Assembly: GCA_047495785.1 (NCBI GenBank)
Contig: JBLDXI010000007.1
Span: 4,154,001 to 4,218,000, forward strand
Origin: Lepidodermella squamata
Taxonomy: Eukaryota; Animalia; Gastrotricha
Reading direction: 5' to 3'
Length of the DNA stretch: 64,000 nt
Shown here: piece after piece, positions 1-64,000 of the stretch
Layout of the letters: each line of letters opens with the position of its first letter
Position numbering within the stretch: the stretch's first letter is position 1
The notes under the pieces: model-generated
What the model was told of the DNA's origin: nothing
Databases searched by the model: none
What the model saw: only the letters and a program-made list of their open reading frames with translations
Translations under genes and position numbers: made by a program

Positions 1-340
1 AGACTGGACGAAGACCAGCGAGGACGAACGGCGGTTATGAACAACGGCAACTTCAGATGCGGAACCTGTGCAGCATTTCGTTCAACTCCGCGAGACGTGA
101 ACAATTTGGGGTGCCACTTTGGGGGTCAGAGTAAAAAAATTTAATATTAGGAGAAAATGAGAATATATGGAAAAATGTGAAACCGGAACGGCCTAGAGGC
201 AGGCCTAAACTAAGGAGGCTCGACTGTGTTAAGAAAAAAATTGGGACGCGTGGCAATAAAAAATGTTGACAGATGATTTAGCGCAGCGAAACGTCAAGCC
301 CAACGAGAGAGTCTAGAGAAAAATTCAACTATGGGACGGA
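1..340 (+). mobile_element. Decayed 3' end of an RTE-like non-LTR retrotransposon
   Basis: Broken frames read WTKTSEDERRL* and KPERPRGRPKLRRLDCVKK, resembling the RTE ORF C-terminus (WT...ERRL; RPRGRP..RW.D). Stops and frameshifts present. Confidence 0.55.
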
Positions 341-945
341 ATACCGAAAACCTGCTTCCCGGAAAATGTTAACATTTATCTGTTCAAATGCTACATGAAC
401 GAATTAGAGATGTCGTTATAGTCTGCAGTGCGCATCCGAAAGATTATGTAAATAAATAACAAACAATTTTCCTTTTTAAATACAGCTCGACGCCTCCTCG
501 GCACGTGCCGTAGTAGCTGGGCTACAAATCGAGCCAGGACTCTGCATCGAAAAATTTCAATTTACCTAATAGGCTTTTAAACCGGACGGGGCTTATGTAA
601 CTAAGGTAATTAATTTTCTAAAACGCCTTTCAAAAGGACATAGCAACTAGAAAAGTAAGAAATGGAAGCTTAGCTTTAAATAAAACCCAATGCTGAATGA
701 AATAATGTTTAGAATAAATATTAATATTGGGCGAATTTTCAAATAGTTGCAAACGCATACTTAATACCGATATATGTACATATATTATGTACACCCACGC
801 TTCTCTTGAATCATAAATGAGAATCATTCTTGTGTCTACGTTTCTTATCAGCGTCAATATATCACACTTGCCGACCCAACAGTTGTACGTCGCCGAATGC
901 AAAGTGAGTAATGTGATGATTAACGCCTAGGCCTTATCTCAGCCA

Positions 946-952
946 TATAAAA
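946..952 (+). promoter_or_regulatory. Candidate TATA box of the 1025 gene
   Basis: TATAAAA about 75 bp upstream of the ATG at 1025; AATAAA at 1441 downstream of the stop. Confidence 0.4.
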
Positions 953-1024
953 GGAGTTGACTTTACGAGGCATGGAACCCACTTCCCGAAGCAAGTGCTG
1001 CTAGGAGCTATTTTAAACCAAAAG

Positions 1025-1372
1025 ATGGACACCGTCGCGCCCTCTCCGGACAATGTGAAGAACCAGCCGTCGGCTTACCTCAACATGCCTGACGTGCAAC
1101 CAAATTCTCCTGCGCCTCCAGCTTATCAATACACAGCTAGCCCCGGTGCCGGGTCCATCGTCACCTATTCGAATGGCCTGGCTGTTGTCGGCTCGTCGAG
1201 CGGATTTGCCGCGCAACCGCCAATGACAATTGAAGCAGGCCCGCCGACACACTACGCCGCGCAGCCCCCGAAACTTTATTGTCAGCAAGTCTTAGTTGGC
1301 ATAATTACAGGCGTGCTTATTTTATCGATGATTGGTGCCATTGTTGGTCTCGTTTATGCTCTTGTTGTTTGA
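1025..1372 (+). CDS. Small Pro-rich tail-anchored membrane protein, YQYTAxPG family copy 1
   Basis: ATG at 1025; PPAYQYTASPG motif; C-terminal hydrophobic helix VLVGIITGVLILSMIGAIVGLVYALVV; polyA signal at 1441. Confidence 0.75.
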   Translation: MDTVAPSPDNVKNQPSAYLNMPDVQPNSPAPPAYQYTASPGAGSIVTYSNGLAVVGSSSGFAAQPPMTIEAGPPTHYAAQPPKLYCQQVLVGIITGVLILSMIGAIVGLVYALVV

Positions 1373-2818
1373 TAATTACTCATCATTATTATTTTGTCTT
1401 CTGGCTGCATAAATTCAGTTGTTCTGGTTATTTTCTGAGTAATAAATAAAGTGGAATATATAAAAATTGATAATAATAAGGCTGGCTTAGTAGACACATA
1501 CCGTCATTTGGGGTAAAATGAACCATTAATCTTCACTTTAATAAACCTTTAACAAGACCACGTTGATCCATTAGAAGCAGTTAGGACACCGGGGCTTGGA
1601 CCCTGCAATGTAATCAAAATGTTGCCGATGAATACGGATGAATACATTAAAAGCTAGGTTTATTTACTACAGCTGCGGCGTCCTAGCTACTCATGCGTTG
1701 ATCCTATCGATCCATGGTATTTATACAGCATGAACAGTAGCTACTTCACCATACAAAGAAAGTCAGTGGATCAGCAAGATCGATTATCGTTCCATCCATA
1801 TAAGGAAATCCACACTTGATCGCACTGCGTGTTAAGGTAAGTTAGGTATGTCAAGTGATAGTAGGTTGTCGAGCAGCAATTGTAGGTCTTACGGAAACTC
1901 GCCTTGTCAGCGCGCGACGATCGACTCTAACAGCTTGCCATCGACTGGGGGCATCGAGATGGGCCTCTGAGCGCCCACATATTACGACTTATAGGCACGG
2001 AAATGACATTGGCTTCTTTCCATTCCGGCTGAACAAACCGAGAGCCGAGGCTAAGATGAGACTGATATTATAAAGAAATATAAATATCGAGGATAAAATT
2101 GAACTGAGAGATGAGAAGTTGAATCGGCGGTCCACCAAATTTGTAAACGATAATGCCTTATTCCGTTAAACGGCCTCAAAAAAGCATCAGCCACTATGCG
2201 CCGGTTGGCAGTTGACTATTGGTTAGTGATGACGCGGCGGCTTTGTATCGCGGTACCGGGCGTCAAGATCTGACGTCAAGATAGGCTAATGTCTTTCCCC
2301 ACGACACAGGACTGAGATCGCCGCTGAAAAAGTTGTGAACCTCGGGTCGAGCCGCATTACAAATACCGATTTTGTTTTCAAAATTTCGGAATAGTACTCT
2401 GGCCCGGGTGTGACTGGCTGCACTCTACAGATGTGGCGAGATGGGGCGACATTGCAGCTGTAATGAATAGGGTGGTAAGTCATCATAAGCTAAGATTCAG
2501 ATTCTCAGTGATGTCATTAGAATTCGTCTTCGTCGCTGTAGAGCCGAGGTGATTGCATTATGCATGGAAAATGGAAAGCGTGCAAGAATACATTCTCGCC
2601 GCCACACAGTAACGAATGACGACAGTACGAGGTTCCCCCGGCATTTGTTAATCACCCTGCCCGGAGATGGCAACACGGACACCGGACACACGGGGTTTCT
2701 TTATCTTCCGTGAAGTGAATGAATCACACGCCACCAACTTATCGCAGTACTTAAATACGTCGCCCGTCGAAGCACTTGTTCATTGTCTATTATCGAATTC
2801 ATCGCATCAAATCAACAT

Positions 2819-3226
2819 ATGAATTTGGACGAAAAAGCGTCGGCCCAGGTCGATGTTGGCAAGCCTGCTGTACCAACAATGGTGGAATATACTGAGAGAA
2901 CGGCACCTTTCGATGATTCTTCGGTACCACCCTACCAATATACCGCATCACCTGGCGTGAACACAGCGGTTACCTTCAATGGCAGCCAAGCTGTTTTTAT
3001 GCCAGTGTCTCCTGCCTACGCTGACAACCAGCCTGCCCAAGTCTATCTAGGTCAAGCCTACCCCGGTCAAGCTATTTATCAACCTACACCGCCGATGATT
3101 GGGGCATATTATGACAATCAACAACTGCGGAGCACGGGCTATTATGTAACAGTCAGCATTATGGCATTTCTAGGCATCTGCTTTATAGCTGCCGGGATTA
3201 CGATTCCAATTTATTATTTAGCCTGA
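2819..3226 (+). CDS. YQYTAxPG family copy 2
   Basis: VPPYQYTASPG motif; C-terminal TM helix; AATAAA at 3313. Confidence 0.75.
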   Translation: MNLDEKASAQVDVGKPAVPTMVEYTERTAPFDDSSVPPYQYTASPGVNTAVTFNGSQAVFMPVSPAYADNQPAQVYLGQAYPGQAIYQPTPPMIGAYYDNQQLRSTGYYVTVSIMAFLGICFIAAGITIPIYYLA

Positions 3227-3449
3227 AGATTCGGAAACGCTCTTTTTAACCTAACGATTTCTTTGGCGTGTCGACGCTAACAAGGTCATTTCGATGCATC
3301 CATAATATAACCAATAAATATAGTAGTAAATGATGCGAACAATTAGTTTGGAGATTACAACCTTTGAGCTGTCCTGCTTGTTGAACCTGATTCAGTGTTG
3401 TCGCTGAACTTCACGTAACCTTGATTAAGTTCTTCTGAGTTTTCTTACA

Positions 3450-3624
3450 TCGTTAACGGCGCGCCTAAACAACCACTTAGACTCATTCGATCGTACTTTC
3501 AGTCGCCTAACGTATTGGTGAAGTACGTTAGGCTTATTGAGCACCAATTTTTTCATCTATCGAACGTACTTTCCATATAAAATCTATAAATAGTGAAGTG
3601 GTTGTTTCGGCGCGTCGCTAACGA
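3450..3624. mobile_element. MITE with ~29-bp imperfect TIRs starting TCGTTA(A/G)CG
   Basis: 3450-3478 is an imperfect reverse complement of 3596-3624; CA dinucleotide on both flanks. Confidence 0.6.
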
Positions 3625-3822
3625 CATGTCCCAATCTGCGACTATCGCCATTTTTCCGATTACAAAGCATTAGAGTTGAATCATCGGAACTATTTATATG
3701 AATAGAGTATCAGTCCGTTTTTGTTTGCTATCCAAATTAGCTCATGCAGTTCCTCGATAAATGGCTCGTTACTCATTACCATAGAGAGGTGGTCTTATCA
3801 GCATTACAGTTCTGTATTCTGT

Positions 3823-4146
3823 ATGAAAAACAAATCCTTGTCTAACTTGCTGGACAATAACCTCAGTCGCAATCACAAACGCCAGTGTGGTCAAAAATCA
3901 ATGTCTACAAGCTATTACCAATACACGGCAACCCCTGGCGATAACTCAACGGTTAACTACAGCAGTGGGCAGGCTGTTGTAGGGCCGATTTATGCTTATT
4001 CTGGTGTATGCACCCGCGACGAACCGCCTCAACAAAAATCGAGCCATGTAATCATCGCTGCTGTTGGAATATCAATTGTTGTGTTCTTAACAATAACTGG
4101 CATCACTGTAGCTATTGTTGTTGTAAAACTGAACGGTTTCGGGTGA
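3823..4146 (+). CDS. YQYTAxPG family copy 3 (start at 3823 or 3901)
   Basis: YYQYTATPG...SGQAVVG matches copies 1 and 2; C-terminal TM helix; AATAAA near 4162. Confidence 0.65.
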   Translation: MKNKSLSNLLDNNLSRNHKRQCGQKSMSTSYYQYTATPGDNSTVNYSSGQAVVGPIYAYSGVCTRDEPPQQKSSHVIIAAVGISIVVFLTITGITVAIVVVKLNGFG

Positions 4147-4414
4147 TATTTATCATTAAACAATAAAACGCACCACTTTTTATCATCGGGCGCATTTTTA
4201 GAGCGAAAAAAATGAATGCACTGAAAACGTCCAGACTGCGGATGCATCCGACTCATCGGACAACTGTAGCGCAGTTGCGGTTGAATAATTTCGCTGGCCA
4301 ACGTCAGCACTTTACACTAGATACACACTCATCGCATTCCTAAGCTATTATAGTAGTAGCTTTGATACATATTACTGATTACCTGGCTAATTTCTCGCAA
4401 AAATTTGTTCAACA

Positions 4415-7400
4415 ATGAAATTTATCCTTTTCACTACCGGATACTTGGCTTTGTTCTGCTCGGAGCTTATTTCAGCTCAATCTGGGGATGGCTTAATCGA
4501 AGCTGGTTCAGGAGACGTCCAGGTCAAGTCTCTCGCTGAAGCGAATGAGGATCAAATTCATAAGAAACCTAGTATTTCAAAGGACGACTTAGCGAAAAGA
4601 TTGTTTGACGCAGTGGAGAAAGACGATTTGGAGGGCATTGCTCGACTGTACAGCGAATTCCCTCAGAAGCGCCTAGACTCCATTAAAAATGCGCGAAAAT
4701 TCAACTCCATGCATGTTGCCGTTGCGTCGAATTCGACTAGAGTTATCAATTTCATGTTCGAAACAGCAAATACGACAAAATTGTTGCTACAACAGAACTC
4801 GCTCGGGGAACTGCCTTTACACCTAGCTTTAGCAAAGGGCTACAACGCCTTGGCCTGGCGAATGCTTAACGTTTCCAGCGTTGATAATCGGAAGAGAATG
4901 ATCAAATGGGCGACGAAATCCGGTGGCACGCCGCTGTTTTACGTGGCCCAGGCTCCCGGTAGAACGCGTCCTCACGTTATTGCAAATTTTCTGGTCCAGC
5001 AACTCAAGGCGAATCTTACACATCGAAGCAAAAACGGTGATTTAGTGATTCACGAGGCGATAAAGCGGCGAAATATCAATTTGCTGAAGTATTTACTCGA
5101 GAATAACACCCATGCGTTTGAAGGTTACGTCACTGGGAACAAACTCCACTGCGGGAAGGCTTTGTCGCATTACGTGGCTGAGTACAACATCGCGTCTTTC
5201 ATTGATAACGTGAAGCCGGAATTTCTGGACCTGTCGGCAGTTGATAGCCATGGCCAAACTCCTTTGTGCTGGGCTGTCGCGAATTCGAGTTTCGCTTTCG
5301 TCAATAAATTGGTTGCGAAGCAAAGGAACCCTGCTGGAATCTCAGTCGCAGCTAGTCGTTGTGTCTTGAGACACCCGTCTACAGCGGTTACGGGGCCTCC
5401 ACTTCATCTAGCGGCGCAATTAGGAAATTTTAATATGTCCAAGATTTTGGTTGCGAAACTAAACGCCAGTGTTTCTCAGAGGGATTCTATTGGCGGCACA
5501 GCGCTTCATGCGTGAGTTTTTTTTTAAATTTTGATAGCATTTTTGTTTTGGGATTGTGGGAGACTTCTCGCCAGTTAGAGCCAAAGTCAGTTAGAACACA
5601 AGGCTGGAAAATTCTAAGAAAATGTTGAGTTAATTTTTCTTGTTAAATATCTTGTTATTTATTGTTTTAAATAGAATTGCATACCAGGATCCAGCAATTG
5701 ATGAAACGAAAAATCTGCTGGCAACAGAGGACGATAAGGAGTTCATTCTACCCGACGCTTCCATAAAAGCAGCCAAGAAAACAAAGCTAAACATCGCAGC
5801 AATCGCTAGATTTTTGCTCCGTTACAATCGAAAATTGCTTGAAACCCCCGATACCGAGCTGGGCAGGACGCCATGGCTAACTGCGGTAGCTCTCAAGTCG
5901 AATTTGATTGCTGACGTGTTCGCTAACGACCTTGGTGCTAATCAAACTGTTACAGATAAACGAGGGCTAACAGGTCTTCATTTGACAAGCAACGAGGATC
6001 AGCTGAAGAAACTAGTGGAGACAAACCCGAGGGCATTTGGCGACATCAATTTAGCAACGTCTGATGCTGGGTCAGGATCAGATTCGCAACTGGCATCAGG
6101 TGATACTAACTTACCATAGTCTCTGACTCCACTGATATTTCATGAAATTAAAACCAGTGAATTATTTATGATCAATAAATTAAGTATGACCCATAGCCCT
6201 AGCCCTTTTTTACCTAATTCCTGTCTTAGGCTGGACGCCTTTGATGGTTTCGGTCGAGGATCGAAGGCCTCTACGTTTCATTTCCCACCTAGTCTCAAGG
6301 GGCGCGAATATGTCGATGACGAATAGCCTCGGTCAATCTCTGCTTCACATAGCTGCCAAGTCGAACAACACTGGGTTTATTGAACAATTTTCAGATCGTC
6401 TCGACTTCTCACATCGGGACGCCTCTGGAAAAACTGTCTTGACCTACGCTATCGAACTCGGCCACTTCGACGTAGCGCGCATCTTGTTGTGGCACCAGCA
6501 AAAGGGAAACATGAATCGTAGCAAAAGTTAGATGACTTTTTGGAATTTTTGGACTTTTGCAGCTTTTCCCTTAGATTGTCTATGCGCTCCACTGACGAGT
6601 GTCCTGAAAATGGACAACGCGGCGTTCGATTTGCCTTGGAATGACGTTAGAAGCTATCAATTGGAAACCGGTCTCTTCTGCTATGGAGCACAAGCCACTC
6701 TCCGATGCGAACAGGTAGGTTGCAACTCGAAAAAGCAAATGAAAATTCCAATTTTCTTTCAATGATTTCGAAGGCTAGATCAAAACCTCATCTCGCTCCT
6801 AGGGGCCATTTTCTGATTTTCCCTTGTTTCTTGTTTCAGGGAACTAAATTATTTGGATCTCCCGATGTGACGTGCTCAACATCCGGCGCATGGGAACTGC
6901 GTGGATATTGCCTTACCGAGGAAGAAGACGCGGAAAAGAGCAGCAGTGAAAGCGACGAAGATGACAGCGGGGAGAGCAAAAGAAAATTCCGCCGCGAAGA
7001 GCCTGAAGACACTACTAACCATCTAACAACCACGCCACGTGCTGAAATCTTCAAAGAACTAGTTTCTTTCGTTTCGTTCTACTTCTTCAATATCAGTAAC
7101 GTCGACGAGATCTACAGTGACTCTGCGAGGCCTCATGTTACCGAAATCGGACCTTACACATACCGCTTGGTTCGAAGATTTGAGTACTCATCAGCAGAAG
7201 ACATTGAGAATGCTACATATCGTGAACGCCGTCTCTACCATTTCGACAGCGAGAGATCTGAACATCGATCGGAGACAGACGCTTTCACGAATTTAGATAT
7301 TGTCAGCTACGTTTTCGCAAGAGCTGTGTTCCGGCAAGGTTCTCATAGCTTGTTGGACAATACACTGACAAAATCAGACCGACAGCAGCCTTTCAAGCAA

Positions 7401-8072
7401 TATCGAGTGCGAGACTTTCTGTTCGGAGCTGAGGATGACTTGCTAGCTGAATGGATCAAAATTAGACATCCTAGTTCATTGAAATCAATATTACCATCTT
7501 TCGGAATCTATGTCAACCAATCAAACGGTCATAGCAAAAACGGATCGATTTTCACTGAAAGAAGTACCGTTGCAGCCGATATTGATTCAATGCTTTTGGG
7601 CAAAAGTGTTGACGAAGATGTGAAAGAGCTCTCTTACTACACTACTGATGCTTGTTACGGAATGAAGCTGGAACAGTCCGAGGACTCAGCCGAAGGGATT
7701 GAAGAGCAATATTTTATGCTTGACATTGTCAAATGGGCAGCTGAAGTTGGCGAGATCAATCAGAAGCTATGTCGAAAAGGCTGCCTCGGACGGGGTCTCT
7801 TGAACATTTCAGCCTGTAGGAATATGGCCTTTATCGCCTCTCTACCTCATTTGGCGGGAGCTGATCTAGATGATGATTCTAAGCCGCTTGGCTTGGAGCC
7901 AAATTTGAACTCGCACATACCTCACGCCGTGATGCAAAACGGCGAGATTTTGGATTTTGCAAAATTTCTGCAATTCAACTGGCGTGTTGCCAAATTTGAC
8001 TACCTCAATTACTCGAAACTGCCTGATAACCTCATTCTACCTCTTATGTGGTATGTTGAGAAGCCAAAGTAG
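4415..8072 (+). CDS. Secreted ankyrin-repeat / Sushi(CCP) / CD36-ectodomain fusion protein, 5 exons (4415-5511, 5675-6099, 6230-6526, 6575-6714, 6840-8072)
   Basis: Signal peptide; many ankyrin motifs (GELPLHLA, GGTPLFY, GQTPLCWA, GWTPLMVS, GKTVLTYA); Sushi pattern ...YGAQATLRCEQGTKLFGSPDVTCSTSGAWELRGYC across a splice; CD36 signatures FYFFNISN...EIGPYTYR, GLLNISAC...SLPHL, LPLMWY. All four introns are GT-AG and phase-compatible; AATAAA at 8127. Confidence 0.8.
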
Positions 8073-8227
8073 AGCGTATTTCTATTTACATATTTGAGCT
8101 TTTGAGAGCACCGGTCCCTAAATATGAATAAAATACAATAGTTCAATACAAGACGCCTGTTTTTTCCCGAGATGAATATCAAAGTCTTTTTACAAGTCAC
8201 CATTTATTAAAATGTCTTTTATTGAAC

Positions 8228-8893
8228 ATGGCTGGCAAGTTCATTCTACATTATTTTGATGAAGAGGGCCGTGGCGAAGCTATCAGGTGGATATTGGCCT
8301 ACAGCCGGGTCGGATTCGAAGATCATCGGTACAACATGGAAAAATGGCCCGCCATAAAGTCTCGCTTTCCCTTGGAACAACTTCCTATGCTTGAATGGAC
8401 AAGTGCTGATGGCGAGCAATCTCTGAAACTGGTTCAAACCGCCGCTATTACGAAATTCCTGTCGAAAATTCTTGACTTGGAGGGCTCGACTGAGTTGCAG
8501 CGAGTTAGGTCAGATCAGGCCTATGACTGTCTGCGAGAATTTCAAGATTCCCTAATTCGAGGGATGAGCGATGGCGATGCTGATGGCATTAGTAAGGTTA
8601 TTACTGACGATTTTCCGAGAATATTCGGTTATCTCGAGCGCGAAGCTAAGAAACGAAAAACTCTCTCGGGGTCTAAAAAGGTTTTCTAACACTCGCTTAT
8701 GAATTTTCGCTAATTTTCTTCCTATCAGTTCACATACCCAGACATCGTTCTGGCTTCGTTTTACCACTATGCCGATGGTAATTTGAAAATGTTCATCCCG
8801 GACTGGTCACCCTATCCGAACATCAAACGGATTTGCTGCACAGTTGCTAATTCACCTGGTGTCAAAGCTTATTTAGCGAAAAAACCTAAATAA
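8228..8893 (+). CDS. Glutathione S-transferase, sigma-like (exons 8228-8680, 8729-8893)
   Basis: LHYF...GRGEAIR, QLPML, QTAAI; spliced C-terminus FTYPD...YPNIK...PGVKAYLAKKP. Confidence 0.92.
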
Positions 8894-9189
8894 AATGTTC
8901 CCTTTTTGGAAAACCTTTGTTTTAGTTAATTGGTGGCAAGCAGCAATCAAATTGTGTAGGAGTCCGGTATACTATGGGTTTTACTGAAAGATGTGTACAT
9001 AGCCGCCAAGGCTTCTTCGGGGGTTATACTAACCTCTTTAACAGGTATCTTTAAAACTAAATGAGCTGGGTTTTCCATTTGCATCAATTCCTTTATTCAA
9101 ATTGAATCGAAGCAGATCTCAAAGTTAACAGCCAAACCATAACAAATTGTCATCCTGGGAAATGAGCTGTCGAAGCTCTCTGAGAAAAA

Positions 9190-9861
9190 TCACAACAAAT
9201 CTTGAATTTCGCATGTTTCCACCGGTGGATGTTTGAAAGAAACGTCACAGAAAGTATTAGCAGCTAAGAAGCATTCTCGTAGCCGGCGAACAGACATTTT
9301 AACATCGGGCCAATATGCGTAGCGAAAGACGTAGTAGAGCCAGTACGATAACATAACAAGCAAAACAAACTTGAGTGAGCAAATCGATATCAAAAAGGAA
9401 AATTCAGCAGCAGTGCAAGTCTTTTCATTCGACAGCGTTGAGTTCGTAAGGGCAGTGAATTCGATCAGCTTTGCTTCCCCAGCCACGGCAGAATCCATTT
9501 TTCGAAGAAGTTGGTCGTCAAAGCCAAGAGCGTGGAAGATGTTTGCGATCACGTTCGATAGCAGTATGGAAATCGGTAGAATGAGCAGATTGAACAGATC
9601 TTCTCGCTCGAAATCATCTGGCCAACGCCATTTCTTGAAGGGTTTGAACATTCGCCTTACCTCAACTTTGTATGGACTCTGACATAGCTCGCAGTTTAAT
9701 CTTGTATAAGCTCGTGTTGCTAAGCTCGTTGATAAACAATTCAAGTGAATGAAGGCTAGACTTCCTTTACAGAGGCAAAATTTGGTGAACAATGGTCCGG
9801 CTTGTTCGTCCGCCCCGCAGTAACAAATTCGGCATATAGATTCCGAGCTTGAAGTGTTCAT
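9190..9861 (-). CDS. MARCH-type RING-CH membrane E3 ubiquitin ligase
   Basis: CRICY...CLCKGSLAFIHLNCL...CELCQSPY (C4HC3 RING-CH) followed by two hydrophobic segments. Confidence 0.9.
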   Translation of the reverse strand: MNTSSSESICRICYCGADEQAGPLFTKFCLCKGSLAFIHLNCLSTSLATRAYTRLNCELCQSPYKVEVRRMFKPFKKWRWPDDFEREDLFNLLILPISILLSNVIANIFHALGFDDQLLRKMDSAVAGEAKLIEFTALTNSTLSNEKTCTAAEFSFLISICSLKFVLLVMLSYWLYYVFRYAYWPDVKMSVRRLRECFLAANTFCDVSFKHPPVETCEIQDLL

Positions 9862-10479
9862 TCAGCTAATGTACGATGTTAAAACAGATGAGCTTATGAG
9901 TTGCTAGTAGTAGCATGATAACGAACACGTGTTACCCAGTGGGGTAATAACAGCTGAGTAAATATGCCGCATTGAGATCTTTCATCTTGCGAGTTCAGCG
10001 GTCAAGCTGCTTGAAAAAGCTAAGCTTCATATGTGCTTCATACATAGGTACCAGGCCTTGCTATTTCTTGTAGTCCGCAGCCCTAACAAAATCAGACAAG
10101 GCTATTTTCAAAAACGGTCCAGCGAAGTCTTTGAAAGGCTCAGTAATTTTATATCGAAGGTCTGGAAGTTGTTTACCTATTGCAATGCCGGAAATTATCA
10201 TCACTCCCCAAGTTGAAATAAGGAATCAAGTTATTTTTTCTTGGTCGTCTGGTCTACGCACCAGTAGTTTACGATTGATGCGAATCTAGGCTGCTAGGTG
10301 ATGGGAATTTCAAACTACAGTGTGGCGTCATATATGCTACGCATTCTCACATTCGTGCATCTACAACCGATGATTGACGCGTCAGATCAGCTGCAAAACA
10401 AAGTTATCGATTCATCAGAAAGTTAGTTTTGTCGGATACATCCACCCTCCCCCAGCCATTTTCCAACCAAAGAAATACA

Positions 10480-12945
10480 ATGGCCATCTTGCTTTTAACG
10501 GCTGTCTTATTACTACAGCGAATTTCATTAACAGAAAGTGGTAAGGTTTTTTCTTTGTACCCTGTTTTCTCGGATTTATTCACCGAAACTTAGCTTGCAG
10601 CCCGGCATGCCAGAATGGCGGAAGCTGTGTAGGCACGGTTTGCCAGTGCCCGGCTGGATGGTCGGGTTCTGATTGCAGTTTGCGTAAGAACATTACATTC
10701 CACATCACCTAGTAGTCTCAAAACTCAGATTGAAAGCTCAAGTAAACGGCATGGATTAAGGTGAAGCCTCGGTATTTTTGACTGTTATTGTTGTAATGCC
10801 TTGATTCGCGCAACTCAAAATGTCCATTGTGTTTGAGGTTGTAAGTTGAAAAAAATCCGCAAGCTGATTGGTCAGTTGGCTCGTATCCATGACTCCGCCT
10901 TGCTACTTGATCGTGCGATCCATAATAAAATGTTTGCAAAAAATATCTTTTTATGAATGGTTTTACGCATTTGTTGGAAACGCGTGCTACGATACGGCCT
11001 TCATAAAAATAATAAATGCCACAAATTATATAGATCGCACGATCAAGTAGCAAGGCGGAGTCATGGATACGAGCCAACTGACCAATCAGCGTGCGGATTT
11101 TTTTCAACTTACAACCTCAAACACAATGTCATAACACGCTGGTCAGAATAGTCTTTTTTCACTCGAACCGAAAGATTGCGGCTGACAGGCTTTTTATACT
11201 TTTCTCTCTCCATTATCTTACCAGCTGTTTGCTCACCAAATTGCTCGCAAAGGACCGGAATCTGCCCTGGACCTTTGCAAACGTGCAACTGCTTGGCTAG
11301 ATTCACTGGAGCTGATTGCTCGAGAAGTAAATTGGTTTATCATAGAATCAGTGAAAAAGCTTAACCTTATTGCTTATTGTGTGTAGCTTTGGGAAAGCCA
11401 CTCAGCGATCCGGAATCTTACATACCAGAATTGTCATACGTAAACAATGGTGATATCGGTAATTTGAATTGCCTTTGACACCTCAACATCAATTAAGACT
11501 ATGTTTGTAGTCAATAACTGGTGGCTGCGGCAAAATCTTAGCGTGACCTTACAACGCAACAACGCTACTCGTTTACTGAACAATAACGTTTTCTCTCGCG
11601 GTTATATGATAAGCAAAAAGGTACTGTCGCCAATGTTGCGGGGCGTTTCTAACTCTCATCTCCTTCTCAGGAATGGAACTTGACGGACTTTTCGATCAAC
11701 ATCACTGCGGAGACGAGCGGAATGCTTACTAATGGTCGATTCCAGGTGACTATCATGGCAAACAGGTCATTCACCTATTCAACTTCGGTCGGTGTCACAA
11801 ATAGTTCCGGCTTCTTTGCCGGTCTTAGTTTTGCCTACACTCTGAGTACCAGTACATTTTCGCTCACAGCATCACTTACTCCTGTCAGCATGTCATCCGC
11901 GTCTAGTTACTGGCGTTCGGTTGATAACACCGTCTTCATGAAGGGCCGATTTCACCTGGGCATAGTCGTACGTTACGGCGGTCAGGTTTTTGCCGAATAT
12001 TGCAACACTTCTGTCTGCGAGCGACTGATCAAAGGCGTTGCTTTTCCGAACTTTTTCCCCGTCACAACAGCCACAGCTCTACCAATCGTGTTGGCGGTTC
12101 ATGCAGATGACTTGGGAGATTCGCAAATTTTTGATATTTTAGATGTTAGAGTCTATCGCATAGGTTTGCAGCTTCGCTTCTCAATGCTGATAATTTATTT
12201 TTGATCTATCATTAGGTACATGCGATTCCGAGTGTCAAAACGGCTACTGTGTAGGTAGAAATACATGTCAATGCCCGGCCGGTTGGACAGGACAAACATG
12301 CAGAAACCGTAAGTACCGCATGTGTAAGATGGATCGTTGTAACACACCACCTAGGGTGTACGTAAGTTTTAGTGAGCTGTTCATTATCACTCGAAGTAGC
12401 TCGATGGCGAAGAAAAAACGATGTACTGTTGGAGAATTCAATTTGAGAATTTCGAACTTAACCCCTACCACACCCAGTTCAAGAGAAAAAGACATGAAAA
12501 TACAGGGGCGCTTTTTGATTCGAATAACTTGAGTTGGAAAATATATTATATGCAGTTTAAGGATTCTACTTCGAACTCTGGTTTCCGGAATATTTTCGGA
12601 ATAATAAAACCCAGACGGGAAAAAAACTACATCGAAGGGCCAATTTAAAAAAACGCAGGAAATAGAAAAACGGTTTTGCCTTTGCCTTTGCAGAAATTTG
12701 CGGATCCATAACTTGTCCTGTAAACGGGTGGTGCTCCGGACCGAATACGTGTTCTTGCTTCGACAAATGGCGAACAGGATCTGACTGCACAACACGCAAG
12801 CACTTGAAGAATCTGAAATAACCAAAGTGTGAAAACTTGTTTTACAGCTATCTGCGACTGTGCTGGAGCAAAGAGATGCGTTGCCCAAATGTGCGACTGC
12901 CAAGATGGCAGCCAACGCAACGATTGCAGCGACCCAAGCGAGTGA
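10480..12945 (+). CDS. Secreted protein: SP, 2 EGF, divergent L-type-lectin-like domain, 3 EGF (9 exons; 3' end uncertain)
   Basis: Exons include 10480-10540, 10594-10683, 11225-11325, 11671-12163, 12216-12308, 12694-12795 and 12848-12945. EGF exons such as CSPACQNGGSCVGTVCQCPAGWSGSDC. Central YIPELSYVN...NATRL...FSINITAE...DILDVRVY aligns with the lectin domains at 20654-25760. Confidence 0.75.
10825..11128. mobile_element. Foldback/MITE with ~100-bp inverted arms, intronic
   Basis: 10825-~10925 is a near-perfect reverse complement of ~11028-11128. Confidence 0.85.
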
Positions 12946-13283
12946 TCCGATTTGCGCCTTGCAGAGATTTACTTTGGATCTGAGATCTATAGAAATGCTA
13001 AGCACAAAATCATACCCTTAAATAGCCTAAATTCTTTCTTAAGGCCAACAGCTGCACGCTGCACGACTTATCACGAAGTTCTATTGCTCTTGCACCGAAA
13101 TTTACTCGCTTTTATTAGTTTCTTTTTTCCTTCCTACTTATCACTTATCTGATACTGAAAACTAGAACTTCAAAAACTCATAAAATAAAACGAATGTATA
13201 TATCAAATTCATTAAGTTAACAGCAAAACATGTCAACCTTGATTTCATATTTCATATTTTATTGTTCATTTCAGAATGACAGT

Positions 13284-13763
13284 TCAGTAGTTAGATACTT
13301 CGCAAGTGCAAGGCTTGCAAGTATTCTGCATCACCAACTGCTTCTGTTTCGGCGGGGTGTAATCCCTCGTCTTCATCCACATTGTTCCATCGTTCAACAT
13401 AGCCGAGAAGCTCTCCTTGTAAGGAACATCACAATCGCGCCATTCGTTCGGGTTTAGGATCAAATCGCAAAAGTGTTGCGAATGCTTGACGAAACGAACA
13501 GAGAACCCAGTGCAAACATCCCCTGCAGCCGCGCACTTTTGCGAGCAGTCAGTCAGGTCGGCGCAATCGTCGCATTTCTTCGACTGTGTAAACATCGATC
13601 GAGTAAGCCGGATGCAGGTTTTGTTCAATTTGTAGAAGCGAAATTCGTTGTTGTAGTCGACATATTCCAGCTGATCGGTGTCGTCGCCTGTCGACAGAAT
13701 TCGGCTGTCAATCACACAGCCGAGTTGGAGGAAAACGGCGGTCAATAACAGAAATCGATTCAT
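13284..13763 (-). CDS. Secreted Cys-rich protein with a PAN/apple-like domain
   Basis: Signal peptide MNRFLLLTAVFLQLGC; LTDCSQKCAAAGDVCTGFSV...CDL fits the PAN C-x3-C...C-x-GF...C-x-L pattern. Confidence 0.6.
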   Translation of the reverse strand: MNRFLLLTAVFLQLGCVIDSRILSTGDDTDQLEYVDYNNEFRFYKLNKTCIRLTRSMFTQSKKCDDCADLTDCSQKCAAAGDVCTGFSVRFVKHSQHFCDLILNPNEWRDCDVPYKESFSAMLNDGTMWMKTRDYTPPKQKQLVMQNTCKPCTCEVSNY

Positions 13764-14330
13764 TGCGCAGTGGGAAGCAGGATTATTTTCTGGCTGGAAA
13801 TCTTGTGAAATAAGGCACTCCTTAATCACAAGCCGTCCTTAATGCTATCATTATGCTAAACAGGCGCAGTATTTGATAGATTTTTATGGCTCTTCCATTC
13901 GGTTAATGACTAACATGTTGCTACATTAAGTTGATAATTACAGACATTAAGGTATCATGATCCTGTGATGGAAAGTAATTATTTCATAACGACGTAACAA
14001 GAATACTATTGCTTTAGGAATGCGCTGCTTTCGCCTCTGAAATTTTCAAGGGAGAATGGTATAAAACATACGGCCCGAAAAAGAGCTAAGCCGTTGGATA
14101 CTGGGATGCATTAAACTGAAAACTGAACATTCATAGTCATTCGATTCCAGGCCTTTCTGAGCATTTTGATATGAGCTAGCAAGCTAATTTTTTGCAAAAT
14201 CTATTCGAAATAGGCGTAATTTATTAGTGTGCTACGAATCACAGATATGAAAGAAATACTCGTACAATATTATAAAAATATGGAATTTTCCTAAAAAACA
14301 ATAGGTCGAGTAGCTTGGCCAATTCGATAT

Positions 14331-14533
14331 TTTTATGATAGAACATGAGTAGAAATCTATATTTGAGTGAAGCACGAAATATAGATAAAGTAAAACGAAT
14401 GAATCGAGTGAAATCGAGGCAGAACGGGCCGGCAGGCGAGTGGAGACGAGATTTCACGAGGTGAATGAGTTTTACGAGGTCCATACGAGTGCTTCACGAA
14501 AAAATAGGTTTCTACGAATGTTGTATCGTAAAA
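14331..14533 (+). repeat. Left terminal imperfect hairpin with periodic GA/GA mismatches
   Basis: Stem blocks GTGAAGCAC/GTGCTTCAC, GTAAAAC/GTTTTAC and GTGAAATC/GATTTCAC, each separated by GA opposite GA. Confidence 0.85.
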
Positions 14534-14559
14534 TGTTACACGTGTCTATATTTTTCGCA

Positions 14560-14750
14560 ACGCAAAATAATAAATTTTCCCATAGACATTATGTCAAAAG
14601 CTAGCAGCCGAGCCCACATGTAGAACGCGGAGTGATTCTCACAGAGGCCGAGACTGAAACAGCTTCATGCAGTGCGCCTGCGAGCTCGGTGAAGAGCGGC
14701 TTTCTTGTAGTTCACCATCATATCTCGCACGGTTTGTGACAAGGCTTCAT
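14560..14750 (-). pseudogene. Frameshifted paralog of the unknown ORF at 16869-17246
   Basis: HRAR/AHCMKLFQSR/LCENHSAFYMWARLLAFDIM versus RRARMSHCMELFDSRAVCENVTSFYLWAQGLASEIM. Confidence 0.7.
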
Positions 14751-15526
14751 GGATAAATCATAAGATGTGGCCTTGATTTTAATTAGGCTTATGGACGTAA
14801 TTTCAATGGGGCAGCGAAAAATTGCATAGCTAGGACTGTGATTTTGACGCTAATAGCCTTCAACTCCTAGGAATCAAGGTTGTTTCTATGTCAGATCGAT
14901 AATTTGCCCATTCATTGTAAGCCTAAACTGGATATATAGGACGTTTAGTATAGCACTTAGATTTCACACATTCGCAGAAATTGGAGCATGGCACTCAAAT
15001 ACGATGCTTGATCGTTCTCAGTATTCAAAAATTCTTATCACCCATGCATATCCGTTCGTCATTTATTTTCATAGGCTTTATCAATCACTTGAAATACTCC
15101 CTTTCGACCGAGCAAAAATGCGGATCATTAATGACCGAAGCCATGGTTGGCGGTATCGAGGTTCTATTTAACAAAAATGTAGGCCATTTGCGAATTAACC
15201 GATCCCTGAAAAGATCAACCTCTACTATTTATCAGTTGAAACACACTATTTTCGAGATAATTAAAACAATTAGGTCTCTGAGTGATCGACAATGAGGCCG
15301 CGTAACGTACGTGTAACAGCTTCAGCTCAACTAATTTTGCCATGGAAAAATCCTTAATTTCCCACCTTTGCTGCAGCTTCGCATATGCTTTAATACCTAG
15401 TAAGAATTGTACCCAACCAACCACCCACCAACTTACTTCTCGTTTATCGCATGTTCCTTATCAGCCCGCGGCGCACATATGTATTTCTCGTTTAAACATA
15501 ATCATAAATCTAAAAAGCCTCTCAAA

Positions 15527-16642
15527 ATGAGCCTCGAGTTCAACCCTGCCGAATTCGCCCAAGCTTGTGATGATGACGCCCTTGCTCACTTCTCAACCGT
15601 TATCGACGTGGCCATTTTGTCGCTGGGAGCCGACAAAATCGCTAGAGTGACCAGCGCCGCAGCAAGTCACAAATGTCTAAGCTACCTACTATCAAAGACA
15701 CAAGTTAATTTGGAAGCGAACTTTTTTAGCAAAAGTGACTCTCTTCACACTTTGGGCTACACATGTTTGACAGCAACTTGCGATCCAACGATCCGGCAGC
15801 TTGAGCTCAACACAGTTTCATGGAACACCACAATAGAACGCAGAGATGGTGATCGGATTAACGACAGAGTAAAAACTGCGCAAATTTTACTTGATCACGG
15901 TGCCAATATCAATTACGTCGACCCAAATCGGTACACAGCTTTAAAATTGAGCGTAGATCATGAACTGAAGCCTTTGGTTGAGCTACTAGTGGCCCGTGGG
16001 GCGAATTTAGATGTCCCTAGTGGCGAAGAATCTGCTGTGAAAGTTGCCTGCAATAATGAACGTTGGCAGGTTGTACAATTTCTCATCGAAGCTGGAGCGC
16101 ATCTTGAGAATACCCATAGCCCTGAGAGCGACTCAAACCCGTGGAAATCATGCACGATTGGCAGCTTGTATCTCCACGACGCAGATCACGATAATATAGG
16201 AGGGGTGCAGCCGGTTGTTTTTCCTCGAGACGCAAGAGCCGAGCTCTTCAAATCTCTGGCCAAAGCTGGTTTTCTTTGCGAGCATTGCGCTAAGGATGAA
16301 TATTTCACAAGCTTGATCATCGCACGATGGGCCTGTGACAAGATCAACAACCCGAATCAATTAGATGATCGCTTGATCCAAATTCTTCTCTTCTCCCGGA
16401 TGACATCGTCATTCCACCCAGAAGACTACAAGCCGGATCCTAGCGATGTTGTTGGAGTCGGCGTGTATCAACTGTTGATGCCTTATGTGATGCAGCTTTT
16501 CCCGATGAAGCTGCAGGCCATTTGCAGAATGACGATTCTCAGCCGACTGCCGACTGGCTTCAGGAAACGAGCCGAGGCTATAGATAAAGGCTTAAGCAGC
16601 GTTTTGCCTCCTATCTTGCTTAGCTACTTGAAATTTGAGTAA
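15527..16642 (+). CDS. Intronless ankyrin-repeat / SOCS-box (ASB-like) protein
   Basis: Ankyrin repeats (ILLDHGANIN, YTALKLSV, LLVARGANLD); C-terminal SOCS box MKLQAICRMTI...LPPILLSYL. Confidence 0.88.
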   Translation: MSLEFNPAEFAQACDDDALAHFSTVIDVAILSLGADKIARVTSAAASHKCLSYLLSKTQVNLEANFFSKSDSLHTLGYTCLTATCDPTIRQLELNTVSWNTTIERRDGDRINDRVKTAQILLDHGANINYVDPNRYTALKLSVDHELKPLVELLVARGANLDVPSGEESAVKVACNNERWQVVQFLIEAGAHLENTHSPESDSNPWKSCTIGSLYLHDADHDNIGGVQPVVFPRDARAELFKSLAKAGFLCEHCAKDEYFTSLIIARWACDKINNPNQLDDRLIQILLFSRMTSSFHPEDYKPDPSDVVGVGVYQLLMPYVMQLFPMKLQAICRMTILSRLPTGFRKRAEAIDKGLSSVLPPILLSYLKFE

Positions 16643-16868
16643 CTTAAAATGTGAATTTAATTGCAGTAAAAGTCGCGTTTTTTCATTTATTCAATCGAAC
16701 CTTTACATGATTAGTTTGTTTGGTCATTGTTAAGGTATTATTCTTGCGTCCACTCATTCGCAATCGGTGTCAAAATGTATACTATTTCTCGTGAATTTAT
16801 GGCTCGGGTTAAGAAACCATATTTAGTGGGTAGCGTAAGGTTTTATAGAATAGAGACGAGGGAATTAG

Positions 16869-17246
16869 TTACCGCTTCAATGTCGATAGATAGGATCTTC
16901 TTTGCCGAATTTTACACGCGTCTTTGTCGTATTTTCCAGCCATGATTTCAGAAGCGAGTCCTTGTGCCCAGAGGTAGAACGACGTGACATTTTCACAGAC
17001 TGCTCTCGAGTCGAACAGTTCCATGCAATGCGACATTCGAGCACGTCGACGAAGGGTATCACGATATCTCACAAGCAAAGTCTTCATGACGTTATCATGC
17101 GGATGATCTGAATTTTTCTGGTTATCGACAGCTTTATCGCCCATCGTCCCGATGATCCCCGAACTTTTCAAGGCAATATTTTTACCTTGAAAGATTGATA
17201 GGATAATACTGATAAAAAAGATTCCCCCGCAAAGACTAGGATACAT
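16869..17246 (-). CDS. Unknown protein ORF-X with an N-terminal hydrophobic segment; may be truncated
   Basis: 125-aa ORF. Coding origin is supported by amino-acid-level similarity to the decayed copy at 14560-14750. Confidence 0.5.
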   Translation of the reverse strand: MYPSLCGGIFFISIILSIFQGKNIALKSSGIIGTMGDKAVDNQKNSDHPHDNVMKTLLVRYRDTLRRRARMSHCMELFDSRAVCENVTSFYLWAQGLASEIMAGKYDKDACKIRQRRSYLSTLKR

Positions 17247-17989
17247 AGCTTATCTGACAAGAATATCCATGATCTCTCCAACATATTCAGTGGGTTCAGC
17301 TTTGTCTTATAATCAATTACGATGCTCTGCGTCAAAATCAAGAAACTAGTCCGCTTTAACCTCGTTCTGGCTGTTTGCATTTGTGTATACATTTCCTATT
17401 TTTGTCATTTCTCTGAAATTTCATAATTACACAGGACATTTTACAGCAGTTCACATTTGTTATTGCTTTCGATCTACTGCGGTTAGCGTGGGATTAACGC
17501 CACTAATTGCAACCAAACATTGAGTTGTCAGACACCCCTGTCACTTGAGTCATCAATGTCACCTTGAGCTGACAGTATTACATGCGAAAGAATTAGCTCG
17601 AATCACGTGTTAAAGAAGACATGTTAGTGAGAGATCAAGAAATATCGAAAACGAATAATGTTGTGAGCGCTTTGTCCCCTCGGTTTTATAGGCGAACCTC
17701 TAGTCCGTTACGTTTTGTAGCCTACAAAGAAGCTAGAAAGGTCAACAATGCAATAGAATAATTCGCAAAAATTACTACAGATTCCGTCTAAAAATTCAAT
17801 AGTTATGTTTCGCAACCGGGCGGAATGGTTCAAAGGATCGAGTTTTTGTTCGGCTAAGATATTAATGGAGCTGTTGTACTGAGCAATGATGAACTTGATT
17901 GCTCCATTTTTTCGATCCAGCTGTGGGTTAGGCCGGCTCAGCTTTTGCCCTCCGGACTGCTGTTCGAGCTTACTCTCAACAGAGGCGAC

Positions 17990-19240
17990 TTCATCGACCA
18001 TAAGTTGAGCTAATTTTCAAAAGCTGGGATGAGGCGCCGTCAGCTTGCTGTTTATCCTGTGATGCCAGGATTCGACCAGGTTGTTTGTCCGGACGTCCTG
18101 GTCGTGGACGTTCCAGACGGCCGGTTGTAACCTGCCGAGCCACGTCTCGCGGAAATACCGGGCAAACATGGCGAGTACCGGCGGTGCCGTAGAGCACAAC
18201 TGCTCAGCCGGTAAGGAAACGTTAAGGCCATAAATCGATGTATCAGAGTTCGAAACCCTGAGTTTCCACGATAGTAAGCAATGAGGCCGTGCTCGCGGAT
18301 CCACTTGATGATCGCCACTCCACTTGATTTCAACTTCCCATTTTTCGAAACAGCGGGGATGGTCATGATCGCCGCCTAAATTCAAATTTTCGAATTTAAT
18401 TTTTCAAATTTAATTGAGCCAAGTTATTACCTGTAGTTGTAAATTCGAAAGTAAGAGGCCCGTCGATATAACCCTCAGGCATGTCCGGTACGTTGATAGC
18501 CCTCACTTTTCGATCGACTACAACAACAGCGGTGGTAAACAGAGCCGTTTTCTTGCCTGTCTTCCTGGTATTTATACCCATCAAATACCGTAACGATACC
18601 TCTTTTCCATTTAAACCGAACAATTTTGGGAGAGGCAATAGTGAATGAAGCGTTCGTGAAGGTGTCGCCTCTTTTCTCGACCTCGTCTTCAGCAGCTTGA
18701 TGATTGGTTTGATCGATTTTTTCTTTCAATTTCTTATTTTCCTCCACTGCTTTTCGATAACGGTCGAGTACGGTATTTGGACTAATCATATTTGGCGTCA
18801 GTGGAGATCCGCCGCTTGCGGTAAGCGGAGAGGGCGCTATAACAGCCGGCACCCCTTTCCTTGAAACAACAACTCGAGCGGGGCGAACTTGAGTGGATGC
18901 GGCCATGGGACTCCCCCTTAATCTTCTTAGCCCTAGGAGACGGTGGTGATATTACAATTTCGGGCACAGATGACTGCGGCTCCAATCCAGGTAAACTAGG
19001 CGAGCGAGGTTCCGGCGATGCGACGGGTGGTGCGTTGATAGGACCACTTGATGCCGCGGGTGAGTGCGTTGTAGCAGGCCTAGCCTTGGCCGGGCGGCCG
19101 CGCTTATTACGAGGCTTCTCAGGCGCAGGCTCAGCTACCTGTTTATTCTTCGGCGGCCTACCGCGTTTACGCTTCTCAACCACTATCACTTCCTCGTCGG
19201 TAGAATTCTGTTTACGAGGCGGCGGTGGGGTTACGGTGGG
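17990..19240 (-). pseudogene. Fragmented Mutator transposase: AT-hooks, coiled coil, FLYWCH, MULE C-terminal region; DDE core apparently deleted
   Basis: KRGRPPK and KRGRPAK AT-hooks; VFDGYKY...VYHRC (FLYWCH-like); HGLIAYY...FMAL and YFRETWL...WNV...RTNNLVESWHHRIN...HP; several frameshifts. Confidence 0.8.
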
Positions 19241-19476
19241 TTAATAAAATTACATGATGGTCGTTGAGCTGCTGGTAAATCGAGTTGCTTCGGCTTACGA
19301 CCACGTTTCTTCGGTGGCGAGTCCTTAGTGAAAATAACACGAACAGGAATGTCGAACAGCGGCATTTCACAACGAAGCGCTTTTTCAATGGCCTCGGTGT
19401 TCTTTTTATCGCAAGGTGGACAATAAAAATCATCCTTGGCAATTTGTTTCTTGCAATCTTTGCAAGTACCTGGCTT

Positions 19477-19631
19477 ATATTTGTATGGTATGACATGAGT
19501 AAAACGTTTATATCTGTACGGAGCCGCCCGAGATTTACGAGTCGGAACGAGCCGGAGGCGAGTTGCGATGAGTAAATCGAGTGCGGCGAGTTCAGATATG
19601 AACGATTCACGAATGTTATACCGTAAAATAT
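19477..19631 (+). repeat. Right terminal imperfect hairpin with five GA/GA steps and a GGA triloop
   Basis: GATTTAC-GA-GTCGGAAC-GA-GCC-GGA-GGC-GA-GTTGCGAT-GA-GTAAATC, extended by further GA-separated stems. Confidence 0.88.
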
Positions 19632-20653
19632 CTAATTGTCAAAGCTACTCGACCTATATTTCTGGGGACAATTCTATATTTGTATGGTTGTAAGGATCTG
19701 CGGCTGGCATCGTGCCATCGAACTAACTAGCTTGTGATAATAATCATGTGTCATGTGATCATCAATTAGGCAATGCCATGTTCGCTGTAGTTATTTCTAT
19801 ATGATATTTAAGGCAGATCCTCAATGTTCGATTCATTCACAATAAAGTATAGATTAGTGCCTAGCCAAGTCTTGATGTTTCCCTGACAATGGTATAGCAT
19901 TCGCAAATCTTCTATATCTGAACTCTTTACTCATGTAAATCCAATTTGAAAATATCTTCAAGCCAGAGAGCCAAGTATTACATTAGAACTGAGTAGGGTA
20001 AGGAAAATCACAAAGGGTCTCTGTTGGATCTTGGATACCTAGGATTCCCAGCCGTAGTGCGCTCTCTGCTTCAAGCTTCACAGACTGGAATTTTTTTAAA
20101 TCACCGGCGCTTGACTGGAAAGCTGACTTAAAAGCAGACTGAAAAACTCTCGATCCTCGTCACTTGGGCCACCTGAAATAACTTTCTCAAACTTGTTCGA
20201 GTATTTTTACGTGAAACGAGAATGTGATGAGAGCTGTGCAGCGCCAAAACACAGCAAAAACATGTAATTATTTGTGAAGACATGCTTTTTTGTAAAGCGT
20301 ATTTAGACTTAGATTTAGATTCAGATTTAGAGAGTGACTTCGCTATGCTGAGAATTTGATCGAGCAATCACCAGAACGTCTGAGGTCTGCGTTTTCGCCC
20401 GGACTATACTTTCAATTTCCTGACGTAAATCGTTGAATATTGTACGATTTTGCTGAAGCTGTTTGCCAAATAACAACCAAGGCTAAAAGCGTCTTGTTTA
20501 TGGATTTCATGAATCTGCTAATGAAAGGCGGCGGCAACCCACATCATTTAGCAACCTCGATGGCTAATAGCTTCCTAATTTAGGATCAAATTCAATGCAC
20601 GAAGAGACGTGTCAGTCTCGTTTAGACTCTGCATGAAGTTATAAAATAGAACG

Positions 20654-23613
20654 ATGATGAAAATCGCTATTATCCTTCTCCCAATATTCAGCCTGGCCAT
20701 CAGCGGTCCTGTTCAGCCATGCGGGAATTTAGTACCGCAGTTGTCTCTAATTGATAAGACCAGTGACCTGCCATCGAATTGGGACTACTACCCCGCTCCA
20801 ACGTTGAACATGGCAGGTTTAGCTGCGAATTCGACCCGACTCGCCTTCGAAGGAAATTCCTACATTGAATCAAGCCTATGGGGGAAAACGGTAAAAGCTT
20901 ATCATTCCTAACTATGCATACCATAGAAATACTTTTCTCGCCAACGCAGCCTTTCAACATGAGCAATTTCTATATAGAAGTTCTGGTTTCGATAAAAAAC
21001 GCCGATTCGCTATCCGCGGATGGTTTCATGCTAGCAATCGCAAAAAATGCCTCGATTCTCAGATCTAGCTTGAACAGTCGTTACGGCGTGAACTATGCTA
21101 CATTTGCTGGTCTGGCCGTGGTTTTCAACCCTCGAAAGGGCTTGATAACAAGTGCAATAAGTAGTTCGCCCTTTGGCGGTGTTATGACGCATTGTTGGAG
21201 CCCAGGCTTGTTGATTTGCAAATACAGTCCCCCGACTTGGGCATTCAATTCCAACAACGTACTGTACCAAGTAAAAGTTGAAAATGGAGGAGACGTCACG
21301 GTAAGATGGCCTCGTGATTACGGAAGTTTCGAAATCTTATACCTGCTTTTCAGATCGGTATTTGCCAGAACGCAGCAAACTGCGTGGGACCTTTTTACGG
21401 CAGGTCGAATGGCTCTTCCCTCGTTAGTTCGTTCGTTGGCCAAACTATGCTTCTGGGTATCGGCGCAGGAAACGACAATGCTTCAGACACGCTTGATATT
21501 CACCGAATCTCTGTCTACGATTGTTCATCTTCAGTATCGACAACGCCCTCTCCTCCTGCCGCACCTAACATGACGAGAACTATGCCGATTTGCGGCACAT
21601 TGGTACCATGGTTCTCTCTGGTCGATCACAACACAGACCGGTCTCTATATTGGGATTATTACCCGTCCACATCTTTAACCACTGTTTGGTCGCTGGATTC
21701 ATATTGGCAAGATCCTAATACAACAAGAATTTCATCAGATAGTGTCTTGTACATCACATCAGGAATTTGGTCGAAAAACGTGAGTTATTTTAGGTTAACA
21801 GTAAATTTTGTACTGATACTTACGCCACAATATCAGCCTTTCAACTTGAGTAATTTCTACATCGAAGTGCTGGCGAAAATTGATGACGTCGACGGCATGG
21901 TGGGCGATGGCTTTTCTGTATTAATTGCTAATAACGCGTCGATCGGCCGACCTCGCGCCTACGCCGGAGGTTTGATATTAAAGATTAAAGCCGAGAATAT
22001 CACAGTTGGTGTCCCACTTTTCAGGTAACTACGGTATTGACTGGAGCGTTTTCACGGGCTTCTCTACAATCATAACGCCGTTTAACAGCCTATTCACTAG
22101 CCTGTTACTATCAACACCGATAAACAATTACCCGTCGAATTGCCTTGTGGGTCCCGTTCCGTTGGCCTGTATGAGTCCACCCAGGGCTTTGATGGTAAAT
22201 ACTTACATGCTGATTCAGATTCGAGTCACTGCGTCCAACAACTTTTCAGTAAGCTGCCTTACATTTTTACAGAAACTGTATGATCTGTTATTTCAGATTG
22301 GTGCGTGCACTGCAAATGGTACTTGTATTGGTCCGTTCTATTCGGATCTGACTATTCGAAATATGACTATTCCATCGACCTCGCCTAATCAAACAATGCT
22401 GTTTGGCATCGGAGGCAAATCTGGGACCTTTGGTGATAATGTTGATCTGCTTCGCATTGCAGTCTACGATTGCGATCCAACAACGACCACTACTACAACT
22501 GATAGTACCACTACTACTACCACTACTCCTTCTACTACAACAACAACTACCACTACTACTTCTACAACCACAACATCAGCTACTTCTTCAACCACAACAT
22601 TAGCTACTTCTTCTACTAGCAGCACTACGACTGCGACTACTTCAACAGCTGCGTCTTCTTCTTCAACACGGTTGAGCACGAGCAGCTCAACAACATCTAC
22701 GAGTGAAGCTACAACATCCTCAGTGACGCATCGATCTTCTACGTCTTTACCTATCACTTTCACAACTTCGAAATGGAACAATGCCACAGGTAATTTCACA
22801 CCAGTAATCAATTAAACAATAATGATCGATCAGCCTCAACTTGATGGGCAAGAGGCCAAATGCAATTGTTAGATTTCTTTCCGTCATCCCACATTTCCAA
22901 TCTTTTGCCTATGAATAATATTTCCATTCTTCCTAGTTTCAAATACTACGCTGGACATCAGCATCATGGTCGATAGCTCGCGATCGATACCCATGACTAG
23001 ACTAGCTCAGTTGAAAGCGTTTTTGATGCAGCTCACCGGGCAACTCCTCTTGCTTGCCACTACAACGCAGGTAAGGTCATTCCCACGCTGAATACAAGAT
23101 ATCACACAAGTACTCATTCAACTTTAGCTCACCGTCGAAATATTTGGCGGTCGAACAGCCGGTCACGCGATGAGCATATCAGAAGTTTTAGACGCCTCCA
23201 ATATAACTTACTTCGAAGGGCCGGGAGATAACTCTAACGCGATGCAGAGATTCATACGGCGGAAATTCATCAATGGTTTGTTAAGATTTAATTTGCGTAG
23301 CGGCATCGATTTTTTTACGCGAATTTCTCTCTCTACAGGTGGGCAAGAGCAAAATGCTACTCAGGTCGCTATAGTTCTTACAGGTTCCCCGCGACATGAA
23401 GCTTCAACTTTGGAGAATCAGCTGAGCATCGTTGCAGAGAGTGGGAAAAAAGTAATCCTGGTTCGATTGCAATCCAGATTTCAAAGCGACCAGCCCAGGA
23501 AGCAGGCGGCGAGATTTGCCGTTAGAAACTACCCAGTCATAGACATTGTTGGGTGGAATAACTTGAATACCTACATGCCACTAGTTATGAATAACTTACT
23601 TCAAATTTCTTGA
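20654..23613 (+). CDS. Secreted protein: SP, 2 L-type lectin-like domains, Thr/Ser mucin stalk, VWA domain (8 exons)
   Basis: Lectin motifs TRL...LW.K.PF...ADGF/GDGF...FGIGG...DNVDL; poly-Thr at 22478-22770; spliced VWA LDISIMVDSSRSI (DxSxS) and VAIVLTG; AATAAA near 23629. Confidence 0.82.
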
Positions 23614-23863
23614 ATTCCCGTGGAATCAAATAAAAATGTTTGCATCGTTGAGTGAAGGTGGATTATCATCCATTCGGCTCTAAATGCGTAACCCAAGTCG
23701 TCCCATTGTTCATTGTTTTTCAATTTTTACACGTTTGTTTACGAATTTTTCATGAATTATAAATGAACCCACGGCGCATGTACTCAGGTGCGTTCAAAGT
23801 GCGACCCCTAAAAGTTAGTTTCGCAACTTACAGTATTTCAAAACAAGAAAACTGTTATAGACA

Positions 23864-26800
23864 ATGTTTCGACTGTTCCTTCCCCTAATCGCCTCATTTT
23901 CCGGTACAGTAGTGGCACCCACTGTTCAATCATGCGGAACTTTAGTCCCCCAGCTGTCCCTCATCAACACAGCTGCAGATTTGGCAGCGTACTGGAACTA
24001 CCACCCAGCGCCTGGGCTGACGTTGACGGGTAAATGGGCGAATGCTACCCGATTGACGTATGAAGGACAGGCTCCTCAAGCCTCCGGGCTGTGGGCGCGG
24101 CAGCCTTTCAACTACAGCAGTTTCTACATCGAAATCACAGCGACTATCAACGACGCAAATGGCCAATACGGCGATGGGTTTCAAGTAACTATCGGGAATA
24201 ACGCATCCTTACTTCGAGGCAGTGCGACCAGTTTGGATGGCTACTCTGTCAACTGGGCTTCCTTCGTTGGCTGGGCCTTGCAAATCTCACCGGATAAGGC
24301 TCATATCTGGGGCATGATGACGCCAACACCCTACGGGGTAATCATCAACTACTGCAACCGAACCGGGGTATTCTTGTGCCAGTACGACCCTCCAGGCTAT
24401 GCATTATGGTCGAGTAACATGTTGTACCAAATTCGAGTTGAAAACGGGCAAGATATCTGGGTAATTGAACTAATGCATCTTTGAGTAGTATTCACGCCTT
24501 TTCTACCTATCTAGCTATCGATTTGCCAAGGCGGGCAATGCGTCGGGCCGTTTTTTGGCCAGGCAACTGCTGCGGCACTAATGGGCTCATTTCTAGGCCA
24601 AAATATGATTTTTGGCATAGGAGGTAGCAACGACAATTACTCGAGTACAGTTGACATACTACGAATAGCCTTTTACGATTGCACGTCATCGCCCAGTCCA
24701 ACGACCCCGGTTCCGCCAGTACTGCCAGTTGTGTCGCGAAATGTAGCGACGTGCGGCGTGGTTCAACCCCAATTTTCGCTTATCGATCACAGCGTTGATT
24801 TGCCCGCATACTGGGATTACTACCCATCAATCGCGAGAACTACGAAATGGACACTGGATTCTCTCGGATTGGAACCTAACACAACAAGGCTCACTTCAGA
24901 GCGAGTGACATACATTGAAACTGGCATATGGGCAAAAACGGTGAGAAAACTAACATTCACTATAGTTCAGCATCTTCGCTTAGGCGATTTTGAATTAAAC
25001 TTTCTTCATCTCAAAAAAAATTAGATTTCAAATTACCTATACTAAATTTGACAATTTGTATTGACTTAAGAATTTATAAATTTCGGAATTGATTGCCGAT
25101 TTCATTTTATGTATTCCATATTTTGCAGCCCATCACGACGCAGAACTTCTACGTTGAAGTGCTACTCCGCAACGTGAATTTCGACACAATGGCTGGTGAT
25201 GGTTTCGCAATCTATATCGCCAATAACAACTCAATTGGCAGGCCCCAGCCGATGCAAGGAGGTGAGACAAATTTTGAAAATTTGACTACCTAATAGCTCT
25301 GTTGTTATTGCAGGAACGTCATTCGGGGCGGACTGGAACACCTTCACTGGATTTTTCGCTGTGTTCGCGCCTTTCGCTGGATTAGTGAATGCTGGAACTA
25401 TAACCAGCCCAATCGGAGGGGCGCCTTATTCGTGCCCGAACGCGAACACAATTATCTGCGTAACTGCCGACACAGCGTCTCTGACGAACAACTTCATTCG
25501 CTTCTCCCTTCGAGTTTTGAGCGGTACAAACGTAACGGTTCGTTACTCCCTGCTTTTCCTTTTCGAAATATTATTGTTTTGTGGCTTACAGATCGGAGCT
25601 TGCATAGGAAATGGTACTTGCATCGGGCCATATACAGCGAATCTGGGGAGTCAGCTGATTAATTCATTCGGTAATCGCACCAATATCTTCGGCATTGGAG
25701 GCAAAGCTGGGGCGTATGCAGACACGAATGACATATACCAGATCGCGTTCTATGATTGCGCTAATTACACGACTACAACTAGTACGACCACCACTTCGAC
25801 GACGACGACCACTACTAGCACACCCACAACTACGACCACTACAAGCCCTTCGACGTCAACGGCGTCATCAACAACTACTCCGGGTAGTTCATCCACCTCT
25901 CTTTCAACTCCAAGCCCATCAACTACTACTACAACTTCGCAAATAACTTCAACATCTACCGGCTCCACCTCTACAACTTCAGCAGTTTTGACTAGTTCGA
26001 TTGCCTTGACTACTTCATCTTCATCTACGGCATCAACATCATTCATGAGCTCTGCTTCAACTCTGAATCTGACCTCGCTGAGCACGTTGATTTCCGATAA
26101 ACCAACGCCATCGACTTCTATTCCCTCGTCGACTATCACGCCACCTACACCTACTTCGACCACGTCGAGTTCCTCCTCAACATCCATCACGGGTATGTAT
26201 CGATTGCTCACTCATGCGTTTGATCTCTCATCACTGTTCCAATACTGTTCTGTGGTAATTTTCAGGCCAAACATCATCTTTCTCAACCAATTCGCCAGTT
26301 TTAAATGCTTCGACTACGCTATCTACTGAGGCTGTTATTTCTACCTCTGCAGCATCAATTGCTAGCGTCTCAGCAATCACTGCGAACTCGACTCTCACCT
26401 CTCCCAGTCCAGTTTCCATCGTTACCGACGCCACAGTTAAGCCAACTTTGCCTTCATCAAACGGTAATTGATTTTTCAATAACAAAGCTTTCTTATTTTG
26501 AGAATTACTCAAAATAAGAATGATTAAAATGTTTGCACCAGATCGCGTTTTTTATTATCTCTAAATAACAGGATCGAAGACAACCTCATCGAGGTCTGCA
26601 AGTGCAATCCTAACTCTGGTTGATCTCAATAGTGCAACTGAAGGGCCCACGTCTATTAACGAAAGAGATGCGTTCACAGGCTTTCCGATTCCTAATCTCA
26701 TTGATGGGCAAGTCAACCCAGCGCTCAAGTTAAAACACCTGAAGCCATGCCCTTACATCGACCCAAAATTAAAGTAAGCATCAGATATAGAAACTTCTAA

Positions 26801-27827
26801 GCTACTAACAATACTTTATCCAATCAGAGCCCCTGAAGTAGATACCAATATCTTTATATCGCTTGTAATCGAACGAATGAATTCTATCAATACAATGACG
26901 AAAGAAATTTCGCTCGTCGCAACACTATCCGTCCAATGGATGGTCAATAACTGTCCTGCTATCATCACTGCACCGGATATCGATGATTCAGACCGAATCT
27001 TCGTAGCGAAACGCGGCGAAGTTTGGCTGCCCAAAGTCCGCTTCGCAAACGGTACAAATGATCTATTCATGAAGGGCATGGGCTATTCTGAGGACATTCA
27101 GATCGTCTACTACCCAACCAGGCCAAATCGAACGCTTTTCTTCCACTGGTCACGTTTCGGAACTTTCGCCTCGAAATGCTCGCTGGACCTGCGGAAATTC
27201 CCATTCGACACGCAACAGTGCGAGTACACCTTTGTCATCGATGAAACGCCTGTTTATCTCGAATTCGCTGGGATTTTTCTTGGTAACGAATTTCTACTGT
27301 CAAACGAGTTGTGGACCCTGAAGTCCAGCAAAAACCAGTTTGGTTACACCTCATCGCTGAAGAGACACGGTGGCATAGCAAGTTTCGCTAAATTCACTGT
27401 AGTTCTGGCCCGAGATGCGAGTCATTTGATTGTCAATCAGATGGTACCTGTTTACATATTGCTATTCCTTGTCCTATCGTCATTTGTCATTGAGCCGTCG
27501 AAGATTGATCGAGCTTTATTCAGTGGGACAGCTATGTTGTCGATGATTGTCGCTCAGTCCGATGTTCTGCGGTCTGTCCCAGAGACGTCGCAGCGAATTT
27601 TGTACGTCGAGTACATCTTGATGTGCACGGGCCTCACTGGGTCGATTACCATTTACGAAATGGTTGCTTTCTTCATCTCACGGGCTGATCCATCACTCGC
27701 GAATGGCAGTGTTAGAGTTTTGCGGCTCAATTTGTCCCAAATTCGGCACATGGATGTGGCAGTTTTACTGCTAGCTCTTGACGTCATTATCGCAACAAAT
27801 TTGTACGCGGCTATTGTAGTTTCATGA
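23864..27827 (+). CDS. Cys-loop ligand-gated ion channel subunit with N-terminal tandem L-type lectin domains and mucin stalk (exons 23864-24460, 24515-24940, 25129-25261, 25314-25537, 25592-26192, 26266-26463, 26572-26773, 26828-27827)
   Basis: All introns are GT-AG and phase-compatible with no stop codon. WLPK loop A; Cys-loop CSLDLRKFPFDTQQC (C-x13-C); four TM helices, with M2 DRALFSGTAMLSM. Confidence 0.8.
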
Positions 27828-28487
27828 GATATTCGACAATCCGGATTTAACCACGGAAGATAGAAAATAAAGTCAAGAGCTTTTGCTATCTAGAATAGCT
27901 TCCGTTTCAATTTCCTTACCTTTGATTTTCGAACGATGGCAGATCTTTTGCCATTTGCATGCCCATTTACGGAAAATCAGAATGGGACAAGGAAAAGGCA
28001 GCCCCCTCCTCCCTCCACCTGGAAGGAAACCCCTAAAAACCTTAGGGCCGAAAATACCCGAAAGTACCTGCCAGCAGAGGATCCTACTTCGTACAATGAA
28101 TGGGAAAGTTCTCAATTCCAAACGTGGCAAACATGATTTGTTAATGTGTCATTTCTATCTGCACAATTTACACCTGGATTACAGGTTCCTTTTACGTCAA
28201 TATTTATTGTAATAGTGTAGAGTGGCACGGCTCTTGAAAATTTGCCACTAACATGGCCCTGCGTGCATAATCAACCCGGTGTAATTTATCGATTATTCTA
28301 TGTCGCAAAAGCTACCAGCAATTCATGGTCGCCCAGAAATGTAGTCTATTAGTAGCTCACAGACCGCTTACGCAAATATAAAAAAACGATAGCAGTGGCG
28401 GCCATTAGATAGCTCATTACGCCGTCTCTAAGAGATAAAAATCGCATTCATAGCCATGGGAAAAATTACGAAATAATAACAGACAAA

Positions 28488-29187
28488 ATGACAGCACCGA
28501 GTCTACATCAACAAAAGGTTAAGGACAATTCTATTTACCTCTCTGGTTTTACTCATTATTCGATTGATTTCTTTTTAGGAATTTTTCGAACTTTGCGCGG
28601 GAGGAAATGCCGGCAAGGTTCAGCTCTACATAAATCAGTCGACTTGCGATCGCCTAGCACTGATCCAGTCAAAATGGGACACGGAGCATTTTGGTGAGAA
28701 ATTGAACGGCTGTGATGTGGCTGATAATTCCACTAGCCTCCACATTGCCAGCCTGTTTGGCCACCCTGACGTTATCGAATCTGTCCTGGTTGCGAAGCTC
28801 ATGCTGGAGAAAGAGCGGAACAACGCCGAGGCTTTCGAGGCCACCAAGAAATTTACTAATCAGAAGAATCAATGCCAAGCAACCGCTTTGCACACTGCTG
28901 CTCTGAGTCGGCATTTGGCTTGCGTCAAAGTGCTGGCAGAATTTCAAGCTGATGGCCAGGTAGGTGTTGCGGACTTGAATGCGCAAGACATGCGAGGATG
29001 GACGCCGCTAATGTATGCCATTGAGGGCAATTCTGAGGACGTTTTGCGGTATTTAATAGGCAAGAAGGCTCATTTGAATGTCCGCGATAGGATGGGAAGA
29101 ACCGCGTTGAAAATTGCGAACCAATGGGATGGAAAAGCTCGCAAGCATCTGGCGGAGATCCTCAAGAAGAATGGAGCCACGGAATGA
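28488..29187 (+). CDS. Small ankyrin-repeat protein (exons 28488-28517, 28579-29187)
   Basis: STSLHIA, ATALHTA, GWTPLMYA, GRTALKIA repeats. Confidence 0.85.
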
Positions 29188-29859
29188 CAAAGCTGAGACT
29201 AAGCCAGTGATTATTTATGAGTACTTAATTGAAAACAAATAAACAGTTGTGGCTTGCAAAACAGTGGTTTTAGAATGTTGTTGTTTGACTGAATGATTCG
29301 TCAAATCGGCGGAACAGTGAACTTGCAATGTCAGAAGTCAGCATTTCGAAATTGTCCCCATGTTCATGAAACGGTTAAGAACCCTCGTCAACCATTGAGG
29401 ATGAACCTTCACATAAATTTAGAACTGACTGCTTTATTTTTCATTTTAGGCGTGACGGAGCAAACAACTGACATTTTGGAAATTTTTGACGGCTGAGGAT
29501 AACAAATTTCCCATCACCTTAATTTTCAGGAATCGTATCTTTCTTCTCAATTTTCCATGTCTTACTCAAATGATAAGACTGATATATGATAAGACTCGTT
29601 GTGAATTTCATTCATATTCCGGGAAGTTGAGACCTTTCTGCTAAAAATGCTACTAGGGCGTGTTCTTTGCTCGTCCCATTTTGCAGCCCGAATTCAGTCG
29701 ATACCACGTTTGCGTAGTTATGCCACCTACATCTTGTAGCAAGAAAAACCTATTCGGTATTTCTGTTGCTGATAAGGCGCGCAAGTTGTACCTAAAATAC
29801 TGATAAGGTTCAGCCGAAACGGTAGCCAGTATTAACACAAAGCCTATCGCAATTCCATC

Positions 29860-31225
29860 ATGGCAACCGGCTCTTTTAACACCGACATTTTCGAAGTGCT
29901 GCCAACGCATGCAAATTTCCAGCTGACCGAACGGCTTCGAAGCGCATTTTACTTCAGAGTTGACAAGGCAGTGGAAGAAGCGACAAGTCGCTGTTTCGCC
30001 CTTAAAGAAGTCGACTTCTCGAAGCTGAAATTCAACGATGACGGGAAGCTGGAGGAAACCATTCGAAGGGACGCTGCGACGATGCAGAAGCTGGACCACG
30101 ATAATGTCCTCAAAGTTCACGCTTCGTTCACTGGAACCAACGGCCTGTTCTACGTCGTAATAGAGTACTGCGATGGCGGTACTCTGAAACAAGTCATCGA
30201 TAACCGGCGAAATGCAATTAAGCCTGAACTTTTCAGTGAAGATCTGGTTTGCAGCTCCCTGGCTCAAATCGCGACAGCTCTTGTTTGGCTTCACGATCGC
30301 AATATTTTGCATCAGGATGTTAGCACGGACAACATTTTCATGACTGAACCTCGAGATCCAAGGGATGAAAACGATAGGCTGAGACGGACTAAGCTCAAAT
30401 TAGGGGACTTTGGCCTCATTGGAGTTATGAATAGGTAAGGAATCAAAAGGAATCTGTTAAGCCAAGCTTCAACTTTCCTTTTCAGGGAACAAATGATTAA
30501 AGATGCCAGTGTCATAGCTCCAGAAGTTGTGAATGGAGTCGCTTACGACGAGAAGTCTGAAGTTTGGGCTGTAGGCGTAGTCGCGTATGAATTGGCCACT
30601 CTCAACCTTCCAGTGAGTTTGGCCTCAAATATCCCCGAAATAGTACATTTCGCTTTTTTCAAAGTTCAAAGCCGGTTCTCTAGATCCGATTTCAGAGGCA
30701 GATTACGGTCCCGAGCTGTGCGAACTAATTGAAGAGAAAACTTTAGTTGCAAACCCTGACAGGCGATATTCGATGGTTCAAGTTTTGGAGCACAAGGCCA
30801 TTCGCTATCACGTTAAAAAGTACAAGTCGAAAATGTCGAAGCGTAAGATGGAAGCGATGCAGGAGCAGATGAAGAAGCTGTCGTCAACTGTCCGAGATCT
30901 TCAGGTATATAACAGATTGTGACGCTGTGGGGTTTCCGAACTATTTGTATTACTTTGTAGAAAACTCTTGAAGCTACGAAGCAAGAACTTGCCTACTCGA
31001 CGGATCAAACAATGGAGTTGAACGCGAAGGTTCTCGAGCTCGAATTCGAGGGCATCGAGTTCAACGTCAGGATTCAAAACCTTGAAAATGCCCTAGCTGC
31101 GGTATATAATTTATTATCTGAGAGGTCTTGAATTAAGCCTAATGTTTCTTTTCTAGGCTTCGAGCAACGGAAAAGGTGATAATCAAACAAACGATGCATC
31201 GAAACAGTCTGAGCCGAAGGACTAA
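29860..31225 (+). CDS. Divergent NEK-like Ser/Thr kinase with C-terminal coiled coil (5 exons)
   Basis: FALKEV, LDHDNVLK, EYCDGGTL, HQDVSTDNIF, KLGDFG, APE, KSEVWAVG, PDRR; spliced heptad-rich tail. Confidence 0.85.
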
Positions 31226-31582
31226 ATTAGCGATGATGTAGCCCTTATAATTACTATGTATTACGTACGAGAAATAATATATGGCATATTTTGGCTTTCC
31301 AAGTGCTGCTTGATACCCACGATGTTGAATTAGGGTAGGAAACAAACCCAAAACATGAATTGCTGAAGACGGCATATTAGTCCACCGACGTTATCCACAT
31401 CTCAAAGCTTAGAAAACTGAAAGGAGCTCTGGATTTTATTTTGCCCCGCTATAAAACCATGGTCCAGCTTCAAGTGTCTTGGAACTGAATGTCTCGACTA
31501 TTTTCTATTTCGAAGCATTTTTATTTTAACCACACAGTGCCTACAGCCATCAAAAAAGTTGTTTCACGTCGGCTGATATCGG

Positions 31583-31625
31583 CGGAAAAATCACTGATTT
31601 GTAAAATCGATAATTGAAATCGATA
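31583..31625 (+). repeat. Dispersed repeat fragment; 43 bp identical to 35957-35999
   Basis: CGGAAAAATCACTGATTTGTAAAATCGATAATTGAAATCGATA occurs at both sites, with weaker similarity downstream. Confidence 0.8.
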
Positions 31626-33739
31626 ACGCCATTTCAGGCAGAAACTATGGCGCAAAGTACGAGAAACACGCAGACCTATCTTAGAAGTTGAGCGTTGAAC
31701 CCGAAAACTCATTTATTATAGGGAAACCTAGTGCTGGAACCCTAAATTTATGTGCATATGAAAAATTTCGTGGGCTGATCGATATTTTTCCCGAAAAAAA
31801 TAATGCCCGGTTTTTGGTGTATGTATTTAATCAGGTTGAATTTTTTCCGCCCGGTTCAAATGCAAATCTCGATGATTTACAACAATTACGATGCTGATGA
31901 TGATGATTTTTTTGTATTCCAATCAGCGTTGAAATGAAATGCCGACGGCGGCGGCGGTGGCCTGGTTCTGCATATATCAATTTGCGGATGGGCCTTGCAC
32001 AAGTGCTCGCCATTTACATGAGAGATGCGGGCGGCGTTGCACGCGCTCGCATCAGACCAAGCGCGCGCACTATACTTAACAAACAATATACAGTAATAAT
32101 ATAATGTAAAAATCGCAAATTATATCGCTCGCGAGTCGTCGTAATGGTCACATCGGGACGCGCTTCAACAAATTTTATTACCACGCCGCGATGTTTGAGG
32201 CCGAAAAATAATATAATACTCGATATACACATACACACCGCCCGCTGCCCAGTGTAAATACAATGAAAAATGAAAAAAAATTATCGATCAATAATTTTTT
32301 GCGCTGTCACCCACCCTGCTGGCTGGCTGGCGGGATGGATGGACGCCGAAAATCGTAGTAACGCCAGTGAGGATATTGCGAAAGCTGTGTAGTAGTAGTA
32401 GTAGTAGGCGCAATATCGCAATATATTGATATAATAACGAAGCCTGTCGCTGCTGGTTGCGCGGCGTAAATGGCCGGCGTTTGTATTGCATTATACATCA
32501 CGTATTATAACGCTGATGCTTACTATTTTTAATAAGAATTAGCGCGCAAGCTAGGCGGCTTCGCTCTGGCTTCAGTCGCCGGACGGCGGGGCGGGCGATT
32601 CCGATTTGTCGGAAATATGCAAAATCGCCATTATTTCTATACACGACGGCTCGTCTTTACATTCTTTATTATTATTGTTTAGAAAAATCAGCATTTTTAT
32701 ATACGATGAGTCTTATTCGCACTTTAATTATTGTCGCGCGCGCCAGCGACAGCGTGTGGCCTAATTAAGTTTTATTGCTCGACGGCGGCCACACACTCGC
32801 GCTCGCACTCGCTCACTCGGGCGTCGGCGCAGTTGCGGAAGGAAGTGATTGATATTTTGGCGCGAATTAACTGCCGATATATTATGCGAGGTCGAGATCA
32901 CAGATTAATTATCACGAATTTCCTTAGTCGTACAAAAATAATATTTTATTTCTCCATTTCGGAAATAACATTTTCAGAATTAAGCAAATTTTAATTCTTT
33001 TTTCAGCAATTTTCGATAATTATCGATTCGATTTCAGTATTAGCTCGCAATAATTTTCTATTCAGGATTTTAGGAAGAGACATTTTAGATCTCATTACGC
33101 TCTCATCGGCAGTCAAGTTGTTAATTGATTTTTGATATCTTAAAAATTCGTGCTGCGGTGGAGCCACTTGCGAGTCACGGTTTTCTAAAATAGAAAAATC
33201 TCGAAAAGGAATTTCCTTAGAATTCATTAGCAAATTTTAAAATATTATTTTTAATTTATTTTTTTACATTTTTTCATTTATTGAATTTTTCCAAATTTCT
33301 AGGTTTTTTGTCCGAATTTCTAGCTCGGATCCATATTATCGCCCTTGCATTTGGTTACCGGTAATTTTCGACCCAATTTTCGCCGAAAAATCAATGCTCT
33401 GTCAGCGTGGCGCAGACATGCGCGCTTCGTAAAAGTATTCTTCCCACCTTTTATTTGCTCCCACTCTCCGTGTGGTGTAGGTATTTTCCTAAAATTTCCA
33501 GATTTTCGCGACAATTCAAAAACTGAATGTCTCGCAGTGTTTTTCTGCCCTCGAATACAAAATTACCTCGGTTACTGTCCCAAGAAAAATCATGAATAAT
33601 TTATTACAGCTAGCAATTTTATTTCCCTAGATATTCGCTATACTTTAAATATTCATCGCTTCAAAGTCGGCGCAGGCCTAGCGAGGCGATGCCCCGAATC
33701 TAGGTCAATTTATATAGCTAATTAACAAAATCGAAATCG

Positions 33740-36700
33740 ATGATATCGCCATTTACTGCTCAATTTTCGCTGTTGGTCGTGGTTGTTTTTCTACTGCAAT
33801 GTCCTCGCAAATTGACTGGCCAGAATTTCGGCACGGTGAAGCCGAAGCCTGTGCAGCAGCGCATGTCCATCAAGGACATGCAGGCGAGTCTGCACAAGCT
33901 GGCTACCAAGTCTAGCATCAACTTGACAGCGCTGTTCAACAACGCTACGCAGAGACTTCACTATCAGCTGGTTAGTTAGCTTTCATGCAAATTCATCAAA
34001 ATTCCTTAACATAGAAAATCGATTTTTTTGCATGCTACAACGTGAACTCAAATTTTAGATATTTTTAGGTCAAAATTAGCTGAAAAGGCATCGATTATTG
34101 GAATTAATTGCGTCCTAATCCAAGTCACAAAGCGGAATTGAGATTTTCCTATGAAAAGCCTTTCCCAAAAACGTTTCCAGAAATATTTCAGGTTTCAAAG
34201 GCAGGACTAATTTAAAGCAAGCCTTCGCCTAATCTAAATTGATTTATTTGGGAAATTTCGAAGCTCATATACAAAAAATGGGGAGAAATAGGTATAGGAC
34301 AAGGCTATGTCCCGTTTACCAAAAGTTGGTCCTTTATCTTCCTTGATAGGTTAAGAGCATTCAGTTAATTTGTGGAACCCTTGTAAAATTTCAATCCAAA
34401 ATCTGTACATTGGAAGGTCCCGAAATCTTTCGAAAATCGATTGATACGGCTTATCGCTCGGAAGCCAAACAACCGAATTTTAATCGGTTATGGGTTTTTA
34501 GGGTTTAGGGATAAAGCTCATCTTTGATCAATGAGGAACGTATTTGAAAAATTTGGAAATTTACAATGAATTGGAATAAAAATTTCGATCATTTTTTCAA
34601 ACTGCGTAAAAAATCATGTTTCAATTTTTATTCATGAGTAAATATGCATGAAAATGTCGGAAATTTTTAAAAAATTTGAGAAATCTGAAATTTCAATTTC
34701 CATAACTTTTTAATTTTTTGTAAAATTATTTTGTATATTATCCAGAAATATCAATGCTCACTGACGCCGTTGAACGCGCGGAGTGACGAGTGTCGGAAAC
34801 CGGTCGACGAGGTTCGACCCGACCGCCCGCCGCTATCGGCCTACCTCGTCAAAACCAACGGCGCGCAGCTCGTGCAGAACCTGTCCGCCGAACTCGAGCA
34901 AAAAATGAAGCAAAAAATGGACGCCGTAAAGCGGTCGGTAAAAGCCGCCGAACAGGCCTTTGTCGACTACAAACCGGAGAAAGACTTCAAGGGCATCACG
35001 TACTACAACGCAAAGCGCATAAATCGGCCTTACATGATGGACAAGTACTTTGACGCCGAGAACCCGTATCGGTACCTGGACCTGTCCTACGACACGCATT
35101 TCAAGGCGGATGTCAACACGTCGTTCAGCGTGGTGCATGTCCCGACGAACGTGTTCGACGGCTCGAGTGAGATCAACAACGGCGCCAAGTGGACGATGCG
35201 GTTGAATGACCAATTTAAGGACAACCGCGAGGAGGATAAATCGATTTACTGGCAGTACTTCGGCTCGGCGCTCGGGTTCTACCGGGTGTTCCCTGGGTCG
35301 AAATGGGCGACCAGCCCTGAGAAGGTCGAAATGTTCGATTGCCGTACGAAAGGTTGGTACATCCAGGCGTCGTGTTCGCCTAAGGATTTGGTCATTCTCG
35401 TCGATATGAGTGGGTCGATGACGGGGCTGCGGCACCGCATTGCTATGAATACGGTCGATCAGATTTTGAAGACGCTTGGCGAGGATGATTTTTTTAACAT
35501 CATCCAGTTTCAGGCGAATGTCTCCTATGTTGACCAGTGTTTCAACGGCACGCTCATTCAAGCTACGGCCGAGAACAAAGAGGTTGGTTTAGTCTAATCC
35601 CGATAAAATATATAATTTTCCGCAATTTTTCTCAAATATCAGAAATTTTGAAAAATAAAAAAATTGAAATTTTATAAATTTTGAAGAAACAATTAAAAAA
35701 AGAAGTTTTTTACTTGAAATATTAGGTTTCCTCATGCCTTCCTAATGCATTTTTTTAATTTGTATTCTTTTTTTGAAGCTTGAATTTGAAAAAATGTCTA
35801 CATATTTTAACTACTCAAAGTTAGGTTCCAGAACCCAATTTTTTGAATGTTTGAATTGCGATTTAGAATAACTGGAGAATTCTGTGTTCAAGCTGGGGCT
35901 GATACGCTGATTCATGAAGAATAATTTTTTATATTGGCTTCCAAAGCTTCTAAAATCGGAAAAATCACTGATTTGTAAAATCGATAATTGAAATCGATAT
36001 CGGCCATTTAGGCTGGAGTACAGCTCGTAAGTTAACCGCCTATCGCGGGAGATACGATCGATCAGTTAGACTCGTTGATCAGAAATTGAAGTTCAAAGGT
36101 ATACATCTGAAACTCTTGAAACTAATCGGGAACCTAGTGGAACCCTAATTCAGGGTCTGATTTAGGGTGTTCATTTAGCTCCCATTATATTTGAAGCCCT
36201 GGTCGTCTTCTAGATCTGAGCACAATTCGGGAAAATGATTCTTCGAACGTTTCGAACGCATACAAGTGACTTCAATAACAATCAGAATTTATATAAATTT
36301 TTCTCATTTTGAACATGAATGGAACGCGTTTTTTTATCAAATTTCTCCTCGAATTTTAGAAAAAATATTTTTATTTAATTTTTTAATTTTTTTTTATCTA
36401 GCGTTTGAAGCGTAAACTGCGCGATATTGATACGGACAAAATGGCTGATTTCGAGAAGGCTCTCATCGAAGCGTTCTCGCTGTTCAACAAAACCGCGTAC
36501 GAAAAGGTGGGCTCGATGTGCAACCGCGCCATCATGCTGATAACGGACGGCGCGTCGGACACGTACGAGAACATTTTCAAAAAGTACAACAGCCCGAACC
36601 GCACCGAGTCGGGCATGTCGCAGGTTCGCGTTTTCTCGTTCCTGATCGGCCAGGACGCGTCGTACAACCGCGAGATCAATTGGATGTCGTGCGCTAACAA

Positions 36701-39700
36701 GGGCTACTACGTCGAGATCAAAACAATCGCCGCCGTGCAGGACAACATGAAAGTAGGTCACCTCGCAGGTTAAAATAGTAATAATTTGTAGCAGGAAAGT
36801 AGGTCAGCACGCATTTTCAAGCTATGATCTACTTATCTATCAATTACTTGACCTATATTCAAGGAAGAAGAAAAATTCTATTCTCTCCGCTAAAATTTAG
36901 GTCAAGATTTCTGTTAAATTTACTAAAACCGATTTTTCTGGAATTTTCTAAATATCATGAAAAAATTCTAAAAAAGTCCAAGTAAATCTTAAAAAATTCC
37001 TATGCAAAATATCGGATGATTCGATTTTAAATTTTCCGATTTTTTTAAATTAGCAATACGTCACGACTCTCGCGAGACCGCTAGCTCTGGCCGATTTCAA
37101 TGACGTAACTTGGACCAGTGTCTATATCGATGAAGCTGTACGTTTTTCTCGTCACGATTCTTTCAATTTTTTTCCAGAAATTTATTTTCGATTTTTATTG
37201 ACTTTATTCGGTGGTTATTTGAAACGCAGGCTTATTCATATGATAGCAAGGAAGGGATAGCAGCTGCCCGGCGAGAAGAAACGTCGATTGATGCTGCGCA
37301 AATTCTTAAGCTCGAATCTCTCATGTTCGAGGTTAACAGGGCCTAATGAAATTCGCTGGAAAATTGTATCAATTCAGTTATTGCTAACTATTTTTCATGG
37401 CAGTTGAACCAATGTCTTGGCTAATTTTTATCATTTTTATTTCTCGTCAAATTGAATGCGAAGGTATCGTGAGTGATTGAAACTCGGAACAAGTAAAAAT
37501 GGAGTCGAATTTATGGCTTTTGACCATTTATTTCAAGGATTATTTTTTAAGCGGGCGAATGGCGAATCCCTTTTGAGTTCATTAATTTTCGAAATAATTG
37601 TTTTGTCGTAATGAAAGGATGATGATCAAGCATGCGGTTAATCTTTCGGTTTTCATTTTGAATGCCTCTTGAAAATTTGCGATTAAATCTTGATTTTTGT
37701 TGATTCTAATAGGAATACGAGTATGCCAGTGCGAAGTCTTCTGGTCAACGGCGGCATAATGTCCCGAAGAAGAAGAAACTCGTCAAGGTAAGCCGAACGC
37801 ACTTATAATAGAAAAATATTGAAAATCGGAAAATTTTTGCAATGAACTGAATTTCGACTGATATTTTTCCCGTTTATAGAGCAGTATGCCCGACATGAGG
37901 CTGATGGCATCGGTTGCAGCCCCGGTTTTCGATAAAAAGCCTGATTCGGTAAGAGATTTTTAACAATTTTAAACAACAACCAATTTTAACAATTTTAAAT
38001 TTAACAAAAATTAATGGAAAACATTCAAAAATATCATATCTGAAATTTGAAATTTAATTTTAATTTTTTAGTTCATTCGTAAAATTTTAAATTTAAAAAT
38101 TGATTTTCAGCTTGAAAAAGTTAACATATTTTCCTAATTTATTCCAATTTTATAGACCAAGCAAAACCTTCTGGGCGTGATCGGGACCGATTTACCGATT
38201 CACTTCTTCCGATCGTTCGTGCCGCCGCCGAAGCTGGGCGTCGACGCGTACGCCTTCGCCGTCAATCACAATGGCTTCGTGCTGTTCCACCCCAACTACG
38301 TGCCGCCCTTCGAAGCGCCCGACTACACCAACGTCGACCTGGCGAAGCTCGAGATGAAGTTCCTGCCCTGGGAATGGTACAAGAAAATGCGCCAGGCCTA
38401 CAACGGCCCAATTCCCGGCTTCACGAAAAACGGCACCGAAACGCTGATCGAGGTCATGAAAAACGACACGCTAGGCGCAATCAGGCGTGTAATTGCCCTG
38501 TTGGAGAAGGTCAACTCGACCGTGCCGGACTACACGCTTGAGTTGCGAAACTCAATGGCGAAGGCTGAGACTGGGCAGTTTTGGATGACTACTCTGAAAA
38601 CGATTGACAACCACGCGCGGCCGAAAGTGATTGGAATGCACTACTACTACACCCAGATCCCGTTCACCCCCTTCACCCTGGGCGTCGCGATACCTGGCGG
38701 GAAGAACCATCTCTACGACTACGGCTTTGTGCATATGAACGCGAGGATTGACATAAAAAACGCGGATCTAACGGTCCTTGAGCCTCGCGAAGGCCTTCAG
38801 ACTAAGGTGCCGTCTCAGTGGAATTATTGCCACTTCAACGCGTCCCAGCTTGAGGTGAAAGATGTGGACTATGAGGACCAGTTGTCGGAGATGTATCATG
38901 AGTTTGAGGAGAATTACAACATATCGATTAGCGACGTCATTCCGGAGGTGCTCGAGTCACTGTACCCAAAATACCCGCCTGATGTTTACTGCACTGAGCT
39001 CAAAAACGAGGTCAATGCGTCCGTCTACTTTCAGAACGAGACTATGACTCTTTTCAATTTGTCGTAAGTCTTCGCAAAATAATGATGATTCATATCGTTA
39101 GCGTCGTTGAATAACTCGGATTTAGGCTTGTTTACATCAATTTCAAGGTGATAGTTGACAAGTAATAATCATTTGTTTTGGGGTCTTCATTCACGTTAAC
39201 AACACCGCTTTTTACTTGTCACCCATCACATTTAAATGGTTGTAAACAAGCCTAAATCCGAGTTATTCAACGACGCTAACGATATGTTAGGAATTCAGGG
39301 AATATTGGGAATTTAAGATTCGAATCCAAGGTTTCCCAATGAAGCATGAAAGTGAGAAATGTTGCGACTTGCAACTTCCTAGGTTTGGGGTTCGGTGTTG
39401 AAGGTCCCGGGACTCCATGGAACCCTGGGGAAAACTTGATCGGGACTTGCTTGAGCCATCTAGAAGGGAAGAAACACTGTTGACATTACCGTACAGCGAG
39501 ATTACCGTAACTACCTTATTCTCTAGGATAATCGCTGACCGAAACAATTCGTTCCCGGCTATCGACCGAATCACTTATCTGACCGATCTAAATGATACCG
39601 CTGAGTTCTATACTGTAGACGAAGAGGCCTGCATGGAACGCGTCAAAGCCTACCACATCGAGCAGCTGCGAGAAGACATGCAAGCGTGGATGTTCGAGAA

Positions 39701-42700
39701 AAAGTTCCAGCAGACCCTTCGAAAATACATCGAAATGGGCCGAGATGGTTCGGCCGATTTCATGGATAAATGCGACCAGGAGACCATTGAAAATCTTCTC
39801 TTCGATGCTGAAGTCACAAATGACACGTCGTCGAAGCTCTTCGATGGTCTGATGCATTATTTCGGTAAAAATGGCGTCTCCATGATTTTCGTCGCCACTC
39901 GAAGTGGTTTGACGCGTTACGTCACGCCTGACCACTCAGAGTCGGATTTTATCAATACCCATCCTGAGACAATTCGGGAGACCTACTACGAACGAGCTGT
40001 CGAGGCTGGGCCTGAAACTATCATAGTCACGATCGATAACAGTAAGTTCACTTGAAACCCTCATCTAAAGTTTCAGAATGACTTTTCAACAATATTTCTC
40101 TGCATTGCTAATTTGAAGGACGTTTGTTTAATTTTTCTATTTTTTGAATTATCATATCACGTGACTTGCTTTTGGGCATAACTTTTTTCGAAGACAGCTT
40201 TTATTTTTTCAAATCACATTTTTTCCAAAAAATCACATTAATTTCTGTTTTTGTGGTATAACTTCAACCTTTCAAAGCTCCATCAGGTAATTTTTAATTA
40301 TAGGGCGACACACAATGAGGACATATCTAACCCTAGCTTAGCGATAGAAACATCGCACGACATAGTTTACTTGATTTCAAATAACAAGGTTAACAAGCTT
40401 TTCAGCAACCCTTACCACACATGAATTATCGTTCGAGAACATTTTCGAAGACAATTAATCTTAAATGTCTGTGGTTGTGTTCTTATTCTGTTTCAACTAA
40501 CCCAAAAATATCGCTTTTACATGTAATTTGGTATAGCAGTAATTTTTGACAACCCCACTAATCAATTATTGATGTCGCGTAATTTTAAAGGTCAGCGCAC
40601 AATTTTGTTCTGAAACATGTCTTGTGGCACAATTTTTGCGAAATAGCTTTGGTCTTATCGATTTGAAGCTTCATTTGACATTGCCTACTTTCTACAGTTC
40701 CTCAAACTCCGAAGAGGGTCATTTTGGCTCAGGCGATGTTCGTCACCCATGCTACGACCGATGGCAACGTCGGACGGGCTGCTGTAGCCGTAGCAGGGGT
40801 GGAAATGCCGGCTAGGAACCTCTCGGATCTGATATTCTCTCAGCCATGCGATGAATCCGGAAATCGATGTCCGCTACAATGTTCCAACTCAACCGCCTGT
40901 TATCTGCTGGACGATAACGGCTTCATCGTTTACTCAGATGACGATCGTATTGTAAGTTTGTTAGCCTTGTAGATAGATGGTGGATAAATACTTTATTTCT
41001 TGAAGATTGGACGCTCGATGGCGGAAATCGATCCTAACCTCTTCATTCAGCTGACGAACTACGAAGAGATCATTGACGACGGTCCAACGGCTAAAAAGGA
41101 CATGCCTCAGTGGGAAAGTGGGTCAACGGCTTGGAGCAGTTTATACGAAATGTAAGTACCCAAGCTACAAAACAAAACCCAATTGTATTACATTCTTTTA
41201 TAGGATAATGTTCGACGATTATCAAGCCATCTGTCCAATCTATGATCGGCACAGCAGTTCGAACCGTCTCATGAATGTACATCATGGTGATAGTAGTAGT
41301 GATGAACTAGAAATTAGCGATGAAGATAGGGACGAACACACCGAACAACTTCTGGCAGCGTTAATCATGTATTTTTTTGTATTTTACCCCCACACTGTTG
41401 AATGCAGCCCTTCTCTATGATCTTCCAATGCTCGTGTTCGTTTGCCGCCCGCGCCTTGTGGGCCACTCAAAGAATGGTGATTGCCGTGGTCACTCTCGTC
41501 TTCGGCATGATTCGTTTGTTTTTTCGACTTTTGAGCCAGGCCCCGAACTTGGGATTTCTTCTATTGTTGAACAGATGAGGTCGTTATGAATGCTATGCCA
41601 GGCGAGATTCCCGCTGTTTGCCTAAACGCCCTGAGCCGTGAGGATGGCCTGACTACAGACTTCTGGAACTGCACTATCAATGAAACGATGTATGTACAAT
41701 TTCTGAGTTTTCTACCGAATTTTGCTAGTTTTTCTGTTGAACATTCTGTTGAATTTTCATTTTGTTCCCTATTGATCCTTCATCTTGTGAATAAGGATCG
41801 AGATGTTACAGCTAATGCTGTTTAAGCAGGGCTTCTTCCAGCCGAATCGGGCTATTCTTGGCATAAGCCCGACCGGAGAAAGCAGGTCCGGTTTCTCTAA
41901 ATGGGCGTTGTAGATTGCATGAATTCTCTGAGACAATGTAAAAATGGCTGTAACAATCAAGCCTTTATTTCTTCATATCAAAATGGCAGTGAATTTCTGG
42001 CTTTTAATCCTATTTATATATGAAATGGCCAAACCTTTAATCAAAGCTTCAACATAATGAAGACTCATTGTATAATTTTAGAATACATGAAGTTACTATC
42101 CTTTAAACAAATTCTGGTTTTTTCGAATTTTTAGAAAATTAGCTCAACAGGCGGCGTAAGTTAATTGTATTTTTGAAGGGTCGATTGGTGTCTAACGGGA
42201 AAACTATTTGGAGTTGATTGATTTGAACTTCGATATAGTTTCCGTTCATTGTGAGAGAATGAAACTGGAGTTTTTCGTTGTGCCACTAACCTTAACATTG
42301 AAAAGCCCACAAACTATAGACTCCAATCTAACAAAGAAACCTCTATTCTTTGCCAGAAACTAGGCCAACAGAAAATTAGGATCCTAGTTAGTCTTAGATA
42401 TTTTGACCCTCGAATGTAGAGGTAAGTTTCATAGATTTTGTCCTACACCTCGTTTCTGAATGAAATTTCGAATGGCTCAATTGCAAGCAAAACATGAAAT
42501 GATTCATTCTTCGATTGCTATGGTTCATGCATTTTCTTAACTGTTGAATGAATCTCAACAATTTTTTTTTACCACTTTTAATTATGCGTTTCTTCCTCCT
42601 TACAGGTCAGGCCGGACGAAACTAAACTTCACGTCAGACCGGAAGATGAAAGTCCTTGGCAACAGTGTGTGTACACACAGGTACAACGTCTATCGGTTGA

Positions 42701-43367
42701 ACCACAAAGCGACTCGACTGTACGGCGAGCAGACGGAGAAGTGTCGAGATTGTACGACTTGTAAGGAGCGAACCTTGGAAGGATTCTGTTCCATGTGCTC
42801 TGGCATGCGGAACGGCACTCGAATGAGCAATCTTACAGGAGACAGGTAAGCAAAATCGGCTTATTATCACTGACAATTGGTTTCAGACTTTTTGAAAATT
42901 CAAATTATTATTTTTTAATTCATTTTACACAGTTTTCCGAACTGTACGAGAGCTTGGCGAGCTCAACTTGTGCCAAAGACGAATCTAGTGATACTCGTGG
43001 TCGATAGCAATTGCATATGCGAGCGGAACATCGAATTTGTGCGAATTCTCGAAAACAAAACGCTCAAGTACGAAGACGACGACGAACAGTGCCAAATGTT
43101 GAAGATGCCACGCGAGCGCCGCCTGCCCAGCAAATGCGCCAGCGACAATCCTCACGTAAATTTGAGAAATTTAAATTATTCAAAAAATTCATTTAATGAT
43201 TTATTTAATTTCAGGAGGACGTGAGTGATTGCGGGGGGCAGATGAATACCAACGGCATTCTAGGCAACCAGCCGTCTTTATTTCTGCTGACATTGTGCCT
43301 AATTGCAGTGAAAGTTAACTTTCTCCGTGCAAATCAAAGATCTCTCACAAGGGACAAAGTGGCCTGA
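33740..43367 (+). CDS. CACNA2D: Voltage-gated calcium channel alpha2delta subunit (multi-exon)
   Basis: Signal peptide; VHVPTNVF, WQYFGS, FDCRTKGWY, SPKDLVILVDMSGSM (MIDAS), CNRAIMLITDGA, CANKGYY, YAFAVNHNGFVLFHP, CYLLDDNGFIV, YQAIC, PKTNLVILVVD; terminal EDVSDCGG plus hydrophobic GPI-type tail. Confidence 0.95.
39091..39286. mobile_element. Intronic MITE with perfect 46-bp inverted repeats
   Basis: 39091-39136 is the exact reverse complement of 39241-39286. Confidence 0.88.
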
Positions 43368-43864
43368 TAATCAAATAATGTGCCTATAGTGCTTGTTATC
43401 ACTTTCTTTTGTCGCGATCTCAATTCTTTCTTCCGGATCCTTTTACTTTTCAAAAACAACGCAAATTCGACGTATCTTTGATGTTCCAATTGTCTTTCTT
43501 ACAGCGCGATGAGTAAACTGTTCAGCTTCGAAAATAAATGCAAAATGAAACGTGGGAAGTACCGACGTGTTGTTTCAAATTATAGTTATGTATTTGACTC
43601 CGAGGTGATGGCGTGGTGCGCATGCGTGCAAAGCACCTCATCAACACTTGTTACCGGTCGGCTTTGTTTTTCGCCGCTTTGGTTATTATCATGAGCGGAA
43701 GAAGCAAAAACTCATCAACATCCCGTTAGCCCTCGGTAATGAAGATGCTCACGCGAAAAACAACCGGTGCAAAGGTGCCGAGAGGATGGTGTCAGCCCAT
43801 AATGCCATCATAACGCAATCTTTCAATTCTTAAAAATTTAACCATTTGTCTCCTTTTCCTCAAA

Positions 43865-44897
43865 ATGAAACGGCCAACTTCAATCTTATCTATCGCCTTA
43901 CTCCTAGTGGTACCAACTGTGATTTTCAGTAAGTTACAGTCTGAATCGCTTAATTTTGGGCTTACAATGATGTTTCATAGTCGACTCTGCACGGGCTAAT
44001 CCAACGAGTGCCCTCGGCACGAAAAGCCAGGCCTCGTCGAATGTTGAAACTGCGAAGAAAGCTGGATTGAAGGGCAAGCAGGCCATGTACCCGGTCAGCG
44101 CAGGCAATCGTGAGGTTATCATTATCCAACAGCAACCTTCAGGCCAACAGCAGCAGCAACCGCAGGTTGTAGCCCAACCGCAGCCGGCAGTTGCTCCCGC
44201 TGCCCAGCCTCAGGCTCAGGTCATCGTCATTCCTGCTCAACAGCAGGAGCCAGCTGTTCAGCCGCCGAATATGATTAGAGATGGCGCTATTCCCGACAGG
44301 ATTGTCTACGTTCGCTCAACAGCTCCCACAACTACAATGGGTTAGTTCTTCGGTCAATTTTACCCTTACCCTAAAACTAACCTTGTGCTTCACATCGAAC
44401 AACAGCGCCGAATCTAACCTTCAGCCCATTTCTCAGTACTTGTGAGCTATGAGCCGTCATTGTAGTCAAATTTTTGGGAATTACGAAGCCAAAGATGTAC
44501 CCTGGGAGCTCGAATGGTTAAGCTAAGCTGAGAGTTGAGTTAGAGCCCAAGGTACATCTTTCGCTTCGTAATTCCCGACAATTTGACTTAATGACGGCTC
44601 ATAGCTCACAAGTACTGAGAAATGGGCTTAAGGCCTTTCAGTGGCAGTGGTAACATAAAATATCTGGAATTCTCAAACTTGCGAAGCTCTTGTTCCTCAT
44701 CTACAACCCTAAACCTAGCACATATCGCGAATATATATTGATCATATCTTTTTCTTATTCCAGCTGGCGGAATGGGCAATGGAATGATGGTTGCAGGCCT
44801 GGTTGCATTTCACGTTGTTGTCCTCGTCATCATTTGCATCATCGTTTTCTGTGCCTATTACCGATGCTGCTGTTTCGAACACTGCTCCGGCATGTAA
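43865..44897 (+). CDS. Small type I membrane protein with Gln/Pro-rich ectodomain and Cys-rich tail (exons 43865-43928, 43981-44340, 44764-44897)
   Basis: Signal peptide MKRPTSILSIALLLVV; TM helix followed by CAYYRCCCFEHC; AATAAA near 44967. Confidence 0.75.
44423..44628. mobile_element. Intronic foldback MITE with ~85-bp arms
   Basis: AGCCCATTTCTCAGTACTTGTGAGCTATGAGCCGTCATT... and its reverse complement; flanks TTCA / TTAA. Confidence 0.85.
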
Positions 44898-45040
44898 AAA
44901 AGGAACAATTTAAAAGCTCTTCCTTTATTGCGTTATGTAATCAGCTCAATGATTTCTGACAAAGAAATAAAACTAAGCGTGTGCGTATTTTGCTCGGGTA
45001 ATTAGTAATGTGTTTCAATCACCTCGGTGCAGTGCTGCAA

Positions 45041-45580
45041 CTACTTACGAGTGGAAAGTATTTTGATTTCAGTGACCCCCGGGTTGTTTTCACGATCGCG
45101 AACCCGGTAGCCCTTTAACCGCGCCCAATCGCGAACAGGCTGCTTCAAGACAGAATAGCCACGCCCGTTGTGGAGCCCTCGGCCGTGACAAACAGTGAAC
45201 CAGCCGAACGTGCCCTCACGAATGGCCTGTCTGCTACATTCTTCCAAGTAGACGATCGATTCGTCGATAGTTTTACCGTGGAGTTCGATAAAGCGCCCTA
45301 GTTTCTTTGCATTTCTTTGCGAGTTTGACTCGTAACGCTGGTTTTGTTGCCCATCACGAACGACTCCGCCTGATAATATACATGTTCTATCATTACCCGC
45401 GAAATACCGGGGAAGCGGAGCGATATCGGATAATTGTTGTGATCTTTGTGATCCTGGAATCACACGTTGCTGATTGCGTAGGTGTTGAAGCCATGCAAAT
45501 AGAATCAGGCAGACAAGCGAAGCAAGTAGAATAAAGCCGATAAGATATATAATAAATTTGAAAACTTCAATTATAGCCAT
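45041..45580 (-). CDS. N-terminally membrane-anchored Smr-domain endonuclease
   Basis: TM helix at aa ~9-30; IELHGKTIDES...CHGRGLHN...VLKQPV...NNPGV matches the Smr motifs DLHG / TG.G.HS / N.G. Confidence 0.85.
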   Translation of the reverse strand: MAIIEVFKFIIYLIGFILLASLVCLILFAWLQHLRNQQRVIPGSQRSQQLSDIAPLPRYFAGNDRTCILSGGVVRDGQQNQRYESNSQRNAKKLGRFIELHGKTIDESIVYLEECSRQAIREGTFGWFTVCHGRGLHNGRGYSVLKQPVRDWARLKGYRVRDRENNPGVTEIKILSTRK

Positions 45581-46123
45581 GATTCAGCTAAGTCTGGAAT
45601 AAACTCGTGTTTATTTTGGTCCCGCCCCAGCTAATTTACAAATTCATAGCTAATTTCTAGCACCAGAACTTATGGCAAAACAAACAAAATGCTCAGTTTA
45701 ATAGACGGACTAACGAAGGACGATAAGCCAATTTTACCTACATTTTGATTGTGAAAATGTAAAATAGTCTTCAAATTAGCTGATATTATGGCTGCTTCTC
45801 CTGGCCATTGGGTTGCCCATTTTTCTGGCGCATTTTGACAGGACGTGACAATTAGCAAATTAGCCTGCGTTTTTCGCAATGTTCGCACCTATGTTGAGCA
45901 AGTCGCTTCGCCTCAGCTCCCGGACCTGGACATGCTGAGCCTGTGTGTGCGCATGCTTCCTTATGTGTGTCGATGACAGGCAATATAATGCCCACTCCTT
46001 CAAACCGTTAGAGACCTTCAGTCGCAAGGAGTATAAATAAAGCTATTATTTTTATTTATACCTAAGTTGAAAGGATTACCGGCGAAAATAAAGCAATTTC
46101 AACAATAATTTATTTTATCACCA

Positions 46124-47289
46124 TCAAGGCTCACATTGAGGTTTTCGAGCATAGGAACATGTCATATTCCGCTTGAGTAAAGGCCGAAGTTCATTGAACC
46201 AGTATTCACTCAATTTAAAATCATTCGCCAACAGTCGATCATAAGAGTTAGAACGAGAGCAATTTTTCTCCGTGCGGCAGATAGATTCGCCATTGATTTG
46301 GGCTACCACGCCATCCAGGGCGTAACGGCAGTATTTTTCTTGAATTCGCCGCCTTCCGGCATCGCTTCTCAGCATTTGCTTTACTCGATTGACAACAAAA
46401 ACCAGAGTAGCCTTGTCTCCGAATTCAAGGCGGAAGCCTTTATTCCGCAATTTCCAAAAGCGGAACACGTCATTGAGCTGGAAGTACTTCTCGCTTTGCT
46501 CCAATGAGACGATTTCGTGAACTTCGACATCAGATGTCAGCCCGAGCTGGCAGATTCGAGTGAGCAGCGGGATTTTGATCAGAGATTCACAGGCATCGAA
46601 AAGGGCGCTCGAATGACCAGAAAAATCAAGAATGATGTGCTGAGATAAGTCGTAAGCCTTGAACAAAATTGACAAAAAATCGACGGAAAAATTAGGGAAA
46701 AAACATTTACCATCGCATTCACGGAATATTCAACGCCAGTGCCATCTCCGAACATTGTCGTATCCCACGGCGCTACGTCCAAAAAAGTTCCAACCTGCCG
46801 ATTGCCTCCGATATGCAGCACAGCAGTCGAATTCCAGCACTGGTTGCCATAGTGCTTGCGACACGCAGCAAGAGCCTGTTCCATCGAACATGACGTCTCG
46901 CAGTCCAGATCAACGGGCAGCTGCTTGCCTCGAACAACATCTCGAACAGGCCCGCCGAACAGAAACATCCAACAGCCTTCTTTCGCCATCGCCGCAAAAA
47001 CTTGTCGATAGGTTGTGTTCCGTGGCGACAAGCAGTCGACGTGGCGATCTAGCAGGGCGTCGATTCGCTTCGTGGCTAGAGTCGAATTCCAAACCACGAC
47101 GCTTTTGTCGTGCCATGGAGCGGTTTTAATGCTTGAAAATGGAACTTTCAAATGCCGTTTGTCCACCTTGATCAAAGTGCGCTCGCAAATGGGAGTTTTG
47201 TCACGGAATGCTAGGCCAATTTCGTGGCTGTATAAAACTGCTGTAGATTCACTAAAAATTACGGTTGAAACAACAAGTAATGTAATCAT
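46124..47289 (-). CDS. Signal-peptide-bearing class II (CCA-adding/polyA polymerase-like) nucleotidyltransferase (exons 47289-46711, 46657-46124)
   Basis: FLFGGPVRDVVRGKQLPVDLD (GG.VRD...DxD motif A); EYSVNAM|AYD...IILDFSG joined across a 53-bp intron, equivalent to DFTINAMAY...D; N-terminal MITLLVVSTVIFSESTA. Confidence 0.8.
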
Positions 47290-47958
47290 TTTCACAGAAA
47301 ATCGAAACAAGAACTGAAGATATTGGAAGAGTTGGATTGCTGATTACGCAGATTTTAGAATCGGAGTTACGCAGATTCAAATGGATACATATCGAATGTG
47401 CTTAACTAAGCAACCGCAGTAAATGCTCAGATTGTTATGGGATGCATTTGCAATTGAGGTAACTGCTCTGAAACTGAAATGAAGAAAACCTCTGATCCCG
47501 TGCTATGATTCTGTCCCCATACCCTCCGACTCCTTCTCGGGTTTTGATATTCAAAAAACATTCGATTAGCCTGAATAGCCAGAATCTCATTTTTCGGCAT
47601 TCGCAACACGGAATTCCAATTAGTTTTACAGCTATATGCAATTCAATTTTTGCAGTTGATAGATCACCAGTTTTCGACAAATTCTGTTTTGTCTCCTTTG
47701 TCTCCTTTAGAACAACATTTATTTCTAGTTTTTTGTCAATAATTTCGTTCATCGTGTTTTTCGTTCGTGTTTTTGTTTAATCAGTTATCAGAATAATTCG
47801 TTGTAATGAGAAATTTCTCGACTTCATTAAGCGATGTTTACTTTGCCGGCGCTTTACTGGAAAAGCCGTTTTCGAGATGCTCATCTAAGCTCAGTTCATT
47901 ATTTTTCTTTTCATCTCAAAGAAATTCGATTTTGTCCACTCTTCTTCTCTGTTTTGCC

Positions 47959-48222
47959 ATGGCTAAGCTAGCATTATATTTCGCCGTACTGGTAAGATCG
48001 TCAGCCATGATAAAGTTTGAAATAATGGTTTTCTTTTAACAGGCTGTTATCGTTGCTGTTGCTCTGGCAGCCCAGGCACAAGAGGAGGCCCGCGAGACAG
48101 AGGGCGGTGCATGCACCAGAGCCTCTGATGGCAAAGCGGGGCAATATCGATACATTGACTGGATGGGCAAGTTCATTTGCTATGTCAACACGAACTGGTC
48201 ACCATTTACTGGGGGCAAGTAG
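47959..48222 (+). CDS. 70-aa secreted peptide precursor (exons 47959-47991, 48043-48222), absent from the ORF track
   Basis: MAKLALYFAVLAVIVAVALAAQA-QEEARETEGGACTRASDGKAGQYRYIDWMGKFICYVNTNWSPFTGGK*; 51-bp GT-AG intron; AATAAA at 48338. Confidence 0.75.
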
Positions 48223-49289
48223 GAATCCCTTCGTATTTCGCAACATTCGATGTGAGAGGCGAGAGCTGAAGAGCTAGAAATGCAGCAAAATGTTTCACTG
48301 TGAAATGATTTAGTGCTTTTGCTTGATACATTTATCTAATAAAAACGTGATATATTGTAGGATAGAATGTGGAATTGATTTAGCTTTTCGGATTTTCGCT
48401 CTTATCATCTGCGCTCTAATCTAATTCTAACCAAAATTTCAGAAATACTTATGTTATTTTAGATGCTGTATCGGCTAGGGAAACGTCAAGGAGGACTTCA
48501 ATGTTCCTCAAGGTCACGGGGTTTTCAAAGTTGAATCCCAAAATGAATATTGGATATAGGGCAGGTGTCGTCGTAGGTAACATCCGGCAGCAGAGTGTGA
48601 TGATAAAAACCGCAATCAATTACGTGACGTGTACTTTCAAGAACAGAATCCATGAGGTTGGGGTAATTAATCAAACAGCTCACCAAACTTCGCATCTTCT
48701 CCAATACTATTGCACCATTCCTAATAATGATAGTGATGCTTTGCCTGATCGGCCAACAAGCGTTCCAATACCAATTCCAAGCGACAAACCTTCATTTAAG
48801 GATCGGAAAAGCATTCCTCACTAAGACCTATTGACCCTATATCGATCGCTGAAATTCCATTGGGTTAACTACCGGGTAAAAGGAACCTTTTATGGGCCGA
48901 AAATTGAGGTTTTCATTTTTTATCGATGGCTCAAACTAGATAGTCAAGCTTCACAAAAAATCAAGGGTGGGATTATTAACAAACCTGCTACATGCATGTC
49001 AACTTACATATAATAACAATAATCAAATAACAACTGTAATCTAATGTTTCACTCCGTTCTCTATGGCCACGTTCATCTGGGATGCTTCTGAAGGCGAGTC
49101 GACTTCATCGACGCGTCCTGTTCCAACACTGAGACTGCTCGGACTTCGCCTGGCATACCTACGGCGAGATCGACTATAAGATCGCGGGGTGGGCGACAGA
49201 ACGACTTGACTATAATATAATGACTATAATGGCGTATGCATTTGATGCACCGGCACGCGACTGACTTGGCCGAGATGCAAAAAATAGTT

Positions 49290-49560
49290 CTACGCCATTT
49301 TGCGCCATTTTTCATGTTCATAAAAAATTCCGATTTTTAGAATAAGGCATCCGGAGGCTGTGAGACCATCGAGTCTGACAGCGAGGCAAGTGCCAACTCG
49401 GATCGACTGCTTTCCAGTGGTGCGTCTTATTCGAGGGACTTCCAGGGTCATATTCATCCTGTCGAATAATGTGGCCAAAATATTTCAGACGACATTTTTC
49501 AATCAATTTACTCAATTCAATAGTGTCGCAGAGCAGTGTGATATCAACATTAAACATTAG
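49290..49560 (-). mobile_element. RTE-like retrotransposon 3' remnant
   Basis: LSKLIEKCRLKYFGHIIRQ...PRCQTRWSH matches the RTE C-terminal RL.WFGHI.R motif. Confidence 0.6.
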
Positions 49561-51921
49561 GGATGAAATCTGGGGAGATAATTTGTCAAATTGTAATGAA
49601 TTATAGATTGCCATTAATTATTCCAATCATTTAGTTTTCGTTTCGATAGGATTACTAGTTACTGGTGTGATTTGCTATAATTTCTATTTGCCCCTTGGCA
49701 GAACCAAAAAGATGTCTTGATCCAGGAGAATTTTTGTTTTTGTATTATTGTTCATTTTTAGCTGATAACAGGCACGCGATCGGGTTCACTTTTCAATGCT
49801 CGCATCATGCCACCGCCAACACAGTATCACGGACTCAATGACCGTATCATTCGAATATTTTTTTCACAAAATATTTCAATTTTATTAACGTGTTAAGCAT
49901 GCCCTATTGATGAAAAAGTGGATTGTAGTTTTGGCTTCTCCCGTCAATCTTTACCGCCTTCCGTCTTCAAAAATTCTTCTTCTTCTCGCCCGATCACAAA
50001 ACTCGACTCTCAGCTTTCGATTTTGTGCTGCAAGCAGGTGGAAGTGGAATGAATTTGTGGATTTAATTATCAGTCTAGGACGTGTTACAGGCCGAGTCAA
50101 TTCGCGACACGATGTAGGCCTGGCATTCCCGGTTGCAGAAAAGACGAAATGCAGGTATTAACATCGACATTTGTTTCCCTGAAATGTACACGCGTTGAAA
50201 TTTGGCTTTAAACGGGCATCTCTTTGTCAGTTTTGGCAAAAAATCAATTAAAATTACAAGTTATGTGATTGCGAAGCTTTGTTGTATGGTTTGATTGGAT
50301 TGTTCAGGTTGGCCCGTCTTTCAACGGCGCGTATCCACTGCGGTCAAATATGGCTTCATGCCAGGCTTATGAATCAAATTTCACGGTAAAATTGTTTTCT
50401 ACCCTGAACTCATTGAAAAGCTATTAATTTGAATATTTTGAAGAACCAACCTTTCGACGCGTGTAACATGGGCGCTCCTGACGGCCCGCTTTACAGGTGC
50501 CTTCCCAGTGGCTCGACCTGCTCCGGCGACAATGTGGTACGTTATTCACAGTTCACATTCAAAGTTTGAACTGATTTGTTTATTATCAGTTCCCAGGCCA
50601 GACGAATTTCAAAAACATCGACGCATGCCTGTTAAGTGGAGCACGTGAGTCATTATCATTTTCTCAATATATATATCGCGACATAATGCTTAATGCTTGT
50701 TTTCCGCAGGTTCCAGCCAAGAGATAGATCTAGTTCGTTACATTAGAAAGCCGTACAAGCGTTGCTTTAACGCGACCGATCGTTCGTTCTACGGGTGCCG
50801 TCCGGAGAGTCTTGGCTGCGTGGCAGGCGAAACTGACGAGTTCTCGCCTAAAGCGTACCGGACGAGAGAAAACTGCATGTTATGGGTGAGTGATGTTTTT
50901 ATATGCGACCACTGCGCTTGCAAAGCCTTGCCGTATACGTACGTTTTCAGAACGCTGTCCAGTGTGATACACCCACCGGCAGGAAGTGCTACAACCTGTG
51001 CCCTACTGGAGCCACACGTGTAAGATAAAATATATAGCTCCATTGTAGCGGATTGTAGCTCCATTGATGTCTGGAAATTAGGTCAAAGTCTTCGCAAAGG
51101 CAGCAACGTTTGACAAAAATTACGCAATGTGCTTGCTGGATATTGCCGCACAGGCCTCGAACAGTTCTTACTTCCTTTCTCCCGTCGCCTACAATAGCGG
51201 CCCATTCCGCAACCACCTAGACGCGTGTGCGGCCAACGGCAGCCGGCTCGCCACACTCCGCACGCCGGCCGACATGGCTGCGGCGAGACTCGTGCTCGCC
51301 GATTCCGGCGAAACATTCGTTTTCATTGGCCTGACCGGCACGTTCCGTTGGCAGGATGACAACTCCTCCTTCAGCATTTCGTCGCCGTTTTGGACTCCAA
51401 CCGGCCCAGCTAGTCATGGCTCGTGTGAGTAATACGTGGGTTAGGTATATTGCGTTGAGCCTGACCGAGAGTTACCAAATAAGGCAGTTTCTATTTTCAA
51501 TTTGCTGTTTTATTTCGATTTTACGCAGGTCTGAGAATGACGCCACCTGGCATTATTGATTGGCCGTGCTCTCTTTCAAATGACTTTGTGGTTTGCGTCG
51601 CCAGCGTGAGCTTCAATGTGTTCAAACTGAACGTGTTATACTTGACAGTTTTTTATTTGCCGCTTTTAGAACAACGTCTCAGATTACGAGGTGGTCACAG
51701 GAAATGCGGATTGGCTAGCAGCGTCAAACCTGTGCCAGGCCAAGGGCAAGACGCTGCCGGCTGTTAGAAACAAAGATTCGTACGACTTTCTGAATAACCT
51801 GGCGGTAGCGCGCTCTGGTAAAGCGTTCTGGCTCAATGGAAAGCGAACCGAGATTGATGAGAAAACATGGATCAATGGTGCAGCCTATGACAGCTCGCTG
51901 TTCACCATCGCCGGTTACGCC

Positions 51922-54900
51922 CATGAGACGTACCAGGACGCAGCGCTTCGATCAACACGCCATTTTGTTGTGTTATTTTTTAATGAGGTCCAAAGGTCAC
52001 TGCAAGAAAAAAACAGCCTCATTAACTTTTTTGCCTCAATCGTCATAGCAACGCGTGCGGCGACGCATGGAAGAAAAAAACAACTACAAACACCGAAATT
52101 TATTACTTGGAAATCGCACATAAAACATCATGACTAATTAGACATTGCACGAAAATACTACATATTACGTATAATATTTCATATCTACACTTCATTATTA
52201 TACGGCCAGGATTAATATAGGTATAACAACAGCTCCGAACGACTGGATAAAAATATAGAACGATATTTGCAAAGATTTTAAGAGGCTTAATACTGACATT
52301 TCAGGCGAATAAAATCAGCCACGTAGTTAATTATATTCACAATTTCATAGTAAATAATCACAGCCGGTGAAAATAATTGCCGATGGGCATTAGATAGATA
52401 TAGGACGGATGTATTGAGCCAAAAAAATATGAACCCAGATAGCGCGTATTTAACAATATCGTCGCAAGACGTGATTTTATATTCATAAAATTTGGCGACA
52501 GAAAGTGGGCACAACAACAATTTGTAAAGCACAACAAAGTGTGTTTGGAAAATAATTTCCAACTTAATAATTCGCAAAATCAGTTTTTAATAAAGCAACA
52601 TAGCAATATAGCAACAAAAATTAATAGAGTATCACCGTACTATGTAGACACCATGTAAGCATTGAAATATAAGGCAATGTTGAAATAGAGGGCCTAACCG
52701 AAATAGAGGATAGGTGCCTTTTAGCATCAACCATAAGATGGCTTATGCAATATGGAAAGACACCAAAGACCAAAGTGGAGAATTTCGTAATTTTACCGAC
52801 AAATAAAAAAAATGGAGTAAGGATATGACTGATGATCTATCATCCACTAGAAAACTGGAACCAATATTATTAAAGGAGCAATTTTCATCCCGGGTTTCAA
52901 CTGCGTTTCCTAGAAATGAATTCTAAAGTAGAGCCGGAATATAAAGCATTCCAATCAATTAACGGAGAGGTTAACGGTCGTTTGGATGATATAGAAGACT
53001 TGATACATTACAGGACTGTTAAATTTCCATATCAATCTTTGCCAAGTTTTTTAAGGCTAGCTCTAAAAGCAACGGACGAACCTGCGCCCTTGTCACGAAA
53101 AAAACGAATTGTTCGACGTGCAATCATAAATTGAGCCCGTTGCAGTACAGGAAAGACGATGGACCGGTCGGTCAGATTTTGCAGGGTGGCATTCATTTTA
53201 GTAACGACAGGCTGCAGAGCCTTGTTATTGACCAAGTCCGCATGAAATTCAGGCGTGAAGCATAGCTTTAATATCGCGAGGACATCCGCATTAGGCTGCG
53301 TTGCCCTTCCTCGAGATCGTAGCTCGACGTAGTCGCTGTGAGCCTCAGGGCTAGGCGTCAGCTTCAGCTTACGAGTCACAAAACCGGCACACCATTCAAT
53401 TGCAAAATTGTCAATTTTCAAATTACCAGGCAGGTAAACCCGATGAATGCCGGCTTCTTTCGCCCTAGCCAGTGACTGCTTTTTAAGAAGGCGAGCAACT
53501 TTGATAGGGATTCCAGTAGATCGTCCACGGACCTTGACATTTCCGCCGCGGCTGCATCCGAAATAGCCGCCGCCGAAGCGTAATTTTCCAGCTCGGCGCT
53601 GAATAGCTGTAAAATTAGGGTTTGACTTTGAGGAATTACCGTCGCGGCGAAACTGGTTGAACAGAATCTCGTTATGATCCTGATTTGCGCGCGACGGAAC
53701 AAATGATTTGGCCCCATTGGACAGCGAGGCTCGTACCAAATTGACGAAATTGATCGAAGTTTCGATTAACCCTCGGTTGGCCTGCCAGGACAGTGAGGTT
53801 TTCTCCGATTTGTTTTCTTCGTTTATTTTACTTATTAGCGGAACAAAAGCACGAATTAGCCATACCAGGCGCTTGTCGTTGGGATCGGTATACGGAGCGA
53901 CGTTGGGCTTGATTAGATTCTCAGGCACGACTTCCTGGTTGCCATTCAGGCAGTCGAACCAGACGTCCATGAGAAGCAAGAAGAAGGCAGTCGCTTGCGC
54001 ATCAATGTTGTCCGGGTGCATCAGCAAAATTTCGATGGCGACGGATCGCGATAATACCTGAGCAGCATAGGCCACATTCATTTTTTGAGGAGCATTTTTA
54101 CCCTTGACAGTAAACACGTGATGGGCAGTAAGCCGAGTGGAACGCTGCATGAACCGATTCCGATCACGCAAATACAGTTCTTCCACAAATTCCCACATAA
54201 CACGACCCTTACCAAAGCGAGGAAACAAATTGAGGAGATTCAATTCAAATATCGCCGAGAAAGCATCCCAGTCCACGGTTTCAAAGTCGAGGGTAACCTG
54301 AAATAATGATGAGGAATTAATACAACGGGCTAATGGCAAAATTCATATCGGCAGTGATATCGGAAAGAGCAGCTGCTTAAAGACGAGGCATTACTTGTTT
54401 GAGGGTAATTAGAGCTCGATCCTGCATTACTTGATCCGGTTCATTGTCTCCTTCGGCTTTATCTCCTATATTATTATACCTTACCTGTTGATCCTGAGGA
54501 AATGTGAAAAGAAGAGCATAGATGTTAAGGAAAAGACAGTTTTGGCTAGTCTGACGTAATTAAACGTTTCGTCTCGGCCAAGAGACTCATCAGAGACCTT
54601 TTAAACTGTAAACTCGTTAGTAAATCTATAGCTAGATATTATGGCTTTGTTAGTAACTAAACACTCGCGAACTATAACAATTTTCTGAAATATTAGCAAT
54701 GAAACCCTAAAATTAAGCTATTATTTCATTAGATTTCGGGCGATTATTTTCTAGAGATATAACATAAAAGAGATGATAGAAAAATATTATGCACTATTAA
54801 TCAGCAGATATGCTTACCTTCTTGTGGATAATCGCATTTCTCGTGATTTTCAAAACGTGAGGAGGGTCAAACAGCAGATGGACGACTTCATCCGTGCAGG

Positions 54901-57441
54901 GATGTCTCAGGCCTTCCGGTCCAAATTGTTCACAAAGCATGTTATACATGGACCAATTTTCACCGGCACCGTCCCATGTAGCCGCCGTGACAGTTATCGG
55001 AGTTTCAAGCTCATAGAGCCGCTTGATCGAATTTTTCAGAAACTTCGCCACGAAGGATACTGGCATATCGACCATCGGAAAGTTGGCAATATTGACCACC
55101 ATTTTATCTTCGACAAATTTGAGGCAAAATGAAAGGCATTGCTTTGCTGGTTCGCCGGGCTGATCGAGTGCCATTCCTACAATGGTATTACTCTTATCGA
55201 TGATCTGCATGCCCGATGACATGGCCATAGCATCGAGAGACAACATTCCATATTTAAAACGCCAGGGTTCGTTTGAATTTTTGATTGTCAACGATAACAT
55301 CTCTAGGCAAGAATCAGAAATCCCAGGGCTGTAATCGATAGGAATAAGGCGGACAAGAGTAGATGGATGTGGTAGCATTAACATTGCTGAATCACGGACG
55401 AATTCGTACGCCTTCGCGCTAATTGAATGGAGCATGATTGCCATGTTCATTACAAGCTCGCCGGCTTTACCGACATAGCGAATGGCGTGAACAGATTCGA
55501 CTTTCCTCTGATGATGCTGAGTCTGCATAAATATTTCCAGCTCCTCCTTGGTGATGTGAGCATGAGGTGCGTGAATCACTTTAGGCGGTAGGTCAGCATC
55601 GACACCGATAGATTTGAAACGCCGAGATGATTTTTTTGCAAGCACTTCACGTCTAAGAGCGTTTAATGCTGTCTCGTAATAGTTGGCAGATCTAGCTAAG
55701 CGCCGATTTTCATCTTGCAGCTTGGCGATGATCTTTTTAGCCGACATGCACTTGATACAGTTGGCTTTCTGTCCGCACTGTAAGTGAGCCGAATAACATG
55801 CTGACGTCAGAGACGCGACATCCGGTGCCTTGCCACGCTTAACTCCAGTTTCCTCAGTCCGAGCCGGATGGGTCTGCGATGATGCCGGGACATTTTGAAC
55901 ACTTCTTGTCACCTGTTCCGATTGTTCAAACGACTGCTTTCGGCTGGGTTGCGACTGATTTCCAAGGTTGCGCATATTGACTTGTTTTCGAACAGTGCTT
56001 CGATTGGAATATGTCTCGGGGACATGTAGCAATTCGGGAGCAGCAGCGGGGGTGACGACGGGAGTTAGCAAAACAGGAATCTTTGCGACAGATAAAGCCC
56101 GTTTTTTATTTGCCGGTTGGCCAGTGAAGCAAGACGCAGGTAGAGGATCTGAATAGGCAATAATCATTAGGTACTCATTACTAATTAAATGTGGGAAAAG
56201 TAATTACTGGAGTACTCATTCTTCCCTCGCCGTCTTTCCTCAGCGGATGTACATGCTGTTTCTGACACCCAGGGCCGTTTGGTAGCTGGCTGCGCGATTG
56301 CAGTAGAAGTAACACGTAGTGTAAAAACTCGTGGACCTCGCGGAGGTGTCTGCTGACTATCCTCGGGTCCCGGCTGCCGTTCAACCTATCATAATTCAAC
56401 AGATTCGATGCCGAAATAGCATCAAAGACAATCTCTTACGTCTCCACATTGAAGTAGCAACAGTCTCTGATAAGCAGCCGTTTCATCCCTGAACACAAGT
56501 AAGAAATATGATCACCATATGAAAAAATCATTAAGGTTGCTCGCTAAACATACCTCCTAGAACACACTCTGTTTCGAAAATCATAATGACGATCCGATAA
56601 TTCCTTATAAACTACCGCGAGTTTAACACTCTGTGAAGTAAGCCGAGCCGCAGGCTTCGCAGGCGAACCATGGCTCAAATCAATTAGCTGGCTTATTAGG
56701 AGCGTATAGGCTATAAGAAATCGCCGGCGGCGTTTCTTCGATACAAACCAAACCAAGCCCCGAATAAAATGCATGGGGAGCAGCTGAGCAGTAGCGAAAT
56801 AAGAAATTAGCATAGACATTAGGCATCCAAGTAGGATCACTGCTGAAAACATTGAGAAATTCATCACCACAGGCAAGATGCACTCTGCCAACCAGGAGAT
56901 CTAGGATGTGAATTGAATTCGATGTACATATCGATATAACAGCTTCTCAGATTACCCCAATACATAGCGTTGACATCATGGCAGATGTTTCATTTGATCC
57001 GTAGCCGATCATCATGAACATGATCCATACGGACCAGTACAGCTTGTTAAGTAACATGGTCTCTAAATGAATCAACTGAAACCCTGTCAATTAAACAATA
57101 CATAATTGTAAGATGACTAATCAATGTATAAAAGAGTACAAACCTACACCGAAGAGCACTTGTCACCTGCCACCTGATACCAAATGATCAAAGTCTTGTA
57201 GGCTTCAAGACTCTTGTACAAGACTTTACACGGCCTCTGCGGTTTTTCAGTAGAAATAATCTGTTTTTACGTTGTCACTGTATTTTTTAACTTGACGATG
57301 GCAAATTAATTTTATATTCTAATAAAAATTTGCCATCGAAAGTCATTATTATGCACACTAATCATAAACACGTCACGTGATTTTTTACGCAACCTCGGAT
57401 AACGGGAGCTTCGAAGCCGCTGCGTCCTGGTACGTCTCATG
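51922..57441 (-). mobile_element. Full-length P-superfamily DNA transposon, 5520 bp
   Basis: TIR CATGAGACGTACCAGGACGCAGCG(G)CTTCGA (24 bp perfect, ~30-31 bp with one indel); perfect 8-bp TSD GTTACGCC at 51914-51921 and 57442-57449. Confidence 0.96.
53032..57057 (-). CDS. P-element polyprotein: hydrophobic N-terminal protein, 2A-like motif, transposase (exons 57057-56956, 56900-56554, 56488-56440, 56385-56208, 56148-54818, optional 54493-54485, 54297-53032)
   Basis: Transposase motifs AYEFVR...LPHPSTL, LSLDAM, WDGAGEN, FDPPHVLK..RN, KMNV..AAQVLS, FDCLN, NQDHNE.LF. The upstream exons join in frame through 54-65 bp GT-AG introns. The transposase call is very secure; the 5' exon model is less so. 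Confidence 0.8.
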
Positions 57442-57683
57442 GTTACGCCGTGTTCAGCCCATCTGAGTACTGTAAGTTCAACATTGAAAACAGGAGTCAG
57501 GAGGTAATTGTACATATTCCGCTTCAGGTTACTTGCTGACCGCTAACCAGGTTCAACAGGTTTCGTGTGCTTTCGGTGTCGCTGGCTTGTGCGAAAAAAT
57601 TTGACGAGATTTATTTGTCCGCGCTTCGACCTGACTTCATTCAAAAACCGCAGCTTTTGACGTCAGCTTAGTTACGATCAATA

Positions 57684-58533
57684 CACCTTTTTTCCTTTGC
57701 AATTTCATTATTTTTATTAAAGAAACACGCGTTTATTTTTCATGATTATCAGCGTATTCATTTTATTCATTTTCTTACTTTTTTCTACCTAAGAATTTAC
57801 TCGATCTTCGAAGTTCGCTGTATGCGAATACGAAACCCGAATAGGATGAACTATATATCAAATTGAAGCTAGATATATAATCTTTTCAAATATGCGATCA
57901 GATCGGCAAAATCATTATTTGTTTCGCAGAAACTAAGCAGTAAGTAGAATGAACTGCAAAGATGTTTTCCTTGGATAGCTTTTATATTTTATAGGTATAA
58001 GGACCCTCCCTCCTCCCCAAAAATGATTAGAACAATCAGGCGAAGGTGATATCTCGAGTAGAAGCGATAGAACCTCAAAAAATTTGGCTTTAGTAGCATT
58101 TTGGGCAATAGCTTACGCGGGTGCTGAGGTAGTTTTCACAAATATTGCTTTGGTTTCATCATGAAATGATGAAATTAGCGAAGACTAAGTAATAGAATAG
58201 TTCCTTAGCAGTTATTTGTTGAAAAATAAACATAATTTTAGGTAAAATCAGAAGAAACTTTCCGAACAACCAGTCGGCTAAAACGTTGAATACCTTCAAG
58301 AACAAAATCGCATCCAGTATTTTAATATCACAGCTAGATAGATCAGATCTCTAGCTTCAATTTGATATATAGTTCATCCTATTCGGGTTTCGTATTCGCA
58401 TACAGCGAACTTCGAAGATCGAGTAAATTCTTAGGTAGAAAAAAGTAAGAAAATGAATGAAATGAATACGCTGATGAAAAATAAACGCGTGTTTCTTTAA
58501 TAAAAATAATAAAATTGCAAAGGAAAAAAGGTG
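57684..58533. mobile_element. Non-autonomous DNA transposon with ~190-bp TIRs and TA flanks
   Basis: 57684-~57873 is a near-perfect reverse complement of ~58350-58533; TA|CACC...GGTG|TA. Confidence 0.88.
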
Positions 58534-59381
58534 TATGTAGTCAATCCAAAGCTATAGCATTATTTACTCTGTCATGCTCGAGTAATAAAACCGCAGTGAT
58601 CATTGGATGCCCTGGTTCTTTCGGTTGGATGCCATGCAAGGCAAGAATTTCAAAGACATGCTTATCAATGCATCCACCAATAGTGTGCCAGCCTAAGTTA
58701 CCAGCCTAAACTCACCTGTAAATACTGGCTTGCCGTGACCTCATTTTGGGACATTACTGACTGACAATTTTTGCAGATGTAGGACGTCTGTTAAAGACCA
58801 TCTGCATAAATTCTTTCAGAAATCGGACTTGACGTCTTTGAGCTATCAAAAGTAATATAAATACCTCAATGTTTGGCCAAATTGCCCCAAGTGCCCATTT
58901 CACCCCAACGACGGTAGTCAGCGCCAGAAATGGATTACGTGGTGTCGAATATCGATTAGTCACCTCTCATCTTCCCCACCTCCTCGAATTTACTTATAAG
59001 GAAGCATTTATCACACGCCGATCGTGCGATTTCTCTATGAGACGGGCAATTAATTATTAGGCTTAGGAAAGCCTCAGAATCTTACAAATGGAGTGTGTTC
59101 GAAGCTTCAATAATACCTATCGCTCGATCACGTTCTCGTGTTAATTATCTTTAGCGGAGATGATTACGTGGAGTTGCCAGCAATGACATTATTTCGCAGA
59201 TGTCGTGAAACCGAGAAAGCCAATTTCGATTAACATGGTAAACTTGAATAAAACAACTTTAGAACACGCTAAGCCGACATTGTTTTCAGTGGTCATGTTC
59301 CCGTAAACCGTTAGCTTCTAAATCGCTTCATTTATCATTAATTTACCACTCACATACTCTTTCTCAGATCTTCAATTTGAA

Positions 59382-61652
59382 ATGAAAGCTCAGAACTCAC
59401 TTGCAACTTTGTTCTTCATAAGTACGCATTGCTATGGCTTCAAGCAACACAACATTTCGATGCTCATAGTAGTTCCAAAGACAGGCGACGAGCCAAGGAA
59501 AGGCGAGGCATGCATGATCGCCTCAAGCGTAGTTTTAGACGAAATTAACCGAAGGCAAGATTTGTTGCCTGACCTCAACATCATACCGGTTTTCGAAGAC
59601 GAAGGCCCAAGTGGGCGACTCGCGGCCACTCAACTAGTCAAATATCGGCAACGGGATGAGTTGGCGTCGCCTATTTTCGCCGGCATGTGGTTCTCCAGCG
59701 GCTGCAAAGCTGCCTCAAGCACCGTGTCGCACCTCGACATGGTTCAGTCAGCATTCGGGTGTAACATCCCGGCCATGACTGCAAGGCGCGATTTGTACCC
59801 GAATATGTACCGGATGCGAGCTGGCGCCGACATGGTTCTCTATCCTCGGCTGAAGTTTATCCGAGAAGTCGGCCGCTGGAACAAATTTGGTATGATATCG
59901 GATGTTCTGAATGTTGCGTCTTTCTCTTTCGCCATTGCAATGTTGGTCGAAGGTCAGGCGCTTGGCTTCGAAATACCTTACTTTGACGTAGTCACCGAAA
60001 TAACAGATCAATCTGTCTCGGCGATGAAAAACGCTGATTTACGCATTGTAGACTCGTCAATGAATTCTGCTCCGTTGGTGCTACAGCTTTTGTGTAAAAT
60101 GTACGAATTTGGGATGACTGGGCCGAGGTACGCCTTCATCATGCAAATTACAGCTTATGTTGAGCCGTCTAGCCTACCGGAGAAGATAACGCCAACTTGC
60201 TCTCGATCAATGGCATTAGAGCAGTACAAAATCACATTTTGGATCGGCAGCACCACTCGCATTGTAAGCAACCCAATGATGAAGACGACACTCGGCTACA
60301 ACTCGGCTGAATTCGACGATCGCTTCGACAAGAAATGGGAGGCTATGGGTTATAACGCCAGTTTGAAACCTGCTGATTACGATAAAAGAACCGTTTGCCA
60401 TGATGGAGTGCTAGCAGCGGCTTTAGCTCTCGACGCGACAGTCAAAAAGCTTCGCCTTCTCAATATGTCAATCGAAGACTACAGAACGAAGCCCGGTGAT
60501 GTTATGAGAGTCGCCAACGATTCTATGGCGGCTCTTGATTTTGTTGGGCTGAGGTTCGGCAGGTTCAGATACTCAGCGAGACTAGAGCCTGATGATGACG
60601 TGTTCGTTGCTCTTCAATGGTTGGGTTTTAGTCAAGGCGTGGAAGTAGTCAGTTGGCTCCAGCGAGTTAACCCCGATGCGCCCCCTAACAACTATTCGAG
60701 CTATATCGTTGGGGAGAATTCTATCAAGCCAAACTGGCTTACTGCGGATCTCAAGCCTCCAAAAGATAGGAGAACAGAGCTTTTGGATATTTCAGCAATA
60801 CCAATCGGATTTTCTTGGTCTATTTTTGGCCTCGCAGTATCTACCGTGGTAGCACAAATGCTGTTTCTCCTGAGGACCAGACGGAAGGTTGATAGGACAA
60901 AACTGTTCGCGCTTCTTGGCTGCGTTCTATTGAGCTTGGCCTCGATTTTCTTGTCGTATCGGGCAGTATCACCCAGTGATATATTCGCTTACTATCTCCA
61001 GCGTTTTTTCGTGGCTGTCGCACTGAGTTTGATTCACGGAAGCGTCGGCTTTCACATAGCATACATTAGGCGAAAATCACAGAGCAAGATTCTGCTATCT
61101 AATAGCAGTCATAACGTACTAGTAGGAAAAGTCACAGTGCTGACATACGAATATAACAGAAATACTTTGGCTAGATACGAGGCCAAAATAATATCGCTGT
61201 ATGTTTTCTGCACGATTCTCTACCTAATCTCTTGGTTCGGCATTGACCCTGCGCATACCCGTTTACAAGTGCTTCGCACCTCCTATGACCTGGAGGCAGA
61301 TTCTATGACGTTGCATGAAGCGGTAACATTCGATTCCGCGAATGACTGGGTATGGATGATACCGTTGGTTGCCCTGAATGGGGGTTCATTCTTTGTAAGT
61401 TGCTGGTTCGCGTACGATATTCGCCGGATGAATTTCGAGAAGCATGTCCAGGCTCAGTTGACTTGCTATCGGTTAGTTATCACTAATTTGACGACACTGT
61501 TTCTCGGCTCGATTTTGCTGGTGTTTGTCCTGCTAAGATTTCCTGTGGAAAAGATGATCATGCTCTCAATCTTACCGCTGGTATCCTCCGTATCGTCTGT
61601 TATCATTTTGATTCGATCAACAGAAAAAGTAACTGCGCTGACAATCGAGTAA
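59382..61652 (+). CDS. Intronless divergent class C GPCR (GABA-B-like: Venus flytrap domain plus 7TM)
   Basis: Signal peptide; EINRRQDLLPD, GMWFSS, DLYPNMYR, MYEFGMTGPRYAFI, HDGVLAAALAL, PPKD directly before TM1 (no Cys-rich domain); WFGIDP; FAYDIR; seven hydrophobic segments. Confidence 0.9.
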   Translation: MKAQNSLATLFFISTHCYGFKQHNISMLIVVPKTGDEPRKGEACMIASSVVLDEINRRQDLLPDLNIIPVFEDEGPSGRLAATQLVKYRQRDELASPIFAGMWFSSGCKAASSTVSHLDMVQSAFGCNIPAMTARRDLYPNMYRMRAGADMVLYPRLKFIREVGRWNKFGMISDVLNVASFSFAIAMLVEGQALGFEIPYFDVVTEITDQSVSAMKNADLRIVDSSMNSAPLVLQLLCKMYEFGMTGPRYAFIMQITAYVEPSSLPEKITPTCSRSMALEQYKITFWIGSTTRIVSNPMMKTTLGYNSAEFDDRFDKKWEAMGYNASLKPADYDKRTVCHDGVLAAALALDATVKKLRLLNMSIEDYRTKPGDVMRVANDSMAALDFVGLRFGRFRYSARLEPDDDVFVALQWLGFSQGVEVVSWLQRVNPDAPPNNYSSYIVGENSIKPNWLTADLKPPKDRRTELLDISAIPIGFSWSIFGLAVSTVVAQMLFLLRTRRKVDRTKLFALLGCVLLSLASIFLSYRAVSPSDIFAYYLQRFFVAVALSLIHGSVGFHIAYIRRKSQSKILLSNSSHNVLVGKVTVLTYEYNRNTLARYEAKIISLYVFCTILYLISWFGIDPAHTRLQVLRTSYDLEADSMTLHEAVTFDSANDWVWMIPLVALNGGSFFVSCWFAYDIRRMNFEKHVQAQLTCYRLVITNLTTLFLGSILLVFVLLRFPVEKMIMLSILPLVSSVSSVIILIRSTEKVTALTIE

Positions 61653-61915
61653 AGGCGATTCAATGCCTGCTCATTTTTGAATTTTGATTCAATGGCTGTA
61701 GTACTTCTTCTCCTCACTGAAAAGACTTTTTTGATTTATGAAAGCAGAATCATACGCGTTCAATTTTTGACAATTCTAGTTCCTAGCATTATACTCCGAT
61801 GTCCCTTTTTTACCATTGTTTCATCATCACCAATAAGCGGAGGGACACTCCGCTTATTTCTTGTTGTCTCTTTCAGTCCCTCCGCTTATCAGCTGATAAC
61901 CGGAGGCACTAAAAG

Positions 61916-61952
61916 AGACAAACAAGACAAACAAGACAAACAAGACAAACAA
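61916..61952 (+). repeat. 9-bp tandem repeat (GACAAACAA) x4
   Basis: Read directly from the sequence. Confidence 0.9.
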
Positions 61953-61978
61953 TGATATATTTGGACGAAAATGCAATA

Positions 61979-62145
61979 CAGGGTGGCCAAAAAATTCCCC
62001 ATTATTTTGATGAGAAATTTCAAGAAATTGAGGAGTTCCATTGGCACAAGAATGCTTGAAATTCTTCAACTTTTCAAAACTATTCTTTAAATTGATGCGC
62101 ATCGAATTTGCCGAATTTTTTCTGCAGAATTTTTTGGGCACCCTG
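61979..62145. mobile_element. Tc1/mariner-type MITE
   Basis: TA|CAGGGTGGCCAAAAAATTC...GAATTTTTTGGGCACCCTG|TA. Confidence 0.85.
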
Positions 62146-62328
62146 TAGCTTTTTGTATTTTCGGTAAAACCAAAAACCCCCAATTTTATGGACCTCAATG
62201 GTACAAAATTAAGCTATGAAGAAGATGATAATACATTTTTATTTTTACAAGTAAAACATTTTCAAAATCAAAATAACTCTATTTTAGGTACATTATCATA
62301 TATTTTGCCCGCATTAAAAATAAGAAAA

Positions 62329-63911
62329 TCAATCCAAAGATAATTTCACATTAAAACCTTTTGCCAAAATGTCAATGCCGCAGCGAATTGAAATCTCGCA
62401 ATTATTCGAACTTTCCACCTGCTCCATGCGTTCAAATCGCGAAATTTTAACAGGCGTTTCATTTGAGCTCATGGAAGCGAAATCGGAGCTAGAAGCAACG
62501 TCGCCGGCGCTAGCAGCAACGACCGATCCAAGCGGCAGCGGCGGCGAGACGGCTGAACTAGCAACAACTGAACCGACCGGCAGCGGCGGCGGTGAGACAG
62601 CCGAACTAGCAACATTTTGATCGCCAATTCCAGCGATTATTGCACTGCGCTTGCGGTCTAACTCATGGGTACTCTTCAAGTACCTCCGAACAGATTCTGA
62701 GCCGTGACCAGTCAGCCGTTTGATCTCCGGCTCGGGCATACCAGCAGCCATGAGTTCAGTGGCGCCAGTGGCGCGAAGATCGTGGTTGCTATGTTTCGCA
62801 GAATCATCAACCTCCGAAACTAAACGACCCGTAACTTTTTCAAGTGTATGGATGCCAACGACCTGATTAGAAAACATCACCCCCTCCTTGGTCCTTTTCG
62901 CCAGCGGGCGACAATAGAACTCGTCATGCGTCAAATTTTTCGGCAGGGCTTCAAAATAATTTTTGATGAGAGCGTAGTAATTTTTCTTGCCTTCAATTTC
63001 GTACACAACTACAACGTTGTGCTTTGGATTCGGATTTTTAAGCGACGGCAAGTTAGTTTTAAGATAGGGCAGAGTCACCTCAACAAATTTGCCCGATTCA
63101 TTCTCACAAAATTTGAAATTCGAACGAAGCAAATTTTTGTGGCCAGCGCCACCGCGAAGAAATAAATTTTTACCATTAGCGATAACCAACGTATCAAAGA
63201 AAAGAGCCGGATCGGTGATGTTTTCATAGTTGTCAGCTACGACACCGCCCGCTACCATTTTTGCTTGCAGAGTTGGTTGAAGCGGTGTGGTTGAGCGCTT
63301 CACACTTGAATCCGGCGTCGAGCGTATGGCCGCGTCCAATGCTTTTCGAAAGCCGGCGAATGGGACACCTTTCGAGAAGTCGACGTCACTACGGCCAGTC
63401 TCTTTCAAAAACTTTTGGATCATTGAAACAACATTCATCAATGAGCTCCTCGCATATCGATCACCCTGGGCCTGCTCTTCGCCATTAGGGGCAGGGGGTG
63501 CAGGTTTGCGAAGCTCCATCACGAAGCTAGACATCTGCTTATTCAAAGCAGCAACATCCATTTCATGAAGCTCGGTCAGCGGAAATGTAAGATCTAATAA
63601 AAAAAATCATGAAAGCTAGGTAAAATTCCTAGTTTAAAAAAATTACTTTGCATGCCCTGATTTAAGGCCTGACGATTGTGTCCCCTACGCCAATTATAGA
63701 ACAACCCAACACCATAGAACATCTGCTTGGATGTGTTGGTAGGTAAACGGCCAGCCACCATGCCATCCAGCTCATCCGGAGTCAAAATTTTACATCGCGA
63801 GGCGCTGATTTCGGCATCCTCAGGGGTTGGCTCCGGAAAATTCAACGCCCGGCAAAAGCTTCGATAGGTTGAATATGCCGCATCAACAACGAGACCATCA
63901 CCCGGTTCCAT
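62329..63911 (-). CDS. Crypton-type (DUF3504-like) tyrosine recombinase (exons 63911-63647, 63593-62329)
   Basis: PTNTSKQ...LFYNW, LNKQMSSFVMELRK...GDRYARSSL, FLRGGAGHKNL, KTN, FYCRP, FSNQVVGIHTL, NHDLRATGAT, TGHGS, VRRY. Catalytic R, H-x-x-R, H and Y are all present. Confidence 0.88.
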
Positions 63912-64000
63912 TTTTTCAAACAAAATTCGGAATTTTGAAGCACGAATTAAAAAGCACGAATGCAAAATCAAAACAAACAAAAAACAATTTTGTCTTCCCA

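Follow-up and report, generated by a model that had tools for sequence, protein, structure and literature searches.

Class II nucleotidyltransferases are textbook intracellular enzymes of RNA 3' ends, and the animal CCA-adding enzyme TRNT1 has a mitochondrial presequence. Among enzymes with a nucleotidyltransferase fold, the only well-known ones to act within the secretory pathway are, to our knowledge, fukutin and FKRP. These are LicD-type, Golgi-localized type II membrane proteins, and they transfer ribitol phosphate, not NMP. As nucleotidyltransferase-fold enzymes of the secretory pathway, they set a precedent for this compartment (PMC2794190). In full-text literature searches, no account of a class II nucleotidyltransferase that is secreted turned up, and the sole related paper concerned a cytoplasmic, BTB-fused pandoravirus enzyme.

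Here, we analyzed a 64,000-nucleotide stretch of the Lepidodermella squamata genome (C7:4154001-4218000, hereafter the window; the assembly comprises 121 Mb in 151 contigs) that holds a gene for a protein with a class II catalytic core behind an apparent export signal. The window protein and its relatives resemble the CCA-adding enzymes and PAP I (6ibp, 1miv, 3h39, and 3aql) in motif A, motif C, the motif D Arg, and a head-plus-neck fold. Unlike those enzymes, the window protein has a leader, 10 conserved Cys, and N-glycosylation sequons, and many of its relatives have a GPI-like tail; also unlike them, motif B has lost its RR and motif D its ED, the tRNA-binding body and tail are missing, and the family cores are mostly acidic. 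FAM46/TENT5 proteins (6jyj and 7cqz) share a compact, two-lobed nucleotidyltransferase architecture of ~330 aa, but TENT5 is cytoplasmic, whereas the window family carries export signals and disulfide-type Cys, and Pfam scans gave no match to FAM46/TENT5 (NTP_transf_7) at E<=0.1. Gad2 (PF26128) and other minimal phage or bacterial proteins built on a PolyA_pol head are likewise short and without tRNA-binding domains. Unlike the window family, however, Gad2-type proteins are cytoplasmic, prokaryotic or viral, and have no Cys set, leader, or tail.

The coding sequence lies on the minus strand and spans 46124-47289 exactly, as a first-pass annotation made from the letters of the window had placed it, with an intron. 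It consists of two exons with a product of 370 aa, and its parts are as follows.

47289-46711, minus strand: exon 1, 193 aa, comprising the leader peptide, a short Cys-containing N-terminal extension, and the nucleotidyltransferase head as far as the motif B variant (ORF, sequence, and AF2 model).

47230-47289, minus strand: signal-peptide-like leader, aa 1-20, with a hydrophobic core at aa 2-12 and then small residues, S-E-S / S-T-A (Kyte-Doolittle hydropathy and charge).

46710-46658, minus strand: intron of 53 nt, phase 0, GT-AG (GTAAAT...TTCAAG; sequence, and intronless paralogues aligned over the junction).

46657-46124, minus strand: exon 2, 177 aa plus the TGA stop, comprising motif C, a helical neck, and a Cys-rich C-terminal part (ORF and alignments).

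46109-46114, minus strand: polyadenylation signal AATAAA, 10 nt past the TGA stop (sequence).

Exon 1 ends in ...G-V-E-Y-S-V-N-A-M, and exon 2 opens with A-Y-D-L. The intron length is not divisible by 3, which puts exon 2 in a different frame. The genome also contains two paralogues, L002 and L003, which are both intronless and align without a break over the junction (NAM/AYD) and over the full length of both exons; the predicted 53-nt splice is confirmed by these two sequences. Upstream of the ATG at 47289, in-frame stops occur at 19 and 30 codons, which leaves the frame without an upstream extension unless one is spliced on. By its sequence, the locus is a real, intact two-exon animal gene.

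Searches with the window gene itself gave little. A word-index search with the exon-1 region returned no matches, exon 1 alone reached 12.1 bits against Pfam PolyA_pol and is sub-threshold (cut-off 23), a Pfam scan of exon 2 matched no family, and phmmer against the PDB and Pfam on single exons produced sub-threshold matches only. NCBIfam CCA/PcnB equivalog scores were far below their cut-offs. Because exon 1 alone is sub-threshold in Pfam, the class II assignment is based on the family profile together with the fold. Only a full HMMER scan over 1.84 billion proteins, its query profile built from the three paralogous copies, uncovered the family. The matches at E<=1e-3 numbered 348 cluster representatives; 135 of these reached E<=1e-10 and 21 reached E<=1e-30, with P0001 (367 aa), the closest full-length relative, on top at 4e-86. 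Relatives score 26-62 bits on PF01743 (cut-off 23), several family members passing. When the family profile was compared with the PDB, profile positions 100-256 matched the CCA enzyme 6ibp (E=3e-12), 1miv (3e-9), and E. coli PAP I (7e-9).

A structure prediction, which the first-pass annotation had proposed, points the same way. The two exons were searched, aligned, and folded separately; the full-length model is that of P0001, and an exon-1 model stands for the window copy. With the family alignment as input, AF2 modelled P0001 at a pLDDT of 87.7 and a pTM of 0.81, and the top Foldseek matches of this model were class II CCA enzymes and PAP. VIA-align superposed residues 49-310 of this model on residues 1-246 of the Thermotoga CCA enzyme 3h39 (Z 15.7, 219 residues, 3.4 A), a class II head-plus-neck fold; the aligned portion of the CCA enzyme is its head and neck, and the remainder of the family protein is a short, Cys-rich part. 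FAM46/TENT5 tied in this comparison (Z 15.6, 246 residues, 9-12% identity). The window exon-1 model, for which the alignment likewise served as input (pLDDT 82.7), found its best PDB matches in 3aql (E. coli poly(A) polymerase) and 1miv (B. stearothermophilus CCA enzyme), at 2.2-2.5 A over ~83 columns. The protein therefore belongs with the class II superfamily by its motif A, its profile similarity (via the family profile), and its pol-beta-like head and helical neck. It does not belong with the CCA-adding enzymes or PAP in the narrower sense, which are marked by the motif B RRD, the motif D EDxxR, body and tail domains, and TRNT1 orthology.

The window protein is a member of a large, unnamed, eukaryote-wide family of putatively secreted or GPI-like-anchored class II nucleotidyltransferases, a taxonomic range that is given by three organisms, Dendronephthya gigantea, Naegleria lovaniensis, and Gefionella okellyi. 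An uncharacterised protein of D. gigantea, an octocoral, is a core-family member; those of N. lovaniensis and G. okellyi sit further out. Most other members are encoded on large contigs of eukaryotic size, up to 7 Mb long. Core members are ~350-400 aa long, with leader peptides, ~10 conserved Cys, and frequent GPI-like C-terminal tails, and have in common the motifs GGxVRDqFLGxxPxDxDxExxC, LEYTxNSxAYD, IRIP, and YRFWKLRxKGF, at a pairwise identity within the family of only ~20-30%. Distant relatives are multi-domain proteins without the Cys set and leader, in which a U-box and a PARP domain, or a WWE domain, accompany the PolyA_pol head; long proteins of Naegleria and a malawimonad are also among them. 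In the databases, members go by 'uncharacterized' or 'Poly A polymerase head domain-containing'. On several contigs there are two or three genes of the family each, which indicates local expansions. Acidic cores predominate in the family (median pI 5.1, 80% below 6.5); the window copy is basic, with a net charge of +8.

The catalytic and nucleotide-selecting motifs were located in the window gene by family conservation and by alignment to CCA enzymes.

46903-46956, minus strand: motif A, G112 G113 x V R D ... D127 x D129, then the invariant C134 (sequence and family conservation).

46711-46737, minus strand: motif B variant G-V-E-Y-S-V-N-A-M; the family has LEYTxNS in place of RRDFTINA (profile alignment to 6ibp).

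46595-46627, minus strand: motif C equivalent, exon-2 D11 ... D21, then C23 (conservation and alignment to iDpfgGxeD of CCA enzymes).

46433-46474, minus strand: motif D remnant N-D-V-F-R-F-W-K-L-R-N-K-G-F (family consensus xKxYRFWKLRxKGF).

Motif A is intact in the window copy, as had been claimed for its GG.VRD...DLD: it reads GG-P-VRD...D-L-D at aa 112-129, with D127 and D129 as the metal-binding carboxylates, and its positions together with C134 are 91-100% conserved in the family. The replacement of RRD that had been read from GVEYSVNAM also holds. RRD has become V-E-Y in the window copy and L-E-Y (within LEYTxNS) family-wide, the acidic position being kept as Glu, and in an HMM alignment of the family profile with the CCA enzyme 6ibp, the family E-Y-T falls under the D-F-T of RRDFT. 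E187 and N191 of this variant are conserved in the family. Both Asp residues of the motif C equivalent are nearly invariant (exon-2 D11 in 97% and D21 in 100% of members). The earlier statement that no clear EDxxR is present was right in that the ED motif is lost and too strong in that an Asp and a conserved Arg remain: exon-2 residues 62-66 read N-D-V-F-R, the family equivalent is x-K-x-Y-R, and the Arg (R66) is 97% conserved. Exon-2 R66, W68, K69, and L70 are conserved at 91-97%, and R71 at 85%. The window copy matches every near-invariant family residue, including the 10 conserved Cys. It has no family WxxW just ahead of the motif D Arg, where ~18 aa are inserted instead; this could alter or impair its nucleotide pocket. 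Loss of the RR of motif B and of the Glu-Asp of motif D suggests a donor specificity unlike the ATP/CTP templating of CCA enzymes.

The N-terminus, which the first-pass annotation had called signal-peptide-like, was assessed heuristically from hydrophobicity and charge. The Kyte-Doolittle peak of the window protein is at its N-terminus, in the leader core of 11 hydrophobic residues; the first 25 aa contain no Arg or Lys, and the candidate cleavage sites in the leader have small residues. The many cysteines described earlier amount to 14 (3.8%), 10 of which stand in family-conserved Cys columns, at exon-1 positions 35, 106, 134, 143, and 151 and exon-2 positions 23, 110, 127, 133, and 167. The several N-x-S/T sequons are also there, although as a mild excess only (5 sites, where shuffled sequences give an expectation of 1.9, P=0.026). 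In the family at large, a strongly hydrophobic leader was found in 93 of the 134 N-complete Cys-type members (median 12 Cys). The Cys set goes with the leader (52/71 versus 6/37; Fisher 1e-8, a value that overstates independence since the sequences are related) and with the tail (33/71 versus 1/37, where relatedness likewise inflates significance). A Cys co-loss analysis split secreted from non-secreted relatives only and did not separate individual disulfide pairs. The co-occurrence of leader, conserved Cys, and GPI-like tails across the family supports the central idea of the first-pass annotation, a class II core that would have been redirected to the secretory pathway.

We consider it probable (roughly 0.6) that the gene encodes an active class II nucleotidyltransferase of the secretory pathway, compact and soluble, from an intact two-exon gene. 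A cleavable N-terminal leader would take the product into the secretory pathway, and a protein of ~350 aa would be released, soluble, disulfide-bonded, and probably N-glycosylated. Its GG/DxD site may bind, together with Mg2+, an NTP or a different nucleotide-activated donor and would hand the nucleotidyl moiety on to a hydroxyl group of an acceptor in the lumen or outside the cell. Exon 2 of the window copy has no hydrophobic tail, which is consistent with a soluble form. At only ~20-30% identity, the two-metal site is conserved together with motif C and the Arg/Lys helix of the neck, which argues for selection on catalysis. The acidic family cores and the missing tRNA-binding domains suggest that RNA is not the obvious general acceptor. 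The specific functions named in the first-pass annotation, those of a toxin, an AMPylase, or an antibiotic-modifying enzyme, are neither favored nor disfavored by these data.

More tentatively, and at somewhat less than even odds, the family as a whole could be a conserved eukaryotic system of active nucleotidyltransferases outside the cytoplasm, GPI-anchored or soluble and secreted, that would nucleotidylate extracellular or luminal RNA, glycan, protein, or small molecules with local NTPs. The window gene would then be an active soluble member, and its two dead, surface-anchored paralogues might serve as binders or decoys. A large, conserved, disulfide-bonded and often surface-anchored family with an intact two-metal site, remodelled nucleotide-selecting motifs, and no tRNA-binding domains would imply that many eukaryotes transfer nucleotides by a so far unrecognised reaction within the secretory pathway or outside the cell; if true, extracytoplasmic nucleotidyl transfer would be an activity undescribed for class II enzymes. 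To the unnamed eukaryotic family, the present analysis adds a putatively soluble member that is catalytically intact as judged by its residues. The compact size of the family (~300 aa mature), the confident model of a relative, and natural dead paralogues for comparison make the question directly testable.

The paralogues bear on whether the window protein is an enzyme at all. L002 (371 aa) and L003 (375 aa) each have a leader and a hydrophobic tail. In place of the DxD they read E-x-E and S-x-E, the second Gly is gone from both, and the head of L003 carries a deletion as well; both are predicted to be catalytically dead. Such copies suggest that the scaffold can serve non-enzymatic roles too, and the window protein could by extension be a secreted pseudo-enzyme, that is, a scaffold for nucleotide or ligand binding, or for adhesion or recognition, without catalysis, as the tail-anchored paralogues apparently are. 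The absent WxxW and the insert beside the nucleotide pocket would fit this, as would the lineage-specific, multi-copy expansions on single contigs, which are often seen in recognition families. We nevertheless regard it as unlikely. L003 and the window copy are both members of the unnamed family and of one lineage-specific clade in it, but the window copy differs from L003 in having the DxD, the GG, and an intron and in its lack of a hydrophobic tail. It is the sole copy in the genome with intact catalytic residues, the sole one with an intron, and the sole one without a tail. Its GG, R116, D117, D127, D129, D171, E187, and N191 are retained, as are both motif C Asp residues and the Arg of motif D; in ~60 divergent members these residues are ~83-100% conserved, a pattern expected only under active-site selection.

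If the protein is an active enzyme, it might instead reside in the ER or Golgi lumen and modify glycans or proteins from a nucleotide-activated donor in the manner of fukutin and FKRP, transferring a phospho-alcohol or sugar-phosphate rather than NMP. Nucleotide-activated donors are plentiful in the Golgi, fukutin and FKRP are a precedent for the compartment, and the acidic cores of the family speak against RNA. Several observations make this quite improbable, however. The leader core of the window protein is only 11 residues long, unlike the ~20 residues of a fukutin/LicD type II anchor, and there is no type II signal anchor. No KDEL-type ending (KDEL/HDEL) was found in the window protein or among the family members, and a C-terminal hydrophobic, GPI-like tail is present in 58 of the 134 N-complete Cys-type members (43%), which implies surface display. 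Pfam scans gave no match to LicD/fukutin, which is a different nucleotidyltransferase-fold family; the sequence kinship of the window protein is with class II RNA nucleotidyltransferases.

A possible horizontal origin with later gain of an intron had also been raised in the first-pass annotation. A recent gain from bacteria or phages (of a toxin, an antibiotic nucleotidyltransferase, or a Gad2-like protein, later domesticated with an intron) would agree with the intronless state of both paralogues and with leads from the ESM Atlas to phage and bacterial PolyA_pol/Gad2 clusters, which at 0.81-0.84 are weak against a trusted level of 0.9. The HMM of Gad2 (PF26128) gave no match, the language-model lead of 0.84 being the only link, and neither PADLOC nor NCBIfam returned a family match. 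The sole phage match by tblastn is weak (27% identity, E=4e-4) and falls on an ordinary tRNA nucleotidyltransferase, and the GC content of the window gene equals that of its surroundings. In a tree on the exon-1 columns, which like the homology search had been called for at the outset, the window copy, P0001, L002, and L003 form one clade among 109 tips with a support of 0.92. The three copies and P0001 are thus a lineage-specific clade nested within a broad family of eukaryotes that includes cnidarian and protist sequences, and we abandon the proposal of recent horizontal acquisition as very unlikely.

That the N-terminus has been misread and the protein works inside the cell, in mitochondria or cytosol, as a TRNT1-like enzyme of RNA 3' ends, which the intracellular location of other class II enzymes and the presequence of TRNT1 could suggest, is largely refuted and hardly credible: Arg and Lys are absent from the leader, which contains two acidic residues and is not presequence-like, the first 30 aa having a net charge of -2; the in-frame stops precede the ATG and the paralogues begin likewise; and the family has its ten conserved Cys, its GPI-like tails, and no body or tail domains. 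The genome encodes a separate, canonical TRNT1 on contig C45 (GGAVRD, DVD, and RRDLTVNAM), which a genome search with exon 1 did not match at E<=0.01 and which overlaps the family profile at motif A only (hhalign). The distinction from TRNT1 drawn in the first-pass annotation stands, and on these comparisons, the window protein is judged not to be a TRNT1 orthologue.

A linkage with the neighbouring Smr gene was considered and rejected: an Smr paralogue lies 53 kb off on the same contig, and no other copy was found, so none lies beside L002 or L003. In keeping with an animal genome, the window also carries genes for a Cys-loop channel, a CD36/Sushi protein, and a calcium-channel alpha2-delta subunit.

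Two paralogues of the two-exon class II nucleotidyltransferase (NTase) gene in the window are present in the same genome.

L002:1357-2469, plus strand: intronless NTase paralogue
L003:1360-2484, plus strand: intronless NTase paralogue

Leaders and GPI-like hydrophobic tails are present in both, the catalytic DxD is lost in both, and the L003 head additionally carries a deletion. Judged from these sequence features, L002 and L003 are probably dead, surface-anchored counterparts of the intact, apparently soluble window copy. The window copy also differs in charge from most of its relatives among the eukaryotic, apparently secreted, Cys-rich class II NTases: with a pI of about 8.5-8.8 for each exon product it is basic, while the majority of family cores have an acidic pI (median 5.1).

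The intron of the window gene was compared with that of the canonical TRNT1 of this genome.

L009:1258-1870, contig C45 of the same assembly (G000): canonical TRNT1

Relative to the position homologous to the NTase intron, the TRNT1 intron is shifted downstream by 7 nt; it follows NAMFL in phase 1, whereas the NTase intron follows NAM in phase 0. The two sites are near but non-identical and therefore provide no evidence for common intron ancestry.

Two other features in the window were considered.

45041-45580, minus strand: Smr-domain gene directly downstream of the NTase gene, 179-aa product
38177-40055, plus strand: ORFs matching voltage-gated calcium channel alpha2-delta and, weakly and short of the Pfam cut-off, Cache

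The Smr-gene product has a transmembrane-like segment at its N terminus and, after it, a nuclease-type Smr domain (E=2e-6 in Pfam); a 53% identical paralogue lies on the same contig, approximately 53 kb away. No Smr-gene copies were found adjoining L002 or L003, and the linkage to the NTase gene looks coincidental because of these unaccompanied NTase paralogues. The ORFs at 38177-40055 fit an animal genome.

Other eukaryote assemblies often carry two or three family genes per contig; a 178-kb contig and a 102-kb contig, for instance, have three each. This suggests tandem, lineage-specific expansions. P0119, P0147, and P0049, from a profile search with the family copies, are distant relatives that are Cys-poor and have no leader; their fusion partners are either a WWE domain or a U-box together with a PARP catalytic domain. 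These fusions link compact class II NTase heads with ADP-ribose and ubiquitin signalling in the eukaryotes concerned.

What the first reader, a model, noticed from the sequence alone, without database searches (positions are those of the whole stretch)
56208..57057. P-element transposase preceded by a membrane protein and an intron-split 2A-like (StopGo) motif
Seen: four small 5' exons splice in frame onto the transposase. They encode ~170 aa with 2-3 hydrophobic segments followed by KKRRRR, then QRLLLLQCGD|VERQPGP. This motif exists only after a 54-bp GT-AG intron (56439-56386) is removed, so it is invisible in the ORF track. Known: 2A peptides have the consensus LLxxxGD(V/I)ExNPG/P, cause ribosomal skipping, and occur in viruses, some non-LTR retrotransposons and invertebrate genes. 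P transposases normally begin with a THAP zinc finger, and no canonical C2CH THAP is visible here. Inference: one mRNA yields a small membrane protein plus a free transposase. The N-to-Q change may make skipping partial, leaving some transposase tethered to membrane as a regulatory mechanism, or the membrane product may have its own selfish function. I do not know of this architecture in a cut-and-paste DNA transposon.
Basis: partly seen in the sequence, partly recalled or inferred. Interest (0 to 1): 0.9.

Follow-up and report, generated by a model that had tools for sequence, protein, structure and literature searches.

The report
P transposon with membrane-leader 2A module
An intact cut-and-paste (P-type) DNA transposon starts its transposase gene with a small membrane protein and an intron-split 2A "ribosome-skipping" motif; four to five related transposon lineages in the same genome keep this layout, which I could not find reported for any DNA transposon.

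Summary
On the minus strand, six GT-AG exons (57057-53035) join in frame to give 1090 aa: a hydrophobic leader, KKRRRR, then YQRLLLLQCGD|VERQPGP. That motif exists only after removal of the 54-nt intron 56439-56386. A P-type transposase follows, with the DDE residues present and no THAP domain.

The gene lies in a complete 5520-bp P element (51922-57441). It has perfect 24-bp CATG inverted repeats and an 8-bp target duplication. About 130 copies of the end sequence, mostly ~415-bp MITEs, occur elsewhere in the genome.

The main evidence is comparative. Eight other P copies in the same genome, at 58-71% protein identity, keep a membrane leader and a 2A motif. In all nine copies a phase-0 intron splits the motif at the same GD|(V/I) point. 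Their motifs read VERNPGP, VESNPGP, VQSNPGP and IQLNPGP. The 2A 18-mer is 63% identical between lineages, against 20-30% for its flanks, although synonymous sites are saturated.

The module is therefore real and under selection. StopGo itself is untested, because no RNA runs exist. The window copy's N-to-Q change hits a residue that published mutagenesis finds essential, so this copy probably skips weakly or not at all.

I found no paper reporting a natural 2A in a DNA transposon. I rate it a new variant of a known kind.

The parts
51922..57441 (-). Complete P-superfamily DNA transposon, 5520 bp, with its gene on the minus strand
   Evidence: Bounded by perfect inverted repeats and an 8-bp direct duplication. 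Single copy at the DNA level in the genome.
51914..51921 (.). Target-site duplication GTTACGCC, left copy
   Evidence: Read directly from the sequence. Identical to 57442-57449.
57442..57449 (.). Target-site duplication GTTACGCC, right copy
   Evidence: Read directly from the sequence.
51922..51945 (+). Terminal inverted repeat CATGAGACGTACCAGGACGCAGCG, at the 3' end relative to the gene
   Evidence: the repeat finder pair I3, 100% complementary. The 24-mer occurs 133 times in the genome against 0 for the control.
57418..57441 (-). Terminal inverted repeat, at the 5' end relative to the gene
56956..57057 (-). Putative exon 1: MLLNKLYWSVWIMFMMIGYGSNETSAMMSTLCIG. If it is not spliced, it is instead a 36-codon upstream ORF.
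   Evidence: Joins in frame via GGG|gtaatc ... tcctag|ATC, intron 55 nt. No RNA support. The closest paralog shows no equivalent exon.
56554..56900 (-). Exon 2, the main leader exon. It holds the alternative start ATG at 56864, a strong hydrophobic helix at 56858-56802, KKRRRR at 56738-56721, and the FLIAYTLLISQL segment.
   Evidence: Open frame. Kyte-Doolittle peak of 2.13 over 19 residues. Homologous to the leader of the paralog on contig C4 (E 3.4e-7). No Pfam family.
56440..56488 (-). Exon 3, a 49-nt mini-exon encoding DETAAYQRLLLLQCGD, the N-terminal part of the 2A motif
   Evidence: An equivalent mini-exon ending in GD|gt is present in all eight paralogous copies.
56386..56439 (-). Phase-0 GT-AG intron, 54 nt, splitting the 2A motif between GD and VE. 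If retained, it terminates the frame after 5 codons.
   Evidence: All nine copies have an intron at this position, 53-64 nt long.
56208..56385 (-). Exon 4. It begins VERQPGP (56385-56365). The predicted StopGo point is Gly|Pro at codons 172|173 of the long model.
   Evidence: Paralogs have an equivalent exon of 166-202 nt, always ending in phase 1 with a strong donor.
54818..56148 (-). Exon 5: a low-complexity N-terminal region, a Cys cluster with a coiled-coil-like stretch, the P-type HTH, and the first part of the RNase H domain. Catalytic Asp residues are at 55234-55232 (LSLDAM) and 54973-54971 (TWDGAGENW).
   Evidence: Pfam PF12017 (1.2e-6) and PF21787 (3.8e-9). A profile of this region hits Drosophila P transposase 6p5a (E 4e-6), aligning with D230 and D303.
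54298..54817 (-). Intron of 520 nt, enlarged by a nested high-copy repeat at about 54540-54601
   Evidence: GT-AG and in frame. Paralog L019 has a 54-nt intron at the same place. Read depth reaches 577 there against 42 around it.
53032..54297 (-). Exon 6: the GTP-binding insertion domain and the C-terminal part of the RNase H domain, with catalytic Glu at 53670-53668 (NQDHNE). The stop codon is at 53034-53032.
   Evidence: Pfam PF21788 (6.1e-12). The NQDxNE motif lines up with NQDIVE(531) of 6p5a, but only in a weak local alignment. The residue is invariant in alignment A2.

Best explanation
The window holds an intact, recently inserted, autonomous P-superfamily DNA transposon. Its gene was built by adding a three-exon 5' module to a THAP-less P transposase. 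The module encodes a small membrane protein of about 126-172 aa: one strong and one or two weaker hydrophobic helices, a poly-basic cluster, and a second hydrophobic LLxxxLL segment. It ends in a class-A, Leu-rich 2A/StopGo peptide whose coding sequence is assembled only by splicing.

In the ancestral and canonical form (...LLLL(R/Q)(S/C)GD|V-E-x-NPGP), I infer the following. The ribosome releases the leader after the Gly and carries on from the Pro. One mRNA then gives a free membrane leader and a free 918-aa transposase with an N-terminal proline. Any read-through product is a transposase anchored to the ER membrane and kept away from the DNA. The efficiency of the motif would set the ratio of active to tethered enzyme, or simply the amount of enzyme made.

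The lineages carry efficiency-lowering Gln substitutions: E14Q, whose distribution across lineages needs at least two changes, and N16Q in the window copy. The window copy is therefore most likely an attenuated or StopGo-dead version.

What is shown: the element boundaries, the gene structure, conservation of the module, the motif and the intron position, and the presence of the catalytic residues.

What is inferred: splicing in vivo, skipping, membrane insertion, and any regulatory role.
For: 1. The element is complete. It has a perfect 24-bp CATG inverted repeat, an 8-bp target duplication and an uninterrupted 1090-codon spliced frame.

2. P-type domains are present, and the first two catalytic Asp residues align to 6p5a D230 and D303. 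The Glu motif is also present.

3. The family has been mobile. The end sequence occurs 133 times against 0 for the control, many as ~415-bp pairs. These share about 100 bp of one subterminal region and 146-190 bp of the other, at 78-92% identity.

4. All nine copies in 4-5 lineages have the leader, a mini-exon ending in GD|gt, a 53-64 nt phase-0 intron, and an exon starting (V/I)(E/Q)x(N/Q)PGP. The next exon has a conserved length of 166-202 nt and always ends in phase 1.

5. Leaders are open and hydrophobic in every lineage, with a shared pattern of basic cluster followed by LLxxxLL.

6. Synonymous sites between lineages are saturated (dS above 2 or undefined). Even so, the 2A 18-mer is 63% identical on average, against 20-30% for the leader and 29-33% for the 50 aa that follow it.

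7. In the tree, the five 2A-bearing lineages form a clade, with the 2A-less relative P0001 outside it. The window copy is sister to a canonical NPGP copy (99/98 support), so Q is the derived state.

8. The motif fits published rules for activity: (A/S/C)G before D12, and a Leu-rich helix at positions -14 to -11 (PMC12846837; PMC13405545).

9. E14Q retains 26-56% activity in the FMDV 2A context (PMC12846837; PMC3326317).

10. There is a functional precedent for an N-terminal hydrophobic signal combined with 2A giving dual targeting: the sea-urchin NLR 2A-like signal sequences (PMC4981915).
Against: - There is no transcript, junction or protein evidence of any kind. No RNA run holds the locus.
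- The window copy has Q at N16. N16A abolishes StopGo, and no N16 substitution passed the threshold in a deep mutational scan.
- Three of the five lineages deviate at 'invariant' core positions. This could also mean the motif is not used for skipping.
- Upstream signal sequences can inhibit 2A function in artificial polyproteins (de Felipe 2010, seen only as a reference).
- No relative from another species carries the module. The single outside relative found lacks it.
- Membrane insertion rests on a hydropathy calculation alone.
- Whether exon 1 is used is unknown.
Confidence: 0.6

Rival explanations
1. The module is real, but in this copy the 2A is dead. The gene makes only a leader-transposase fusion anchored in the ER membrane. 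The element would then be crippled, or self-repressed, or dependent on rare events such as internal initiation or proteolysis after the basic cluster. The ~60 MITEs would have been mobilised earlier or by a sibling transposase.
For: N16 is mechanistically essential, N16A abolishes activity, and no N16 substitution passed the deep-scan threshold. The element is single copy. The MITEs are only 78-92% identical to its subterminal regions, so they are not fresh derivatives of it. N to Q needs two nucleotide changes, which suggests time spent without the canonical residue.
Against: The 1090-codon frame, all splice sites, both inverted repeats and the catalytic residues are intact, which is not expected of a long-dead copy. 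Q keeps the amide group of N. N16H is modestly active in some contexts. N16Q in this particular sequence context has never been tested.
Confidence: 0.3
2. The conserved peptide acts mainly as a translation throttle, a Leu-rich 'stall helix'. It would lower the amount of protein made from the mRNA, by ribosome stalling and quality control, rather than separate two products. This would limit the transposase dose.
For: Eukaryotic 2A-like peptides with 3-6 leucines at positions -19 to -10, especially -13L and -14L, mostly fall in 'reduction' classes. These classes are enriched in transposable-element proteins (PMC13405545). The P copies have LLLL or LLL at -14 to -11. The core substitutions seen here would matter less for a stalling role.
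Against: That work is a preprint using a mammalian reporter. It does not explain why a membrane leader of about 110-170 aa is conserved upstream. The canonical NPGP core is kept in two lineages and PGP in all.
Confidence: 0.15
3. The 5' exons are not part of the transposase mRNA. They would be a separate small gene or untranslated leader, and the in-frame joins and the motif would be coincidental.
For: No RNA evidence exists. The leader has no known family.
Against: The same in-frame three-exon arrangement and the same motif split at the same codon boundary recur in nine copies, across lineages with saturated synonymous divergence. The split pattern has 0 hits in the reversed control. No Met starts the transposase frame near exon 4 or the start of exon 5.
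Confidence: 0.04

Closest known systems
N-terminal '2A-like signal sequences' of Strongylocentrotus purpuratus NLR proteins (Roulston et al. 2016, PMC4981915)
   Same: A hydrophobic, ER-targeting N-terminal segment is followed directly by a Leu-rich ...SGD(V/I)ExNPGP motif ahead of a large cytosolic or nuclear protein. That work showed that skipping efficiency partitions the product between a free cytosolic form and a form routed into the secretory pathway. The authors also suggested that point mutations could tune the ratio.
   Different: There the whole element is a 26-aa signal peptide on a host immune gene. Here the leader is a 110-170 aa protein with probably several membrane-spanning helices and a poly-basic cluster, the payload is a DNA transposase, and the motif is split by an intron. 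Nothing here has been tested functionally.
2A-like sequences at the N-terminus of ORF2 (rarely ORF1) of APE-type non-LTR retrotransposons (Heras 2006; Odon et al. 2013, PMC3708506)
   Same: A selfish element places a 2A near the N-terminus of its enzyme. Copies show core substitutions, including the same ES-to-QL change noted for Nematostella CR1-20, with graded or lost activity. This genome also has such elements: GDIE(M/T/S)NPGP in ORFs carrying reverse-transcriptase or endonuclease-plus-reverse-transcriptase domains.
   Different: Those are retrotransposons with unsplit motifs. This is a class II cut-and-paste element with inverted repeats, a target duplication and introns. None of the papers or surveys I searched mentions a transposase.
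Drosophila P element transposase and the THAP9 family (structure 6p5a)
   Same: An 8-bp target duplication, inverted repeats beginning CATG, the HTH domain, an RNase H fold split by a GTP-binding insertion domain, D230/D303/E531 equivalents, a multi-exon gene, and non-autonomous deletion derivatives.
   Different: No THAP zinc finger. An extra leader-2A module of about 130-170 aa. Only about 28-30% identity to other database P transposases.
Viral class-A 2A peptides
   Same: The Leu-rich helix, (S/C)G, then D-V-E-x-N-P-G-P layout. My recollection, not checked with a tool here, is that T2A reads ...LLTCGDVEENPGP, which would resemble the window's ...LLLLQCGDVERQPGP.
   Different: A cellular or transposon context, an intron inside the motif, and Q in place of the invariant N in this copy.

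Membership tests
P-superfamily DNA transposon | 8-bp target-site duplication flanking the element | tested here: met
   GTTACGCC at 51914-51921 and at 57442-57449.
P-superfamily DNA transposon | Terminal inverted repeats | tested here: met
   24 of 24 bases complementary, CATGAGACGTACCAGGACGCAGCG. Sister lineages have related CATGAGACGTAGCTAGGACGCCG... ends.
P-superfamily DNA transposon | Transposase with the P-type HTH and an RNase H domain split by a GTP-binding insertion domain | tested here: met
   PF12017, PF21787 and PF21788, all above their gathering scores.
P-superfamily DNA transposon | Catalytic D, D, E triad | tested here: met
   Both Asp residues align to D230 and D303 of 6p5a (profile E 4e-6). 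The Glu lies in NQDHNE opposite NQDIVE531, but only in a weak local alignment. All three are invariant among the paralogs.
P-superfamily DNA transposon | N-terminal THAP (C2CH) DNA-binding domain | tested here: not met
   No THAP hit at E <= 0.01 in the translations that were scanned: the exon 1, exon 2, exon 5 and exon 6 ORFs (the mini-exon 3 and exon 4 were not scanned). None in the paralogs either, or in two distant P families of this genome. THAP is typical of the family but not universal, so the element still belongs to the superfamily by its catalytic core and its ends.
P-superfamily DNA transposon | Evidence of mobility (non-autonomous derivatives) | tested here: met
   133 end-sequence matches against 0 for the control. 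Pairs of ~415 bp share subterminal sequence with the element.
Class-A 2A / StopGo peptide | Core D12-(V/I)13-E14-x15-N16-P17-G18-P19 | tested here: not met
   The window copy reads D-V-E-R-Q-P-G-P, with Q at position 16. The core is fully met in paralogs L017/L040 (DVERNPGP) and L019 (DVESNPGP). L018/L022 and L020/L021/L041 carry E14Q.
Class-A 2A / StopGo peptide | G at p11 preceded by A/S/C, and a Leu-rich helix upstream | tested here: met
   LLLLQ-CG-D in the window and LLLLR-SG-D in paralogs. The rule is taken from PMC12846837 and PMC13405545.
Class-A 2A / StopGo peptide | The open reading frame continues through the motif into a downstream protein | tested here: met
   918 codons follow the Gly|Pro point without a stop.
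Class-A 2A / StopGo peptide | Two separate translation products from one ORF | not testable with these tools
   This needs a translation or reporter assay. Published data predict low or no activity for a substitution at N16.
Dual-targeting '2A-like signal sequence' (sea-urchin NLR type) | Hydrophobic ER-targeting segment N-terminal to the 2A, near the protein's N-terminus | tested here: inconclusive
   Kyte-Doolittle peaks of 1.85-2.9 in the four full-length leaders; the 5'-truncated L019 leader has none above 1.6. No signal-peptide or topology predictor was available. The hydrophobic segments lie 60-130 aa upstream of the 2A rather than inside it.
Dual-targeting '2A-like signal sequence' (sea-urchin NLR type) | Partition of the product between membrane/secretory and cytosolic pools | not testable with these tools
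   This requires a localisation experiment.

The most novel reading that the evidence does not exclude
The membrane leader plus 2A, together with its own intron at GD|(V/I)E, may be a portable 5' cassette that different selfish elements in this genome have acquired. The P DNA transposons carry it. So does an unrelated low-copy ORF family (loci L038 and L039), one member of which lies next to an endonuclease/reverse-transcriptase ORF. The cassette would send the element's mRNA to the ER and set the ratio of free to membrane-tethered enzyme. Attenuating Gln substitutions (E14Q, needing at least two changes across lineages, and N16Q once) would be selected as a built-in dose control. That would be a translational-recoding counterpart of the splicing-based repression of the Drosophila P element.
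Probability: 0.2. Interest if true: 0.85.

Novelty: new variant of a known kind. Interest (0 to 1): 0.72.

Why it matters
Natural 2A/StopGo elements are documented in RNA viruses, non-LTR retrotransposons and a few host gene families. The systematic surveys I could search list none in a transposase (PMC3708506, PMC12338488, PMC13405545, PMC12846837, 10.64898/2026.09.24.754024).

This clade of P elements would extend StopGo to class II transposons. It shows that the motif can be encoded across a splice junction, which makes it invisible to ORF- or genome-level motif scans, so surveys may be undercounting. It also offers a natural allelic series on one conserved scaffold: NPGP, E14Q and N16Q. 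That series allows a test of whether recoding efficiency tunes transposase dose or localisation.

The clade also raises a concrete question about why a DNA transposon would carry a membrane protein. The window copy is intact and has matching MITEs, so a donor/helper transposition assay can be designed directly.

Tried and rejected
- **RNA evidence.** The look-up of sequencing runs returned one run, not recorded as RNA. Read laying showed only collinear genomic contigs, with no joints and no variant at the Q codon. The splice junctions therefore remain predictions.
- **Relatives in other species.**
  - An HMMER scan of 1.84 billion cluster representatives gave one close hit (P0001, 50% identity) and otherwise only ~28-30% identical P transposases, none with NPGP.
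  - The word-indexed search gave the same single hit.
  - Its contig (L036) starts with a related end sequence but has no leader or 2A.
  - The metagenome scan with a profile found nothing.
  - Conservation across species is therefore untested. All comparative evidence comes from paralogs in this genome.
- **Leader identity.** No Pfam family and no usable ESM Atlas hit. I did not fold it, because only 4-5 very divergent sequences were available.
- **THAP domain.** None found.
- **Direct searches against solved structures.** Single-sequence searches were blank. Only profiles reached 6p5a.
- **dN/dS between lineages.** Not interpretable, because dS is saturated. I used retention of the frame and the identity contrast instead.
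- **The ORF after the split 2A in L039.** No Pfam hit, and Atlas hits were below a useful score.
- **N16Q activity data.** The Donnelly 2001 mutagenesis paper is not held, so no direct N16Q measurement could be cited.
- **Chance explanation.** Rejected on the control counts and the paralog conservation.
Full report
**1. What is in the sequence**

The region encodes a gene on the minus strand.
- 57057-56956
- 56900-56554
- 56488-56440
- 56385-56208
- 56148-54818
- 54297-53035

Intron lengths are 55, 65, 54, 59 and 520 nt. The product is 1090 aa with no stop.

The first ~170 aa are hydrophobic. The strongest helix is FSMFSAVILLGCLMSMLIS, with a Kyte-Doolittle score of 2.13. KKRRRR follows at 56738-56721, then a second hydrophobic stretch, FLIAYTLLISQL.

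A 49-nt mini-exon ends ...YQRLLLLQCGD, and the next exon begins VERQPGP. The 2A-like 18-mer therefore exists only in spliced RNA. Retaining the 54-nt intron (56439-56386) gives ...GDVRDCL-stop.

Pfam finds the P-type HTH (PF12017), TNP-like RNase H N-terminal domain (PF21787) and GTP-binding insertion domain (PF21788), all above their gathering scores. It finds no THAP domain. A profile of this clade reaches Drosophila P transposase 6p5a (E 4e-6), with LSLDAM aligned to D230 and TWDGAGENW to D303. NQDHNE lines up with NQDIVE531, though only weakly. All three residues are invariant among the paralogs.

**2. The gene sits in a complete transposon**

The repeat finder gave a perfect 24-bp inverted repeat at 51922-51945 and 57418-57441, reading CATGAGACGTACCAGGACGCAGCG. 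The 8 bp outside each end are identical: GTTACGCC. This is the P-element signature. The element spans 51922-57441, 5520 bp.

Its 5' kilobase is single copy in the 121-Mb assembly. The 24-mer end, in contrast, occurs 133 times, allowing up to 3 mismatches, against 0 for the reversed control. Many of these are inverted pairs about 415 bp apart. Those short elements share about 100 bp of one subterminal region and 146-190 bp of the other with the window element, at 78-92% identity. The window copy is thus the only full-length coding member found for a MITE-rich family.

The element interrupts an ORF with a C-type lectin domain (Pfam 1.6e-5). That frame continues beyond the right-hand duplication.

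**3. Comparative evidence**

A six-frame search of the same genome with the transposase core found paralogs at 58-71% identity on contigs C4, C66, C29, C25 and C46, plus fragments. The leader exon also matched upstream of the C4 copy (E 3.4e-7).

After fetching these loci, every one of eight further copies showed the same arrangement. A mini-exon ends in ...GD|gt, a 53-64 nt phase-0 intron follows, and the next exon starts with the rest of the motif:

| Copies | Motif |
|---|---|
| Window | ...RLLLLQCGD\|VERQPGP |
| L017, L040 | RLLLLRSGD\|VERNPGP |
| L019 | KATLLLRSGD\|VESNPGP |
| L018, L022 | KATLLLRSGD\|VQSNPGP |
| L020, L021, L041 | LLLLQCGD\|IQLNPGP |

Each lineage has an open, hydrophobic leader exon that splices in frame onto the mini-exon. 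The leaders share a basic cluster followed by LLxxxLL. The exon after the motif is 166-202 nt, always ends in phase 1 with a strong donor, and is followed by a 50-67 nt intron. Four lineages have related CATGAGACGTA... inverted repeats 4.4-5.8 kb apart.

Synonymous divergence between lineages is saturated, with dS above 2 or undefined. Yet the frames are intact, and the 2A 18-mer averages 63% pairwise identity. The leader averages 20-30% and the 50 residues after the motif 29-33%.

The split pattern AG|RTNSARNNNAAYCCNGGNCC has 11 genomic hits against 0 in the control, and 8 of them are these P copies.

A maximum-likelihood tree of the transposase core puts the five 2A-bearing lineages in one clade (82/90 support). 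The one outside relative, P0001, lies outside it. The window copy is sister to the canonical L017 (99/98 support). The module is therefore a shared derived feature of this clade, and Q at position 16 is derived in the window lineage. P0001's contig (L036) begins with a related end sequence, CATGTGACCTACCCAGGACGCAGAGC, but has no leader or 2A before its start codon.

**4. How it most likely works**

The peptide meets the published sequence rules for class-A StopGo apart from the core substitutions. It has a Leu-rich helix at positions -14 to -11, and (S/C)G before D12 (PMC12846837; PMC13405545).

In the canonical lineages I infer the following. The ribosome releases the leader after Gly and continues from Pro, giving a free membrane protein and a free transposase. 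Read-through product would be anchored by the leader. The basic cluster C-terminal to the strongest helix suggests that the downstream part faces the cytosol, but this is inference from hydropathy alone.

The closest experimental precedent is the sea-urchin NLR '2A-like signal sequence'. There, skipping efficiency partitions the product between cytosol and secretory pathway, and the authors suggested point mutations could tune the ratio (PMC4981915).

The substitutions seen here are all to Gln:
- **E14Q** occurs in two sets of copies. It retains 26-56% activity in the FMDV 2A context and was the only conserved-position change with relatively high activity in yeast. The tree does not say whether it arose twice or arose once and reverted.
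- **N16Q** occurs in the window copy. N16 hydrogen-bonds U4277 and stacks on U4198 in the PTC, N16A abolishes StopGo, N16H is only modestly active, and no N16 substitution reached the 0.6 threshold in a deep mutational scan of P2A and F2A.

I therefore rate StopGo as the ancestral function of the module at about 0.7. I rate appreciable skipping by the window copy at only about 0.3. The window copy is otherwise fully intact, so it is either a strongly attenuated autonomous element or a recently disabled one.

**5. Rivals**

- (a) The window copy makes only a tethered fusion.
- (b) The Leu-rich peptide is a 'reduction-class' stall helix that throttles output rather than separating products. A 2026 preprint reports this for many eukaryotic peptides, including transposable-element peptides with 3-6 leucines.
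- (c) The 5' exons are not part of the mRNA. Conservation of the whole exon structure makes this very unlikely.

No RNA data exist to test splicing. The one run that holds the locus is genomic DNA. It shows no variant at the Q codon.

**6. Comparison with what is known, and novelty**

2A-like peptides are known in non-LTR retrotransposons (PMC3708506). This genome has such elements too, with unsplit GDIE(M/T/S)NPGP in ORFs carrying reverse-transcriptase or endonuclease-plus-reverse-transcriptase domains. They are also known in NLR, RapGEF, ankyrin and death-domain proteins.

Full-text searches combining 2A, StopGo or NPGP with transposase or DNA transposon returned only biotechnology uses. None of the five survey or mechanism papers I opened mentions a transposase.

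The element is a member of the P superfamily by its ends, target duplication and catalytic core, although it lacks THAP. The window's peptide fails one defining residue of class-A 2A, while its paralogs pass. I classify the finding as a new variant of a known kind: StopGo-type recoding attached to a cut-and-paste transposase, with a membrane leader and an intron inside the motif.

**7. Limits**

- All comparative evidence is from one genome.
- The organism is not identified.
- Membrane insertion, splicing and skipping are all unverified.
- The spliced protein could not be used as a database query, because it has no reference.

Noticed in passing
window 54561-54602 (minus strand), inside the 520-nt transposase intron: A short repeat carrying a hammerhead-ribozyme core (CUGAUGAG...CGAAAC). 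The Rfam Hammerhead_3 score is 26.4 bits, below the gathering score of 48.5 (E 0.021). Read depth in the DNA run jumps from about 42 to 577 here, so it is a high-copy element, possibly related to retrozymes or Penelope-like elements.
   Followed up: partly
window 51691-51921 (+) and 57450 onward (+): The transposon is inserted in an exon of a C-type lectin-like gene (Pfam Lectin_C, 1.6e-5, on the left flank). The frame continues after the right-hand target duplication (VFSPSEYC, then a GTAAGT donor), so the host gene is disrupted in this assembly.
   Followed up: partly
L038 (G000:C9:3393278), L039 (G000:C28:109310), L037 (G000:C1:4939549): Three further intron-split 2A motifs lie outside the P elements: ...LFAVNLLQLCGD|IESNPGP, ...FIVIVFFNWLLLCGD|IEANPGP and ...YMPFLLLICGD|IESNPGP. 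Their introns are 51, 202 and 64 nt, and a hydrophobic stretch sits directly upstream. The ORFs after the motif in L038 (485 aa) and L039 (427 aa) are 32% identical, have no Pfam family, and belong to a low-copy family. L039 is followed about 480 nt downstream by an endonuclease/reverse-transcriptase ORF. The same intron position suggests a shared cassette.
   Followed up: partly
L042 (C2:1720945), L043 (C7:3991258), L044 (C33:2002418) and duplicates: Seven unsplit GDIE(M/T/S)NPGP motifs lie in the N-terminal regions of non-LTR retrotransposon ORFs. L042 and L043 show a reverse-transcriptase domain (L043 with C2H2 zinc fingers), and L044 shows endonuclease plus reverse transcriptase. This is the already-known retrotransposon context for 2A-like peptides.
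   Followed up: partly
G000, e.g. C18:268896-269312, C34:71963-72379, C38:827051-827469, C54:673902-674318: About 60 MITE-like elements of ~415 bp carry the window element's 24-bp ends, many with exact matches. A 4.35-kb pair at C31:1593062-1597410 has the same ends but no transposase match.
   Followed up: partly
window 57681-57883 and 58340-58536: A large near-perfect inverted repeat lies just outside the transposon. Its arms are 136 nt and 63 nt, 97-98% complementary, about 450-730 nt apart. It is probably another foldback or MITE-type element.
   Followed up: no
L036 (Logan contig SRR21620664_256111): This is the only close relative found outside this genome, at 50% identity. The contig starts exactly at a related P end sequence, CATGTGACCTACCCAGGACGCAGAGC. 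The gene starts MAYHWKNKCSF... at nt 694, with no leader or 2A. The source organism is unknown.
   Followed up: partly
L019 about 3300-3680: The leader of the C29 copy is truncated at its 5' end by an unrelated insertion: a GC-rich repeat ending in a poly-C run that is also found at L019:7784-7809. What remains could start at MKATLLLRSGD|VESNPGP, which would place the 2A at the extreme N-terminus.
   Followed up: no
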